From assembly GCA_951406725.2 (NCBI GenBank), contig OX597823.1:51708001-51772000 (forward strand): DNA of 64,000 bases, written 5' to 3'. Source of the stretch: Octopus vulgaris (taxonomy: Eukaryota). The notes beneath the pieces are model-generated. The model did no database searches. It was not told the origin of the DNA and saw nothing but the letters and a program-made list of their open reading frames with translations. A program made the position numbers and the translations under genes. Positions 1 to 64,000 of this stretch are shown here, one piece after another; position 1 is the stretch's first letter; the number at the start of each line of letters is the position of its first letter.

Positions 1-16
1 TTTATATGCATATATA

Positions 17-49
<33 letters not shown>

Positions 50-630
50 ATGCGATTATGCATGTCTGTGTATTTACTATAGTATATTGGTAGAAACTTC
101 ATGTATAGTTGCATCCCTTCACTTCAAGTCATGCACGTAGCTATATTTGAAAATAATTCCCTGCATCAAGCTAACTGGGAGGCCAGTCCCTCAGCAGAGC
201 TTACTGCTTTGAAGGGGTTTTTATGCCCCAAAAATTTACCTCAGGACTTATTTTTAAAGCCTGGTGTTTATTCTGTAGGTCTCTTATATTGAACCACTAA
301 GTTACAGGGACATAAACAAACCATCACCAAGTGGTGATGGTAGTGGGGCAAACACAAAGACACACACCATACATAGATACATATGGACATACATATATAT
401 ATATCATTTAGAGAAAAACCTCTATTAAACAATTCAATAAAGAAAGATGTTATTCACACTATATAAAAAACATATACTATAAAAAAGCCTTATTCTAAAA
501 ATCAATAAAGTACAATAAATAGTAAATAGTAGTAGTAGTAATATATTGTGAAATTTGATTTAAAATTGTTAAATTGAATTTTTCCCTGTAAGTTTTGGAA
601 TTATATTCCCTACTACTACTATTATTATTA

Positions 631-685
<55 letters not shown>

Positions 686-699
686 CATATATATATATA

Positions 700-2200
700 A
701 ATATAATTCTTTCCACAATGTCCGAATTGTTCTCGCCATTGGAAAAATATTATCCAAAAAATGAAAATATTTCAAAATGCTTAATAGACATAAAATTAAA
801 TTTGCATTTTCTAATAGCCGAAACCTCACACAAATTATAGTAGCACACAACGCGAGTAAGTTAAGTAATTTCCAAATGATGGATCAGCAATAATTAGTAT
901 GCAGCACGGAGTTTTGTCAGTGAAGAGGTCACGGTCTCAAAGTGACGAAAATATTTTGGCAAATCAAATTTAAATGTTGAAGTGAATCTAATGGTTTTTG
1001 TGTGTTGCTTAAATGGCTTATAAACACCTTCCATGCTGATCTCAGATCAGGTCACTTGCTATGCAAGTACATCTCCGTAATAATTAGTAATGATGTTAAT
1101 ATAATTAACCAAACTAGGAGTGTGAGAAATTGCTATAGCAGAAGCACTACTCAAAGGGAAGCAACCGTAACTAACTCAAATGTGAGATTAAGAAGGGAAG
1201 ACAAGAATACTAGAAAATGCAGTACCCAGAATGTCATCAATGGAGATAGAAGAAATAACCTGGAGAATAGGCAAAATAAATTAGAGATTACCCTTAATGA
1301 AACCAGCATAGAAAATAATATTAGAATTAGAAGAGCTGATATTTTGTGATTGCTCAAGGAATAGACAATGTACTTTAAACTTCGAAGGTAAGATTAAAAA
1401 TGTGGTTTACAGGTGCAAAGTTGCATCAAAAGACAAAGAGTATTTTTATATAGGTGCCATCTCACATTTTATTAAACAAAGAATAGCTAACCATGAAAGT
1501 TCTTTCAAGTATAGTGAGAAAAAATTATACTAGCCTTTGTATAATTAGTTTGGTCACTGAAAGATAGTAACAAAATATATTCAATTGGTTAGGGTATTAT
1601 TAGTAAGGCTAAACTTTATAGAATAGGGGGTAAAAGGTGTGACTTATGCATAGGAGAATGTACCAAATTTTCACTGCTAAAATTAAACTAATAAACACAT
1701 GACAAGAACGTGGTGTATGATGCCTTCCTTAAAGAAAATTTACATTTAAACAATTCAAAGAAACCCATTACCCTTTATATAATAAAAATTTATTAGAATA
1801 ACAATTGTGAAAATAAGAACCAAAAAATAAATCAAAATTGATTGAATACCTCTAAACTAAGAATATTGTTTTTGAAATGAGTGTGATGGTAAAATTCTAG
1901 TAAAACATTTGATCCAACCATGACCTATTTTTAGGACTGTTTCATTTCACCTACCACATTTAGTAGAGGTGAATCCTAAGTTAAGATTCCTACAACTATT
2001 AATAGTAGCACACATACCTCCTAAAATGAACATTTTATTCATTCAGTTTGCTGATTCCTTCAGTTTCACTTTGAACCGGCAGAAAGTAAGGACACTGATA
2101 CCTGCACCAAGCATTACACCATGTTGCATATGTGGTTGAAATGTGTAGGTCCAGAAAAGGATGCTGTATATAACTTAAATAAAACTATGGATGTGAAAAA
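700..2200 (+). mobile_element. Penelope-like element (PLE) 3' remnant: RT C-terminal linker, GIY-YIG endonuclease and 3' region with decayed hammerhead
   Basis: Hand translation gives YFKMLNRHKIKFAFSNSRNLTQIIVAHNASKL (~770-863), CDCSRNRQCTLN..NVVYRCKV..YFYIGAISHFIKQRIANHESSF (~1345-1506) and GGKRCDLCIGE (~1626-1658), typical of PLE GIY-YIG domains. Frameshifts and stops are present. Confidence 0.8.
870..1085 (+). mobile_element. Short retroposon fragment inserted in the PLE ORF
   Basis: Flanked by AGTAAT direct repeats (864-869, 1086-1091) and ends in TAATAAT. Removing it restores the PLE frame (HNASKL-SN-DVNIINQ). Its 3' ~50 bp recur inverted at ~55654-55705. Confidence 0.65.
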
Positions 2201-2233
2201 TCTCTCTTCTCTTTATCATATTAATACAATATA

Positions 2234-2350
2234 ATATGGCCATATAACTTTGAAAGCATCAGTTCTCATCTGATCACTGAAGTTAAGCAACGTCAGTCCA
2301 ATGAGTACTTAGATGGGTGACCGCTTGGAAAACCTAGATGCTGTAAGCAT
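2234..2350 (+). pseudogene. 5S rRNA pseudogene (retroposed copy)
   Basis: Matches the metazoan 5S consensus: GGCCATA..TTGAAAGCATCAGTTCTCATCTGATCACTGAAGTTAAGCAACGTC..AGTACTTAGATGGGTGACCGCTTGGAAAACCTAGATGCTGTAAGC. Many transitions; followed by an A-rich tract instead of an oligo-T terminator. Confidence 0.92.
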
Positions 2351-2375
2351 AAAAAAATAAAAGAGAAAAAAGAAA

Positions 2376-2584
2376 GTGAGCTGGCAGAAATGTTAGCATG
2401 CCAGGCAAAATACTTAGTGGTATTTCATCTGTCTTTACATTCTGAGTTCAAATTCTGCCGAGGTCGACTTTGCCTTTCATCCTTTTGGGGTTGCTAAATT
2501 AAGTACCAGTTGCATACTGGGGTCGATCTAATCGACTGGTCCTCTCCCTAAAAATTTCGGGCCTTGTGCCTTGAGTAGAAAAGG
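2376..2584 (+). mobile_element. SINE family A (tRNA-like head, body GACTTTGCCTTTCATCCTTTCGGGGTCGATAAA..AGTACCAG)
   Basis: A box GAGCTGGCAGAA, B box GAGTTCAAATTC; more than 10 related copies in the window. Confidence 0.85.
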
Positions 2585-4420
2585 ATACAATATATTCATA
2601 TACACACACACAAATGCACACACATATATATGTATACATATGTGTGTATGTTCGTGTATATGCTTTAGTATGATGGTGAAAACTGTATATATTGTTGCAT
2701 CCTTTACTTCAAGTCATACACATAATTATATTTAAAAATAATCCTTTTCTATCAGCCTAACTGGGAGACCAGTCCCTCAGCAGAGCTTATATAGTGCTGA
2801 GCATCACAGGAATCAGTAGTCATCAAATTAGCCACTTAAGGTGATTATGGATCAGAAGAATCGAGCCATGAGTAGGGTAGTGCTATATAGAAACCAATAA
2901 AATAGTGCCAAACTGAAATAAGTATGAAATAGTATGATAAATTAAAAAATTCTTTTTTTAAAATTTGGTGCCCCAATATGGCCATAATCCAATGACTGAA
3001 GTCAGGAAAGCAATAAGAGTATAATGTAGAATTCCAGACCAGATTGAGGCAATTGAAGAAAAGCTTATGCAATAAAGTTGTACAAAATGTGTAAGAGCGT
3101 TGTAAATTGAAAGCTGTTAGTTTGAGAACAAGAACGCAACAAGTTAGCTGTGATATAGTTTTGAAAGAGTTAATGTGATTGGGAAATGCATAAATGTATC
3201 AACCTCCCATTACCATTTCCTTAAGTGGTTAGTTTGGAAAGGAATGGCTTCAGTCAAACTGATTTTTCCCTGGTCAAATGAAGATGAAATTGAATTCTTG
3301 AGAATTCTTCAGAAGTACTTCGATGACCTAATGGATTATGGGATATTATGTAACTAACAAGTGGTACATGAAGCAGAAACCAGAGAAAGGTGATTGCAAT
3401 GGTCCTCTGCTCCTCTCTTGGTAAGGCAATACAAAACACACTGAAATACATGGACAGACTTTGTACAAGCTTACCTAAATAAGAAATCAGATTTGAAACC
3501 AATGATGAAATTTATTTGGAGAAGATTTGTTATTATCAGCTTCATTATTCTATGATTATTTTTGCCAGTGGACTTGTGATATTCTAATTGTTTTAAAACA
3601 CCAACAATGGATAAAGAGGTTACATGGCTGAATAAATGAGTTTTGGACTATGACTTGTAGGTTATGAGATCACATCTATTCCAGTTATTTTGTGGCACTT
3701 CTTAATTCTATGTGTATCAGTTTAGCAAGCCATTGAGAATAAGTACATTGATTTTTCTGAGAAAATTACCAGCAATAGACATCGCATCATATCTATATTA
3801 AGTAGCTGGAAAAGCCTCTATCTCTCTTCTATGCTATGTTCCAGTCATATGAATTAAAATATAGATCCTTATGAGTCCTGAGAGGATTGTTATTTTTTTT
3901 ATTAATAAAATCACTAATTCTGTATGAAATAACTTAATTTTCTAAATCAGTAATTATAGCCAGAATTTGATTTTTTATCTATATATATATATATATATAT
4001 TTGTATTCCTAGATGAACAAACCTGGATATTTATTCTCTGTTTATTTCATCCATATCTATTTTTTCATAGGTCATTTGGATATTAAGTTGCTGCCATTAT
4101 TGTTGTTGTTGTTGATGCTGTTGTTTAATCCATCCGACTCAGTCAAGCAGACATTTGATCAAATAATTTTATCCATAACTATACTACATTTATGTATTCA
4201 GAAATTTTGTATCTAGAACTATTATTCAATACATCCTTTAATAATGCAAGGTGTTATTTGTGTGAGAGTTGGATGCTTATTTCTAGTAAGTGGAGAGAGC
4301 ATTCATTGGCCATTCATTGACTTATTATTAATAGTAGATTATAACCTTCTCATCAAATAAATCTATGACCCAGAGTCATTTCCTAGTTTTATTAATTACT
4401 CTTACATTACTGCTTTCCTG

Positions 4421-4812
4421 TGGAGGTGCATGGCTTAGTGGTTAGAAGCTTGCTTCCCAATCACATGGCACTGGGTTCAGTACCATTGGGCAAATGTCTT
4501 CAATTATAGCCTCGGGCCAACCAAAGCCATGTGAGTGGATTTGATAGATGGAAACTGAAAGAAGCTCGTTGTATATATGTGTGAGTGTGTGTGTGTGTGT
4601 GTGTGTATTTGTGTATCTGTGTTTGTTCCCCACCATCACTTTACAACCGATGTTGGTGTGTTTATGTTCCCATAACTAGCAGTTTGGCAAAAGAGACCAA
4701 TAGAATAGGCTTACAAAGAATGAGTCCTGGGTTGATTTGTTTGACTAAAGATGGTGCTCCAGCATGGCCACAGTCAAATGACTGAAACAGGTAAAAGAAT
4801 AAAGGAATAAAA

Positions 4813-4816
<4 letters not shown>
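4421..4816 (+). mobile_element. SINE family B (tRNA head, CORE-like TTGGGCAAGTGTCTT segment, internal microsatellite, CR1-type tail)
   Basis: Head GCTTGCTTCCCAA..GGGTTCAGT, internal (TG)n, tail GGTGCTCCAGCATGGCC..TGACTGAAACA.GTAAAAGA; many copies in the window. Confidence 0.85.
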
Positions 4817-4868
<52 letters not shown>

Positions 4869-4952
4869 GATTTAGATGTGAGCTACTACTAGTTTTATTT
4901 TCCCTGAAAATACATTGATTGAACAAGCTTATATAGCATGCCAGAATGATTG

Positions 4953-5181
4953 TGAGCTGGCAGAATCATTAGCACACCGGGCGAAATGCTTAGCAGTATT
5001 TCATCTGCTGTTACGTTCTGAGTTCAAATTCCACCGAGGTCGACTTTGCCTTTCATCCTTTCGAGGTCGATAAATTAAGTACCAGTTATGCACTGGGGTT
5101 AATGTAATCGACTTAATACCTTCATCTGTCCTTGTTTCCCCCCTCTATGTTTAGCCCCTTGTGGGCAATAAAGAAATAAGG
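4953..5181 (+). mobile_element. SINE family A
   Basis: Near full-length copy, flanked by ATGATTG repeats (4946-4952, 5182-5188). Confidence 0.85.
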
Positions 5182-5327
5182 ATGATTGCCTGAAAATATA
5201 GCACACTATAGAAGCTTGTCTGATCATTGTATTTTCAGAGGCATGAAACTAGTAACAGTTCATAGAGAGACAAAGAAGGAGAGAAAAAGTGGGAGAGGGA
5301 GAGAGATATGCACACACATGTAAATGC

Positions 5328-5358
<31 letters not shown>

Positions 5359-5927
5359 GATAGATGCATATATACATACATATTTGTGTGTGTGTGTGCA
5401 TGTGTGTTTGTGTATGTGTAGGGTTATATATGCATGAAAACATACAAATGTGAAAGCATACTACTCAGTATCTTTAAAGGTGTGTATACATAGGCAAAAA
5501 CAATGTTACTAATTCACTGTGCATTAGTTTCTATACAAAGCTAATCTCTACTTTACACGCACATGTACATAAGTGCTCTACTGTTTACTAAAGGTCAATA
5601 CACCTTCTTCTAGAGAAATCTCAAGTCAGAACACTTGTAATATTTCTTATATAGCTTCTTTATCACCTATATCCAGTTACAAATCTCTAATTGCCTTAAA
5701 TGCTAGTGGTCTTCCTTCTTTCATGAAAGTCCTTGAAAATCTCTCTAAACAAGAAAACACAAGCAGTAGATATTTTCTTTACTGAAATGCAGACTTGAAA
5801 TCTATATGATGGTTTCTCCGGCCAGTGGTGGAATTATTCAACAGTGGAGTCATTATTGTTGAACTTCAGATATGTGTAAAATGGAAATAATCAAACACTT
5901 TGCTGTATTATATTAAGAATAATGAAT

Positions 5928-6148
5928 AAAAGCAGTGATCTGGCAGAATCATTAGCATGCCAGATTAAAAACACTTAGCGGCATTCCATCTGTTTTTATG
6001 TTCAGAGTTCAAATTCCATTAAGATGGACTTTGTCTTTTATCTCTAAAGGGTTACTAAAATAAGTATCAGTCTAGTACCAGCAGTGATGTAATTGACTAG
6101 TCCCTTCTTGACGAAATTTCAGGCTTTGTGCCTATAATAGAAAGGATG
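5928..6148 (+). mobile_element. SINE family A (diverged)
   Basis: Family A motifs; ~15-bp TSD TTAAGAATAAYGAAT (5913-5927, 6149-6163). Confidence 0.8.
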
Positions 6149-6602
6149 TTAAGAATAACGAATCTATTTTTAGATGTAATAAAATTGGCATAGCACTGGC
6201 AGGGTAAAAATAGTGCCACATGGTAGTTTAGTTATTCTTTGATAGTTTGAATATTGCACAAGACTGATTTTTAATTTCTTTACATTCTTACCTGGAATCA
6301 ATAATATAAATACTAATCAACTGTTGAAATTAATTAGATGAACTTTCCCTTCCATCCATTCATGTTTTGAGTTCAAATTCTGCTGAGGTTAACTTTTGCT
6401 TTCTTCCTTCTAGAAACAGTAAAATAAAGTATCAGCTAAGTATTTGGGTTGACATAATTGTCAAAAGTTTTCTCTTCAGAAGTGCTGGCTTTGCATTTAA
6501 ATTACAAATAATTCTTATTAGGTGCATGGCCCAGTGGTTAGGATTGTTGTGCTCACAATTGCTAGATCGTGGGCTCAATTCCTAGATTGGCTTTCATGTA
6601 TT

Positions 6603-7180
6603 CATCATCATCATCATCATCGTTTAATGTCCATTTTCCGCGCTGGCACGGGTTGGACGGTTCGACCGGGGTCTGGGGAGCCAAGGGCTGCCCCAGGCTC
6701 CAGTCTGGTCTGGCAATGCCCTTCCTAATGCCAACCGCTCCGCGAGTGTAGTGGGTGCTTTTTACGTGCCACCTGCACAGGTGCCAGAGGGGTCTGGCAT
6801 CGGCCACGATCGGTTGGTGCTTTTTTTATGTGCCACCGGCACAGAAGCCAGTCAATGCAATGCTGGCATCGGCCATGTTTGGATGGTGCTTTTTATGTGC
6901 CACCGGCACAGAAGCCATTCAAGGCAGGGTTGGCATCGATCATGTTCGGATGGTGCTTTTTATGTGTCACCGGCACAGGTATCACAACTACTGTTCCCAT
7001 TGATATTTGGTTCGATGTTCATGTACATGCACTTGACACAACAGGTCTCCTCAAGCACAGCGAGATGTTCTGGGATCCCACACTTGGATGGTGCTTTTTA
7101 TGTGCCACCGGCACAAGAAGCCAGTCGGGGTGGTGCTGGCATCGGCCATGTTCGGATTGGCATCGGTCACGTTCGGATGG
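6603..7180 (-). mobile_element. SINE-like family C (RTE-type ends) with internal ~50-60 bp tandem repeats
   Basis: Minus strand ends ..GGACATTAAACGATGATGATG and contains GTTGGCATTAGGAAGGGCAT. The internal unit GGTGCTTTTT(T)ATGTGCCACCGGCAC occurs about five times. Confidence 0.75.
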
Positions 7181-8639
7181 AGCTCTTGAACAAAAAATTT
7201 CATTTCATGTTGCTCTAATGCTGTATGGGGACCAGCATGTCAAAGAATAGACCCCATGTTTCCTCTATATGTTGTAAAAAGTCACTAAAAGAAGTTGAAA
7301 TAGGATTTGCAGTCTGACCTCATAAAACCCTCACCAGCAATGACTAGCCAAACGGATCCATAGGTTAGAGGGTTGTTGTCTGAATGCTGCAAAGGTGTCA
7401 TCCACCAGGAATAAGGAATCACCAACATCAGTGGCATGTTGATGCAGCACAAGATCAGACTCGAGATTAATTTGAATCTCAGAATTGTTTCCCTTATTTC
7501 TCTCAATAACGAAAGTTTGTGATTTTTACAAAACTATAAATGTAATTTTAATAACTTAAAAGAATTTTCTACTCACCTCACAAATCATATTAGTTCCCAA
7601 CTTAAGTGTTGTGTACCTGTAGTTAGCAATACTTAACTTTAGTAAGATTTGTCTGATACTGCAAAGCACTAAGAGTTATTATCACTGTCTAATTCTTATT
7701 ACCATTGTATTAAATCTACATATAGTTGAATGAAGAAATCGCCATGTTGTTATTTAAACTGCTAGAAATAGCAGCAAAATCTCTGAAAAATCATGCCTTT
7801 ACTGTCTTAAAAAAATTTAATGAACATTGGATACTATAGGCTGGTTTGAAGCAAAATAATAAAAATACTAACTAAAAGCAGCAACAGCAATAATAATTCT
7901 TAACATCTTGCCAAAAGTTTTCTGGATCAAAAGCCCAGTCCTGCAGTATTTCTGTTACAAAACTGAAATGATGGATAGAAGAAGGGTTCTTTACATTAGG
8001 GAGTTTCTCTCTTCCTTCAAAATAAATGTAAGCAAGGTTAGTATGATTTTGTGATATTGTATGTTTCAGGACTGCTAACAAGTACATTTTCATACAATAC
8101 TGTCTAACAGGAAGATAAGTGTTAAAGAAAATAGTTTCTGACATTTCAAGCAAGTCCCTTCATTGATGAACTAAGCTTCCTTCCAATATTTAATTAATGG
8201 TTATTTTTGGCAATGCAACAAATTACAAGTTTCTTTGAACTCAAGATTTTTGCTAAATAACCCAGCTTTTAAACCAATCATAAATATACCAGCATTCTGC
8301 CTATTTTGTGTTCAAACTGACCACAGACTGTCACAACTACCCTTCAATGTTAATATAAAAATAAACAATCACATCTCCAAAATCTTAAAACTATGAGATA
8401 ATAATGCATGATTAATTCAAAACAGTGTGAATAAAGACAAGCACAATATTTGACAGAGTAATCTGAATGCTAAATTGTTGTTTTATTCATTTCTTATTTC
8501 ATTCATAATTTCTTTATTTGACTTGTAAAAGATTTACTTTAGTGATCTCGTTAATACTGAGCATCAGCTTGACTGTAGTCGATAGTAATTAAACAATGAT
8601 CTAGCTACTGCATATCTTAGATTGCTAGCTCTGACTAAT

Positions 8640-9164
8640 TGTTGTGTGGACGCCCCCTGACGATGAAGTAGGCTAGCCCAATAGGTAGGTATAGAGGGAG
8701 AAGTCTAGACGCCGAGAGTTGAGTGGAGGTCATCGGAACATGTGATATAACTGTGGCAACGAGGATGAGATGTCATGTCTCGCTTCAAAAATATGACACA
8801 GAAGGCATTTAAACCAATTAAAAAAAGATATACCAATTACCAAGAGAGGCTAGAAGAACCAACGGATTTATGGTATGATTTGTTCGAGGTTCCAGAACCA
8901 CAAGCAAGAGCAGAACCGACACGTAGGTCAAACAGGAAGAGAAAACCTACAGAAATTATGGAAATTAACGCTAAGAGAAAAAGATATGCCAGTTTCTCAC
9001 CAAGGAAATAAAATTGATAAATTCGGGTTTAAAAAACTCAAAAGGGGGAGGTGTTGTGTGGACGCCCCCAGACGATGAAGTAGATTAGCCCAATATGTAG
9101 ATATAGAGGGAGGAGTCTAGACGTCAAGAGTTGAGTAGAGGTCATCGGAATGTGCGATTTAACA
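8640..9164 (+). mobile_element. Complete miniature LTR retrotransposon (TRIM-like, Gypsy/Mag-derived)
   Basis: 113-bp LTRs at 8640-8752 and 9052-9164 (TG...CA, ~14 mismatches), 5-bp TSD CTAAT, PBS TGGCAACGAGGATGAGAT (8754-8771), PPT AAAGGGGGAGG (9041-9051). Confidence 0.92.
8775..9011 (+). pseudogene. Residual ORF resembling the C-terminal tail of a Mag-type Pol/integrase
   Basis: IKKRY..EEP.D..YDLFEVP.P..RRSNRKRK..KRKRY lies directly upstream of the PPT; no catalytic domain remains. Confidence 0.5.
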
Positions 9165-9169
9165 CTAAT

Positions 9170-9390
9170 GTTAGTTAATGCTGGTTTCAAATTTTGGCAC
9201 ACGGCCAGCAATTTCAGGGGAAATGAGCAAGTCAATTACATTCATCCCAGTGCTCAACGGGTACTTCTTTTATTGAACCCACCAATGGATGCAGGGCTAA
9301 ATCTTTCTGAATGGAATTTGAACTCAGAACTTAAGGATGAATGAAATACTGCAAAGGATTTTGCCTGGAGGACTAAATATTTTGTCAACT
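9170..9390 (-). mobile_element. SINE family A (old copy)
   Basis: Reverse-complement motifs GGAATTTGAACTCAGAAC and TTTCAAATTTTGGCAC. Confidence 0.7.
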
Positions 9391-10019
9391 TAAATCATTA
9401 TTGTCAACAATAATAAGGCTTTCTGATGTATTTTATAGTTTTCAGATACAGTCATTCGATTACCTAAAATAGCCATGGAATTTGAAACCGTTTCATCTGA
9501 CCTTGTGCATTTAAATTATAATAAAGTGTTATTAGAATATTAAATGGAAAGTAAAAATGAGTGAATTCAATATTAATCAGGTGACTATATTGGTTCATTT
9601 TTTTAAATATGTAGACTCTTCTTTTGTTTGAGTATGTGGACTTGAACTGGATATTAATAGTGTATATTTGTATCTTACTAAATAAGTATAAATTAAGGTG
9701 TATATTGTTTTCAAGAGCTGGTCAAATTGTAAGCAAATAAAAGCCCAAGTTCACTGTTTTCTTTTTCAAACTGTCAGTATACTTCATAGAGTGAGATTTG
9801 AGAAACATACGGCTGCTATTTCTAACAGCTTCAGCGACTTCATAGAAGCTTCCTTGAAGGCTCATTTAATAAATATTGCATATTTTTTAACATGTGTTAA
9901 CAGGGTTTACTGGTAGTTAACAGTGGCCTTGATTAATGTTCAACATTTGTCTAATTGAAGCAGAGATGATATAAATTTAAACAAGCAGGAAAAAAATTAG
10001 TCATATCGTAATGGTAATG

Positions 10020-10285
10020 ATGAAAAATATCATGGTGATGACAGCAACAGCAACAACAACAGCAACAACAAAGCTGTGATGGAAATAGTGACAACAATGA
10101 TGTTAATGATGATGATGATGATGATGATGACAATAATGATGATGACGACTACAACAAAGGCAATGGCAATGATGATGAGGATGATGATGACAACCGCAAT
10201 GATGATGATAATAACTATGTTGCAAGTGATGGTGATGATGATGATGACAATGATGATGGTGGTGGTGGTGGTGGTGGTGGTGATG
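10020..10285. repeat. Compound (GAT)n/(GGT)n/(CAA)n microsatellite
   Basis: Direct reading. Confidence 0.9.
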
Positions 10286-10502
10286 AAAGTAATAACATGG
10301 TATGGATTAGAATGGTGAGTGTAAGAAGGAGCAGGCAAAAGAAAAAGAATGAAGAGGGAAGGTCAAAGTTAAATCAGAGGAGATATTTCTGTTAATGGAC
10401 TGAAAGTGTTTATGCAATTTATGGTTCCAATGATTTAACTTACCATATGTTCACTGGTGAAATTTTTCCTGAAATATCAGATCTTTATATAAATATATGT
10501 AT

Positions 10503-10835
10503 AGGCATAGGTATGGCTGTGTGGTAAAAAATTTGCTTCCCAACCACATGGTTCTAGGTTCAATCACCCTATGTGTGGCCCCTTTGTTCAAGTGTCTTTT
10601 CCTATAGCCTCAGGCTGACCAAAGTGGATTGGTATATGGAGACTAAAAGAATATGTGTGTGTGTGTGTGTGCACTGGCCCTTCTTTCAGTTTCTGTCTTC
10701 CAAAGACTCTTAGAAGGCTTTAATTGGAATGAGGCTATGGTAGAAGATACTTGCCCAAGGTTTCACGCAGTGAGACTGAACCTGGGACAATGTGACCAGG
10801 AAACAAACTTCTTACTACACTGCCATGCCCGCATC
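10503..10835. mobile_element. Two family B SINE heads in opposite orientation around a (TG)n tract
   Basis: Plus head at ~10503-10650; minus head at ~10680-10835. Confidence 0.7.
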
Positions 10836-10970
10836 TGTGCATGTAAATTTTTTCAAGTACGGATTAAAATATGTGTGTATGTACATGCATAAATACATAC
10901 ACACACACATGCACGCACACACACACACATACACACACACAAACATATAAATATATGAACATGTATATAT

Positions 10971-11215
10971 CATCATCATTGTAGTCATTGTTTAATGCCC
11001 GCTTTTCATGCTGGCATGGTTTGACTGAGAACTAACAAGCCAGGAGGCTGCACCAGCTGATTACTACAGCTGGATGCCATTCCTAACACCAACCATTCTG
11101 AAGGTGTGGTAGGTACTTTTTACATGCCACCAGCATGGGTGCCAGTCAGGAGACACTGGCATTGGCCACACTCAAATGGTGTTTTTTATGAGCCATTAGC
11201 ACAAGTGCCAGTCAC
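10971..11215 (-). mobile_element. SINE-like family C
   Basis: (CAT)n..GTTTAATGCCCGCTTTTCATGCTGGCATGG..CTGGATGCCATTCCTAA; a further fragment at ~11493-11604. Confidence 0.75.
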
Positions 11216-11604
11216 CACTTCATTACATACACACACATACACACACACACATATATATATAAATCTGCATATACATAGTACAACCCTTGTTCGTATGAAA
11301 GACAGATGTTACATGATGATCATGAAGATGATATATATTTATGATATATGGTATAATTAAATATATGTATATATAATATATTTACATAAACACACACATA
11401 TATATATATATATACAAATATGTATACAGTTTATTATTAATATATATTAATAAAATATATTTTTACATATATATATAGATAAATGTGTATCAATCATCAT
11501 CATCGTTTAACGTCCACTTTCCATGTTTGACTGAGGTCTGGCGAACCAGATGGCTGCACCAGACTCCAGTCTGATCTGGCAGAGTTTCTACAGCTGGATG
11601 CCCT

Positions 11605-11645
<41 letters not shown>

Positions 11646-11689
11646 ATATAAATATAATTATATATGTGTGTGTATACATATGTAAATAT

Positions 11690-11721
<32 letters not shown>

Positions 11722-11951
11722 CATACTTATGTAAATATAATATATATATGTATATATACATACATATATAAATATAATATTTATATACATATCTTAACAT
11801 ATATATATATATATATATAAAATATATATATATATATATGTTTATATATATAAGTATATATATGTTTATATAATAATAAAGTGTAAAATCATAAATGAAT
11901 TTTACCAAGTGGTCAAGCACGGAAATAAAACCTTGTAGGTAAATTAATATG

Positions 11952-12263
11952 AATATTTTATAATTATAAATGTAATCATAACAAGGGCTTGTCTTGTGCC
12001 TCACCACGCACTGAAAACTAGACGTCAAAAGGCACTATTGCCACCATAAATTCTCCGAGGAGATGTTTTGGGCCTGAAACACAATCATGTACACAGTTAA
12101 CCAAAGTTTGTAATTTAATTTCCTTCTTCTACTAGTCTATACGTAGTGTGTTTTTCTTGGAGAATTTATGGTGGTAATAGTGTCTTTTGACGTCTATTTT
12201 TCAGTGCATGCTGAGGCACAAGCCAAGCTCTTGTTATAATTATATATCTAATTATAAAATATT
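11952..12263. repeat. Imperfect inverted repeat (~110-bp arms, ~90-bp spacer)
   Basis: TTGTGCCTCA..GCACTGAAAACTAGACGTCAAAAGGCACTATTGCCACCATAAATTCTCC versus its reverse complement at 12152-12263. Confidence 0.85.
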
Positions 12264-12359
12264 TATATATGTTTATATATATATAAATATATATATATAA
12301 GTAAATATGTTTATATATATACATATATACATACGTATATATACATATATATATATGTT

Positions 12360-12392
<33 letters not shown>

Positions 12393-12418
12393 TCTACATT
12401 TATTTGCGGTGTCCTGTA

Positions 12419-12458
<40 letters not shown>

Positions 12459-12618
12459 TAGATGTAGGTATGTACATATATGTATGTATGCATATGTTTT
12501 ATTTATTAAATTGTTATATATATATATATACATATATACATATAAATATATAACTATATACACACACCCACATATATATATATATATACACATACATATA
12601 TACTCATTTATACATACA

Positions 12619-12669
<51 letters not shown>

Positions 12670-12907
12670 AAATATGTATATTTATTAAAATATATATACT
12701 AATATTTGTATAAGAGTGTTTGTGTCTGTGTGTATGTGTGTACAACATATTTAAACATGTTCAATCTTTTATCTTTTAATTTTCTTTGTATTTATAGATA
12801 TGCACATATATATAAATATATGAATATATTTGTTCTTTATACATATGTTTCTTGTAAGCCGAACTAGGGAAAAATATATTATGTCTATTTGTCTGGCCAT
12901 ATATCCC

Positions 12908-12938
<31 letters not shown>

Positions 12939-12970
12939 TCCTTCTTTCTAAATCTATCTATCTATCTATA

Positions 12971-13015
<45 letters not shown>

Positions 13016-13092
13016 GTCATTTCCTCTCTCTCTCTCTCCCTTTGTCTGTATATATGTGTGTGTATGTGTGTTTGTGTGTGTGAGTGAGTGAA

Positions 13093-13123
<31 letters not shown>

Positions 13124-13544
13124 GTGTGCAGTGCATAATTACACTTTAAAATGTGTTTAGATAATATTTTTTTTCACACACACCTGAAACAGAACAGACA
13201 CACATATACACATATGCATGCACATGTATACCTGTATGTGCTTTCAAGAACATATACATCCCTATGCATATATGTATATGTGTATATACATGCAGGTGAG
13301 ACAATATTGAATTCACACATGCTGTAGAGAATACTTGCAGCTCCTTCATGGCTGTTGCTACACTCTATTATGTAACAATTATTGGATTTCATTGAAATTT
13401 TCATTTATTAAAGCAAGGGAAATAATCACCTCACAGTAAATGCAAAATGTCAAACTGTAAATAGCCGCATGTGTACAAATATTCTATAAATATAATTTCT
13501 TGTCTTTCTCAGATATTTTTCTTTTATTTTTTATCGTTTTTCAT

Positions 13545-13827
13545 ATACTCATTTCAGTCGTTAGACTGTGGCCATGCTGGAGCACCAGCTTGGAGAATTT
13601 TTGAGTCTAATGAATTGGCCCCCACTACTCTTTTACTCTTATCAGTCATTTGACTGTGACCATGCTGGAGCACTGCCTTTAGTCGAACAAATCGACCCCA
13701 GGACTTATTATTTGTAAGCCTAGTACTTATTCTATTGAGGTCATTTGCCAAACCGCTAAGTTACAGGTATATAAACACACCAGCATCGGTTGTCAAGCGA
13801 TGGTGTGGGGACAAACACAGACCCCCA

Positions 13828-13863
<36 letters not shown>

Positions 13864-14240
13864 TATTCATGAGCTATTAGAATCTTATATATATATACCA
13901 TTCTGCCTAAAAAATTGATCTACAACTTCAATATCCCTACATATCCAACATCTATTTTCTTTCCTCTACCTCACTCTCTATTTTGTATCCTATCTAAATT
14001 AAATATTACTTAACCATCTTCTCACACCATCCCTGATGAAGGGATATAATTAATAAATATCCTGGAAACAGCTGTAAGACCTTCTATCTATAAATGTTCT
14101 AATATCTAAACAGCCTTGGATTTTTTATCTCATTACACAAAGAATTCTTATATATGTATATATATATATATATAAATATAAGGTGCCATGCAGTGGGACT
14201 GAACCCGGACCAATGTGGCTGGTAAGCAAGCTACTTACCA
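13545..14240 (-). mobile_element. Family B SINE(s) interrupted by a hammerhead-bearing PLE-like fragment
   Basis: B tail at 13545-13830, B head at 14181-14240, unrelated segment at ~13890-14150 between (TA)n tracts. Confidence 0.7.
14029..14080 (+). ncRNA. Minimal type I hammerhead ribozyme motif (stem I decayed)
   Basis: CTGATGA-AGGGATAT..ATATCCTG-GAAAC-AGCT-GTA, with palindromic stem III ACAGCTGT. Confidence 0.65.
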
Positions 14241-14439
14241 CACAGCCACTCCTGCACCTATATCAATCTTTTTTTTTTAAGCCTGGTACTTATTCTATCG
14301 GTCACTTTTTGCTGACCCATGTTATTGAGACATAAACTCACCAACACCAGTTGTCAAGTGGTGATGGGTGGGGAGCTAACACACACATGCATGCATGTAC
14401 ATACATTCTTTTATTTATTTATTCTTTTACTTGTTTCAG

Positions 14440-14555
14440 CTAGATCAGATTGGAGACTGGTGCAGCCATCTTATTTTGCCAGTCCTCAGTAAAACCGTCC
14501 AACCCATGATAGCATGGAAAGCAGACGTTAAACAATGATGATGAAGATGATGATG
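14440..14555 (+). mobile_element. Family C 3' fragment
   Basis: CCGTCCAACCCATGATAGCATGGAAAGCAGACGTTAAACAATGATGATG. Confidence 0.75.
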
Positions 14556-15344
14556 ACACTCTCACACACACACACTTACACATATATGTTTATGTGTACG
14601 TATATACACACAAACATAAACACACATTCATATACACATACATGTGCACAAACACATACAGTGTGTGTGGGTGTGTGTGTATGTAATTTTTGGAAACTGA
14701 GGAAGCTATGAGTTGATGCATAAGCATTCATCTCTTAGGGTACTGTATTTATAGTTGAAACAGATGTAAACTAATGAAGTTTATTGCATAATTTCATGTT
14801 CCTTTGGCATATATTTCATTTTATATTATGCATATATATATTTAAAATTAGAGTCCATAGAGTACAGATCAGAATGGAACAAATACTATACGGTACCCTA
14901 TCCAAAGCTCTAAAGAATCTTTAGATTTTCCACCCTCATCAATGTCAGCATGGCTTTTCATCTTTCAAAGGTTAATATAAAATACCAATTCCTGGATGTG
15001 GGACAGGCCTGATAAAGGAATAATCAACTTTCATTATGGTATCTGTTCCAAGAATTTGTATTCTGATAGCAACACCTACGTTAACACTGATGCCAAGCTG
15101 TATAGCCTCAGGTGAGTGGCTTTTCTCTTAGATAAGCATTTGTGGGTATGGAGAAGGGGTACTTAAATACATGGGAATTTGCTGGCCTTTCTCAAAACTA
15201 AAATCATGCCCAGACTTAAACATATCTCTGCATGGCATGGTCAACATTCCCTAATGGAGTCTCAGACATATAATGCATACATAAGTTAATGATGACGATG
15301 ATAAATACACACACACAAACATATATATATATATATATATATAA

Positions 15345-15560
15345 TATTCTTTTATTTGTTTCAGTCATTTGACAGCAGCCATGCTGGAGCACCACCTTTA
15401 GTGAAACATATCAACCCCAGGACTTATTCTTTGTAAGCCTAGTACTTATTCTATCAGTCTCTTTTGCCGAACTACTAAGTTACAGGGATGTAATCACACA
15501 AACATCAGTTGTCACGCGATCGTGGTGGGGTCAGACGTACAAACATATAGACACACATAC

Positions 15561-15600
<40 letters not shown>

Positions 15601-15747
15601 GATGGGCTTCTTTCAGTTTCCTTCCTCCAAATCCGCTTTGGTCAGTCGGAGGCTATAGCAGAAGACAATTGTCCAAGGTGCCATGCAATGTGACTGAATC
15701 TGGAGCCATGTGGTTGGTAAGCAAGCTACTTACCCCACAGCCACTGC

Positions 15748-15750
<3 letters not shown>
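15345..15750 (-). mobile_element. SINE family B, full length
   Basis: Tail, internal (TA)n and head all present; a plus-strand B head follows at ~15955-16082. Confidence 0.85.
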
Positions 15751-15789
<39 letters not shown>

Positions 15790-16081
15790 AATATCATCTG
15801 GGCTACTGGGTTATAACCATATAATATGCCTTTCAAAGTGCCTCTATAATTATTGGCTACTACATGCTATCATACTGCAGGAAAAATACTTTTACTGAAT
15901 ATACATGGGGGAATCCATTGGTGTATGTAGAATTCATGCAAAATATGTAAACCATAGGTATGACTGTGAAGTAAGAAGCTTGCATCCAACTACATCGTTC
16001 CAGGTTCAATTCCACTGCATGGCACCTTGGGCAAGCGTCTCATGCTGACCAAAGCCTTGTGAGTATATTTAGTAGACGGAA

Positions 16082-16441
16082 ATGTATATATGTATATATA
16101 TATATATATGTATATATATATGTATACATATATATATATATATGTGTGTATATATATGTATATATATATATACATGTATATATATATGTATATATATGTA
16201 TGCGTATTTATATATATACATATATATATACATATGTATATATATATATATACATATATATACATATGTATATATATATGTATGTATATATATATGTATA
16301 GATGCATATATATATATACATATATATACATGTATATGTATATGTATATATATGTATGCATATTTATATATATACATATATGTATACATATGTATATATA
16401 TATACATATATATATACATATGTATATATATATATATATAC

Positions 16442-16534
<93 letters not shown>

Positions 16535-16544
16535 TATACATATA
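16082..16544. repeat. Compound (TA)n/TATG/TACA microsatellite
   Basis: Direct reading; source of the Y/I-rich spurious ORFs. Confidence 0.95.
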
Positions 16545-17168
16545 TAAAACCGGTGTATGCAAATTATTAAAATATATCTAACGTATCACTCATTAAAATA
16601 TTACAAAATATTAAAAATTTATAGATTCATAAATATATAAAAAAAAATATAATAACGAGTAGAATAAATATACTGATGTATAAAAATATATTAGCATCTT
16701 AAAAGGTATATATTGAAGATATCGTCCTGCTTACAGATTTAGGGCATTATTAAAAAGATATTAAAAAATATATTAAAACATATATTAAAAATATTCAAGA
16801 GTTAAGTCGGAGTATCACCACTTAATTACTGGAATTGGAGTACCGCCATCTAATCATTGGAAACTTTACCATCAATCTGGATATTTAAATGTTCCTTTAT
16901 TCACCTTTCTGGGAGGATTTACACTTTTATTTTTTAAATTTCTTTATATCATTTTTCAACACTCTTAATCTGTAAGTAGGATGATGTCGTCAGTATTTAC
17001 CTTTTAAGATGGTAATATATTTTTACACATCAGTATAGTTTTTTCTACCCATATATGTCTTTTATATTGTTACATATTTATGTATCTGTAAATTTTGAAC
17101 ATTTTTTAATATTCTTATGAGCGTTATATTAAATAATATATTTCAATAATTCGCATACACTGGTTTTA
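16545..17168. repeat. Imperfect inverted repeat (~200-bp arms, ~225-bp spacer)
   Basis: TAAAACCGGTGTATGCAAATTATT..ATACTGATGT..CATCTTAAAAGGTA..CTTACAGATT (16545-16740) mirrored at 16966-17168. Confidence 0.8.
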
Positions 17169-17302
17169 TGGCTGAGTATAAATATATTATATATGCATGC
17201 ATGTATATATATATATATATGTACATGTATTAAATAGCTCATACACCTAATATACATACATATGTATGTATATATATATAATATAAATAATATATATATA
17301 TA

Positions 17303-17645
17303 CGAGCAATACGTCCCCCGTCCAATGGAAGTTGCTGAGTTGTCAAACATTTAGACCAAATTTTCTCAAAACAACTTGTCCGACCTTCCCATAGGCCTCT
17401 CCTTTGAGAAACACTGATTTAACCTAAATTTGAGACACCAGCAAAAGAAGAAATAAAGATAGACTTTTTTCTATTCCAAAGAATGTTTTATTGATCGCAT
17501 TCTCACCTGGAATCAATTTTTGTAATTATATACGTCTTGATACCATCGGTACCTACATATCAAATTTGAGCGCAATCGGGTGGAGTATGCCCAAGATCCT
17601 AGAAGACACACAGACAGACAAACAGAATGGATTTTATATAATAGA
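17303..17645 (-). mobile_element. Non-autonomous Helitron-like element
   Basis: Minus strand starts A|TCTATTATATAAAATCC followed by (GTCT)n, and ends with a GC-rich hairpin remnant and CTCG|T (decayed CTAG|T). Confidence 0.6.
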
Positions 17646-17655
17646 TATGCATATA

Positions 17656-19085
17656 TGTTAGTTAGTTAATTTTTTGGCTCAAAAAGCAAAAAGCAAGAAC
17701 ATGTAGGGGGACATGGAGTTATGTACAGGGTGGTGTTCATGTAAAGAGTTCAGGCCACTTGAGGCCAAAGGAGACTTTGAACAAAGCAGTCGTCGGCATC
17801 TTCACCATGTCGTCTGGCAGCTTGTTCCACGGATCCGCAACCCAGACGGAGAAAGCCCCTCTCCTTCGATTGAGATGAAATCGTCGCAGATAGAACTTTT
17901 CGGAATGATCCCGCAGCTGACGCTCTGGAGCAGGAGTGAAGAACAGCTCTTTCGAGAGGTTACACTTTCTGCTTATGATGTTGTGAGCAAGAATGAGATC
18001 ACCACGGCGGCGGCGTTTTTCTAGAGAATAAGGTCGAGCGTTTTTCAGCCTTTCTTCATAAGACAAATTCTTGAGACCATGAACCATGCAGGTAGCCAGC
18101 TTCTGGACTCTTTCGAGATGCTGTATGTGTTTGAGGAGATAAGGAGAAGAGGCTTGAATCCTGTACTCCAGTATGGGTCTCACCAGCGTGACATAGAGTG
18201 GTAGGAATATGGCTGCTGTGAGCATTCCGAATGACCGTCGAATCAAGAACAGAATTCCGCGTGCTTTGTTGGCAGTATGGATGCACTGGGCCGAAGGCGA
18301 AAAGGAGGAATCCATCAAGATACCCAGGTCCTTTACCTGATCGGTCCTCTCCAGCAGCAGACGACCGGCTCGAAATCAAGTTGAGTTGCAGGAGGAGAGC
18401 CAACAGGCAGATGACAGCACTTTGACACGTTCAGACACAGGTCCCATTCGTTAGACCACCTCCAAATTTGGTGGAGGCATCGACGAAGATCCTCTATATC
18501 ACCGCGAGGAGCGACCAGTTTGACATCGTCGGCAAATAGAAGGGTGTGTTGCGCGAGGTCGTCGGACAAGTCATTTACGAAGACTAAGAACAATAAGGGC
18601 CCAAGTACTGAACCTTGAGGCACGCCACTGCTCGCACTGGAGACATCGGACCGTGAACCATTAACTTGGACTTGGAAGGAGCGATCTGAGATGCTTTCGA
18701 ACATCTTGCTGATTATTGATGTAAGGGAAACTGGTCGGTAGTTAAGTGGGTCTTCGCGGCTCCCTTTCTTGAAAATTGGGCAGATTATCGCTGTTCTCCA
18801 GTCTGCAGGTATAACACCTGTCGCCAATGACATATTGAATAGACGTGTTAAGGGCTTGCAGATGACCGGAGCCAACACTTTGATAACCCATGGGTGTATG
18901 CTGTCAGGGCCGTGACCCTTGTTGACATCGAGGCCTTGGATAACGCGTTTGACTTCATCCCGCGTGATAACCAATCGAAGCATTGGAGGTACCGATCTAT
19001 CAAATGGAGGGGGTTCACGACCATCATCTTGTTTGAAAATAGTTGAAAAAGCCTCAGCAAATAATTGACTCTGTTGATAAGGGTA
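17656..19085 (-). mobile_element. CR1-clade LINE, 5'-truncated, decayed reverse transcriptase
   Basis: ORFs 18333-19271 (KGHGPD, PIFKKG, NYRPVSLTS, GVPQGSVLGPLLF, LFADDVKL) and 17737-18318 (LVRPILEY, LERVQKLAT, YEERLK, SLEKRRRRGDLI); (TAAC)n 3' tail at ~17657-17668. Confidence 0.92.
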
Positions 19086-19587
19086 CACACACACATATAT
19101 ATATATATGCATTTGTGGGCACAGGATGTCATGCATGCTCATATATTCACACACACATATATACAAACATAAGAATATTTTGTAAGACTCCTTTCTAATT
19201 CCTGGCAGAGATTGAATCATCTCAACCTCCATATTTTTACTACCTATAAACATGTCAATCCACAAAACCACTGAGATAGCTCATCTACATTTTGATCTGG
19301 CCAGAATAGGGTTGAATCCATCTTTACTAGAATAGGCATGATCTTAGAAAATGGGACAGGCAGAATGAAATATCAAGAGAGAGAGAGAGAAAGAGAGAGA
19401 GAGAAAGAGTGACTGAGGAGGATAGACTCCAGTACTAGAATGAAATTCTGTTGATCACTGCCAAAAAGTGAAAAGTCATACTCAAACTAGATATTAAATC
19501 TAAAACTATTAAGCGATTGTATAAATATTGAATAAATATCCCACTCTTCCTAGAAGTTGTATCTTTATATATATATATGTATATATG

Positions 19588-19625
<38 letters not shown>

Positions 19626-19639
19626 CACGCACACATATA

Positions 19640-19910
19640 TACAGGCGATTTATCTATTTACTTTTTATTATTGCCCACCAGGCAATAAATACATGTATGC
19701 ATGTGACCACGTGTGTAACGTTGGCGATTTTTTTTCCTCCATCTTCCCTTCTTTGGATCTTACCTTTTCCTATGTTTCTGAAGAAGAGCTCCGCTCGAAA
19801 CGTTAAACCCTCCTTCTTTCCTTCTTTCCTGAGCATCCAATAATACTATATTTGTTCCACGTCCCCGCGTCGTTGTGTTTTCTCTTTGTGTTTTCATGTT
19901 TGGATTAACT
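19640..19910 (+). mobile_element. PLE-type terminal repeat fragment with hammerhead motif
   Basis: Homologous to ~41870-42097; flanked by (TA)n. Confidence 0.65.
19774..19808 (+). ncRNA. Minimal type I hammerhead ribozyme
   Basis: GTTT-CTGAAGA-A-GAGC-TCC-GCTC-GAAAC-GTT-AAAC: intact core, stem I GTTT/AAAC, stem II GAGC/GCTC. Confidence 0.8.
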
Positions 19911-20115
19911 ATATATATATACACACACACATTCACAGATGTAAATATATGTTTAATGGAATAGAATATCTTGAAGGACACACATGAAGCTGAAGACAAT
20001 AGCATCAAAATCCCTTTCAGATAGAAAAAGTCAAATGAGCAGCCTTCAAGAAATACTATCCAAAACAATTATTTCACATTCTCTTGAAAGTTTATAAAAT
20101 CCTTATGACATCACC

Positions 20116-20166
<51 letters not shown>

Positions 20167-20282
20167 TGCATGTATGTATGTATGTATGTATGCATGTATG
20201 TATGCATGTATGTATGCATGTATGTATGCATGATGCATGTATATAGTAGTCACAGCAGCAGTAGCAGCAGCACAAGTAGTAT

Positions 20283-20314
<32 letters not shown>

Positions 20315-20633
20315 ATGTGGTGGTATTCTATGATTTTATTTTTGCTTGCCATTGGAACTGTTGTTCTTTAGGCTTTTTGTCTTGTTGTTTATATCTACAA
20401 AGATGTGTTTGTGCTTAATTTAATTCAACACCTTCATAATTATTGATATTGTAATCATTTTTATTTCTTTTGCCATACTGAATTATACAAAGAATTCTTT
20501 TAAATGGATTATTTGTTTATGAGAGCTGTTTTTCTATTTATTCAAATGAAAACAAGTATGTTAGTGTTTATATTGTTAATTACATATCTACATTGTTGTT
20601 GTCATAATCATTATAATTATAGTTATTGCTACA

Positions 20634-20710
<77 letters not shown>

Positions 20711-20715
20711 CATTG

Positions 20716-21659
20716 AGGTGGTGGACTGGCAGAATTGTTACTGTGCCAAGCAAAATGTTTATCGGTATTTCATCTGTCTTTACTTTCTGAGTTCAAATTT
20801 GACTTACATTTTTTAAGGTCAAGTGCTGGGGTTGATATTGACTTATCTCCTACCCCAAAATTGTTGGCTTTGTTCCAAAATTTGAAACCATGATCATTAT
20901 TTTTATTATCATTGTGTAAGGCAGCAAGCTGGCTGAAAATTTAGCACACCGGACGAAATGCTTAGCAGTATTTTGTCTGCCGTTACGTTCTGAGTTCAAA
21001 TTCCGCCGAGGTCGACTTTGCCTTTCATCTTTTCGAGGTCAATTAAATAAGTACCAGTTACGCACTGGGGTCGATGTAATCGACTTAATCCATTTGTCTG
21101 TCCTTGTTAGTCCACTCTATGTTTAGCCCCTTGTGGGTAGTAAAGAAATAGGTATTTCGTCTGCCGCTATGTTCTGAATTCAAATTCCGCCGAGGTCGAC
21201 TTTGCCTTTCATTCTTTCGGGGTCGATAAATTAAGTACCAGTTACACACTGGGATCGATATAATCGACTTAATCTGTTTGTCTGTCTTTGTTTGTCCCCT
21301 CTGTGTGTAGCCCCTAGTGGGCAGTAAAGAAATAGGTATTTCGTCTGCCTCTATGTTCTGATTTCCAATTCCACCGAGGTTGACTTTGCCTTTAATCCCT
21401 CTGGGGTTGATAAATTAAGTACCAGCTGAGTAATGGGTTGATGTAATTGACTTGCCCCTTCCCCAAAATGGCTGCCCTTGTGGCAAAATTTGAAATTGTT
21501 ATGTTCTAATTTCAAATTCTGTCGAGGTCAGCTTTGCCTTTCAACCTTTCAGAGTCAATAAATTAAGTACTAGTGAAACACTGGGGTTGATGTAATCAAC
21601 TAGTCCCTTCTCCAGTATTTCAAACCTAGTGCCTTTAGTAGAAAGGATTATTATTATTA

Positions 21660-21691
<32 letters not shown>

Positions 21692-21747
21692 TTTTATTTT
21701 TATTATTATTATTTTTATTATTATTATTATTTTTATTATTATTAATA

Positions 21748-21796
<49 letters not shown>

Positions 21797-21810
21797 TATT
21801 ATTATTATTA

Positions 21811-21861
<51 letters not shown>

Positions 21862-21870
21862 TTATTATTA

Positions 21871-21921
<51 letters not shown>

Positions 21922-21958
21922 TTATTTTTATTATTATTATTATTTTTATTATTATTAA

Positions 21959-22012
<54 letters not shown>

Positions 22013-22411
22013 TTAGGCACAAGCTGGTTGTATTGTTTGATTCTGAGTTCAAATCTCTACAAGGTTGACTTTGCCTTTTATTCTTTCAGTTTCAATAAAA
22101 TAAGTACCAGCTGAGAGCACTGGGACTGATATAATCAACTCACCCCCCTCCCAAAATTTCAGGCCTTGTACTCATATCAGAAAGGATTATTATGTATAGG
22201 GTGACTTGCTGGCAGAATCATTAGCATGCTGTACAAATCTTGGCTGCATTTCACCTGTCTGTATGTTCTGAGTTCAATTTCTGCCAAGGTTGGCTTTGCC
22301 TTTAGTCTTTTCAGGGTCAATAAAATGTGTACTAGTTCTGCATTGGGAACTGATGTAATGAACTTATCCCCTCCACCAAAAACATTAGGCCTCGTGCCTA
22401 TAGTAGAAAGG

Positions 22412-22412
<1 letters not shown>
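20716..22412 (+). mobile_element. Cluster of same-orientation family A SINEs and repeated 3' modules among (TTA)n tracts
   Basis: Copies start at ~20716, ~20920, ~22012 and ~22200, with body modules repeated at ~21151, ~21334 and ~21500; long (TTA)n at 21648-22010. Confidence 0.85.
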
Positions 22413-22473
<61 letters not shown>

Positions 22474-22492
22474 CATCTTTAATATATGGAGT

Positions 22493-22907
22493 TACTCTCT
22501 CTTTCTCTTTTACTTGTTTCAGTCATTTGACCGTGGCCATGCTGGAGCACTGCCTTTAGTCAAGCAAATCGACCCTAGGACTTATTCTTTGTAAGCCTAG
22601 TACATATTCTATCGATCTCTTTTGCCGAACCGCTAAGTTACAGAAACGTAAATTCACCAGCGATGTTGGTGGGACAAACACAGACAAACAAACATATACA
22701 CACACACACGCACACACACACACATATATATATACATATATACGATAGGCTTCTTTCAGTTTCCGTCTACCAAATCCACTCACAAGGCATTGGTCGGCCC
22801 GAAGCTAGAGTAGAAGACACTTGCACAAGGTGTCATGCAGTGGGACTGAACCCAGAACCATGTGGTTCATAAGCAAGCTACTTACCACACAGTCACTCCT
22901 ACACCTA
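22493..22907 (-). mobile_element. SINE family B, full length
   Basis: CTTTTACTTGTTTCAGTCATTTGACCGTGGCCATGCTGGAGCAC..CTTACCACACAGTCACTCCT. Confidence 0.88.
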
Positions 22908-23164
22908 TAGTTAGTTATTTTCATTATAATAATAATTATTATCATTGGATCACTTGAAGTAATTTCACTAAATTTTCTTCCTCAAATTTTCCACACTGAT
23001 GTAAATATGTGTGCTGATAGCAAAAAACCAAATTCGTCTTTTTGCTAGGAATTAAAAAAACAAAAACAAAAATATAAATGTGATTTTCATCATCAGCATA
23101 CAAAACTATATCAGTGTAGAAAATTTGAAATAGTTCAAGTGGTCAGAAGAAATTTAACAAGGTC

Positions 23165-23167
23165 CTT

Positions 23168-23232
<65 letters not shown>

Positions 23233-23360
23233 CATTGTTATTATTATTGCTGTTGTTATTGTCACTTTATTTTTATTATTGTTATTAATTTTATTATTAT
23301 TATTTTATTATCATTATTATTTTTATTATTGTTGTTGTTGTTGTTGTTATCATTTTGATT

Positions 23361-23416
<56 letters not shown>

Positions 23417-23435
23417 TATCATCATCATTACTATT
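23165..23435. repeat. (TTA)n/(GTT)n/(ATC)n compound microsatellite
   Basis: Direct reading. Confidence 0.9.
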
Positions 23436-24975
23436 ACTACCTATAATTTTCAGCGCTGCAGGTTTGAAAATGCTGGATTAGAAATTCTTGAAAATAGCTG
23501 CTTGCTATGTTGCCTGATGGCGGTGTTTGTCGAAGATGGACAGTGGCCAGTCACTTGGATGACATGGCCAAAATATGGCTGCCACCATAAGCAGACTAGT
23601 ATCACAGTAGCAAATCACAAATCTCTTTTTGCTGAAGGATGACATGGTGTTGGTGATGCTAATGCTAATGGTGGAAGTGGAGGCAGTGGTGATGGCGGTG
23701 GCGGTGACAGTGGCCGTGATGGCAGTGGTGGTGGTGGTGGTGGTAGTGGTTGAAATATGGAGGTGATGTGGTATGGCATAAAGACAGGAGATTGAGAGAA
23801 ATATGTGAAGGGCAAGCTATATCACTCTCACTCTCCTCTTCTGGCTATTGATTTTTATGTGGCTGAAATGTACTGGTCAGTTTTTCTTTCTCTCACAGAC
23901 TGAACTTACTACTTTGTCCAGCCACTCTGCATGCCACAGCCAAAGTTAGTGGCCACCACTACCATCCCTGCCCCCACCAAGCCTCCCCTCCACCTTCCCA
24001 AACCTCAACCCTATCTTTCTTCTTTCTCCTCTGCCTTCTACTACTCACCACCCAGTCACCCACCCACTACCATCACCATCACCACCACCACCACCACCAC
24101 CACCACCACCATCACCACCACCACCACCACCACTACCATATTACAACTGCTGCCCCAGCTCCACCGTTTTCCTCCACTTCCTCCTCTTCCTAGATTGCTG
24201 ACCAGTGTCCAGTGAGTACAAGGGAGAGATATCAACTCACTCCCACTTTCACCATTGGTCAACACTTGAAAGAAAATTTCCTGAAATATTTATGGCAACT
24301 CATACCCATTCACCCATACACATAAATACACACAGACACATTGACACACAAACACACATTCACACAGTCACACAGATGCACATACATAGATACGCACGCA
24401 CATTCACAAACATATACATACACATCCATACACTCTTACCCTATCTCTTTTAATTTCTTTCTCTCTCTCTCTCTCTCTCTCTCACTTTCTTAGTCTTTTA
24501 TTTGTGTCTGTCTGTCTCTCTCCCTCTCATTCTCTTACAACACATTCACATGCTTACATACATACATACATACATACATACTTACATACATACATACATA
24601 CATAAAAACATAATCATTTCGATGCTGACACTTTCTTATGCATAAACAGACTCACACATATTAAGTATGTGCATACATATATACTTACATATATATATGC
24701 ATATATATATACATATATATATGTGTGTGTGTATGTGTGTGTCTGTGTATGTATATACACAAAACCATTCATACATGTACACATATACATACATACACAT
24801 GCACACTTTAGCATGCACAAATGAATAATTTTATGCAGATATGTCTGGATACATACACACACACACATACATATATATACGCATAAATGTCTACAAATAC
24901 ATGCATTCACTTGCATATTTATGTGCATACTTGTGAAGACATGCAGGCATATACATGTTAATCATGTGCACTGTA

Positions 24976-25037
<62 letters not shown>

Positions 25038-25086
25038 GTATATATATATTACTTTACATATATATATACACAAGTATAATATATTC

Positions 25087-25129
<43 letters not shown>

Positions 25130-25189
25130 CCTGTGTGTGTGTATATGTATATATATATATATATGCACACATATATCTATACCGCTAAC

Positions 25190-25225
<36 letters not shown>

Positions 25226-25714
25226 TTTCATACAGATTTAATTTAATTACTTTCACATGCAAGGACGTACACATGCATACTCATGCCCATGCAATTGTAT
25301 GTATGTATGTTCATATGTATGTATGTATGTATTAATGTATGTTCGTATATATGTATGCATATGCACACACACATACACATTTACATGTACAAGTATAAAC
25401 ACATAAGCGTATACTATAAGTGCGCATAAATAAAGATTGGTACACATACAGACGCATATAGTTTAATATACAGAATGAGGATACTTCACACATCTAGTTA
25501 TGCACATACATATACACACCTAAATCACACATTGATACTCACACATAAAACCACAAGTATATGTCTACAAAACAAAGGACACACATATATATATATATAT
25601 GCACACATGTACACTCATATACATACACACACACACACATGCACACACACACACACACATCTTTCCCTTCACTTAACTTCATGTGTTTCTAGCCATTACA
25701 CATAGTGTCATGAA

Positions 25715-25748
<34 letters not shown>

Positions 25749-25940
25749 GCATGTATAGGCACACAAAGATGTAATATACACATACAGTAACATACACAAA
25801 AATATGCCCACGAAAATGCATATATATATATATGCATGTGTATGTACATATATATATATATACACACACATACACATATATGCATACATATACATATATA
25901 TATATATATGTATATAAAATACACACACACACATACACAC

Positions 25941-25975
<35 letters not shown>

Positions 25976-26757
25976 AGCACATACATAAATACACACATAA
26001 ACAATTATATACAAAAATATAGATACATGCACACTGACATACACACACATACGCATACACACACATTATGCATACATGTATACACCTACATATACGCACA
26101 TATCGCATAAAACAAACACACACATCCTCTGATGAAGCATTGGGGCTGAAGAAAAAGAATTCCAGTGACCCCTTACACCTGCTTCAGTTTTCTTGGACAC
26201 ACTCATCCACTCTTCCTTCTACTCACACTACATCTCCCTCCCTATATTTCTCTCCTCCCATCCTCGCTCTCCCTCTCTTTTTATCTCGCTCTTTAATCAG
26301 TCTACATCAGTCTCTTTTAGTAAGTAGCTTCTCCCTCCACCGCACTCTATCTATCTAATGCTGTCTCTTTGTAGTAGACACACACAACTTACTACTTCCT
26401 AACTGTCTTAATTTTACTCCAGCACATCACCCTCCTCTCTTAAAACACATCTCTCACCTCCTTTCTCTCTCTCTCTTTATCCATTTTCTTTCTCTCTTTT
26501 CTCCACCTCTCCCTCTCTTATTACTTCCTCTTTATAATCTTCTCCTCATACTATTCCTTGCTGTTTATATTCCTTCAGTGGTCAGTTACATGGGCCCACA
26601 CCCCCACTGCCAACTGCACATCATCTGTGTTCTTAGTAGAAACTGTTTTACACTTCTAATTTCTTTCTGTGTGTGTGTATGTATGTGTGTGTGTGAGTTT
26701 CTCCACCTCCCTTTCTCCCTCCTTGTCTGTCTCTTGCTTATTCTACACTTGTGTACC

Positions 26758-26812
<55 letters not shown>

Positions 26813-26828
26813 TGACATACATATATAT

Positions 26829-26859
<31 letters not shown>

Positions 26860-26898
26860 GTATGTATGCATTTATGTATGTATGCCTTCAGGCATGTA

Positions 26899-26959
<61 letters not shown>

Positions 26960-27302
26960 TTATATATTTATATACATACATATACATATACATATATAGT
27001 TACACAGAGACATGAATAATAGATAGATAGATAGATAGATGCAGAGATAGAGTGAGATAAAGAGACAGACAGATAGATGCATAAATACACACATGCATGC
27101 ACTCGTGTGTGTGTGTATGTGCGTTAACACTCCAATATATAGTTATCTCTCTCACTCACACTATTCCCTTTTTCATTTCCCTCCTACTTTTACACTTATT
27201 TTTATTTCTTCACTCCACCTCTGAGACAATCTATCTCTTGTTTTCCCCCTCCCTGATTCTCTTTTTATTTTACATTTCCTCTCTCCCCTTTATTTTTTCT
27301 CC

Positions 27303-27344
<42 letters not shown>

Positions 27345-27447
27345 CTTACTCACACACACATGCACATACACACACACTTCTCTATTTCTGTACAGACAAA
27401 CATACATGTATAAATACACATAACACATACATGCCTTTAGACATATG

Positions 27448-27511
<64 letters not shown>

Positions 27512-27764
27512 CATACATACATACATACATACATACATACATACATACATACATACATACATACATACACATATATGTGTGTGTGTACATTCGTACATAT
27601 ATGCACACATTAATAAAGATATGAAATCACATACTTTTACTCTCTTTTTATGCATACTCCCACTCTTTGCAATCTCTTCTCATTTCTTTTCTCTGCTTTC
27701 TCTATTGTTCATCCTACTTAAATATTTTATTCCCCACCCTTTTCTGTCTTATTGCTTCAAATTA

Positions 27765-28475
27765 TTTATTATCCTCTTCATCTACCTTACCATAATCCTC
27801 ATCATTCTCCTCACCGTCATCATCATCATCAGCGCCAACAACATCATTGCAACTTGACCATCATCCCCATCATCATTACTATCACCATCCCATCATCATC
27901 ATCATCATCATCACTACCACCTCTCTCAAATCATCACTACAAATAATAATAATAGCATCTGTTTAAACATCATTGTGGTGATGATGATGATGAAGAATTT
28001 CATCATCATTTACATCATCATCATCATAGCCTGTCTTATCATTATCATAATTATTATAATCAACATCACCACCACAATCATCATCATTAACCTTATCATC
28101 ATAGTTATCATCATCATCATCATTGTCATTATCGTAATCGTCATCATTATCATCATCATCATCATTAGCAGCAGCATTATCATGATCACCATAAAGGTCC
28201 ACATCATGATGATCATCATCATCATCATTTTCAGCATTAATTTTATCTTTATCAAAAACATCAGCAACATTCTCCTCCTCATCATCATCACCATCATTAG
28301 CAACAGTAGTAGCACTTCTTCAATCTTCCACAATTAATCGTGATGATGATCATCATCATCATTGTCATCATCTTCATTGTTTTTGTTGTTCTTGTTGGTG
28401 GTGGTGTCATCATCATCAAGAGCTCTTGTATCAGCATTAGCATCAACATCAACATCCTCATCACCTATCTTCATC
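27765..28475. repeat. Degenerate (ATC)n low-complexity tract
   Basis: Direct reading. Confidence 0.88.
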
Positions 28476-29268
28476 AGTATTGTTGTTTCTTTATTCCACC
28501 CACTGCTGGTAGCAGTAGGCCCAGTTCACTATTACTGAACACTAGTGACCACTGACAGTGGCAAACTGACGATAAACTCACCATTGTCCATCCTACTTGT
28601 TCAGATCTATAATTCATATAAACACATCTTCCTATCTGCCCGCCTGCCTACCCCCACCACCATCCTCAGTTTTTCTTCTTTTTTTTTTTTTCAAATCTCT
28701 GGCCTTGAAGAGAATGAGCTTAAGATGTAGCAAGAATTAGAAAGGGGAGGGGTGACTGCACTTTATATGGCATGAGTATAGGTGTATGTACGTGTGTATG
28801 TGTGTCTGTATGTGTGTGTCTGTGTGATGGTGATGGTGATGGTGGTGATGGAGGAACTCCCAGAAGTAAGAATTAAATACAAAATTGGCAATAACCAAAA
28901 ATGAATATTTAATTCGTAACATTCCTTGAATAATGAACAACAATCAAAATCACGAATATTCTGCTTGTGTTTGGCGACTACTAAAATAACAAACAATAAG
29001 CAACAAAGTCCTTATTAGCGAAGACTGCACCACTGTCTGTCTATCTATCTATCTATCTATCTATATATATCACTAGCTACTACTACAACTACTATTATTA
29101 TTGAAATTGTGTTGCCATCCAATTAATTTAATAATGAATGCTGCTATCACTAGTACAAAGGGATGTTGTAGCTTGTTCATGTGTTAAAAACAGTTTATGA
29201 ATGATGACTGCTAAGTCACAGATCACTAACATTAACGATAATGATGTTTATGATGATAATGATGATGT

Positions 29269-29311
<43 letters not shown>

Positions 29312-29734
29312 AACGGTGATGATGCCTATGATAGTGATGTGAGTAATGGTGGCGATGGTGATATTGGTTAAGAGTGTTGATATTGTTGTTGTTGTTGGTG
29401 GTGGTGGTGGTTATGATGTTGGTCATAGTAATGGCATACGCAATGACAACGACAGGAGTTATGACAATAACAATGATGATGATGATGATGATGATGATGG
29501 TGAAGATAATGGGGAGAATGAGGAGGTATATGGATTGTGGTAATGATCCATTCCCTTATTTGTTATGAGGGGCTGACGGATACTTTAATTATAAACGTGG
29601 AAGCTCATTACGAAAATGGAAAACAAATATGGAAATATAAATATGAAATATATTATTGAGCAATCAGAATAAAGAAGAACTGAGTGTTTATCATTTTGTG
29701 TGTGTCTTTCTATAGATGCACATGCACATTCACG

Positions 29735-29765
<31 letters not shown>

Positions 29766-30518
29766 ATACACATATACTCAAAGGCAAATATACACACACA
29801 CATAAACACATATATATGCATTAAGGCAGGCATGTGAATGGATTTATTACGAAGAAACTGATATATATAAATGAATATATGTATATATATATACATGTGT
29901 ATATACGTATGTATATATATGTATGTGTATATATGTATTTATATATATGTATATGTTTATATATGTATGTCTATATATATGGATATATATAAAGCATATA
30001 TATATGTGTGTATGTGTATATAAATATATATATATATTTGCTGTAGTTTCAGTTTGGAGCTGTGGCCAGGCTGATATATATATATATATATATATATATT
30101 TACATATACATATACATATATATACATGAATATATATACATATAAATCCTTAAATCCTTAAAAAAGTTTTAGCCCGAAGGCCGCGGCCATGCTGGGGCAC
30201 CACCGCTGAATGAATATATATACATATACATGAATATATATACATATATATATATGTATATATATTCATGTATATATAGGTATATGTAAATATATGTATA
30301 TATGTATATATACATATATATATGTACATGTATATATGTGTGTATGTATATATCTCTATGTATGTATATATATATTCATATATATGTATGTATATATATC
30401 TATACATATACATATATATACATGTATATGCATGTATATATATGCATATATATATATGTATGGATGTATATATGTATGAATATGTGTATGCATATATATG
30501 TATGCATAAAAATATATG

Positions 30519-30636
<118 letters not shown>

Positions 30637-30707
30637 CATATATATATATATAAATATGTATATATATATATAAGTATGTAAGCAAGTACACATATAGATA
30701 CATATAT

Positions 30708-30791
30708 GCAAGTGTCTTCTACTATAGCCTCTAGCCGACTAAAGCCTTGTGAGTGGATTTGGCAGACAGAAACTAAAAGAAGCCTGCCGTA

Positions 30792-30837
<46 letters not shown>

Positions 30838-31075
30838 GAATGTATACGGTTGTGTGTCTGTATTTGTCCCCTAACATCACTTGACAACCGATGTTGGTGT
30901 GTTTATGTCCCCGTAACTTAGTGGTTCGGCAAAAGAGTCCGATAGAATAAATACTAGGCTTACAAAGAATAAGTTCGTGGGTCGATTTGCTCAACTAAAG
31001 GCGGTGATGTGGCATGGCTGCAGCCAAATGACTGAAACAGATAAAAAAATAAAAGAATAAAAAAATAAAAGAATA
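30708..31075 (+). mobile_element. SINE family B lacking the tRNA head
   Basis: GCAAGTGTCTTCTACTATAGCC..GTGAGTGGATTTGG..TGACTGAAACAG. Confidence 0.82.
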
Positions 31076-31102
31076 TATATACATGTGTCTGTATATATAT
31101 AT

Positions 31103-31137
<35 letters not shown>

Positions 31138-31271
31138 AATAACTATATATGTGTGTATATGTACCTGCAGATATATGTATATCTGTACACACAAACACAC
31201 ACACACATATATATATATATGTATGTATATGTACATATATATATATATGTATATATACATACATACAAACT

Positions 31272-31321
<50 letters not shown>

Positions 31322-32178
31322 TATGCATATATATAATATAAATAATATAAATAAAATCTGGCGTGTGATTGAGTGGATTTCATCAAGATAGCCTTGGCTG
31401 AAGAGCTACAAATGGATTACTGTAAGTAATATTACATTTAATTCATTAATAGCGAAAACAATTGTCCCAAGATAATCTGTATTTTTGTTATTTTTTATTT
31501 GCCCTGTCCGTGTGAGCTAACAGTCGTACCGGCTTTCATGGGAAACATGTATTTTTCGTGGTTGAAACCTCTTGGATTAACTGGTGCTAGAGTGATCAAT
31601 ATAGTGAACACTCTCTTATATTTATTTTGTGAAAATATTATAATATGTTATAAAATATTATAATAATCCAGGTTTCTCGTAGCACTAGGCCACTTGGTGT
31701 GGAATAAATATACTATTAAATTAGTATCTAATTCTCTCACCCTTATTAATTAATTATATATGCATATATATATATATATGTATATATGTATATATATGTA
31801 TGTGTATGTATATATGTATATGTATACATGTATGTATGTATATATGTATACATGTGTATATGTGTATATGTATATATCTACATATGTTTATGTGTATATA
31901 TATATACACATATATATATATATGTATATGTATATACCTATGACTTAATTTCTTTTATTGTCCATTTGTCCATGCTGGTGTGGGTTGGATATTTTGTATA
32001 GGGCTGGTAACCTGAGAGGCTGAGCCAGACTCCAATCTGAATTGGCATTTTTCTATGGCTGGATGCCCTTCCTAATGCCTACCACTCCGATTTTGTAATC
32101 CATGCTTTTATATGCTGCTGGCATGTGTGTATATATGTATGTATTATGTATATATTATCCTGTATATACATAATATAC

Positions 32179-32221
<43 letters not shown>

Positions 32222-32677
32222 ATGTATATAAGGGTCTGTTTATCTGTATGTGTTTTTGTGAGTGTGTGTGTGTGTGTGTGTGTATGTGTGCTTGTGTGCA
32301 TGTAGGTGTGTGTGTATGAGTATGTGTTTTCGTGGTCAATTCTCTTGAGAGCATCCAATGTTTTTTAAATGAGTATTATCAACAAAGAAGCAATGTTGTT
32401 TGTTTTGAGTTTTCAATGAAGTTAGTCTGTTTGGCCATGTGGGAATATTGCCTTTCACCTTACCTGGAAACAGGTGAGGGTTTGTAACATGACTGACTTC
32501 TGACTACAGAAAAATTGTGCCTCAGCATATTGTACTTGTACCAGACTGCCTGGAAAACATGGTTGCTTTGGAAATGACTATACGTACAAGGAGGAGGCAG
32601 TGATCTATCTATCTATTTATCTATCTATATATACATACATGCTTATATATACATATATATATATACATATATATATG

Positions 32678-32732
<55 letters not shown>

Positions 32733-33160
32733 GTATGTTTGTGTGTTTATATATGTATATATCATTATAGATATAGGGTAAATAATTATTAATTTATAAT
32801 ATATAAAATTTCACCAAGTAGTTTCGGTATGGAAAGGAATCATATTCGGTAAAAACTTATGCAAGAAGTTTTATATATAATTATATATATAATTATATAT
32901 AATTATATATATATGTATATGTATATATATATATGTATATATATTTATATATATGTATACACATATTTATATATATATAATACACATATATATATATATA
33001 TAGATTTATATATATGCATATATATCTAAATATATGTATACACATATATATATATGCTTACACATATATATACATATATAAATGCATATATATGTAGGTA
33101 CGTACATATATGTTTATATATATGCATATGTTTTATTTCATTTATTAATATACATATATA

Positions 33161-33197
<37 letters not shown>

Positions 33198-33269
33198 ATA
33201 TATATGTTTATTTATATATATACATATATATACACATGTTGATGTATATATATGTATATATATACATGC

Positions 33270-33347
<78 letters not shown>

Positions 33348-33523
33348 TACATGTATATATATGCATATATATACATAAATAAATTTTACCGGTGAGTGTG
33401 TTAAATTATATAGCTCTAAAGGAGACACGACAAATTATATATATTGTGTATATATATATATAACGGGAAGCTTTATGAAAATAGACAAAAGACGAAGGCA
33501 GGTGGAAAACAAACAAACAATTG

Positions 33524-33570
<47 letters not shown>

Positions 33571-34171
33571 GGTAGAAAGAGAGAATTCACTAAAAAAAAA
33601 CAAAAGACGAAGACAGATGGTGTAGACAACAAACAGATGCATTAGTTTAATGCTTGGGAAGTAAAAAAGTATTGTATATATATGTATATGCATATTTATA
33701 TGTATATGTATACATACATATATAAGCATATATTTATATGCATATGCATATATATATATATACATATTTAAAAAACAATATTGTTTTAAGATATGCTAGG
33801 CCACTGCATAAAAATATAATTTATACACATAAATATAACTTGTAGAACTTTATACATGCTGGACTTCGGTTGAGCGTTCTGTACCTACTTCTGGAAATTG
33901 TGTTTTGTAAACGACAAACTATGCTGCTGATCTTGCAGATGTTTACGTGTCCATATATGTAAATATTAACAAGTGAAACTAATTAGTACATAGGTAATCG
34001 TTTGTTATTTTTTCGTATATTTTCATTTGTCTTGCTTATTTTTATGGTTTGGGTTTATGCTGAGTTTTTTTCTTGAGAACACATTCTTCGTGGAAAATGG
34101 CGATTTTAATGTCTACATCTAGCATAAAGGCTGTCCACTTTTAGTGGTCAGTCCTCTAAATTTTGTATATA

Positions 34172-34227
<56 letters not shown>

Positions 34228-34238
34228 TATACATATAT

Positions 34239-34290
<52 letters not shown>

Positions 34291-34316
34291 ATATATGTAT
34301 ATATAAATATATCATA

Positions 34317-35313
34317 TCTATAAAAGGGAGGATGTGTATGCGTGTGTGTGTACGTGATTGTAATTTATGCACATCCACAAATTAGCACGCATGGCGCTCA
34401 GATTTTCGGAGGACATTTGTCAACATCCTATCTGGGTTTTGTCAACTTATTTTTTTCCCGAGGCACCCGCGGATAGGGTAAAAATATTTTTTCAACCATA
34501 GCTTTTAACCATAACAAATATCAGCCATTGCATTTTGATGGCGTCTAACAAAAAAAATACGATAAAGAAAAGTGGAATATGGAGGCAGAGAGTTTCACGG
34601 GAAAGACAAAGTGAGAGAGGGAGAGAGAGAGCCATGCTTTTTTGACGGCTTCTAACAAAATAAAATACGATAAAGAAAAGTGGAAGAAGGAGGCAGAGAG
34701 TTTCACGGGTAAGACTTAGTGAGAGAGGGAGAGAGAGAGAGTAAGTGACTACGTTCATAAAAATAAAATGTAAAAATGTTTTGTTTTTTTGTTTTTGAAA
34801 GGCACACTATATTTTATATATCATAGTATATATACTTTCTCACACAACAATTACAATATATTTATTTTAAATATTTTATTTATTTTAAATCGTTTATCTT
34901 TCTTCCCTCTCTCTCTCACATTACTTTGGGTGTGAAAGAGTTTTGTTTTTATTTTATGCCGAGTAAAAAAGTGTTTTGTTGACAATCCATTTATTTAACA
35001 ACAAAGAAACAAAGAGGTGAGTAACAATTTGTAAGTGAATTACACAATATAAATGGGTACAATTTGCGAGGCTTCCACCACACCCCACTCCGTTTCACAG
35101 ACCACAAATAGGGTTTAGAGGCCAGAGTAGTTGATTCCATGCAAAAAAAAAGATTTCTTTTCTTAGTGAAAATTGTGCGAGTGTTAATCTACAAATTTAA
35201 CATTTTTTCCATTCATTTTTGTTTATGAACATGTATGCGTGCACAAAACATGCAATAGGTGTACGTACATGTGTGTATGTGTGTTCGTGTCTGTTGCCCA
35301 TATATATTTATAT

Positions 35314-35380
<67 letters not shown>

Positions 35381-35502
35381 CTAATTTCAACGGATTTCGC
35401 CAAAATTTGACGTCTATATTACTTAGTTTGGTTTGAAATAAAAAACTTGATTAGCTTAATAATCGTAACTTAATCCTGGGCAAGGCCGGGTTATACTGCT
35501 AG
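34317..35502 (+). mobile_element. Non-autonomous Helitron
   Basis: 5' A|TCTATAAAAGGG; 3' hairpin CCTGG-GCAAGG-CCGGG (35475-35490) then CTAG|T (35499-35503); internal ~108-bp tandem duplication at 34533-34740. Confidence 0.72.
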
Positions 35503-35952
35503 TATGTATGTATATATATATGCGTTCGTAATACTTTTTTTCGTTCGGCGCTAACAGCCCTTCTTATCTCGTTTTTCCTTGTCCTGTCTTTTACTGCTTA
35601 TTTTTTGTACTGTCGTTACTGTCCTGGTTTTGTTACCATTTTTACCCCTCTGCGAAAAGATCTCAAATTTTAATTGATTTGCTTTTCGCAGGAAGGAAAG
35701 TTTCTTATCGAAGATACGTCTCGCCTTCACCTTCGAAACGTAGAGTAGATGAAACCATGGCGACTGAAGAAGGGTTTTTTTTTCTTTGTGTTACTTGTCC
35801 TGTACTCTATTTTTTTGTTGTTTAAAAAAATGTCCAGTTCCTTGGGTTTGTGTCTATGTTTTCGTTTCTCATTGTGTTTCTCATATGCGTGTATATATAC
35901 ATGTAGAGGTAGGTACGTACATATATGTATATATATGCATATGTTTTATTTA

Positions 35953-35999
<47 letters not shown>

Positions 36000-36002
<3 letters not shown>

Positions 36003-36265
36003 AGTGTGATCGTTGCCAGGGCGGCTAACTGGTTTTCATGCCGGTGGCACGTAAAAGGCACCATTCGAGTGTGATCGTTACCAGCATCGCCTTACTTGCA
36101 CCTGTGCTGGTGGCATGTGTAAAAATATTCGAGAGAGATCGTTGCCAGTACTGCCTGACTGGCCCCCGTGCCGGTGGCAGATAAAAGCACCTGCTGTACT
36201 CTCGGCGTGGTTGGCGTTAGGAAGGGGCATCCAGCTGTTGCGATGGATGCCCTTCCAACTTCTTC
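36000..36265 (+). mobile_element. SINE-like family C fragment
   Basis: GCCGGTGGCACGTAAAAGGCACC repeats and GGTTGGCGTTAGGAAGGGGCATCCAGCTG. Confidence 0.75.
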
Positions 36266-36359
36266 CCCCTCCTGTGTTAACCGTCTGTTCGGCAGTCGCC
36301 ATGATAGATCGGTAGCCACTACATACATTTGTTTTCTATCGTTGTTTTTTTCTGTGTCC

Positions 36360-36395
36360 CTTTCTGTAGAAGAACGTAGGCTCGAAACGTAAAAG
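36360..36395 (+). ncRNA. Minimal hammerhead-like motif with variant core CUGUAGA, in a PLE-type repeat (~36290-36490)
   Basis: CTTT-CTGTAGA-A-GAAC-GTAG-GCTC-GAAAC-GTA-AAAG; homologous to 53234-53271. Confidence 0.6.
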
Positions 36396-36496
36396 ACTTC
36401 TTCAATTCCTGAGCGTTATACTGATACATCTGTTTGTTTGTACACCTCCTGTCTTCGTCTTTTGTTTAATTTCGTGAACTCTCCCTGTATAGATAA

Positions 36497-36538
<42 letters not shown>

Positions 36539-36707
36539 CGATCATTCATTTTTATAATTTTTGAGGTCTAGTTATATGTTTTATAAAAATATATATATTA
36601 TTTGTTATTTATGTTTGGTTTATGTCTATCACTGTTTCAGTTGCATAGTAGTGGTTTTATCTCTAATTTATATTTAATATATATATATATATAAATATGT
36701 ATATATG

Positions 36708-36794
<87 letters not shown>

Positions 36795-36798
<4 letters not shown>

Positions 36799-37918
36799 GG
36801 TCATACCATATATAACGTGATTTTTTTAATACTTCTAAACTAATATACACAATGTTCTTTTCAAATCTAAATTATGCTCTCCTTCATGTTCTACAATACT
36901 GTTCCTGCTTTCTGGTAGACTTGCAAAATTCACTTGCCCTCGACGAAAAATACTCATCCAGTACTGTTCTGACCTCGTCTACAGAATTCATATTTTTTCA
37001 ATCCAAATTATTTTGAAGACTGCATAATAAATGGTAATCAGATGGGGCATTATCCATCGAATATGGTTGATGAGGCATCATTTCCCATTCAAACTGCTCC
37101 CGCCTTATATGTGGCTGAGTATTATCGTGATGGAAGATCACTTTTCGTCTTGAAATTAAAGAAGATCGTTTTTCTTCTAGTGTTGCTTACGCCACTAAAG
37201 CTGCTGCAGTAGAATTCCTATGTTATTGTTTGATTTGGATTTAAAAGTTTAAAGTAGACTAATTTATATCCCACCAAATAGATAACAACACCTTACATGG
37301 GTGAAGACCTTCTTTAGCCTGGGGTGCTGCTATTTCTCTTTTCCCTGCACATTGTCTACGGCGCTTGACATTTTTATATAGAATCCATCACCAGTCACTA
37401 TTCGTTCCAAAAGTGGTTCATTCGTGAAACGTGCCAACAAAGAAGAGCACACATTCACTCTCTGCACGCGATTAGACTCGGAAATTTGTGAGAAACCCAT
37501 TAATCCAATTTGCTGACTTTTTCGATGGCACGCAGTTGTTGATAAATGGTTAAATGATCAAATCCAAGCTTTTATGCTATTTCCTCAATAGTTACGATGG
37601 GATTTTTTCCCACTATGGTTTGCAGGACATCCTCTTCGAGCTCTACAGATCTTCCAGGACTAGGCTCGTCTTCTAGGCTGTAGCTTCCAGCTCGGAATTT
37701 CTGGAACCACCGTTGACACTTGCTTACTCTTATTGTCTGATCCCCATATATTGAATTAATATTCCTCGCCCTCTCGGTTGCATTGTTGCCTTTATTGCAC
37801 TCAAAGCAAAATATGCCGAATGTGCTCCTGTCTTACTTTCTTTATAGCATTGAAAAAAAACAACTGTTAAAATTGAACTATACTCTTCAAAACTTGCACT
37901 AACAATAAAGACAAGGTA
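36795..37918 (-). mobile_element. Mariner (DD34D-type) transposon, decayed
   Basis: Minus-strand remnants EHIRHILL, RWFQKFRAGSYSLEDEPSPGRS, WVSH, RIVTGD, FHHDNTQPH and PHQPYSMDNAPSDYHL. The left end abuts (TA)n; the right TIR was not found. Confidence 0.85.
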
Positions 37919-38031
37919 AAATCAGAATTCAGCTGCATATCATATGATTTCACAATTAGTGCACAAAATGCACTTTTGAATCGTCAGTGCAAGCATAAGT
38001 CAAGACACATAAAAGTGAACAAAAAATCAAC

Positions 38032-38070
<39 letters not shown>

Positions 38071-38706
38071 AAAAAATCAACTATGTATAGTAATGTCCTT
38101 AATATAAATAAATATATTTAAGAAGAATAGTTGATGGATTTACCCTTATGAGATTTTTCACGCTAACTACTTGATAAAATCTTATCAAGATTTTATCCTA
38201 TTTTTCAATTGTAAATTTAACCGGAATAAATTCAGTGCTGAATCTTATTCTGAATAAACACGTCTACCAAGATGCAATTCGAAAGCCCGCCTTTTACATA
38301 GATATATAAGTGTGAACTATTTCTATGTACTATGCTGGAAGCATTTGGTGTTCGTCTGGTATGTTGATATTTTGCTCATTTTTATGTGTCTTGAATTATG
38401 CTTACACTTACGATTAAAAAGTTCATGTTGTGCACTAATTTTAAAATCATATGATATGCAGCTGAATTCTGATTTTAAAATGCTCGCTTCGAGGGCTGCA
38501 TTCCCTCGCGTTCGGTACAATGTATTTATTTGTTATGGTAGTTTGACTCTTTAAGAGTCCCTCCTTAGCGTGAGGCATTTATGTATAGTAATGCCCTTAA
38601 TATAAATAAATATATTTAAGAGGAATAATTGATGGATTTGTCCCTTATGAGGTTTTTCACGCCAACTACTTGATAAATTCTTATAAAGATTTTATCCTAT
38701 TTTTCA

Positions 38707-38712
<6 letters not shown>
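37919..38712. repeat. Interleaved inverted (~115 bp) and direct (~130 bp) repeats, PLE pseudo-LTR-like
   Basis: 37919-38033 is the reverse complement of 38361-38476; 38083-38213 repeats at 38580-38712. Confidence 0.8.
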
Positions 38713-38754
<42 letters not shown>

Positions 38755-39552
38755 CATATGTCTACTATACACCATTTTAAACACGTGAATACTTGTGTGT
38801 AAGTTTGTAAGTGTGTGTGTATGTTTCAGTGTATGTGTGTGTGTGTGTATGTGTGTGTGTGTCACATCCTATAACTGTCTGTCTCTCCACGTTTGTAGGG
38901 TCTTCCGTCAAACTTTTCATAGTTGGTATATTGAAATAATTTTCCACGTTAAATCCGATTTTGCTATTTATTTGTTTCAGAAAAATTGCAGAAAAATGTT
39001 ACTGAGGTTTAAAGTTTAATCAATTTTACCTAATCAGAAAACAGGATTTGGAGACTGGCATTTTCAGCATGATACTTGTCTATCACAAAATTAAGACAAA
39101 CTCATTACGAGGAGGATTTTTTATTAAAACAAACGAAAGTAAAGCATTACGACGACCAAAGGTGTTAATTTAAAAAATCTTAGTTTCAATGAAGTCATGT
39201 GAAACGGTCGAGCAGGCATGTAACTAATTTTAAAAAAGAAAATTTGCGAAAAATTTGTCAAATCTGTTCTGATTCAGAGGTCTATCTGTCGGGAAAGGCA
39301 TGGTCTGACAAGGAATAAACAAAAATCTATATAAGACATTCTATTGTAAAAATTGCCCCGGTAACGACGGTCTATGCAGCTAGTACACACGCACACACAC
39401 ACACACATATGGCATGCAAGTCCAGTTTCTGTCAAACTCATGCCACCATTGATAAGAGACATTAACCGGCGATGATGATAAAGAAGTTTATATATGTATG
39501 TGTGTGCTGTGTGTGCCCGCGCTGTGTGTGCCCACGCTGTGTGTGCCCACGC

Positions 39553-39589
<37 letters not shown>

Positions 39590-39726
39590 ACGTGCGCGCA
39601 GGCTGTGTGTAGCCAAAAGATTTTAGATTCTTTTTATATACAAGAACTTTGCCGCACTACTTAATTCCAGATCCGAATTTTTTGCAAATGTTACCATAGA
39701 GGCAAATTTATTTTGTCCAACATATA

Positions 39727-40994
39727 CAGGGTGCGGTGAATAAATTGTCGTCTAAATTACGCAAAAATGAAAATAATACTGACATCTCATTTTAACAGAT
39801 ACATTTACCAAAATTACAAAATATATCTTGAAATACTAAAGAGTAAATTTATTCCAAAAAATCGCCATTGGCTTCAACCACGACCTCCAGACGACTTCGG
39901 AATCTTCTGCAACTCTTCTGGACGGTCTCCTTGTTTAAGTTGGTGAATGTTGCCATAATCGTTGTCTTCAGTTCATCTTTGCTGTCACAAGGAGTTTTGT
40001 TTGTCTCTCGCTCAACTGCGCACCACACATGATAATGAAGGGGATTGCAGTCTGGGAAGTTAAGTAGTCAGATGTTAGGGGTGGTGTGGTCTCACAAATT
40101 GTCTGACAACCACGAATGAGTCCTCCTGCTGGTATGGCATGGTGCTGAATCTTGTTGCCAGACATAGGGTCTTCCAGTAGCCCCCACCCTCTTTACCCAG
40201 GGTAGCGCTACCTCCTCCAGGCATTTGATGTAGGCTTCCGTGTTGATTGTGAGGCCCAGGAGGCTTGTGATCACTCCAAACGTCATGATGTTGACTGGAT
40301 GTTTGGTTTTTATCACTCTCGGTACATGTCTTGGGAACACGGCAGGCCACGGTTGTTCTGTGTGTTCACGATCTGATCCTGGCAGAAATTTTTCTCGTCT
40401 GAGAAAAACCAAAGCATGATCGGTTGGAAGGGATGCTTGAATTTGTTCAAAAGATTCGTAGCGCAGTCTTTCCTCTTGTCCTTGATGGTGTGGGATAAAC
40501 ATTGTCTCTTTCTCATCTTGTATGAGGAATATCTAATGTCTTCATGCATTAGCTGCCTTGTTAGAAACTCAGACACTCTCATGTCCCTTGTGATGGACCT
40601 GATTGACTTGGAGGGATCGTTGTCAATCATGGCCTGGATCTCACCAACAATTTCAGTTCTTTCTTTCTTTCTTATCAGAACGATCAGAGTGAGTTTTCCG
40701 AACTGCTGTATCTTCGTAATCGCCATTAGACTCATCTGACTCTCGCCGAATCCTCTGCACTCTTCTCAGATTGACATCCAAGCACTCTGAAGAAATGTTA
40801 GGACTGGAGCTTCAGGTGAAAAATATAGCATGTCGTTTCCAAATTTCCGGAAGAATGAACTGCATCGTGATGCTGTTTTTCTCGTAGACGGTGTCTAACA
40901 GACCCTATTATACTGTGTAGTCAACAAAATCAAAAACAAACAATGCGCGAAAGGTAAATATATAAAATGACGACAATTTACCCATCGCACCCTG
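39727..40994 (-). mobile_element. Tc1/mariner superfamily transposon, probably maT/DD37D, with both TIRs
   Basis: 26-bp TIRs CAGGGTGCG.TG..TAAATTGTCGTC, TA on the left flank; transposase fragments WFFSDEKNF, VWQQDSAPCHTS and PDCNP across frameshifted ORFs 40313-40735 and 40092-40502. Confidence 0.88.
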
Positions 40995-41041
40995 TGTGTG
41001 TATGTATGTATGTATGTATGTATATATACACATACATGTAT

Positions 41042-41092
<51 letters not shown>

Positions 41093-41967
41093 CACGCTTG
41101 TGCACGTTCGCGCACGCATACACGTATGCATGCACCACGCTCGTGGGTGACCGACTAGATCTCCTGTACGTATCTGGGGCCGGCGCGTGTCTTTGGGTTC
41201 TCCCACGCCTGTCGCCGCGGGACCACTCTTCCATCTTCCCCTTTCCCCCCCTCTCCGCTGCAGTTTTTTTTCCTTAACCCCCCCTCTTTGTACACACACG
41301 CACACACATACACACACCCACTCACACACACACACATTTGCATATATATATACATTACACTTACACACACTTCAAATTTACTTGCCATACACACAACTAC
41401 GCACACTGGACACACACACACTACCACTCAACACACACACTGGCACGTTACATACGCCCCACCCTTTCCCTCCTTCCCTTCTTCCCTCCTTCCTCCCTTT
41501 TTTTACCACTGACCTCTCACTCGAGACTTGCTATGTCATCCGTTCGCCCTGCACGCACTAACATATACATATTTTTTGTTTTTTTATCTCGCCTCACACA
41601 CACATACACACACGCACACGCACACACTCACACATACATACACACGCACACACACATACCTCCCTGTTTCTGATCCGCCTTTCTGACTTGCTAGGGTACC
41701 CCCACACCACTCCTTTAATTCTACTACTGCCTGCTACTAGCCACTGTCCACCATACACACACATACACACACACGCACACACTCACACACACTCCCTCGT
41801 CATCTCGCCCACCTTTTTTACCATTCCCTCTTTGATTCAGCTCTCCTGTTTTTAAAAACATTTTCCTCCTTTTTTACCACTTCCGTCTTTTTAGTATGTG
41901 ACCTCGTGAAGACTACCTGCAATTTTTTTCCTCTGTCCTCCCGTCTCGGGATCTTTCTTTCTCCTAT

Positions 41968-42002
41968 GTTTCCGACGAAGAGCTCCGCTCGAAACGTCAT
42001 AC
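41968..42002 (+). ncRNA. Minimal hammerhead motif (CCGACGA core variant), same family as 19774
   Basis: GTTT-CCGACGA-A-GAGC-TCC-GCTC-GAAAC-GTC-ATAC. Confidence 0.62.
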
Positions 42003-42249
42003 CCTCCTTCTTCCATTTTCCTGAGCGCCTAATAATAATAATACTGTAATTGTTCCACGTGTTGTTGTTTTTTCTGTTTTCCCGTTTGGATTAACCTTAT
42101 ATATATATATATATATATATACATACATACATACATATATACATACATATATATATATACATACATACATATATACATACATATATATATATATACATAC
42201 ATATATATATACATATATATACATACATTATATACATATATATATATAT

Positions 42250-42280
<31 letters not shown>

Positions 42281-42300
42281 CATACATATATATATATATA

Positions 42301-42331
<31 letters not shown>

Positions 42332-42450
42332 CATATATATATACATACATATATATATATATACATACATATATATATATATATACATACATATATATAT
42401 ACATACATATATATATATATGCATTCATACATATATATATATATATATAT

Positions 42451-42501
<51 letters not shown>

Positions 42502-44604
42502 CAAATATATATATGTCCTCAGTGAGCTCAAATCAGAGGTATTTCACTCAACTTTTATACCCTAGGGTACTACATTATCTGAACTGATTGTCTAATAGTT
42601 TAGATGGAGTTGCTTATCATGTTCATACTAATGCTAGTCTTTAAGGAGTTATTGGGTTTGTAATGGCGGTGGTTGAGTCAGTTTTGGTGTTGATGGATGT
42701 TGTGTTGATAGATCCAACAGCCTATTTGAAGAAACTTTGCATCAGCTATCACCGTGAGGGAGGTAAGGCAAATGAATGCATTGGTTTTAGTATTTATTAT
42801 TTTACCTAATCGACGTATTTGAGAATTTGAATTGGAAAAACCTTCTTCAATAGATCTTGATGTTTTAAACAAAGGCATAAAAATGCAATGCTGAAATTTT
42901 ACGTTGCTCTGGTTCATTAATATAGAGAAATTGTTACTTCAAGCTCTAACTTGCTCGAGTTAAATATTCTCTCTTGATGCTTAACCCGATTATACTACGA
43001 ATTTGTTTTTGTGATCTAACTTGGGAAACGTGGCTATATCAATTTAAACTCGTTATTTGTGCAATAGTTTTGCTTAACGGCATAATGTTGAAGTAGAAAA
43101 TGCACACAATAAAATTTTTGTTACCTATTTAAAAATCCTCATTCGGTTTAATGCAAATGCTTAGCTCTACGGTATCTATACTATATTAGTAGTAATCTGA
43201 TTCGTTCAACTGATCAGATTTAAAAGAAAAATGACAATTAAGCTCAATTATTGTATGATGAGTTTAAGTTGTCGAAGCAGAGAAATAGAATGGCAAGTAT
43301 ATTAATTAGCATCTGACAAAAATGAAATCTACCCATTTATCATTACAATTTAATTTGATTGTTGTAATTTGTTCAATTTTACGTATATTGGATCTCGAAG
43401 TATTCTGTGTATTAGATCAATCTTAAACACTGAGTCGTTCATAAAAGCTGAAAGAGATATAAGTATACTATTATGGTAATAGAACCGCAGTAGAATCACT
43501 GAATCTGAATTGATATTTTGCAAAGCATATACTTTAAAGTGTATTGGAAATAAGAAGCATTTCGTGTATTGGATCAGCGTTAAGCATTCATAAAAGTTCG
43601 TTAAAGTATAAGTCAGTATTGTACAATGGTAATAAAGCATTTAGCGCTTGGCCCTTGAAAATTAAGCACTCATAACTTATGCTATTCTTGATGCTGGTTT
43701 CATACGGCATTAAGTAATAGCAGCTGTTCCTTATATAGTTACTGGCCGGTAATATACGAAGCGATAAACTAATCCGTGGTAAGTGCTTTCTCAGAGATGT
43801 TCCAGTTGTTTTATATACAGACATATATGTACATTTCCACCATAATTTTGCAGCCATGCTATTATCATACCGAAAACTTGGGAATTCCTCAGCAGGAAAA
43901 TTCCCTGAAAACGTCTCGGTACTTCTTTCTCTATATATTCAAGAAGGTTCCTCGTACATGCTCTACAATATTCCTATACACATTTACTATTTATAGAATA
44001 TTAATGTTTCTATCACAGCTCCAAATGCCAGACAGCTATTTTTTGCCTTAGAGTAACCCAATTTAGTTTTAGTTATTAGTTGTGAACAGACATAGCTTTC
44101 AGGGGCAGATAGGTTTATCTCACCATTCAAATATCTCTGAAGTTGACTCAATTTCAATACATTTCAAAACATCGAGAACTGGCACCCCAAGACATCCCTG
44201 TCATGGAGAAGCTGTCAGTAAAGGAATTTTCTAACAATGGGCATGTGACAATCAAAAAAAAAAAAAACAGTCAGAAAAATTTGAATTTTATTTTTGCCAA
44301 ATGCTGTTGAAACAATTTCTTACATAGTCACAAAGTTTTAGATTTAAGGAAGAGAATAGGTGATTATATCGATTTAATCTCTATAAACTCGGAGTACAGA
44401 TGAAAAGCACCATATACAGCGGTTTTCACTCTTTTGTAGCTTAAAAAGCCCTTTATAACGAATTGCATTTTGTATGTTTGAAACAAACTGAAGCTGATTA
44501 TACACATTGACTTGACCAGGAGATGTGGTGATTTGCTATATTTGATAATACGAGTCAAGCTAATTAGAATTGATGTCTTCCACACATACAGGTTTGTCCT
44601 TCAG

Positions 44605-44855
44605 GTACCGGTGCCACTTAAAAATCACCCGTGCCAGTGCTGCATTGATGCACCCGTGCCAATGCTACGTAAACGCACTTGTACCGGTGGCACGTAAAAA
44701 AAGCACTCAGAACACTCTGCTTAGTGTCTGGCTTTAGGAAAGGCATGTCACAACAGACAGTTGGAATCTGAACAACTCTTTGCTAGCCAGTAGCATGTCA
44801 AACCATATAACCCATGCCAGCATGAAAAGAGGACGTTAAACGATGATGATGATGA
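44605..44855 (+). mobile_element. SINE-like family C
   Basis: ACCGGTGGCACGTAAAA..AACCCATGCCAGCATGAAAAGAGGACGTTAAACGATGATGATG. Confidence 0.75.
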
Positions 44856-45593
44856 CATCATCAGTTATGTTTCTACTTACTGATAACAATATACTAATCC
44901 CAAACATAGATTTTCAAAACGTACCTTGTTTAAATACATCATTTCTAAGGTGTTACGTACTGGGACTGGACCTGGAACCATGTGGTTGATAAGCAAACTT
45001 CTTACGGTACAACTACACCTGTGCCTATTTATTTCAATTGAAACACTTTGCCGCTTGAAAGAAGAAGAAAAAAACTGAGAATATTTTACCAAGGTTACCA
45101 TTTGAAATAGAAGGACTGTTTTACTCGCGATAACATTTTAACATAAAGTTTGTGTGCGTGTGTGTGTAAGCGAGCGTGTGTGCGCACGTGCAAATTAGCA
45201 GAATTGTTAGCAAGCTGGACTCAAAGCTTTACAACATTTCATTTGTCTTTATGTTCTCAGTTCAAATGCCGCCAGAGTCGATACATGAACCCCTGTTCAG
45301 ACCGAAAGGGCGATCAACAAAAAGAAGCAAATATTCTGGAAGGTAACACATAAATACAAAAGGAAAAGAAGAAAATGCAAAATGCTGGAAAAGAAGCATA
45401 GTAATACAGCAAGGCAAAAATTAACACAGCAAAGCGAAAATGAGAACATGCACAAAGGTAATTTCATGTGGTTAAGCAAGCTCCCGGTTTGCACTATATC
45501 AGTCAGTTCAGATATAGGTACACGACGACAACTGCGAGTCGTAGTGATGTATTTATGTATATATATATACATATATTTGTATATACATATATT

Positions 45594-45649
<56 letters not shown>

Positions 45650-45678
45650 CATATATTTGTATATACATATATTTGTAT

Positions 45679-46284
45679 ACTCTTTTACTCTTTTACTTGT
45701 TTCAGCCATCCGGCTGAGGCCATGCTGGGGCACCGCCCTTGTTGGTACCCTCTCTAAGTCCAGTTTGCCGTGGCTGGCCACTGATCTAAGAGAGAGTTTG
45801 TAGCTGCTGCCCTTAGGTTACCTTCGTACCTTGCAGTGGGTTCATCTGGGATCCCGGAAAGCAGCTTGTCTAGATGTTTTTTGAAAATGTCCACATCCGC
45901 ATCATGTAGATCTCTTAGTTTTCTTGGCAGTTTGTTGAACAGCTGAGGGCCCCTGAACCCCAGGCTATTACAGTATCTGCTCCTTACCCTGGATGTGGAA
46001 GACGGGACCTTTGGCACCACACTGTGACGTCCTGTACGGGGATTGGAACAGCTCTCAATTCCAAAATTTGGTGCTAGTCCCTCCAGGATTTTCCATATGT
46101 ATATCACTGCATATCTCTCTCGTCTTCGTTCCAAGGAGTACAAATTGAGTTCCCTAAGCCTCTCCCAATAGTTCTTTTCTTTCATGGTGGAAATCCTCTT
46201 GGTGAAATGTCTTTGGATTGTCTCAAGCTCTGTGGTTAGTTTGACACTATGCGGTGACCACAGTTGGGAGCAGTAGTCCAGGCG
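45679..46284 (-). mobile_element. Second CR1-type LINE 3' fragment (open post-RT ORF plus 3' tail)
   Basis: WRTFVLSRLDYCSQLWSP..LETIQRHFTKRI continues in frame into ORF 45754-46185 (NYWERLRELNLYSLERRRERY); tail ..GGCTGAAACAAGTAAAAGAGTAAAAGAG. Confidence 0.9.
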
Positions 46285-46566
46285 GCTTAGGACAAATGTC
46301 CTCCATATATATATATATAATAGAAATATGTTTCAAAAAGAAAATAGAAACTACACGTGGAAAATATATGTGGAAAGTATGAAAAAAAAAGCGAAAATGC
46401 ACATTGAATATAAAAAAAATAATAATAATAAAGGCTATATATGAAGAGTAGCGATAAATAAATACAATTAGATGAACTGAGGTATATACATGCATATATA
46501 TATGTATATAAATATATATGTAAATATATATATATATATGTGTGTGTGTGTATATATATGTGTGTG

Positions 46567-46597
<31 letters not shown>

Positions 46598-46865
46598 GTG
46601 TATATATATGTGTGTTTATATATATATATGTATATATATATATGTATATATACATATATGTATTTAAGTATGTATGTGTATATATATATAAATATATATG
46701 TATGTATATATATAAACAATTCATAAATAAGGTCAAACGAAAAAATTCCTAATGCCAAATATGCAGAAAAATTGGACATATTGTCCATTAACCATATAAT
46801 TTTTCACAATACGCACGCTACTCGAAAAAAGGTCGACAGAAATTTCTAAAAAATTCCATTATTAC

Positions 46866-46924
46866 CATATCGGACCGATTTCAGGGTTAGCTCATAACAG
46901 CCCTCCCTTCGTCAGTGATACATG
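46866..46924 (-). ncRNA. Type I hammerhead ribozyme motif
   Basis: Minus strand TGTATCA-CTGACGA-AGGG..CCCT-GAAA-TCG-GTC-CGATATG: core nearly intact, ~6-bp stem I, GUC cleavage triplet. Confidence 0.65.
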
Positions 46925-47217
46925 TGGCAAAAGAAATAAATGAGACACTTATTCATACCCATGGAAGAAGCAAACACTAAGTCATGAGCACAATTAAGTA
47001 CCCCAAATACATCCAAAATAGAAATACTCCAGCCCATTCGAGACACGTGCGATTTGAACTGAGGCCCCCACAGAGTGAGAGAGTCCGGAAGTGAACGCTT
47101 ACATTTATATCTCTAAATATAAATTTAAGATATAAATTTAAGTGTATGTATATATAGATATATATATATATATATATGTATGTATAGATAGATATGTGTG
47201 TAATATGTCTATATATA

Positions 47218-47253
<36 letters not shown>

Positions 47254-47602
47254 TGTATATATATGTATATACATACATATATATTCTTATGAAATGAGAA
47301 ATAAGGATAGCTTCTAACAATGTAATTTTGTTTTTAAATAAATGAACGTTTACATATATCCTGCCATTTGGAATAGTTTCTGCGTTGTTATAAGGATTCT
47401 TTACGTCTCAGTGCATTTGTTATGCAAAAGGCTTACTACATGGTTTCAAGCACACTACATATCTTATATATATATATATATATGGAACAAGAACGCAACA
47501 GGTGACAACAAAACACCGGGATACAAAAAAAGGACAGGAAAAAACAAGTACGGGTCATTCAGAGCTTTCTTTAGTCGAGTTCCGTATTATTTTTCGTTCT
47601 TT

Positions 47603-47806
47603 TTTTCAGGATTAAATAAAAAGAGAAACGGAAAATATGACATACCTATATATATAATTAAAGAAATACGTGTAGTAAATAAAGAAGCGAACATATATCT
47701 TCATTAGTATATGTTCGTTTATTTATTTGCTACGCGTTTTTCTATATTATATATATATATGCATGTCATATTTTCCGTTTGAAGTTTTTTTTATTTAATC
47801 CTGAAA
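47603..47806. repeat. Long imperfect hairpin (~95-bp arms, ~10-nt loop)
   Basis: TTTTCAGGATTAAATAAAAA..AAACGGAAAATATGACAT..GCGAACATATA mirrored by TATATGTTCG..ATGTCATATTTTCCGTTT..TTTATTTAATCCTGAAAA. Confidence 0.85.
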
Positions 47807-50800
47807 ATATTATTTATGTAACGCACGCACTCATTAAGTTTTTTACACACACACACACACACGTATATATATATATATATATATATATAGGTAAAGTTCA
47901 GTCGTCACCAATTGCGAGTTAAGGTGCTGGGTATCACCTACATTGCTAGAAATAGGAGGTAAATCCTTAAAACTGTTAAAAAGCACATTTTCATATGCTG
48001 AAGGGGGAAATAACCACCCCACAAGCGAAGCTAGACTCACCGGACGAGACTACTTTCGTCTGAAATTTAGACACTCGAGAGTAGTGACTACCCGTTCGCC
48101 AGATAGGCTTAGCTAAATCCAGACTGTTATTATATATATTTGCTATATAAATTTACGGCGTAGTTAACGGAATGCTAATGTGAAAATTACAAAATAATGT
48201 GGGCAGTTATAAGCAATATAAAACCAAAACTGAAAAATACAATCGTCACTAATTTGTGACTGAGGGTGCTGGGTAGCGCCTATATTGCTAGAAATAAGAG
48301 TTCTTTTTAGTTTTATATTCTGTGTAGCTGCTTATGTTATTTTATACACACATACACGCACACAATCCTCCAAAACTGATAGGAGGCAAATATTCTCAAA
48401 CTAGAGATCTAGTATGACTGTTTGTTACCAACACCCAAAACACTAGCTGGCGGTGTTAAACCGGGTAAGAGATTAAGTCGACCACCCAAATCTTTATCAA
48501 CTTGATAATCTACTGAAGATATTCATTCTCTATAGCTTTAGAACATTACTGGAATTGTGTAGATTCTTTCAAGCTGTATTTCCTTAAACATTTGTGCAGA
48601 CACATTATCATCTTCAACACTGATGTCCAATTCCAGTTAAAAAGCTTCTAAAGAGTTCAAAAGACCGTTTTATCCTTTGTGAAAATCTAAACCCGAAGAT
48701 AACCTGCTACCTTTTAGCTAACGCTTTCTGTATCATAATGATCCAAACAGACGACAATGTTGATTAAAGATAACTTTAGATAGGACTTCGGTTTATTGCA
48801 GTAAGTTTTCCATGTGAGAAGAATTACATTAGAATTATATGCCAACATAATATACAACAATCCCACAGCATTTCTATTTCTTACAGTAATGTATTTTACC
48901 AGTTCTACTTTCAATGTGGTAGAGAGAAAAACCCCAGAGCAGCGTTCGGTGTAATAATTACGAATGCTGTAAATACATATACCCACATATGTGAGGTGAA
49001 AAAGATCTTCGCTCATTAAACATTATCCAAACAATTAGCACACAAAAATTTCTTCTTTGGATATTAAAAATCTTCACTATAAAAATAAGTGACGGCACCC
49101 CATGACCACGTGACTAATAATCTACAACATTATTGACTAAAAGTGGCTCTCAACTGCAAATTCTGCTCTAATTCTATTCCATATCCCTCGTAGATTGGAA
49201 GATATGGTTAAAAAATTAATATTTACAATATATAACTTTAAAACCTTTCGTGGAAAGTTGTATGTGGCCAATTCATATGTATTTCATATTATTTTTATAT
49301 CCGAATGTTACTTCCTAATACTGAATGTGAAGCGGAGTAATTAATTTTAACCGATGAGATAAAAATATCAAATAATGATTGAATGATAAAGGCAACGACT
49401 CTGTGCGCACGCAAGCGTATATATGTGTGTGTGTGTGTGTGTGTATGTGTGTGTATACGTATCTGGTTATGAATGTGTCAATGTAACTGGAACAGTCCTA
49501 TCTTTCACGCATGTATGCGTGCATATAATACAAGTTTGTACATATACTGACGCAATAAAGCAGCACAGCACAGAATTGCAAAGATATAAAAACAGATATA
49601 AAATAATAATAAAAAAATAAAAGCAATTCCAAGTCGGCCATTCTTTAGATGGATCAAAACTGATAACAATATATATACTATAGCGGTTTACGGTATCAAA
49701 TGACCAGGCGAAAGCCATCAGTTTTTAAGTTAGCATCACTGAACTAGTTGCTGGAAGTATTCCAAAATCTCAGCAAGATCTTTTAGAGATTTGTTCTTTC
49801 GCATCCTTGATTCTACACTAATAAAATCTCTAGGTTTCACTGTTTTTCAACGATGTCAACTCTTTTCTTATAAAGTAATGCCTTCTTTTAATTACGTTTC
49901 CATTTTTATGCCTATTTGATGTGGGAATTTGGAAATAACTCTCTCCGCATTGTAAGTACTGAATTATTTTGTGTGTGTGTGTGTGTGTGTTTGTGCGTGC
50001 ACGCACTCAAACGCACTTAAATGCACATACGTATACAAACTAGAGGAAAGGCACACATCACGTATCATGGAGTTTAAATATTTATGTTAACAGCTTGACA
50101 CGTGTCATGGAGTGTGCATGAGTGTGTTTGTGCGTGTATATGTACATAGGTACATAGATAGAGAATAGAAGCTGCTTATTATAATGATGACTGGTGTAAG
50201 AAAAAATTAGTGTAATAAAAATCAATGATTCCTCAACAATTTTTTACGAACTTTTAGCTTGGTGTTGTTATCGAAAATGTTTCATCACAACGTGACCATA
50301 AGAATTAACTTCTATACCTATTTATGTGTAACAAGCAAGTTATAACATGTGAGATGTAGCAAGTAGTAAATTTCTGATGTATTGAAATAAATTGTTCCGT
50401 AATTATATAATTGCAACGTTTCGTAATTACATAATTGCAACGAGTTGGAAGAAATCATACAAGTTCGTGTCGTGAATGATAGTTTTCATCGAAAATCTCT
50501 TGTGCAGTCTTAATGGTAGTTTCCCATCGAGCCGAAGGAAGAAAATAAGGGATACATGGGTCATGAAAAAGAAGTTTCTTAGTAAGTGTGTATGAAAGTT
50601 AAGTCTCGGCGAAGTTGCCAACGGTGTCGGAAGAACTGGCTGTGTGTTTACAAGTATCACTAATACGTACCTGTGTCAAAGCCGAATAAGGTAATTGAAG
50701 TTAGAATTAAATGGGTTTATTTAGATACAATTCTCTTTCGCGTAAGACGATGGCAGATTTGTCATATAGAGCAAATAGATTGTAGGTGTACATTCCGAAA

Positions 50801-51229
50801 GCAATGGAAGCAAATGTATGCAGACCGAGGAGGTCTTGGTCATCCGTCGAATAATTTTCGTGTGAGAGAATTTGAAAAAAAAAAAAAAAGGCCGGAGCAA
50901 AATGAAATACCTGAAAGTGATCATAAAAGGTTTTTTTTAAAAGTAAAGCAAATCGGAATATCGAAGTGAGCGTAAAAACAAAGTATAAAACACTTAAAGT
51001 GAAAGCCTCATAGATGGATATGTTTTGGTGAGAAGTAAAAGCCAGGTAAATGAACCTCTTACGTGTAGGGCATAACATAACCAGCATCAAATTTGTATAA
51101 AATTACTGTCACAGTATATGTGCAAGCTTTATGCTAATCCTATGTTCAAACTCTCATTTCCTTTGTTTACTAGGGATTCGAAACCTCAACCGGCAGATAA
51201 TCGTTCAGGCACCACAAGTAAACCACCAT

Positions 51230-51340
51230 TGCTTCACGTGATTGGTCTATTAAGTGAAGAATCAGCGTGCAACCAATCGACGTGACATAGTTTTCTCAAC
51301 CTTTCGAGAATTTGGCTTCCGGTCTCCTATAAAAATCGTT
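51230..51340 (+). promoter_or_regulatory. Candidate RNA Pol II promoter
   Basis: Within ~100 bp: E-box CACGTG (51235-40), ATTGG (51241-45), CCAAT (51273-77), GACGTGAC (51279-86), phased HSE-like TTC/TTC/GAA (51293-51310), ETS CTTCCGG (51316-22) and TATAAAA (51328-34); locally CpG-retaining. Confidence 0.6.
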
Positions 51341-51354
51341 TGGAGCACACTTTA

Positions 51355-51646
51355 GAGCGCAGCCCGCCAAGGACCTCTGTCTCCACGGATATCTGTGCAG
51401 TTGACTTCGTATAGTTTTGGGCCGACTGCATGTTTCCACGCATATAGCCTTCTGTAATTTTAGAGCAGTTGTCTATTTCCCAGTCAGTAATTATTAATGT
51501 TAATTGTAAATAGCCAACACCAAATATCTTTATGTCCAGCAATAAATGTTCTCATGCTTGCTTCAGTTATTATTCATGCAGACAGCGAAATATATCTTAA
51601 TTTACCAGCTCCACACAGTATCAACAAAGTAACCATTGCGACAGTT
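51355..51646 (+). other. Putative first exon (largely untranslated) ending at a GTAAGT donor
   Basis: Unique non-repetitive sequence starting ~25-30 nt after the TATA box; TT|GTAAGT at 51646/51647. No downstream exon recognised. Confidence 0.35.
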
Positions 51647-52352
51647 GTAAGTATTAAAAAGCAAAACTTCAGAATATGTGACCTCTGTGAGAAAAGAATC
51701 GGTCACTAAGTCCAGTCTTATATAAAAGCACATGTATATATGCACATGCGTATGCGTGTGTACGAATTTGCGTGCATGTTGAGCCAATTGCGAGAGATTT
51801 TGGAGTCTGTTACATTGGTTTTCGAACATTATTTCAGGTCTCTGCGCTTTAGGTTCAAACCCACCGTTCATCTTTTTGGAATCGATAAGTAACAGTCTAG
51901 TACTGCAATCGATCCTTCTTTCTTTGCCTTTTCGCTCTCTTTCTCTCTCCCTCTCTCTCAGCATTTCTCTCTCTCTCTCTCTCTCTCTGTTTCTAAGAGA
52001 CATTGGCTGTGATTGGATCTGTTCTTAAATCTGCCTATGACAAGCTGAATGTGAGGACCGCATTCATACGATTCCAGATGCAGCACCAGCCAATATTTTC
52101 TAGAACGAGAGACAGACAGTCAGATACACGGACAGAAAGAAGTGAGAGATGAAGAGGAAGTTAATGGACTCTGCTTTAGGATTGATACTTTACAAATTCC
52201 GAAAAGCAAAATTTGAAGCCAAAACGGATCAACCCGAAACGATTACTGCAAAGCAAACAACTCTACATATTGACCACCTCTATCTCTCTCTATATATATA
52301 TATATTTTATATGTATGTATGTATCTATCTATCTTTATATACACGTACATAT

Positions 52353-52459
<107 letters not shown>

Positions 52460-52480
52460 TATGCATATATATACATACAC

Positions 52481-52512
<32 letters not shown>

Positions 52513-52516
52513 CTAT

Positions 52517-52587
<71 letters not shown>

Positions 52588-52864
52588 GATAAGAGTAAAT
52601 AATTTCTATAAAGGCTTTTAAAAAAACCCCAATTATTTACTGGAAGAATTCGGTATGTAAATATAGCCGATTACCGGCAGGAACTTCTGTAAAGTTCAGT
52701 ATATATATTGTATATAAGAAAAAGGGACAGGCAAAACAGGTTGCTTGACCGCATACCGAAAAAATAGAAATAGCAGTCAAGAATGCTTATTTCTATCAAA
52801 GTTGGACTCCGGGCATGACAGACCCTGTAATTCACATATGCAAAACAGAAGGAATAGATAACGA

Positions 52865-53097
52865 ATACGAAGTCTGGCGGTTATCTGTGAACATCATGTT
52901 TCTGGATTATAAACATATTGAATATACTTTCTTCAAATATTTTGATGTCGCATGGTCAGAAGGTTTGAGGTACGTAGCATTTGATAAATCTATGATAAAT
53001 CTTTTTCAATGGAAAGCTGTGCTAAAAATATATGGAATATATATTCAATATGTTTATAATCCAGAAACATGATGTTCACAGATAACCGCCAGACTTC

Positions 53098-53101
<4 letters not shown>
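52865..53101. repeat. Perfect 62-bp inverted repeat with 113-bp spacer
   Basis: ATACGAAGTCTGGCGGTTATCTGTGAACATCATGTTTCTGGATTATAAACATATTGAATATA (52865-52926) and its exact reverse complement (53040-53101). Confidence 0.92.
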
Positions 53102-53147
<46 letters not shown>

Positions 53148-53233
53148 GGAAAGTTTACGAAAATGAACAAAAGACGAAGGCAGGTGGAGTACAAACAAAT
53201 GTATTAGTATAGCGCTCAGATAAAATAGAAAAG

Positions 53234-53271
53234 TCTTTTACGTTTCGAACCTACGCTCTTCGACAGAAAGA
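53234..53271 (-). ncRNA. Minimal hammerhead-like motif with variant core CUGUCGA, in a PLE-type repeat (~53145-53350)
   Basis: Minus strand TCTTT-CTGTCGA-A-GAGC-GTAG-GTTC-GAAAC-GTA-AAAGA: 5-bp stem I, 4-bp stem II. Confidence 0.62.
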
Positions 53272-53384
53272 TACACAGAAAAAAAAAGAGAGAAACAAGG
53301 AGAGAAAAAAAATGCATGTAGGAGCTAACGATCTATCATGGCGTCCTGACTTTGGACAGTGGTCATATATATATATATTTATTT

Positions 53385-53800
53385 GGGCCAATCTTGGACT
53401 TTCCAGCATGACAGCGACTCGAAATACAACTTGCACCTAACCAGAGATTATACTAGGTCTAAGAGAGTTCGGTTGATGCAGTGACCGACACAGTCGCCCG
53501 AACTAAATCCCATCGAAAATCTTTGGGAAAGGTTGGGCAGAGCTTTCAAAGTAGTAAGCCAAAGAAAAAGGTCAATTTTTAAACATTATTTGCCAAAATT
53601 GGGAAAATATCTGAGGAACAGTGATAAATGATCTGAACCATTCTGTTTCGCAGAGGATATTGAAAATCTGTGGGCCTTTAAAGCCTAGGCTTTGCAATAT
53701 CTTGTCCTATATCGTGATGGCAAATTTGGAGTCTTTGACACTATGCAGTGTATTAAGAAATTTTGAATACCCAACCAAATTCTGATTATGTGAGCTTATC
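53385..53800 (+). mobile_element. Tc1-like (DD34E) transposase remnant
   Basis: FQHDSDSK (~53401-53425) and PTQSPELNPIENLW (~53485-53526) resemble FQQDNDPKH and WPSQSPDLNPIENLW. Confidence 0.7.
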
Positions 53801-54044
53801 ATTGTTTTTTGTTGATCACTGAATAAACAAATCGTTCTTAAGTCAAATGGTGCTATAAATTACGATAATTAAGATTTATTTATAGTTTAAAATTAATATG
53901 CTGACATTATGCTGTAAATTCGCATACCACATTAAAGCTCGTGAAATTTTTGATATACATCTTAATTCACAATTTACAACATGAATATATAAAAAAAATG
54001 CCATTTTAACATTAGTATAGTAGCATTCTTAAATTAAATGTCGC

Positions 54045-54099
<55 letters not shown>

Positions 54100-55022
54100 T
54101 TTATATATGTGTGTGTCTGTGTGTGTGTTTGTGTGTTCTGTTCTTATTGTGTATTTTTAGAATTTTGTCCTGTACTTATCTCTCGCGTGTTTACGTACTC
54201 TTCACCCGTTGGTGATGTCCTGTACTTGATGTATTTTATATTTATTTATTCATAATCGAACGCCACGCAGCCTTGTCCACAGAAAGTTTTTACTTTTACT
54301 TATAATTCCTGCGACTCCACTCTCTGTTCCCTTTCTTTCTCTCTGTCCCCTGTCTATCTTTCTTCCACTCCCGACTATCTCTTGTTCCTTCTCCCTTCAT
54401 CCTCTCTCTTGTCCCCCTTCTCCCCTGCCTGTTTGCTCCCGCGTGACTATAGGCCATTTTCTCACCTCTGTCTTTTCTGGACGCGTCATCCATCTAGATA
54501 GACGTCGTTTTTCTCGCCTCCCGACATTTTCTCTTTTTTTCCTCTTTTACTATTTACTTCTCCTCTATTTATTCAATACCCTTTCCAAATTTTTTCCAGG
54601 TGTTACCCACTACAATGCATCTTGGCCTAACGGCCCTTAATATTTGTCTTCGTCTATGGTTTACTCTGTACATCCACTCTGCCATTGTTTGTTCGTTCGA
54701 AGCTATAACTCACCACAAATTTTATATTTTAAAAATTTCTGGATGCTACTGTTTTATGAAGGTTTCCTATCTAGTCGTTGAAGGCTCGAAATAGGGAGTA
54801 ATTAGTAGTCGACAAATGAGGAGCGGTTAGACTTCTTTTGTTATTTTGTCCCATACTTGTCTCTCATTATGTGCTTACGTATTTTCATTCGATGGTGATG
54901 TCCTGTTCTGATAGTGTATTTTTTTAGTATTTTGTCCTGTGCTTGTCTCTCATGTGTTTACGCATTTTTCACTCCTTGGTAATGTCCTGTACTTGATTAT
55001 TTTTAATATATAGATCTCTCTG

Positions 55023-55057
<35 letters not shown>

Positions 55058-55171
55058 ATGTGTGTGTGTATTTCAGGAAAGAAATATGATTAAAAAACAG
55101 ATTTGTTTTACAAGTCTATATAATATATTAGAATTGTCATAGCAAATGAATTATACAGTATTATATATGCT

Positions 55172-55350
55172 TCTCTACACTAGGCACAAGACCCAAAATT
55201 TTGGGGGAGGGAGCCAGTCGATTAGATCGACCCCAGTACGCGCCTGGTACTTATTTTTTCGACCCTGAAAGGCAAATTCGACCTCAGCGGAATTTGAACT
55301 CAGAACGGAAAGACAGGCGAAATAGCGCTAAGCATCTGTCAGCTCGCCGC
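55172..55350 (-). mobile_element. SINE family A
   Basis: Reverse-complement family A motifs (CTAGGCACAAG..GGAATTTGAACTCAGAAC..CAGCTCGCCGCC). Confidence 0.8.
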
Positions 55351-55475
55351 CTTATACAGTGTTATATATTAACGATTCTAATATATTCTTTAGTCTTGTA
55401 AAACAAATCTTCTGTGGTTTTCATCTTTCCTTGTATATTCAACCACGTGTAATCACCAACCTTACTTTCTCTTTA

Positions 55476-55600
<125 letters not shown>

Positions 55601-55610
55601 ATATGTTATA

Positions 55611-55657
<47 letters not shown>

Positions 55658-55782
55658 CGGAGATGTACTTGCATAGCGAGTGACTTGATCTGAGATCATG
55701 TGCTGGAACGAAAACAATTGAGACCGCGACCTGTTCACTGGCAAAGCTTCGTGCTGCATCTGAGAAAGTAAGTTAGTTCATG

Positions 55783-55817
<35 letters not shown>

Positions 55818-56074
55818 TGTATGTATGTATGTATGTATGTTTGTTTGTATGTGCGTATGTATGTATGTGCATATGTATGTATGCGTGTACATGTATGTGT
55901 GCATGCATATGTGCATGCCTATACGCATGTATGTACCTATGTACTTACGTACGTATGTATGTATTTAGGAGAGTGTGTAGACGTGTCTGTGTGTTTGTAC
56001 ATGCGTATGTATATGTGAAAGTATGTTTGTGTAATGATATGTGTCAGTTCAACTTGAACTGACAGAATTATATA

Positions 56075-56141
<67 letters not shown>

Positions 56142-56142
<1 letters not shown>

Positions 56143-56416
56143 TGGAGGCGCAATGACCCAGCGGTCGTAGGATCGCGGTTTCGATTTCCAGACCGGGCGT
56201 TGTGAGTGTTTATTAAGCGAAAACACCTAAAAGCTCCACGACGCTCCGCAAGGGGTGGTGATCCCTGCTGTACTCTTTCACCACTCTTTCTCCCACTCTT
56301 TCTTCTGTTGGCCTGCTCGCTTAGCCAGCGGGGTGGTGTCATTCAGAGGCTAAAACAATGCGAACGCATTGAGACCAGCAATGTGTAACATTTGATGGTC
56401 TGGTCGGTCACGTGAT

Positions 56417-56459
<43 letters not shown>

Positions 56460-56733
56460 TGGAGGCGCAATAGACTCGTGGTCGTAGGATCGCGGTTTCG
56501 ATTTCCAGACCGGGCGTTGTGAGTGTTTATTGAGCGAAAACACCTAAAAGCTCCACGACGCTCCGCAAGGGGTGGTGATCCCTGCTGTACTCTTTCACCA
56601 CTCTTTCTCCCACTCTTTCTTCTGTTGGCCTGCTCGCTTAGCCAGCGGGGTGGTGTCATTCAGAGGCTAAAACAATGCGAACGCATTGAGACCAGCAATG
56701 TGTAACATTTGATGGTCTGGTCGGTCACGTGAT

Positions 56734-56777
<44 letters not shown>

Positions 56778-57055
56778 GTGGAGGCGCAATAGACTCGTGG
56801 TCGTAGGATCGCGGTTTCGATTTCCAGACCGGGCGTTGTGAGTGTTTATTGAGCGAAAACACCTAAAAGCTCCACGACGCTCCGGCAGGGGGTGGTGATC
56901 CCTGCTGTACTCTTTCATCACTCTTTTTCCCACTCTTTCTTCTGTTGGCCTGCTCGCTTAGCCAGCGGGGTGGCGTCATTCAAAGGCTAAAACAATGCGA
57001 ACGCATTGTGACCAGCGATGTGTAACAACATATGATGGTCTGGTCGGTCACGTGA
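56142..57055 (+). mobile_element. Three head-to-tail copies of a tRNA-derived SINE (family D variant) separated by (TA)n
   Basis: Units start at 56142, 56459 and 56778 (period ~317-319). The 5' ~150 bp match the 60232 copy, but the 3' half differs and ends GGTCACGTGATCACGTGA. Confidence 0.9.
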
Positions 57056-57065
57056 TATATATATA

Positions 57066-57293
<228 letters not shown>

Positions 57294-59450
57294 AAGGGAG
57301 AGAGAAAGAGCAAGAGAGAGAGAGATCCATACTTTTAGCTACAACTGGACTGCCAGAAAACATGTAACTGTCTCCTAACAAAGTCCATGTATTCTGAAGT
57401 TACTTTTTCTATTCTATTTCATGTTTTATTGGTTTGGTTTTTTTGTGGGGGAGGGGGATGAGTCTTCTGAAGAGACTTTGATCTTGCGCCGCCTAAAAAT
57501 CCTTTGGTCTTACCATTGATTCTTTTGCTTCTCAAGAAGAGCTGAGATTTACTTTATCCACTGCTGCTTTGTTAAGTCTTATCAGATTTTAGCCACGTAA
57601 GAGCTTTTCGGACATCGTCTTAGGAGAACATTTTGTAATCCCATTTTTAGTTTAGTGTTTATATATATTTTTTGTGCATGTTTTTTTTATATATACATAT
57701 AGTTTCTGTTGTTGTTTCTTCATCGTTCCCACTGATGTCTTTTACTTCAACTTCTTTTTTATTTGTTTGTTTGGGGAAGACTATAAAGGGATTTAGAACT
57801 GTTTTATATATTTATTTCTATTAGTTGCCGTTTATTTTTTGCAAGATTTTGCGCTAGATATTTTATAATATTCAGTTTTAAAGGAACCTCTACCTTTGTG
57901 GTGAGCAGTAAATACAGTATTTCCGTATTGGATTTTCCTTTTTACTTTTTGTTTGTTTGTCGATACCGAATATTTCCCAATTTATTCCTGACATGTTTGT
58001 TATTAATGGTGTTACTTTACGACTGGTTAATGTTTCCTAGATCCATACTAGAAAACGCTATCAAAAGCCTTCTAAGCAATCAATCTCTCCCATGATCAGT
58101 CCCCTATTTATTTTTCGATTTTGGATTTAGTTTTGTTGCTCAGTAATTGATCTTTACAATTATATGAGTTTTGTGCCATTCCTTCAGCTCTTCTGGGTGT
58201 ACATGAGTTTTTTTTCTTTCCTTTATATGTTCAGCTTTTACTATCTGCGATATTATTGCGCTTACAACGTTGTATACCGTAAGCAGATAGCTTTAGATGC
58301 TTGCTGTTTATTTGAATCTTGTGAATTAATTTTTTTTTCCCACGACAAATTCTAAAGGCTTATATTTTGCGTATTTCAGTAGATCATTAAATATTTTGGC
58401 CAGTACTCTGTGTGCGCGGCTTAACTATTTTAACCAGAATTTTAGAACTTTATTACTTCCTGATATGGGTATTCGCTGGATATATCAGGCCATCTTAACC
58501 AAAGTAATTAAAGGTTTGGTAGGCCATACATGAACTAGTATGACGTGAAATTGCCTTACTCCTTAGGGCTTTAATATCAGATTTCAGCTAAAAATGAGAA
58601 AATACTTTCTATACCCGTTGTGACAGAACGGCTTTTTTCAAATGCTGTTGGTTATACTTCTGTATAGAGACGAAATTTTAATGGAGGATATTTGCTAGGT
58701 TTTGTAGTGAATATTTCACCTTTATTTTCAATGGTTGTTGATGGTGCTGATATATATGAGAAGAAGCAATTATCATCTAGTGTACAATCTTTTTCAGACA
58801 GTTTTTCTAAATCAGTGACAGTGGTTGCTGTGAAAAACGTTAAATATTATTTGCAAGGGGTCTCCTTCATCGAAAACCGGTGCTTACCATGCGTTGACGA
58901 GAGGCAATTACCTTGAAACTATAGTTCGTATGTAGTACTTAGGTTTTCGAGAGAGGATGACCTCCCTTTGCAAATAACACAAGGGCACTGAGATTGTGTC
59001 TAAAGTCCATCTGGTGACGTTGATCGCCTGGGGCTAAAAGCATCAGTTACACCCCACCCCCAGTGGCTAGCCACATTCAGATGGCTAGTACACCTTACGT
59101 TAAATTTGATATTATTTGAGAGGTATTCATTGGGTTAGTAACACAAAGTAACTTACGTCCTATTTCTGTGGCCGATGTAGTATTTGAATTAAATCAAGAA
59201 AAACTCCTTGACCAAGAATGTGAAGGTTACTCTAAAATAACAGGAAAGGGAAGCAGAGTGCAAGTTTTAAAAAAAATGGAGCATATATACAAAAATTGGA
59301 TCTATTGATAGCGCTGCGCATAAATGTTATGAATGACCTTAATGCAATACTTGAAGTTGAATTAGTGTAGTGAAAGGTACCAATTTCTTTCTTTTTAAGT
59401 TTTTGTCAGTGAGCAAAAGAAATGTCTTCTTCCAAGTGTATTAAATATAT

Positions 59451-59833
59451 GGAAGCACTCCGTCGGTCACGACGATGAGGGTTCCGGTTGATCCGAATCA
59501 ACGGAACAGCCTGCTCGTGAAATTAACGTGTAAGGGGCTGAGCACTCCATAGACACGTGCACCCTTAACGCAGTTCTCGGGGATATTCAGCGTGACACAG
59601 AGAGTGACAAGGCCGACCCCTTGAAATACAGGTACAACAGAAACAGGAAGTAAGAGTGAGAGAAAGTTGTGGCGAAAGAGTACAGCAGGGATCCCCACCA
59701 TCCCCTGCCGGAGCCTCGTGGAGCTTTTAGGTGTTTTCGCTCAATAAACACACACAACGCCCGGTCTGGGAATCGAAACCGCGATCCTATGACCGCGAGT
59801 CCGCTGCCCTAACCACTGGGCCATTGCGCCTCC
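59451..59833 (-). mobile_element. SINE family D (tRNA-Arg-like head), full length
   Basis: Head GGAGGCGCAATGGCCCAGTGGTTAGGGCAGCGGACTCGCGG..GGTTTCGATTCCC; 11-bp TSD ATTAAATATAT (59440-50, 59834-44). Confidence 0.9.
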
Positions 59834-60231
59834 ATTAAATATATACAAAGAGTTGGACAGGAAAATAATAAAAGAATATTCAAGATTTTCCATTGACTTT
59901 GAAAATGATTTTGATTAGTGAAATATAGTCTCTACAGCTTCGGGTGAAACGCACCAACAAGCTCACCAGTTGAAGCCTGTTTCTAGTACAAGAACGTTTC
60001 TCGTTAGTCTGAATATAATTTCATTCTATTCAGCACAACTGGAATCTTTAAAAATAAGTTCTTCAAGCTGTTTCCATGTGATGTAATCAAACTGTATTAT
60101 CATGTCCAGGAGCTCGTGATTTCTATAGACAAAGACAAAAGTAAAAAATAATTCAAATAAATTTTTTTTCGAAAGTCAAACAATTATCAGGGAAATTAGA
60201 CATATACTGACCTGATAATTTACAGAAAACA

Positions 60232-60637
60232 GTGGAGGCGCAATGGCCCAGTGGCCCAGTGGTTAGGGCAGCGGACTCACGGTCATAGGATCGCGGTTTC
60301 GATTCCCAGACCGGGCGTTGTGAGTGTTTATTGAGCGAAAACACCTAAAGCTCCACGAGGCTCCGACAGGGGATGGTGGTGATCCCTGCTGTACTCTTTC
60401 GCCACAACTTTCTCTCACTCTTACTTCCTGTTTCTGTTGTACCTGTATTTCAAAGGGCTGGCCTTGTCACTCTCTGTGTCACGCTGAATATCCCCGAGAA
60501 CTACGTTAAGGGTACACGTGTCTGTGGTGTGCTCAGCCACTTACACGTTAATTTCACGAGCAGGCTGTTCCGTCGATTCGGATCAACCGGAACCCTCGTC
60601 GTCGTAACCGACGGAGTGCTTTTTTTGTTTTTGTTTT
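60232..60637 (+). mobile_element. SINE family D, full length
   Basis: Highly similar to the 59451-59833 copy; TSD TTTACAGAAARCA (60219-31, 60638-50); T-rich tail. Confidence 0.9.
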
Positions 60638-60914
60638 TTTACAGAAAGCATAATCTACAGATATTGTGTTCTGATACTGGTGGCTTAACTGTAGTAGAAT
60701 TTCGTCGTAGATCAGTTTTCTTTTCTTTTTTTGTTTTTTCTGCCATTTTAACACACCATTATATCATCCTTGGAGAGCAGTTTTTTGCTGTAAATAAGAA
60801 AATTTTTAGCCTCTTTTTTTACATTTATTACAAACGGTGATGCTAACAAAACACGAGTCCATGAAGGTCAGCAATGGTAGATCAAGGTTTATCTGAACTG
60901 TGCATGATAAGTGT

Positions 60915-61208
60915 TCTCTTTACTCTTTACTCTTTTACTTGTTTCAGTCATTTGACTGCGGCCATGCTGGAGCACCGCCTTTAGTCGAGCAAATCGACCC
61001 CGGGATTTATTCTTTTGTAAGCCCAGTACTTATATATATATATACGACAGGCTTCTTTCAGTTTCCGTCTACCAAATCCACTCACAAGGCATTGGTCAGC
61101 CCGGGGCTATAGCAGAAGACACTTGCCCAAGATGCCACGCAGTGGGACTGAACCCGGAACCATGTGGTTGGTTAGCAAGCTACTTACCACACAGCCACTC
61201 CTGCGCCT
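60915..61208 (-). mobile_element. SINE family B (young, internally shortened)
   Basis: Tail and head are well preserved, with CpGs retained. Confidence 0.88.
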
Positions 61209-61406
61209 ATTCACCATATTTTTTATTAACAATTGGTAGTACATGTACTCAATTCGAGAAATTGATAAGCGGACAGGTTTCTGGAGTACTCGAATCCATG
61301 CTAATCTTTTAATTATATCACGTTTTAGTTATTATATGTTTTAAAGTACTCCTTTATTTCCGTGTAAATATATATATACTTTTGATATCATAATACATCC
61401 AGTCAT

Positions 61407-61646
61407 TATTTACATTATTTACATTTGACGGATATTTGTCCTCATCTTGTTTGTTAACACAACGTTTCGGCTGATATACTCTCCAGCCTTCATCAGGTGT
61501 CTTGGGAAAATTTCGGACCTGGGTTCTCATTTCTAAGATATTTTTCGATGTTGTTGTTGTTGTTGTTATTCAGGTCACTGCCTGGAATCGAACTCGGAAT
61601 CTTGGGGTTAGTAGCCCGCGCTCTTAACCACTAATATAGAACTGTA
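61407..61646 (-). mobile_element. tRNA-headed SINE (family E) carrying a hammerhead ribozyme
   Basis: A box TAGTGGTTAAG (61623-33), B box GAGTTCGATTCC (61584-95), (AAC)n linker, hammerhead, (TGTAAATAA)2 tail, 12-bp direct repeats ACATCCAGTCAT (61395-406, 61647-58). Confidence 0.82.
61457..61500 (-). ncRNA. Minimal type I hammerhead ribozyme, intact
   Basis: ACAC-CUGAUGA-A-GGCUG-(10 nt)-CAGCC-GAAAC-GUU-GUGU. Confidence 0.85.
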
Positions 61647-61872
61647 ACATCCAGTCATATTTTCTGTAATGTCACTCACCACCTCTTATTTCATCTTTGT
61701 AGATTTCTTTCACACTACATTTCGCTTCCTTTTTTTTTGTAACCATTGGGAAATTTTCGTATATCTTTGTATCCTTTTGCGCCCTTGTGACAAATAAATA
61801 AATAATTGATGTTGTTGTTGTTGTTGTTATTATTATCATTATTATTATTATTATTATTAATATTATTATTAT

Positions 61873-63098
61873 TCTATGTTTGACTTTTGCTTTATATTTG
61901 TACAAGTTGGCTCCAAGTCTCACCCAGAGACCTCAAGAGACAACAGGGTTGGAAGTTCATGTTGTTGTTATGCCTAGTGTGCCATATATTTGGGGGGTGG
62001 GGATGTTGTACTAATGAATGTCTAAAAAAAAAAAAAAAAGGTTTTTTTTTTTTTTTTTTTTTCCTTTTAAACCGAAAATTATGTTTGTTTTAAACCTTGA
62101 GATTACATAGAGAGTATTTTGCGTAGGATATGAGCAGTTCCCCATGAGCACTATCTTTTGAACTTCTGCCATTTTTGGGTTTCCTGGTATCTGAGTTAGG
62201 TAGCTATCAGCCCCTTTTGCTATCATTCCCAGGGCACCTATGACAACAGGTATTGTTTTAGTCTTCAGCTTCCACATTTTGCTGATTTCTATTTCAAGAT
62301 CTTTATATTTGCTCAGTTTTTGGTAGGTCTTGACAGATACGTTTATATCGATTGGGACAGTCATATCAATGAGGAGGCATGTTCTTTGTTTGAAGTTTTT
62401 CAATATGATGTCTGGCCTATTTGCATCTATCTTCCTGTCAGTTTGAATGGCGAAGTTCCAGAGGAGTGAGATGTGGTCATTTTCAAGCACTGGGGGTGGT
62501 TTGTGTTCCCACCAGTTTTTTTCATGGGGCAAATCCAGGTTTTTACAGATTACCCAGTGAATATATTGTGCAGCTCTATCGTGCCTGTTGAGATACTCTG
62601 TAGGCGCTAGAAGACTGCACTTGGAGACCACATGGTCAATGGTTTCATTTTGTTGCTTGCATACACGACACGTTGGACTGCTTCTGATCTTTAATATGTT
62701 GGCCTGGTAGTTTCTTGTTGGTAGGCATTGATCTTGAGCTGCTATGATAAACCCCTCTGTTTCAGATTTTAAGCCAGAGGCCATTAGCCATTGATGGGTC
62801 AGGGCTTTGTCGATATCTGCATTATTCGCTCTCTTTGGGTATTTGCCATAGAGAGGTTTTTCTTGCCATTTATTATTCAGAATATCTAAGGCCGCAGTTT
62901 TGGCACGGGTTTTCATGCGCCTAGCTTTTTCTGTGCTTGTTTCTTGTATTCATGCGCCTAGCTTTTTCTGTGCTTGTTTCTTGTATTCATGCGCCTAGCT
63001 TTTTCTGTGCTTGTTTCTTGTATTCATGCGCCTAGCTTTTTCTGTGCTTGTTTCTTGTATCATGCGCCTAGCTTTTTCTCATGCGCCTAGCTTTTTCA
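61873..63098 (-). mobile_element. R4/Dong-type non-LTR retrotransposon 3' fragment (CCHC knuckle + restriction-like endonuclease) in a (TAA)n tract
   Basis: ORF 62011-62916: ETEGFIIAAQDQ, CRVC..ETIDHVVSKC, YLNRHD, RPDI..LIDMTVP..KLSKY, PVVIGALG; +1 frameshift at ~62140 hides the MGTAHILRKILSM* terminus; (TAA)n on both sides. Confidence 0.9.
62912..63098. repeat. 37-bp tandem repeat (4 units plus partials) at the 5' junction of the Dong-like element
   Basis: Unit TTCATGCGCCTAGCTTTTTCTGTGCTTGTTTCTTGTA; CATGCG at 62914, 62951, 62988, 63025, 63061 and 63080. Confidence 0.92.
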
Positions 63099-63102
63099 TA
63101 TA

Positions 63103-63196
<94 letters not shown>

Positions 63197-63409
63197 CGTG
63201 TAAAATAAAACGCCAGTTAAACATTGGGGTCGATTTAATCTCCTTGTACCTGTCACCCAATTTTCGGACTACGTAGCTATATTATAAAAATCACCCTTAG
63301 ATGTTGTTTTGCTTCTCTCCCTCTCTCCTTCTTTCGCTCTCTCTCTCTCTCTCCTTCTCCCCCACCTTCTCTCTGTGATTAGGTGTTTCACCACGATACT
63401 TTTATCTTT

Positions 63410-63782
63410 TATCTTTTATGTGCTCTTAGACTGCAACCATGCTGAAGCACCACCGTGAAGAATTTTTAGTCGAATGAATTGGTCCCAGTACCTATTTTTT
63501 AAAAGCTTGGTGCTTATTATGTCGGTGTCTTTTGCTGAACCGCTAAGTTACGGGGTCGGTTGTCAAGCTGTGGTAGAGAACAAACACAGACTTAAAGACA
63601 CACACACACACACATATATACATATATGCATACGACAAGCTTCTTTCACTTTCAGTCTATCAAATTCACTCACAAGGCTTTGATCAGCATAAGACTATAT
63701 AGTAGAAGGCAAAAGGTGCCTCACAGAAGGACTGAATCCAGAACCATTTGGTTGGAAAGCATGCTTCTTACCACACAGCCAC
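63410..63782 (-). mobile_element. SINE family B (diverged)
   Basis: CCATGCTGAAGCACC..CCGCTAAGTTACGGGG..CACTCACAAGGCTTTG..CTTACCACACAGCC. Confidence 0.82.
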
Positions 63783-64000
63783 CCCTTTTAAAGAAAAAAA
63801 AAGCGACATCAAGAATTTCGGGACGTTTGCTTCATGATCTCGGATTTTTACAAAAAATGGTTCTTGGGTTCTCCTTTTCCTTTCTTTCTTTTTTAACAAG
63901 CAAAATTAATATTCATTGCAGCACAAAGCATTCAATGACTTTTGGTCAATTGAGAATTACACTGACATACAGTTACCCTGATACTTACACGGACGATTCG

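What the first reader, a model, noticed from the sequence alone, without database searches (positions are those of the whole stretch)
2224..2594. 5S rRNA-SINE chimera enclosed by one 10-bp target-site duplication
Seen: ATACAATATA at 2224-2233 and 2585-2594 brackets a near full-length 5S copy, a ~25-nt A-rich linker and a complete family A SINE in the same orientation. Inference: the two Pol III transcripts integrated as one unit. This could be an RT template-switch chimera (like U6-L1) or a dimeric 5S+tRNA SINE with two internal promoters. Established: 5S-derived SINE3 families and 5S/tRNA composites exist in vertebrates. I do not know of one described in cephalopods.
Basis: partly seen in the sequence, partly recalled or inferred. 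Interest (0 to 1): 0.72.

Follow-up and report, generated by a model that had tools for sequence, protein, structure and literature searches.

The report
Recurrent 5S rRNA capture by SINEs
A decayed copy of 5S ribosomal RNA sits joined in front of a short jumping element (SINE) inside one 10-base duplication; it is one of many separate fusions of this kind in the genome, likely made when the copying enzyme ran off the element's RNA and hopped onto the end of a 5S RNA, and likely not a spreading element of its own.

Summary
Observation confirmed: one 10-bp duplication encloses a 5S copy, an A-rich linker and a SINE. It is neither unique nor a dimeric SINE family. Of 70 dispersed 5S copies sampled by their 3' end, 59 are fused in sense to a motif-recognised retroelement part (three SINE families, short tails), and others to LINE fragments. 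No two junctions are identical. Most linkers resemble the 3' trailers of 5S genes, so the captured RNA was likely an unprocessed Pol III transcript. U6 shows the same partners. In 32 5S-SINE A fusions, 17 have a duplication flush with both ends (control 3.5%), and their SINE halves are not one clade (p-AU 0.003). Best reading: independent chimeric retrocopies, likely made by end-to-end template jumping. This is the class known for U6 in platypus and anole. I found no cephalopod report in six literature searches. The scan itself noted the same class before at other loci of this genome and in another genome. No empty site was seen; RNA ligation and two-step insertion are not excluded for this locus.

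The parts
2224..2233 (+). Left copy of the target-site duplication
   Evidence: Exact 10-mer, only two occurrences on the window's + strand
2235..2350 (+). 5S rRNA retrocopy, positions 4-119 plus one T; 84.5% identical to the genomic 5S gene; one deletion and substitutions around positions 61-73; no upstream AGAATAAA motif of the array genes
   Evidence: Rfam; alignment to array gene; array upstream motif
2351..2375 (+). A/G-rich linker in place of a 5S gene trailer; no run of four T, so no Pol III stop at the junction; last 6 nt may be an altered SINE start
   Evidence: Sequence; T-run scan
2376..2584 (+). Family A SINE, short-tail (A2) subfamily; A-box-like TGGCAGAAATG 2382-2392 and B-box-like GAGTTCAAATTC 2444-2455 (box consensus recalled); a TTTT at 2483-2486 would stop Pol III before the tail
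   Evidence: BLAST in window; subfamily call; tree; 3' ends of other A2 copies; T-run
2585..2594 (+). Right copy of the target-site duplication, flush with the SINE 3' end; no A-rich remnant in between

Best explanation
The locus is a 5S rRNA copy fused in sense to a SINE inside one short duplication, likely a dead chimeric retrocopy made in one insertion and independently of the other such fusions in the genome. Steps: (1) a LINE-encoded reverse transcriptase primed at the target on the SINE RNA 3' end (inferred: the SINE end is flush with the right repeat); (2) it copied to the SINE's 5' end (shown: head nearly complete); (3) it jumped end-to-end onto the 3' end of a 5S RNA (inferred; shown: all sampled junctions lie at the 5S 3' end, by selection of the sample); (4) it copied 5S almost to its 5' end and integration closed with an 8-10-bp duplication (structure shown). 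Most sister fusions keep a gene-type trailer, so their acceptor was likely unprocessed pre-5S. Here the trailer is replaced by an A/G-rich stretch, most likely an oligo(A) tail on trimmed 5S (inferred, weaker).
For: Flush duplication in 17 of 32 5S-SINE A fusions against 3.5% of 256 permuted pairs, a rate like solo SINEs, 12 of 30. The identities of the two halves to young references correlate, rho 0.45, p 0.01. 59 of 70 sampled dispersed 5S copies carry a recognised partner: 25 tail T1, 20 SINE B, 6 SINE A, 4 tail T2, 2 SINE C, 2 SINE A tails; no identical 30-nt junctions; 55 of 70 have a gene-type trailer. The ATTCC-type trailers are those of array genes and a gene-like copy on C5 has the TAGCAC trailer. 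One clade of chimeric SINE halves is rejected, p-AU 0.003. U6 has the same partners, about 79 of the first 100 rows by eye, 13 with SINE A (Rfam confirms 6 of 6 fetched). Serial forms exist: 5S-5S and U6-5S confirmed by Rfam, U6-U6 by eye. Serial end-to-end jumping is shown in vitro for R2 RT (PMC8594491, PMC8857657, passages). RtcB ligation is strongly reduced by a 5' triphosphate or a 3' OH (PMC6789731, passages), the ends expected of full-length SINE RNA and pre-5S (recalled).
Against: No empty site or 5S-only ortholog was seen; the read test was swamped by repeats. 15 of 32 fusions show no duplication at the threshold. A generic duplication test on all 70 was weak, 16 of 70 against 9% in controls, many hits in microsatellites. 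The window's linker is the minority type, 2 of 70, and its origin is unresolved. A solo 5S-A(n) copy with a 12-bp duplication exists (L183), so a two-step substrate is real. The U6/L1 case, long read as template switching, turned out to be RNA ligation (PMC6789731). The mobilising LINE of family A was not identified.
Confidence: 0.68

Rival explanations
1. RNA ligation first: 5S RNA and SINE RNA were joined by an RNA ligase (RtcB-like or other), and the fusion RNA was then retroposed through the SINE tail.
For: Proven route for human U6/L1 (PMC6789731, passages). It predicts the same one-duplication, sense, 3'-end junction. Tail partners start at one fixed point, the base of a predicted hairpin, which could be a cleavage product. 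An unreviewed scan note (e1-8799442) argues for ligation of U6 in this genome; not tested here.
Against: RtcB needs a 2',3'-cyclic phosphate and a 5'-OH; full-length SINE heads and trailer-bearing 5S would not normally have them (recalled). Solo tails are cut at the same point without any 5' partner. Extra bases between T-run and partner are frequent.
Confidence: 0.13
2. Two steps: an A-tailed 5S retropseudogene inserted first, and the SINE later inserted at the end of its A tail.
For: The linker is A-rich; a solo 5S-A(n) with duplication exists (L183). In long-tail (A1) fusions the linker resembles the SINE's AAAGAAAT end, which gives 7-10-score inner matches in 12 of 32.
Against: No A remnant lies between SINE end and right repeat here, nor in the other 8 A-linker fusions with a duplication (offsets -2 to +3). 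The inner matches overlap the SINE's own consensus end, and none was found flush with the window's SINE. Solo 5S-A(n) is rare: 1 of 23 rows.
Confidence: 0.1
3. A copy of a composite 5S+tRNA SINE family transcribed from a master gene.
For: At least 32 5S-SINE A fusions exist. Such composites are described in vertebrates (PMC4824008, PMC4494074, passages). The A-rich linker has no Pol III stop.
Against: Linkers differ; SINE halves come from two subfamilies and are not one clade (p-AU 0.003; A-linker subset p-AU 0.0005, group named after the tree was seen). 0 of the first 100 of 12,440 exact SINE A heads have 5S upstream, by eye. The window copy has an internal TTTT.
Confidence: 0.06
4. Chance neighbours: the 10-mer is a coincidental AT-rich match and the two elements are unrelated insertions.
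For: The 10-mer is 90% AT; 4 of 150 random stretches gave an equal score.
Against: Both copies are flush with the element ends; 20 exact junction matches on 15 contigs against 0 in the reversed control.
Confidence: 0.03

Closest known systems
U6-LINE and U6-SINE chimeric pseudogenes in genomes with stringent LINEs: U6-L2 and U6-Mon-1 in platypus, U6-RTEX, U6-L2 and U6-AnolisSINE2 in anole ('Group IV'; Doucet et al. 2015, PMC4476161, passages read)
   Same: A Pol III RNA fused 5' of a LINE or SINE inside one duplication; nearly all dispersed copies are chimeric because the partner supplies the recognised tail; several partner families.
   Different: Here the RNA is 5S (and U6), mostly near full-length (60 of 70), usually with a gene-type 3' trailer, in an invertebrate, and the count is likely in the hundreds (extrapolated).
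Human 5S/L1 chimeras (Law and Burns, bioRxiv 10.1101/2025.02.02.635956, passages read)
   Same: 5S rRNA co-inserted with a retroelement inside one duplication.
   Different: Those are frequently antisense and truncated at 5S positions 46 or 90. These are sense and joined at the 5S 3' end; my sample was selected for 3' ends, so antisense forms were not looked for.
5S-headed composite SINEs: HaSE3 (PMC3272025, passages); vertebrate 5S + partial tRNA heads (PMC4824008, PMC4494074, passages)
   Same: 5S head on a tRNA-SINE, proposed to have arisen by a template switch from SINE RNA to 5S RNA.
   Different: Those are amplified families from a master. HaSE3 replaced the tRNA head. Here each copy looks independent and keeps the SINE head: the proposed precursor stage, not the family.
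U6/L1 chimeras made by RtcB ligation (Moldovan et al. 2019, PMC6789731, passages)
   Same: Full-length small RNA, T-run, sense partner, one duplication.
   Different: L1 partners are variably 5'-truncated; here SINE partners are usually complete to their first bases and the 5S end is a trailer or A-rich stretch.

Membership tests
Small-RNA/retroelement chimeric retrocopy (Group IV of Doucet 2015) | Cellular small RNA directly 5' of a LINE or SINE part, same orientation | tested here: met
Small-RNA/retroelement chimeric retrocopy (Group IV of Doucet 2015) | One target-site duplication around both parts | tested here: met
   Window 10-mer; 17 of 32 like loci against 3.5% control
Small-RNA/retroelement chimeric retrocopy (Group IV of Doucet 2015) | Both parts absent together at the orthologous empty site | tested here: inconclusive
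   Contigs of four runs laid on 1700-2594; one contig of organism B crosses the left junction without differences; no empty site among the rows shown; repeats swamped the tables
Small-RNA/retroelement chimeric retrocopy (Group IV of Doucet 2015) | Copies arise independently; solo partners far outnumber chimeras | tested here: met
   No identical junctions among 70; monophyly rejected; 12,440 exact SINE A heads, 0 of first 100 with 5S upstream by eye
Small-RNA/retroelement chimeric retrocopy (Group IV of Doucet 2015) | Join made during reverse transcription rather than by RNA ligation | not testable with these tools
   Inferred from complete SINE 5' ends and serial fusions; needs RNA or biochemistry
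SINE3 or dimeric 5S+tRNA SINE family (SINEBase criteria, PMC3531059) | Head at least 60% identical to 5S rRNA over 60 nt, plus body and tail | tested here: met
   84.5% over 116 nt
SINE3 or dimeric 5S+tRNA SINE family (SINEBase criteria, PMC3531059) | Common origin: shared junction and diagnostic changes not in the cellular gene | tested here: not met
SINE3 or dimeric 5S+tRNA SINE family (SINEBase criteria, PMC3531059) | At least 100 copies with the same modules | tested here: inconclusive
   32 with near-full head plus 5 more; searches are lower bounds; no full census possible
SINE3 or dimeric 5S+tRNA SINE family (SINEBase criteria, PMC3531059) | Read-through Pol III transcript of the whole unit | not tested
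   No RNA laid. Sequence only: TTTT at 2483 in this copy; TTTT within 22 nt of the 5S end in 25 of 70
Octopus OR1/OR2 SINEs (for the family A half) | Sequence identity to the published consensus; CORE domain | not testable with these tools
   No repeat library at hand; papers list OR1/OR2 as CORE-SINEs. I do not assign family A to them

The most novel reading that the evidence does not exclude
This genome is a SINE nursery caught in the act: its retrotransposon RTs routinely jump onto nuclear Pol III precursors (pre-5S with gene-specific trailers, U6, intron-bearing pre-tRNA), leaving hundreds of proto-SINE3s and a fossil record of 5S trailers lost from today's main array. Most are sterile because they carry the terminator along; only A-linker fusions like this one are read-through competent, and a few of these may have acted as masters of small 5S+tRNA SINE subfamilies, the first in a cephalopod.
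Probability: 0.15. Interest if true: 0.68.

Novelty: new member of a known kind. Interest (0 to 1): 0.42.

Why it matters
The birth of 5S-headed and composite SINEs by template switching is usually argued from finished families. Here the proposed intermediates are present in numbers, with junctions that record the 3' end of the captured RNA. That makes three things testable in one genome: which RNA ends an RT accepts, whether jump or ligation makes the join, and why so many fusions gave no amplified SINE3 (retained terminator in 25 of 70; loss of the upstream motif of true 5S genes). Practically, most dispersed '5S genes' annotated in this genome are chimeric pseudogenes. The single locus is almost certainly inert.

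Tried and rejected
Empty-site test: contigs of four DNA runs (organisms A-D) laid on 1700-2594 gave no usable joint; SINE-derived contigs saturated the tables and the right flank was not covered. Generic duplication search over all 70 copies was weak because many sit in (TA)n tracts. ARAGORN found no tRNA in the window and called 0 of 3 tRNA-like 5' partners; Rfam confirmed 1 of those 3. Pfam recognised only the endonuclease-like partner of L171; the 429-aa frame behind the 5S-5S pair (L169) and the 149-aa frame of L170 had no Pfam match, and L169 had no PDB match, so 'Penelope-like' and 'RTE-like' rest on recalled motifs. My first guess that family A is OR1/OR2 was dropped. A source gene for the commonest GTCACAC trailer was not found: 22 matches, 21 rows fused to repeats, one gene-like copy of the TAGCAC type; 150 kb of the C4 array held none among 115 copies. 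A default A-rich 5' extension of SINE A was rejected: about 2 of 100 solo heads have an A-run upstream, by eye. Literature searches that found no cephalopod 5S chimera or SINE3; subscription papers, Repbase and Dfam were not searchable and no supplements were read.

Full report
Observation. The 10-mer ATACAATATA lies at 2224-2233 and 2585-2594 and nowhere else on the + strand of the window. Between the copies are one extra A, a 5S copy (Rfam 2232-2349, 75.6 bits; positions 4-119 of the genome's own gene, 84.5%), a 25-nt A/G-rich linker and a family A SINE ending GTAGAAAAGG. Other short-tail copies end the same way, so the right repeat is flush with the SINE end. The left flank scored as well somewhere in 4 of 150 random 640-nt stretches; the flush position makes chance less likely still. 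The window is C10:51,708,001-51,772,000 of a 2.8-Gb genome; that it is an octopus is my inference from genome layout and repeats, and earlier scan notes say the same.

It is not a single event. A junction query returned 41 matches; 20 of the 30 loci fetched, the window's own included, have a 5S 3' end just before a family A head. An exact junction pattern gave 20 matches on 15 contigs, control 0. Pooling these query-biased sets gave 32 fusions with a near-complete head. In 17 a duplication of score 8 or more ends at the 5S start and begins at a SINE end, against 3.5% of 256 permuted pairs. Solo SINEs gave 12 of 30 by the same rule, some in simple repeats. Identities of the two halves to young references correlate (rho 0.45, p 0.01). 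These points support co-insertion.

It is not a family. The 32 SINE halves are 28 long-tail, 3 short-tail and 1 unassigned. On a tree of 62 heads they need 13 label changes; they are clustered more than shuffles but one clade is rejected (p-AU 0.003; 170 columns, most forks weak). The window's half pairs with a solo copy (98/82), which had been picked by similarity to the window query. The 15 A-linker fusions are also rejected as a clade (p-AU 0.0005; group named after the tree was seen). Of 12,440 exact family A heads, none of the first 100 listed has 5S upstream, by eye.

The wider pattern. A pattern for the 5S 3' end alone gave 402 matches (control 1); the 100 listed are 30 array genes on C4 and 70 dispersed copies on C1-C4. 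All 70 were examined. 59 are followed within 32 nt by a recognised retroelement motif: tail T1 25, SINE B 20, SINE A 6, tail T2 4, SINE C 2, SINE A tails 2 (the labels are mine). Of the other 11, six look by eye like diverged or truncated members of these, two are LINE-like coding fragments (one with a Pfam endonuclease match), two are unassigned and one has only (TA)n. No two 30-nt junctions are identical; 60 of 70 5S parts start by position 12. The window's own copy is too diverged to match this pattern, so the counts are lower bounds.

What the linkers are. True 5S genes have a short gene-specific trailer before the T-run terminator and a conserved AGAATAAA motif about 30 nt upstream. 55 of 70 dispersed copies carry a trailer-type linker: 15 of the ATTCC type found in the array and 40 of a TCACAC/TAGCAC type absent from 115 array copies. 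A gene-like copy with the upstream motif and the TAGCAC trailer stands on C5; no source gene was found for GTCACAC. The captured RNA was therefore likely the unprocessed Pol III transcript. U6 behaves alike: 210 matches, about 79 of the first 100 fused to the same partners by eye, 13 to SINE A; Rfam confirms U6 at 6 of 6 fetched loci and a 113-nt tRNA match, long enough to hold an intron, before a T-run and tail T1. 5S-5S and U6-5S tandems show serial joins.

The window's linker is the minority type (2 of 70). Among 23 rows of a 5S-plus-A-run pattern (control 9), 17 had a recognised partner by eye: 10 SINE A, 0 SINE B, against 6 and 20 of 59 in the general sample (p 9e-5 and 0.004). Five unassigned rows and one solo were dropped, and one counted row (L186) had no 5S BLAST hit. 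The solo is 5S-A(n) with a 12-bp duplication (L183), which suggests that A-tailed 5S RNA exists. The linker may be such a tail, a re-copied SINE tail (it resembles AAAGAAAT), or untemplated bases. This is unresolved.

Mechanism. Best reading: target-primed reverse transcription began on SINE RNA, ran to its 5' end and jumped onto a 5S 3' end. R2 RT does this serially in vitro and needs a short non-templated or complementary overhang (PMC8594491, PMC8857657; passages). Ligation is the main rival, since it explains human U6/L1; but replacing the cyclic phosphate by 3'-OH or the 5'-OH by triphosphate strongly reduced it (PMC6789731; passages), and complete SINE heads would carry a triphosphate (recalled). 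Two-step insertion predicts an A remnant after the SINE, absent here and in the eight other A-linker fusions with a duplication. An empty site could not be shown.

Why no SINE3 arose is inference: 25 of 70 junctions keep TTTT within 22 nt, and retrocopies lose the upstream motif; 5S promoters are said to depend on upstream signals (PMC3272025, passage). The window copy has no stop at the junction but has TTTT at 2483, so it is unlikely to be a master now.

Known or new. Doucet et al. describe the same situation for U6 in platypus and anole, SINE partners included (PMC4476161; passages). Human 5S/L1 chimeras are known but often antisense and truncated (10.1101/2025.02.02.635956; passages). A switch from SINE RNA to 5S RNA is the proposed origin of composite heads (PMC4824008, PMC4494074, PMC3272025; passages). 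Kojima 2018, Matetovici 2016, SINEBase and Luchetti 2016 were read as passages. Buzdin 2002/2003, Nishihara 2006 and Ohshima and Okada 1994 were not read, and no supplements were. Six searches showed no cephalopod case. Earlier unreviewed scan notes report the same class at other loci; my reading was fixed before I saw them and they are not independent support.

Verdict: a real, one-step 5S-SINE chimeric retrocopy, one of many independent ones; new member of a known kind; interest 0.42, carried by the trailer evidence and the census rather than by the locus.

Noticed in passing
L169 (G000:C25:5354954-5355202, - strand): Two identical 5S copies in tandem, each with the array trailer TTACCTGTTT, fused to a 429-aa open frame that looks Penelope-like by recalled motifs; no Pfam or PDB match. 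Looks very young.
   Followed up: partly
L166:429-541 (G000:C1:10209785 region): 113-nt tRNA match (Rfam), probably with an intron, then a short trailer and T-run without CCA, fused to tail T1: candidate capture of an unspliced pre-tRNA, or a tail inserted behind a tRNA gene.
   Followed up: partly
L197 (G000:C4:80599046): U6 followed directly by an old 5S copy and a SINE B-like 3' part: possible triple chimera. U6-U6 tandems at C1:187750244 and C2:23366751 (by eye).
   Followed up: partly
genome-wide: 7,330 exact matches to tail T1; a large share of the first 100 are solo copies that begin at one fixed point, the 5' base of a predicted hairpin (fold). Tail T2 partners also begin at a hairpin base.
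   Followed up: partly
L161 (G000:C5:16494001-16504000): Two gene-like 5S copies outside the main array with different trailers; both trailer types recur in dispersed fusions. The commonest trailer type has no source gene found: possibly an extinct 5S array type.
   Followed up: partly
window 20726-22413; loci L005, L006, L014, L026, L028: Long-tail family A SINEs form tandem arrays (period 184 at 20968-21425) and often sit inside other SINE heads at AGAAAC, GGTATTTC or AAGAAG sites that echo their own 3' end.
   Followed up: no
G000:C1:132423348-132529200: Six U6-tail fusions with the same junction about 20 kb apart: probably a tandem segmental duplication, not retroposition.
   Followed up: no
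L170 (G000:C1:46391763) and L171 (G000:C1:217267893): 5S with trailer fused to broken LINE-like coding fragments; L171 matches Pfam PF03372, L170 resembles an RTE RT end by recalled motifs.
   Followed up: partly
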